IMG/VR virus record: IMGVR_UViG_2713896781_000017
Length of the DNA stretch: 4,847 bases
Reading direction: 5' to 3' (one strand)
DNA from: a virus
Lineage: Duplodnaviria; Heunggongvirae; Uroviricota; Caudoviricetes
In this document: in pieces, positions 1 through 4,847 of the stretch
How the letters are laid out: every line of letters begins with the position of its first letter
Position numbering within the stretch: position 1 is the first letter of the stretch
Program-made: the position numbers and the translations under genes
Notes under the pieces: generated by a model
Told to the model about the DNA's origin: nothing
The model's input: only the letters and a program-made list of their open reading frames with translations
The model's database searches: none

Positions 1-64
1 TTAGTCATCCTGTTTACCTCTTTCTCAGGGAGTTTAGTCTCCAGGATTCCCGGGGCGGTTCAAT

Positions 65-571
65 TTGATTTGCATGACAGTTTCAGGCCTGATCTTTATT
101 TTCCTTTTCTTCTGGTGGCGGGCAGATATTTACAGGGTCACGTTTCTTAATCAGAGTATATCCCACTATTACATTCTGTTTAGCATGGGAATAGCTTTTC
201 TGTTATCTCTGTTTTGGGTTAAGAAGGGGATAGTAAAACAAAGCGGCTGGAAGAGTCTGTCAGCATACCTTAAGGTTTATGCAGGGATGTGCATATTTGC
301 TGGATTTTTTCTGATTATACCCCTTACAACACTAACTTATTTTTTGCCTGGAGAGACATCGTCTTATGTTGCACCGTATCGGTATACTTCCGGTAGTTCA
401 AAAAGTTGTTCTGGAGCTGAGGTGGATGACCCCGATCTACATGAGAATATTCGCATTTGCTATCCGTATGGCAATTATGAGTACGATAATATTATCTATG
501 TTGAAAAGAAAATTAATACATTAGGTGCGGTAGTAACATATGCACAGACCGCGCGTGATGATACTGAATGA
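65..571 (+). CDS. hypothetical small integral membrane protein (three predicted TM helices plus a polar C-terminal domain of about 75 aa); prophage accessory (moron-like) gene
   Basis: Six-frame ORF 65..571. It begins with TTG at 65, preceded by a G-rich stretch GGGGCGG at 52-58; the first ATG is at 74. Three hydrophobic stretches by eye (about residues 4-18, 32-52, 68-94), then a polar tail with two Cys (SKSCSG, RICYPYG). The segment is visibly more AT-rich than the recombination genes to its right and is transcribed opposite to them. No family recognised by eye. Confidence 0.55.
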   Translation: MICMTVSGLIFIFLFFWWRADIYRVTFLNQSISHYYILFSMGIAFLLSLFWVKKGIVKQSGWKSLSAYLKVYAGMCIFAGFFLIIPLTTLTYFLPGETSSYVAPYRYTSGSSKSCSGAEVDDPDLHENIRICYPYGNYEYDNIIYVEKKINTLGAVVTYAQTARDDTE

Positions 572-605
572 GATAGTATATAGCGGGCAAGTTTTAGTTA
601 ATTTA

Positions 606-639
606 TCGAGGTAATATAATTTACCTCGACTCGTTTATT
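606..639 (+). terminator. putative intrinsic terminator downstream of the 65..571 gene
   Basis: Perfect inverted repeat tcgaggtaa (606-614) / ttacctcga (621-629) with loop tataat, followed by ctcgTTTATTc. The T-tract is interrupted and the stem is AT-rich, so this is weak. Confidence 0.3.
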
Positions 640-781
640 CTGGTATTAATATTTCGCTTTACGATCGATTTTTATCTGATGATATCATGCGGTTTTCATA
701 TACTGACTTACTGTCTTTTCTCCGTTAGCGATTTTCTCCTGCTCAGCGATGATTTTATCTTTGGCTTCTAGTTAATTTCGC

Positions 782-1003
782 TCACTTCGAACCTCTCTGT
801 TTACTGATAAGTTCCAGATCCTCCTGGCAACTTGCACAAGTCCGACAACCCTGAACGGCCAGGCGTCTTCGCTCATCTATGGGATCGCCACACTCACAAC
901 AATGAGTGGCAGATATAGCCTGGTGGTTCAGGCGGCGCATTTTTATTGCTGTGTTGCGCTGTAATTCTTCAATTTCTGATGCTGAATCAATGATGTCTGC
1001 CAT
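782..1003 (-). CDS. TraR/DksA-family C4 zinc-finger protein, 73 aa (lambda Orf73-like)
   Basis: ORF 782..1003. The translation contains C-x2-C-x17-C-x2-C (CCEC...GCRTCASC), the spacing seen in F-plasmid TraR, and has the same 73-aa length. In-frame TAA lies immediately upstream of the ATG at 1003. Confidence 0.8.
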   Translation of the reverse strand: MADIIDSASEIEELQRNTAIKMRRLNHQAISATHCCECGDPIDERRRLAVQGCRTCASCQEDLELISKQRGSK

Positions 1004-1028
1004 CTTCCATTAATCCCTGAATTGTTGG

Positions 1029-1057
1029 TTAATACGCTTGAGGGTGAATGCGAACAA
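1029..1057 (-). promoter_or_regulatory. candidate sigma70-like promoter for the TraR-like gene
   Basis: On the minus strand: TTGTTC (plus 1052-1057), a 17-nt spacer, then TATTAA (plus 1029-1034), about 25 nt upstream of the ATG at 1003. The match to consensus is weak. Confidence 0.2.
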
Positions 1058-1082
1058 TAAAAAAGGAGCCTGTAGCTCCCTG
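1058..1082 (-). terminator. putative intrinsic terminator after the 1102..1383 ORF
   Basis: Minus-strand RNA forms GGAGC-UACAG-GCUCC (plus 1065-1079), extendable by G-U/A-U pairs, followed directly by UUUUUUAUUGUU (plus 1064-1053). It lies about 25 nt past the stop at 1102-1104. Confidence 0.45.
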
Positions 1083-1101
1083 ATGATTTTGCTTTTCATG
1101 C

Positions 1102-1383
1102 TCACCGTTCCTTAAAGACGCCGTTTAACATGCCGATCGCCAGGCTTAAATGAGTCGGTGTGAATCCCATCAGCGTTACCGTTTCGCGGTGCTTCTTCAG
1201 TACGCTACGGCAAATGTCATCGACGTTTTTATCCGGAAACTGCTGTCTGGCTTTTTTGATTTCAGAATTAGCCTGACGGGCAATACTGCGAAGGGCGTTT
1301 TCTTGCTGAGGTGTCATTGAACAAGTCCCATGTCGGCAAGCATAAGCACACAGAATATGAAGCCCGCTGCCAGAAAAATGCAT
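1102..1383 (-). CDS. hypothetical protein in the early-left operon (position of lambda orf61); start uncertain (ATG 1383 or internal ATG 1317 giving 71 aa)
   Basis: Six-frame ORF 1102..1383, same strand as and adjacent to orf63. The C-terminal 71 aa (MTPQQENALRSIARQ...) look like a lambdoid early-region small protein. The ATG at 1383 directly follows an in-frame TGA (TGAATG). No convincing Shine-Dalgarno at either start. Confidence 0.5.
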   Translation of the reverse strand: MHFSGSGLHILCAYACRHGTCSMTPQQENALRSIARQANSEIKKARQQFPDKNVDDICRSVLKKHRETVTLMGFTPTHLSLAIGMLNGVFKER

Positions 1384-1393
1384 TCAGTGGTTG

Positions 1394-1585
1394 TCATACC
1401 AGGTCTCTCTCATCTGCTTCTGCTTTCGCCACCATCATTTCCAGCTTTTGCGAAAGGGATGTGGCTAACGTATGAAATTCTTCGTCTGTTTCTACTGGTA
1501 TTGGCACAAACCTGACTCCAATTTGAGCAAGGCTATGTGCCATCTCAATACTCGTTCTTAACTCAACAGGAGATGCTTTGTGCAT
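1394..1585 (-). CDS. lambda Orf63-like small protein (63 aa)
   Basis: ORF 1394..1585; translation [23 protein letters not shown]... matches my memory of lambda orf63. It overlaps orf60a by 28 nt, as in lambda. Confidence 0.8.
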   Translation of the reverse strand: MHKASPVELRTSIEMAHSLAQIGVRFVPIPVETDEEFHTLATSLSQKLEMMVAKAEADERDLV

Positions 1586-1740
1586 ATCGCCTCCCGTTTA
1601 TTATTTATCTCCTCAGCCAGCCGCTGGGCTTTCAGCGGATTTCGGATAACAGAAAGGCCGGGAAATACCCAGCCTCGCTTCGTAACGGAGTAGACGAAAG
1701 TGATCGTGCCTACGCGGATATTATCGTGAGGATGCTTCAT
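1558..1740 (-). CDS. lambda Orf60a-like small protein (60 aa)
   Basis: Track ORF 1558..1746; the likely start is the second Met (ATG 1740..1738), which overlaps the exo stop as ATGA. Translation [31 protein letters not shown]... matches lambda orf60a from memory. Confidence 0.8.
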
Positions 1741-2417
1741 CGCCATTGCTCCCCAAATACAAAACCAATTTCAGCCAGTGCCTCGTCCATTTTTTCGATG
1801 AACTCCGGCACCATCTCGTCAAAACCCGCCATGTACTTTTCATCCCGCTCAACCACGACATAATGCAGGCCTTCACGCTTCATACGCGGGTCATAGTTGG
1901 CAAAGTACCAGGCATCTTTTCGCGTCACCCACATGCTGTACTGCACCTGGGCCATGTAAGCCGACTTTATGGCCTCGAAACCACCGAGCCTGAACTTCAT
2001 GAAATCCCGGGAGGTAAACGGGCATTTCAGCTCAAGGCCGTTGCCGTCACTGCATAAACCATCGGGAGAGCAGGCGGTGCGCATACTTTCGTCGCGATAG
2101 ATGATCGGGGATTCAGTAACATTCACGCCGGAAGTGAATTCAAACAGGGTTCTGGCGTCGTTCTCGTACTGTTTTCCCCAGGCCAGCGCCTTAGCATTAA
2201 CTTCCGGAGCCACACCGGTGCAAACCTCAGCCAGCAGGGTGTGGAAGTAGGACATTTTCATGTCAGGCCACTTCTTTCCTGAGCGGGGCTTTGCTATCAC
2301 GTTGTGAACTTCTGAAGCGGTGATGACGCCGAGCCGTAATTTGTGCCATGCATCATCCCCCTGTTCGACAGCTCTCACGTCGATCCCGGTACGCTGCAGG
2401 ATAATGTCCGGTGTCAT
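1737..2417 (-). CDS. exo: lambda exonuclease (Red-alpha, 5'-3' dsDNA exonuclease), 226 aa
   Basis: ORF 1737..2417; translation [40 protein letters not shown]... is essentially lambda Exo. Its start overlaps the bet stop (tcat at 2414-2417 gives ATGA). Confidence 0.97.
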
Positions 2418-3199
2418 GCTGCCACCTTCTGCTCAGTGGCTTTCTGTTTCAGGAATCCAAGAGCTTTCACTGCTTCGGCCTGTGTCAGTTCTGACGATGC
2501 GCGAATGTCGCGGCGAAATATCTGGGAACAGAGCGGCAATAAGTCGTCATCCCATGTTTTATCCAGGGCGATTAGCAGAGTGTTAATCTCCTGCATGGTT
2601 TCATCGTTAACCGGAGTGATGTCGCGTTCCGGCTGGCGTTCTGCAGTGTATGCAGTATTTTCGACAATGCGCTCGGCTTCATCCTTGTCATAGATACCAG
2701 CAAATCCGAAGGCCAGACGGGCACACTGAATCATGGCTTTATGCCGTAACATCCGTTTAGGATGCGACTGCCACGGCCCCGTGATTTCTCTGCCTTCGCG
2801 GGTTTTGAATGGTTCGCGGCGGCATTCATCCATCCATTCGGTAACGCAGATCGGATGATTACGGTCCTTGCGGTAAATCCGGCATGTACAGGATTCATTG
2901 TCCTGCTCAAAGTCCATGCCATCAAACTGCTGGTTTTCATTGATGATGCGGGACCAGCCATCAACGCCCACCACCGGAACGATGCCGTTCTGCTTATCAG
3001 GGAAGGCGTAAATTTCTTTCGTCCACGGATTAAGGCCGTACTGGTTGGCGACGATCAACAATGCGATGAACTGCGCATCGCTGGCATCGCCTTTAAATGC
3101 CGTCTGGCGAAGAGTGGTGATCAGTTCCTGTGGGTCGACAGAATCCATGCCGACACGTTCAGCCAGCTTCCCTGCCAGCGTTGCGAGTGCTGTACTCAT
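2414..3199 (-). CDS. bet: Red-beta single-strand annealing protein (Bet), 261 aa
   Basis: ORF 2414..3199; translation [37 protein letters not shown]... is essentially lambda Bet. AGAGG Shine-Dalgarno upstream of the ATG at 3199. Confidence 0.97.
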
Positions 3200-3204
3200 C
3201 CGTT

Positions 3205-3621
3205 TTATACCTCTGAATCAATATCAACCTGATGGTGAGCAATGGTTTCAACCATGTACCGGATGTGTTCTGCCATGCGCTCCTGAAACTCAACATCGTC
3301 ATCAAACGCACGGGTAATGGCTTTTTTGCTGGCCCCGTGGCGTTGCAAATGACCGATGCATAGCGATTCAAACAGGTGCTGGGGCAGGCCTTTTTCCATG
3401 TCGTCTGCCAGTTCTGCCTCTTTCTCTTCACGGGCTATCTGCTGGTAGTGACGCGCCCAGCTCTGAGCCTCAAGACGATCCTGAATGTAATAAGCGTTCA
3501 TGGCCGAACTCCTGAAATAGCTGTGAAAATATCGCCCGCGAAATGCCGGGCTGATTAGGAAAACAGGAAAGGGGGTTAGTGAATGCTTTTGCTTGATCTC
3601 AGTTTCAGTATTAATATCCAT
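3205..3621 (-). CDS. gam: Gam, RecBCD inhibitor (138-aa long form; internal start at 3501 would give the 98-aa short form)
   Basis: ORF 3205..3621; translation [32 protein letters not shown]... is lambda Gam. The internal Met41 (ATG 3501..3499) is preceded by AGGAG, whereas the ATG at 3621 has no obvious Shine-Dalgarno. Confidence 0.95.
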
Positions 3622-3719
3622 TTTTTATAAGCGTCGACGGCCTCACGAAACATCTTTTCATCGCCAATAAAAGTGGCGATAGTGAATTTAGTCTGGATAG
3701 CCATAATTGTTTGATCCAT
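3576..3719 (-). CDS. kil: Kil, host cell-division (FtsZ) inhibitor, 47 aa
   Basis: Internal Met of the 3576..3845 track ORF: [47 protein letters not shown] matches lambda Kil. AGGAG sits 9 nt upstream of the ATG at 3719. It overlaps the cIII 3' end and the gam 5' end, as in lambda. Confidence 0.9.
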
Positions 3720-3852
3720 TTTTTGGGACTCCTGGCTGATTAAGTATGTCGATAAGGCGTTTCCATCCGTCACGTAATTTACGGGTGATTCGTTCAAGTA
3801 AAGATTCGGAAGGGCAGCCAGCAACAGGCCACCCTGCAATGGCATATTGCAT
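3688..3852 (-). CDS. cIII: cIII, inhibitor of FtsH-mediated cII degradation, 54 aa
   Basis: Not in the track (below its size cutoff). Manual translation of the minus strand from ATG 3852..3850 gives [54 protein letters not shown], ending at TAA 3690..3688. AAGGAG lies 6 nt upstream. Confidence 0.9.
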   Translation of the reverse strand: MQYAIAGWPVAGCPSESLLERITRKLRDGWKRLIDILNQPGVPKNGSNNYGYPD

Positions 3853-3900
3853 GGTGTGCTCCTTATTTATACATAACGAAAAACGCCTCGAGTGAAGCGT
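3853..3900 (-). promoter_or_regulatory. cIII leader: Shine-Dalgarno plus upstream stem-loop with U-tract (terminator-like; possible translational-control structure)
   Basis: Minus-strand RNA: 7-bp stem ACGCUUC/GAGGCGU with loop ACUC (plus 3883-3900), then UUUU (plus 3879-3882), then AAGGAG (plus 3859-3864) and the ATG. Confidence 0.4.
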
Positions 3901-3924
3901 AATTGGTATGCGGTAACGCCGCGC

Positions 3925-4079
3925 TCAGGCGGCCTTGATAGTCATATCATCTGAATCAAATATTTCTGATGTATCGATATCGGTAATTCTTATTCCTTCA
4001 CTACCATCCATTGGAGGCCATCCTTCCTGACCATTTCCATCATTCCAGTCGAACTCACACACAACACCATATGCATTTA
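3925..4079 (-). pseudogene. ea10: ea10 3' remnant (last ~51 codons), truncated by IS1 insertion
   Basis: Minus-strand translation from the IS1 boundary reads ...NAYGVVCEFDWNDGNGQEGWPPMDGSEGIRITDIDTSEIFDSDDMTIKAA then TGA (3927..3925), matching my memory of the lambda Ea10 C-terminus. The 5' part of the gene is missing and IS1 begins at 4080. Confidence 0.75.
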
Positions 4080-4102
4080 GGTGATGCTGCCAACTTACTG
4101 AT
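4080..4102. repeat. IS1 left terminal inverted repeat
   Basis: GGTGATGCTGCCAACTTACTGAT; imperfect inverse match to 4825-4847. Confidence 0.85.
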
Positions 4103-4134
4103 TTAGTGTATGATGGTGTTTTTGAGGTGCTCCA

Positions 4135-4410
4135 GTGGCTTCTGTTTCTATCAGCTGTCCCTCCTGTTCAGCTACTGACGGGGTGGTGCGTAACGGCAAA
4201 AGCACTGCCGGACATCAGCGCTATCTCTGCTCTCACTGCCGTAAAACATGGCAACTGCAGTTCACTTACACCGCTTCTCAACCCGGTACGCACCAGAAAA
4301 TCATTGATATGGCCATGAATGGCGTTGGATGCCGGGCAACCGCCCGCATTATGGGCGTTGGCCTCAACACGATTTTCCGCCATTTAAAAAACTCAGGCCG
4401 CAGTCGGTAA
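4135..4410 (+). CDS. insA: IS1 InsA (transposition repressor / DNA-binding N-terminal part of the transposase), 91 aa
   Basis: ORF 4135..4410; translation [40 protein letters not shown]... is IS1 InsA with its zinc-finger Cys motif. Confidence 0.95.
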
Positions 4411-4832
4411 CCTCGCGCATACAGCAGGGCAGTGACGTCATCGTCTGCGCGGAAATGGACGAACAGTGGGGCTATGTCGGGGCTAAATCGCGCCAGCGCT
4501 GGCTGTTTTACGCGTATGACAGGCTCCGGAAGATGGTTGTTGCGCACGTATTCGGTGAACGCACTATGGCGACGCTGGGGCGTCTTATGAGCCTGCTGTC
4601 ACCCTTTGACGTGGTGATATGGATGACGGATGGCTGGCCGCTGTATGAATCCCGCCTGAAGGGAAAGCTGCACGTAATCAGCAAGCGATATACGCAGCGA
4701 ATTGAGCGGCATAACCTGAATCTGAGGCAGCACCTGGCACGGCTGGGACGGAAGTCGCTGTCGTTCTCAAAATCGGTGGAGCTGCATGACAAAGTCATCG
4801 GGCATTATCTGAACATAAAACACTATCAATAA
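4329..4832 (+). CDS. insB: IS1 InsB reading frame (167 aa as conventionally annotated; expressed as the InsAB' fusion transposase by -1 frameshifting)
   Basis: ORF 4329..4832 in the -1 frame relative to insA; translation ...[72 protein letters not shown] is IS1 InsB. Confidence 0.9.
4384..4394 (+). other. IS1 programmed -1 ribosomal frameshift site (A6C slippery motif)
   Basis: TTAAAAAACTC at 4384-4394, near the end of insA and inside the insA/insB overlap; the insB frame is -1 relative to insA. Confidence 0.8.
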
Positions 4833-4847
4833 GTTGGAGTCATTACC
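4825..4847. repeat. IS1 right terminal inverted repeat
   Basis: ATCAATAAGTTGGAGTCATTACC; reverse complement GGTAATGACTCCAACTTATTGAT resembles the left repeat. Confidence 0.85.

Follow-up and report, generated by a model that had tools for sequence, protein, structure and literature searches.

The stretch of DNA analyzed here (4847 bp, hereafter the window) is the left (pL) arm of a lambdoid prophage and constitutes an entire assembly contig (GCA_001309835.1 LEAC01000118.1; identical to contig L015). It is a repeat-bounded fragment, with IS629 at the left and IS1 at the right, the latter inserted in ea10 and extending from ~4083 to the right end. Between these elements, window positions 770-4082 matched lambda 30380-33693 at 97.5% identity by blastn. 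The minus strand carries a TraR/DksA zinc-finger open reading frame (ORF; 782-1003), a small hypothetical gene, orf63 (DUF1382), orf60a (DUF1317), exo, bet, gam, kil and cIII. The 73-aa TraR/DksA ORF is intact, and the lambda reference record has no annotation for the same ORF; a cIII thermoregulator RNA element lies at 3807-3865. Leftward of position 770 the synteny with lambda breaks, and the segment found there stands where lambda has ea22, as a first-pass annotation made from the sequence had noticed. The left limit of lambda homology, which is also the right limit of the replaced segment, falls 16 nt inside ea22 (annotated at lambda 29847-30395), of which the first five codons remain as a remnant at 770-785 on the minus strand, identified by blastn against lambda. 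Since the homology begins within ea22, the segment is a cassette that replaces ea22/ea8.5.

The replaced segment contains a plus-strand ORF at 65-571, which is indeed convergent with the pL operon, whose genes lie on the minus strand. This ORF has 168 codons counted from a TTG, or 165 from an ATG at position 74, and it had first been described as a whole gene for a protein of ~165 aa. That description did not hold: the real gene has 176 codons for amino acids and is split by IS629 after codon 8. Window positions 1-62 are the left end of IS629 (IS3 family; minus strand) and comprise its terminal inverted repeat, TGAACCGCCCCGG..., together with the beginning of orfA, whose transcription runs leftwards and leaves the window; in phage and E. 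coli records, these positions matched the ends of IS629/IS3 transposases at 98.5-100%. The ATT at 63-65 is the right-hand copy of the 3-bp target-site duplication from the IS629 insertion, and uninterrupted copies of the gene match the window from position 63 onward. A full IS629 of 1310 bp, at positions 6680-7989 of a 1-Mb contig from the same lineage (L013), interrupts the gene after codon 8, between MKKDSYPY and L, and is flanked by the 3-bp ATT duplication. The left flank in this contig ends in ...CCTTATT and the right flank begins with ATTTGATTTGC, the uninterrupted sequence being CCTTATTTGATTTGC, so that the halves of the gene read ...ATGAAAAAAGATTCGTATCCTTATT on one side of the element and ATTTGATTTGCATGACAG... 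on the other.

The ORF list, the alignment of homologues and the IS junction identify window positions 65-571 (plus strand) as the 3' part of the interrupted gene, codons 9-176 plus the stop codon, which amounts to the downstream 95% of it. As the first eight codons lie across IS629, the apparent TTG start at 65 is an artefact: it is the codon for Leu9 in the intact protein. The element separates it, by ~1.3 kb, from the start codon, ribosome site and promoter region, and transcription of the IS runs in the opposite direction. Without a start codon, ribosome site and promoter of its own, and with the transposase gene pointing away, the window allele is most probably a pseudogene, and the native protein is almost certainly not expressed from it. 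Owing to this insertional inactivation, the window says nothing about the phenotype of this particular strain. More generally, ORF calls that abut IS fragments at contig ends need checking.

The intact gene, as in phage 434, encodes a protein of 176 aa that begins MKKDSYPYLICMT... Intact copies are annotated at greater lengths, 200 aa by PGAP and, counting from a TTG, 188 aa for phage 434. Homologues at 42-78% identity all begin at an internal MKK(D/Y)SYP start, and these diverged proteins identify the ATG that gives 176 aa as the true start. The gene is already in the databases and is not new there; its products are named only "hypothetical", "transmembrane" or "putative membrane protein", the last being the phage 434 entry. 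The region spanning window positions 63-800 was found at a coverage of at least 80% in 908 of 5426 complete E. coli genomes, and among sequenced phages only in 434, 2B8 and mEp332. Literature searches on the accession, on mEp332 and on exclusion by 434 lysogens retrieved no report on the gene and no published anti-phage test of it.

The cassette differs in base composition from its surroundings. The GC content is 0.38-0.42 over window positions 1-600 versus 0.50-0.565 over exo and bet, in line with the initial description of the gene as AT-rich. At its 3' end, pattern scanning and RNA folding revealed a terminator-like hairpin with a 9-bp stem and a 6-nt loop, followed by a T-rich tail (606-639, plus strand); the hairpin proper, which had also been noticed at the outset, occupies 606-629 and is followed by CTCGTTTATT. 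This putative terminator falls within DNA that is common to a cassette borne by a P2-like prophage (L003, positions 3842-4616). The lambdoid and P2-borne E. coli cassettes share 76% DNA identity from 137 nt before the ATG to ~107 nt past the stop codon.

A consensus sigma-70 scan upstream of the gene yielded no convincing site. An extended -10-like element, TGnTAA(A/G/T)TT, lies 39-47 nt before the ATG and is kept in the lambdoid, P2-like and Cedecea copies, which makes it the best candidate for a promoter, although an unproven one; in the window allele, IS629 separates this candidate promoter region from the gene. Three TTGTGCA direct repeats with 10-bp spacing are also present upstream of the gene in both the lambdoid and the P2 contexts. 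The phage 434 record carries a CII-site annotation, but a CII-dependent promoter is unlikely: when compared with the layout of lambda pRE, the TTGY repeats are not at a pRE-type distance from any -10 element, and they are best conserved in P2-like phages, which to our knowledge have no CII.

These features are those of a moron, an independent transcription unit added to a phage genome (Juhala et al. 2000, summarised in PMC3594210). The cassette is present in 434-type prophages where lambda has ea8.5/ea22, between flanks that are 97.5% identical from position 770 rightwards; its GC content deviates, and a predicted hairpin with a T-rich tail would serve as its own terminator. Judging by the DNA shared between the two types of prophage, the promoter region, gene and terminator move as one unit. 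An ea22-like pseudogene fragment adjoins the cassette inside a P2-like prophage and, together with the common cassette DNA, points to transfer between lambdoid and P2-like phages.

Hydropathy analysis of the protein agreed with the early description of three hydrophobic helices and a polar, Cys-containing C-terminal part, the latter being net-acidic. Transmembrane (TM) helix 1 covers residues 9-26 (window 65-118; hydropathy 8-26, AlphaFold2 helix 5-29), TM helix 2 residues 42-60 (164-220; AlphaFold2 helix 38-61) and TM helix 3 residues 79-102 (275-346; AlphaFold2 helix 70-101), all encoded on the plus strand, as are the features that follow. The loop between the second and third helices (residues 61-78; 221-274) carries five K/R and lacks D/E, and prediction places it in the cytoplasm. 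Residues 103-170 (347-550) form a predicted periplasmic five-stranded beta domain, as indicated by AlphaFold2, conservation and alignments, and the C-terminal 74 residues hold 12 D/E and 6 K/R, for a net charge of -6. According to the positive-inside rule, the basic TM2-TM3 loop predicts an N-in/C-out topology. The protein is thus predicted to be a three-TM inner-membrane protein with a cytoplasmic N-terminus and a periplasmic C-terminal domain.

The AlphaFold2 model of the full protein, built on a 21-sequence alignment, had a pLDDT of 86 and a pTM of 0.72, with three long helices and a five-stranded beta domain at residues 105-171; the C-terminal domain modelled alone reached a pLDDT of 90. 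A short strand in the TM1-TM2 loop, at a conserved TFL, is predicted to pack against the C-terminal beta domain. This domain is the most conserved region of the family in a 39-member alignment reaching down to 17% identity, in which only C123, G125, C140 and G162 are conserved at 95% or more. The two invariant cysteines, Cys123 (407-409) and Cys140 (458-460), lie 17 residues apart and, being invariant within an extracytoplasmic domain, probably form a disulfide. Cys11 follows Y-L-I and is not kept in the homologues; the protein has no lipobox. The beta domain superposes weakly on 3npp (DUF1093, B. subtilis; DUF1093/YxeA-like) and on cold-shock and OB-fold domains. There is firm support for reading window positions 65-571 as a copy, disrupted by IS629, of a moron gene whose product has three TM helices and an extracytoplasmic beta domain.

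We searched for relatives of this protein in sequence, family and structure databases. Scans of both the 200-aa and the 176-aa forms against Pfam, NCBIfam and PADLOC gave no usable match, a Pfam scan of all 21 aligned family members gave none, and PADLOC-DB v2.0.0 returned no defence family at E values up to 1. The sole family match was PHROG 1416, of "unknown function", which covers the last 88 residues (113-200) of the 200-aa form, and the first-pass annotation was therefore right to regard the membrane protein as belonging to no recognized family. The family profile gave no PDB sequence match below E = 0.4, and Foldseek against BFVD gave none at E values up to 0.001. Searching 1.84 billion representative proteins with the profile produced 62 matches only. 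We dismissed two of these candidates, P0124 (3074 aa) and P0131 (706 aa), as non-homologous, being repetitive proteins that match over a stretch of ~35 residues. A common truncated form of the protein, P0132, has 112 aa. Among the homologues examined, all those with a named organism are from Enterobacteriaceae, apart from one evidently misbinned contig: a "Candidatus Nanosynbacter" MAG contig carries the same E. coli prophage segment at 99% identity. The protein belongs to a small uncharacterised family of predicted enterobacterial inner-membrane proteins.

Members of the family were found in three genomic contexts. One is that of the window, in E. coli and Shigella lambdoid prophages, where the gene lies between xis and the recombination genes of pL; homologues in the same slot of other lambdoid prophages had been suggested as a check on the first-pass annotation. 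Another is in P2-like prophages, between the portal gene gpQ and the replication gene gpA, where we found five diverged lineages: E. coli (78% identity), Salmonella (70% and 58%), E. hormaechei (57%) and K. michiganensis (55%). This position holds for the homologues P0039, P0044, P0048, P0052 and P0055, whereas the window copy is in a lambdoid prophage instead. In the E. hormaechei (L027) and one Salmonella (L005) example, gene calling placed nothing but the homologue between the portal gene and the first leftward gene ahead of gpA. The third context comprises non-prophage chromosomal sites in Enterobacter, Citrobacter, Klebsiella, Cedecea and Pseudescherichia. One syntenic locus is common to seven Enterobacter species; there the gene is flanked by a LysR gene on one side and by GGDEF and AI-2E transporter genes on the other, with copies that are 64-97% identical, and the Citrobacter chromosomal copy adjoins a histidine-kinase gene and the Ter-protein gene tus. 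Thus, the family is not prophage-specific.

The gpA-gpQ locus of P2-like phages, at which P2 itself carries old and tin, has been described as a defence hotspot (PMC9122126, PMC13586616). Homologues of the moron gene reside at exactly that locus at 55-78% identity, but the protein is related neither to Old (ATPase-TOPRIM) nor to Tin and has no PADLOC match. Of the neighbours of the homologues in the P2 hotspot that were scanned with PADLOC, none matched a known defence gene. The occupation of this hotspot strengthens the idea of an exclusion or defence role; as support for exclusion it is guilt by association.

We compared the protein with known exclusion proteins. [quoted passage not shown] Both proteins are prophage-encoded and about 160-176 aa long, with three predicted TM helices; SieA is expressed from its own promoter, and the gene studied here has a candidate promoter. 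The protein would fit the SieA type in predicted size and number of helices (176 aa, three TM) but not in sequence: hhalign against SieA gave a probability of 0.1%, and the conserved SieA motif FxRYPxEAxxFNK, predicted to be cytoplasmic (PMC10883804), is absent. SieA, for its part, has neither the 70-residue periplasmic beta domain nor the conserved Cys pair that are predicted here, and its gene is located between genes 16 and 9 of P22-like phages. Since the SieA motif is predicted to be cytoplasmic and SieA has no periplasmic domain, the resemblance is one of functional architecture and is no sign of homology.

HK97 gp15 is a moron-encoded inner-membrane exclusion protein that blocks genome entry without masking receptors, and its relatives are mostly chromosomal YebO proteins (PMC3594210). 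It resembles the protein described here in being a small inner-membrane protein encoded by a moron of deviant GC content, and in having relatives that are confined to Enterobacteriaceae, many of them chromosomal and outside prophages. The HK97 moron has its own promoter and terminator, to which a candidate promoter and a predicted terminator correspond here. It differs in being a small YebO-related protein encoded in the tail operon (PMC3594210), whereas no Pfam family, YebO included, matches our protein. As an evolutionary parallel, gp15 offers the best analogy for the moron gene.

SieB, T4 Imm, Cor and Llp are likewise small, envelope-associated phage or prophage proteins that exclude other phages, a role for which our protein is only a candidate. 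The first-pass annotation could place it in none of these four families, and neither could we: hhalign against lambda SieB gave a probability of 0.09%, no Pfam family matched, and Cor and Llp are outer-membrane lipoproteins, whereas the protein here has no lipobox. That annotation had also named a holin or lysis protein as an identity that would speak against exclusion. No holin or lysis family was matched in Pfam or PHROG, and the gene is not located in a lysis cassette, as it is found either between xis and exo or within the P2 hotspot and never adjoins an endolysin gene in the contexts examined.

What, then, might the protein do? The moron organisation, the repeated residence in exclusion and defence slots, and the precedents of gp15 and SieA favor exclusion at the genome-entry step. 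The reading we prefer, with a probability of roughly 0.4, is that the prophage copies are host envelope genes that may have been captured and kept as periplasm-facing superinfection-exclusion factors. In the lysogen, expression would come from the gene's own promoter, and the periplasmic domain, anchored in the inner membrane, would interfere with a periplasmic or inner-membrane step in the delivery of an incoming phage genome. Such a block would resemble those of P22 SieA and HK97 gp15, leaving outer-membrane receptors untouched.

The same chromosomal copies that suggest a host origin fit equally well with a rival explanation that is almost as probable, in which the protein is an ordinary enterobacterial inner-membrane or periplasmic envelope protein, for example in stress, signalling or transport, that prophages carry as a lysogenic-conversion or fitness gene rather than for exclusion. 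One syntenic chromosomal locus carries the gene in seven Enterobacter species, the Citrobacter, Klebsiella, Cedecea and Pseudescherichia copies are also chromosomal and non-prophage, PADLOC has no match, and the fold is weakly like that of small membrane-anchored or periplasmic beta-barrel proteins such as DUF1093/YxeA. However, the prophage copies are found time and again in slots whose usual cargo serves exclusion and defence (PMC9122126), no metabolic or regulatory partner is conserved across genera, and a chromosomal origin is compatible with a derived anti-phage role, as HK97 gp15 and YebO illustrate (PMC3594210). Given the syntenic chromosomal orthologues, the lack of a match in the defence database and the lack of a functional experiment, an ordinary envelope function is almost as likely as exclusion.

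Two further alternatives are less probable. Hotspot systems often use TM proteins as suicide effectors (PMC9122126), and a single gene for three TM helices that resides in the P2 hotspot could encode an abortive-infection membrane effector, RexB-like or another single-gene TM effector, that depolarises or permeabilises the membrane once infection is sensed. We find this unlikely, as conservation peaks in the periplasmic domain and not in the helices, no conserved cytoplasmic sensor domain or partner gene was seen in the contexts examined, and the stable chromosomal orthologues argue against a toxic effector. With the periplasmic domain being the most conserved, a binding or blocking role fits better than a pore-forming suicide effector. 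The most improbable of the readings is that the protein confers immunity or protection not against phages but against a periplasm-acting toxin, namely a bacteriocin such as a colicin, or a T6SS/CDI effector. Immunity to pore-forming colicins is conferred by small inner-membrane proteins with 3-4 TM helices, an architecture with which the predicted three-TM protein and its periplasm-facing domain can be compared. Another moron protein, Cor, also protects against colicin M (PMC3594210). No toxin gene adjoins the gene in any context examined, however, and no Pfam immunity family matched.

A more specific proposal, that these proteins make up a new and structurally distinct superinfection-exclusion family, with a three-TM anchor, a disulfide-bonded periplasmic beta domain, an origin as a captured chromosomal gene of Enterobacteriaceae and a cassette that shuttles between lambda-like and P2-like phages, is rather unlikely as a whole. 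If exclusion is true, the few inner-membrane proteins that block injection (SieA, gp15, Imm) would be joined by one with an unrelated fold, and a gene that is unannotated in the classical phage 434, and that hundreds of pathogenic E. coli and Shigella genomes carry, would gain a function. The gene would also offer a clean case of a host-derived cassette exchanged between lambdoid and P2-like prophages. By the region-level count, the intact gene is carried by phage 434 and by about one-sixth of complete E. coli genomes.

Where the intact three-TM membrane protein gene is borne by P2-like prophages, it is preceded by three direct TTGTGCA repeats at a spacing of exactly 10 bp, positioned at ATG-105, -95 and -85 in L026 and in the P2-like loci of Salmonella (L005) and E. 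hormaechei (L027). In the lambdoid copy of the cassette, the repeats ahead of the intact gene (L003 3874-3900) are degenerate, reading TTTACGCA, TTTGTGTA and ATTGTGCA. The corresponding site in the window's own lineage lies at about 6551-6577 of the 1-Mb contig L013, to the left of IS629. Part of the repeat region is annotated as a CII consensus site in phage 434, but P2-like phages are not known to have CII. The repeats could form a binding array of the response-regulator or phage-activator type. The phage 434 annotation also places a 56-aa "putative membrane protein" on the plus strand just 5' of the gene, in the same orientation (L003/L001 3733-3903). This ORF is unlikely to be a genuine partner gene, because its DNA aligns to the P2-borne copy over a short piece only (L003 3811-3903), PGAP does not call it and it has no family match.

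In the P2-like prophage of E. coli 2011C-4251, a frameshifted ea22-like fragment (L030 5785-6155) lies directly 3' of the cassette within the gpQ-gpA hotspot, a trace left by lambdoid and P2-like phages exchanging DNA. In the K. michiganensis P2-like prophage, the hotspot neighbors of the homologue (L023 2281-5623) are a 790-aa protein, which matches AAA_16 weakly, and its 279-aa partner. Neither protein had a match in PADLOC, and the pair may constitute an undescribed two-gene defense system.

A 112-aa form of the membrane protein, P0132, which corresponds to residues 65-176 only (TM3 and the C-terminal domain), was found on at least 1000 contigs; the P2/ea22-associated variant is very commonly annotated in this form in E. 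coli. These short forms may reflect truncated genes, frameshifts or miscalled start sites. As with P0132, the PHROG 1416 model (90 positions) covers the C-terminal part of the protein alone. The gene was also found at 99% identity, together with lambda-type exo/bet, on a 3561-bp contig binned as "Candidatus Nanosynbacter sp." (JARKOR010000073.1). This contig almost certainly comes from an E. coli prophage and was wrongly assigned to a Patescibacteria MAG.

Within the window, a minus-strand 73-aa ORF with a TraR/DksA C4 zinc finger (782-1003; Pfam E 7.7e-9) is intact, as it is in the lambda reference (L028 2893-3114), for which the NC_001416 record lists no CDS between ea22 and orf61. The minus-strand gene at 1102-1383 is a single 93-codon frame (called as 71 aa), whereas its lambda counterpart (L028 3213-3525) comprises orf61 and a separate 60-codon frame, which suggests that lambda and this prophage differ by a frameshift in this small gene. 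The cIII thermoregulator RNA element Lambda_thermo (3807-3865, minus strand; Rfam, 88.5 bits) is positioned as expected, upstream of cIII. Homology to lambda ends within ea10 at position 4082 (lambda 33693), where a plus-strand IS1 carrying the InsA/InsB frames is inserted (about 4083-4847). With IS1 at one end and IS629 at the other, the assembly contig is therefore only 4847 bp long.

Follow-up and report, generated by a model that had tools for sequence, protein, structure and literature searches.

The stretch of DNA analysed here, a window of 4847 bases, ends in a complete IS1 element that interrupts the lambdoid gene ea10. The arrangement is best read as a simple IS1 insertion in ea10 of a decaying 434-like prophage, a single neutral hit that creates no regulatory device and leaves the genes of the pL operon expressible through N read-through (probability about 85%). 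On this reading, an IS1 element already present in the E. coli O145 lineage transposed into codon 72-74 of ea10, the target being a prophage at the lambda attachment site, duplicating 9 bp (ATGCATTTA) and removing nothing. The gene is thereby split into an N-terminal stub of 75 amino acids and an untranslatable 3' remnant of 155 nt. Transcripts from pL would enter IS1 at its right terminal inverted repeat (IRR), antisense to insAB. In the absence of N, a stretch of roughly 930 nt in these transcripts would stay untranslated, and Rho would cause polarity. Once the prophage is induced, polymerase modified by N at nutL should pass through IS1, so that expression of cIII, kil, gam, bet, and exo would continue. 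We infer that the sole certain functional loss caused by the insertion is the non-essential Ea10. An IS1 insertion in ea10 is an ordinary event of a thoroughly known kind. It adds one case to the IS1 insertions documented in prophages, here in an attaching-and-effacing strain of E. coli O145, and in itself matters little.

The window is identical to the entire draft contig LEAC01000118.1 (GCA_001309835.1; locus L006). LEAC00000000 is the assembly of E. coli O145:NM PARC449, an eae-positive, stx-negative strain (PMC4563881). The contig ends in repeats on both sides, with 62 bp of IS629 at the left and IS1 at the right, and it stops on the final base of IS1. The first-pass annotation had placed the right junction outside the window, and this is so because the window is a whole draft contig broken at repeats. 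IS1 explains the position at which the contig ends in this draft assembly, and the case is an example of how sister assemblies can complete draft contigs bounded by repeats. The features of the window are collected in Table 1.

Table 1. Features of the 4847-base window (positions are those of the window; strand as +, -, or. for none).
Feature	Position	Strand	Basis or remark
IS629 end (IS3 family)	1..62	-	window departs from phage 434 exactly at 62/63
exo	1737..2417	-	open ORF; phage 434 annotation
bet	2414..3199	-	open ORF; phage 434 annotation
gam	3205..3501	-	open ORF; phage 434 annotation
kil	3576..3719	-	open ORF; phage 434 annotation
cIII	3688..3852	-	ORF and phage 434 annotation; first intact gene downstream of IS1
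cIII mRNA thermoregulator (Lambda_thermo)	3807..3865	-	Rfam RF01804, 88.5 bits
Terminator-like hairpin and T-run	3883..3900	-	between ea10 and cIII; consensus scan only
ea10 3' remnant, 155 nt	3925..4079	-	equals phage 434 L001 6863..7017 with 1 substitution
Promoter-like site across the junction	4066..4093	-	consensus scan; points towards cIII
Target-site duplication ATGCATTTA, left copy, 9 bp	4071..4079	.	right copy directly past the contig end
IS1, complete, IS1B-type variant	4080..4847	+	768 bp; transposase genes point away from cIII
IS1 left terminal inverted repeat (IRL)	4080..4102	+	inverted-pair search
insA, 91 aa	4135..4410	+	open ORF; Pfam Zn_ribbon_InsA and HTH_Tnp_IS1
insB' frame, 167 aa	4329..4832	+	open ORF; Pfam DDE_Tnp_IS1, E = 1e-77
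Frameshift motif TTAAAAAAC (A6C)	4384..4392	+	IS1 position 305
IS1 right terminal inverted repeat (IRR)	4825..4847	+	inverted-pair search; reaches the contig end

Between the two insertion sequences, the window is almost pure phage 434. Positions 63..4079 align with OL657226 (27354..31370) with 2 mismatches in 4017 nt, an identity of 99.95%; the two substitutions lie at window 2735 and window 3965. The first is the one mismatch found in kil-gam-bet-exo (1737..3719), the genes downstream of IS1 in the pL operon. The thermoregulator in the cIII mRNA is intact, so cIII keeps its own translational control element. The remaining content consists of a truncated homologue of CPT_434_36 (a membrane protein), a TraR/DksA zinc-finger gene, and several small ORFs. 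The window itself spans only the part of the prophage from the membrane-protein gene to ea10. The wider relation to phage 434, whose genome has been announced (PMC9119081), is seen in a sister assembly, locus L004 (GCA_900450275.1 UASG01000011.1), a 1-Mb contig annotated as E. coli. There the order exo-bet-gam-kil-cIII-ea10-Nun-like-N-pL-hex-cI is collinear with that of phage 434 (OL657226), and near-identity extends to the 434 immunity region (cI, hex, cro, oL), which marks the element as a 434-like lambdoid prophage. It occupies the lambda attachment site, with int and xis adjoining the pectinesterase gene ybhC.

In phage 434, ea10 is a gene of 369 nt (L001 6863..7231, minus strand), annotated as similar to lambda P68658. 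Its product is a DUF2528 protein (lambda ea10, 'ssb') annotated as a putative ssDNA-binding protein. The remnant in the window encodes Ea10 residues from about 73 to 122 and the stop codon, and aligns with positions 59-104 of the 104 positions of Pfam DUF2528 (PF10800; E = 7e-19); the N-terminal stub on the far side of IS1 aligns with positions 1-57 of the same family (E = 2e-23). Both halves fit Ea10/DUF2528, as does their place in the pL operon, with cIII on one side and the N-proximal genes on the other. The substitution at window 3965 changes Gly110 of Ea10 to Glu. The 155-bp 3' remnant abutting IS1 was thus correctly recognized from the window alone, since it matches the end of the 434 gene and the C-terminal half of the domain. 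That the length of the remnant cannot be divided by 3 has no bearing on whether the insertion is intragenic; the matter is decided by comparison with an intact ea10, and here the sister assembly confirms that the insertion is intragenic, with the 5' 223 nt of the gene beyond IS1.

The predicted inactivation of ea10 is borne out by the structure of both pieces. The stub is 75 amino acids long, 74 of them Ea10 residues followed by a Trp, and its stop lies two codons into IS1; this junction-specific product, listed as SPX30444.1, is on record on 5 contigs. The remnant has no promoter-proximal start and no in-frame ATG. The earliest start that it could use is a GTG at 4062, and a look-up of the product of the resulting 45-aa ORF gave no record. 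Plaque formation by lambda requires N but neither ea10 nor any other gene of the pL operon (PMC10695390).

The inserted element is a complete IS1 with both terminal repeats, as had been proposed, on the evidence of the repeats, the alignment with K-12 copies, the ORFs, and the Pfam domains, all three of which score far above their cut-offs. The terminal inverted repeats are 23 nt long and imperfect (78% complementary), as is usual for IS1 (GGTGATGCTGCCAACTTACTGAT ...), and are the same as the termini of IS1A, IS1B, and IS1C of K-12. A -1 frameshift at TTAAAAAAC joins insA to insB' to give the InsAB' transposase of 232 amino acids, and the 232-aa fusion is called in L004. Against IS1A of MG1655 (K-12), the alignment is free of gaps, with 8 substitutions, and InsA differs by one residue (F81L). 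IS1B and IS1C of K-12 differ from the element by 5 nt, with InsA identical and 3 residues different in the InsB frame; IS1F of K-12 differs by 76 nt. No nucleotide and no residue separates the element from the wcaM copy of E. coli O145:H28 RM12761 / RM13516. That this IS1 is identical to another copy of the lineage argues for a recent insertion within the O145 lineage. The suspicion of the first-pass annotation that the isoform differs from an IS1 copy of K-12 therefore holds with respect to IS1A, and the variant is of the IS1B type, which is unremarkable.

Judged by these comparisons, the element is the lineage's own IS1B-type variant, with nothing structurally unusual about it. IS1B and IS1C of K-12 and the wcaM copy share with it the length of 768 bp, the termini, insA, insB', the A6C motif, and the 9-bp duplication. 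Intact ORFs and ends, along with an identical copy elsewhere in the lineage, hint that it may be competent for transposition. The wcaM copy (L014 7001..7768, in RM12761) interrupts a colanic-acid gene and adjoins the O145 O-antigen cluster.

The right junction is supplied by sister assemblies. The whole window is found in L004 at 9928..14774 with zero mismatches over 4847 bases, and L004 then continues past the end of the contig, reading ...CACCATATGCATTTA / IS1 / ATGCATTTAAGTCGCTTGAAATTGC... The 9-bp sequence ATGCATTTA stands on both sides of IS1; the right copy is followed by AGTCGC... and the 5' 223 nt of ea10. A second assembly (GCA_000948465.1) agrees, with the right junction on one contig, also reading ATGCATTTA AGTCGC... 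(L016, JXVW01000216.1), and the left junction, as in the window, on another (L007, JXVW01000214.1). Phage 434 and L005, a Logan contig of the same prophage, have the empty site: both carry CACCATATGCATTTAAGTCGC uninterrupted, with ATGCATTTA present once. Beyond IS1, L004 carries the 5' part of ea10, a gene for a Nun-like protein of 289 amino acids, N, hex, cI, cro, cII, and O, and this side is collinear with phage 434 at 99.87% identity over 3010 nt. The 9-bp duplication and the collinear 5' part of ea10 in the sister assemblies mean that the event was a simple transposition and not a deletion. In PARC449, the sequence expected to the right of the IS1 right end is ATGCATTTAAGTCGC. Extension to the right, which had been suggested from the window alone, has thus recovered both the target duplication and the rest of ea10 in L004 and L016.

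An exact 40-nt junction pattern has no match in a collection of species-representative genomes; the strains concerned are not among the representatives. A megablast search with the junction region did not find the junction in 5,426 complete E. coli genomes; it returned 7 places with at least 80% coverage, and in these IS1 lies elsewhere, in ral or directly beside cIII. In the phage collection, no record spans the junction.

What the insertion does to the genes behind it can be read in more than one way. The first-pass annotation held that IS1 cuts the operon from its promoter side and probably attenuates cIII-kil-gam-bet-exo. In its strongest form, this would make the polarity of IS1 a step of domestication that disconnects these genes from pL and silences kil and the Red genes. 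The insA and insB genes run opposite to pL transcription, and the element lies ~1.6 kb downstream of N/nutL and 227 bp upstream of cIII. Between the stop of the stub and cIII, roughly 930 nt of RNA would be untranslated, a condition under which Rho-dependent polarity arises. The antisense IS1 RNA includes ~200 nt that are moderately rich in C and poor in G, with a C/G ratio of 1.4-1.7, a profile taken here to stand for a possible Rho loading site. The prophage bears other inactivating IS insertions, and Rho-dependent terminators have been predicted in IS1A (PMC8595720).

Against this, a consensus scan for promoters and terminators found no hairpin resembling an intrinsic terminator inside IS1 on the minus strand, the one transcribed from pL, and the C-rich stretch is only mildly so, too little to be decisive. 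Any polarity would therefore be Rho-dependent, and it is this kind that N acts upon. In L004, N, nutL, and the pL -10 element lie upstream of IS1 and match phage 434 exactly; to the right of IS1, differences from 434 occur only in the Nun-like gene and around oL2. Moreover, pL is repressed in the lysogen, so polarity would matter only after induction, when N is made.

Antitermination of the lambda N type is the classical release of Rho-dependent polarity induced by insertion sequences. Adhya, Gottesman and de Crombrugghe (1974) and Tomich and Friedman (1977) reportedly found that N antitermination relieves such polarity. The classical polar insertions include lambda r14 (IS1) and r32 (IS2) in the cII region and the IS1 and IS2 insertions in gal. 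There, as in ea10, the insertion sequence sits within an operon read by a polymerase that N can modify, with polarity expected when N is lacking and relief when it is present. They differ in being laboratory mutants selected for a phenotype, whereas the IS1 in ea10 is natural and lies in a dispensable gene. With N and nutL intact and N antitermination able to overcome IS polarity, cIII-kil-gam-bet-exo are expected to be expressible after induction. Strong silencing of the operon is accordingly unlikely, and the polar effect was probably overstated; it is the weakest part of the earlier interpretation. Some residual polarity could arise if the C-rich antisense stretch serves as a Rho loading site. 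The case is a reminder that polarity arguments drawn from insertion sequences are not directly transferable to operons under an N-antiterminated polymerase.

A gain of function is the opposite possibility. The left end of IS1 and the ea10 remnant might together form a CI-independent hybrid promoter directed at cIII-kil-gam-bet-exo, with low constitutive expression resembling sbcA. On the minus strand, the junction is straddled by a candidate -35 element, TTGGCA, inside IRL, a 16-nt spacer, and a candidate -10 element, TATGGT, in the ea10 remnant. There is precedent for this, since the 5' terminus of IS1 can supply half of a promoter (Steinrueck and Guet 2017, PMC5526668). The site resembles the known IS1 hybrid promoters in that IRL, the 5' terminus, likewise faces the downstream genes and a -10-like hexamer is suitably spaced in the flank. 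It differs from them in its weak consensus match and in the terminator-like hairpin that stands before the first intact gene. IS1-generated hybrid promoters are also said to have been described by Prentki et al. in 1986.

The match itself amounts to 9 of 12 consensus positions with a 16-nt spacer, and the number of such sites in the region is not above chance (3 found, 2.2 expected). By our own calculation, a chance -10 of this kind would be met in an estimated 5-10% of cases. The terminator-like hairpin and T-run at 3900..3883 lie between the site and cIII, and transcripts begun at the junction would be without nutL, so they could not be antiterminated. A functional promoter at the junction is for these reasons very unlikely. 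If it existed, it would be a natural, IS-made analogue of the sbcA activation of Rac recET in a replication-dead prophage, and the host would be domesticating the Red recombination genes through a junction promoter.

Less probable still is that IS1 is the breakpoint of an IS1-mediated deletion or rearrangement, with DNA to its right that is not the rest of ea10. The window alone is compatible with such an origin, since it ends at the end of IS1, and other E. coli, such as ATCC 8739, have IS1 beside cIII with unrelated DNA beyond. In L004 and L016, however, a direct 9-bp duplication is followed on the far side by uninterrupted 434 sequence, and L004 matches all 4847 bases of the window. An origin by deletion was rejected on the target duplication and the three concordant assemblies. 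The same two grounds dispose of a chimeric contig, in which a collapsed IS1 consensus was joined to an ea10 fragment: repeats at both contig ends are typical of short-read assemblies, but the junction recurs in three independent assemblies, one of which runs through IS1 and two IS629 copies on a 1-Mb contig, and the 9-bp duplication is the mark that IS1 leaves when it transposes, so that an artefact is barely conceivable.

With the simple insertion in ea10 as the preferred reading, the state of the prophage as a whole depends more on its other insertion sequences. Compared with phage 434, the O145 prophage has IS1 in ea10, IS629 in CPT_434_36, and IS629 in O. These three insertion sequences fall within about 12 kb, and the gene O, hit by one of them, is essential for replication. 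The first IS629 copy (L004 8680..9989) is 1310 bp long, contains ORFs of 108 and 295 amino acids, is flanked by a 3-bp duplication of 434 sequence, and is 99.6% identical to the annotated IS629 of phage JLK-2012. It interrupts CPT_434_36 and removes its first ~20 codons; the remaining ORF (74..571) is called as a protein of 165 amino acids. The second copy (L004 18765..20074) splits O into pieces of 88 and 198 amino acids. The interruption of O probably leaves the whole prophage defective, the predicted defect being one of replication. The description of a decaying prophage is consequently supported, mainly by the IS629 in O and not by IS1. The laboratory phage 434 thus has a close relative in nature that survives in O145 as an IS-ridden prophage.

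Further differences are seen in L004. A partial IS629-like sequence, roughly 95% identical, lies outside the prophage on the ybhH (PrpF) side (L004 1..896), and the region around the prophage is dense in IS elements. Compared with phage 434, the prophage is without ~430 bp that include the hypothetical gene CPT_434_33 (L004 8161..8170; L001 2054..2484), which is either a deletion or a mosaic difference. Near oL2 (L004 16648..16667; L001 8882..8900), the annotated CI-binding site oL2 carries a T-to-G change, 1 nt is inserted directly behind it, and the spacer between oL2 and oL3 differs at one base. These are the sole departures from phage 434 near pL, and they could alter repressor binding or cooperativity at oL.

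The hits from the search of 5,426 genomes place IS1 in the short interval from N to cIII in other E. coli prophages as well. E. coli 2023CK-01509 carries three IS1 copies in and around ral (L002 4952..7993), and in ATCC 8739 and O104:H4 strains IS1 stands directly beside cIII, with unrelated DNA beyond. In lambdoid pL operons, the part between N and cIII may repeatedly be hit by IS1 or serve as the endpoint of deletions.
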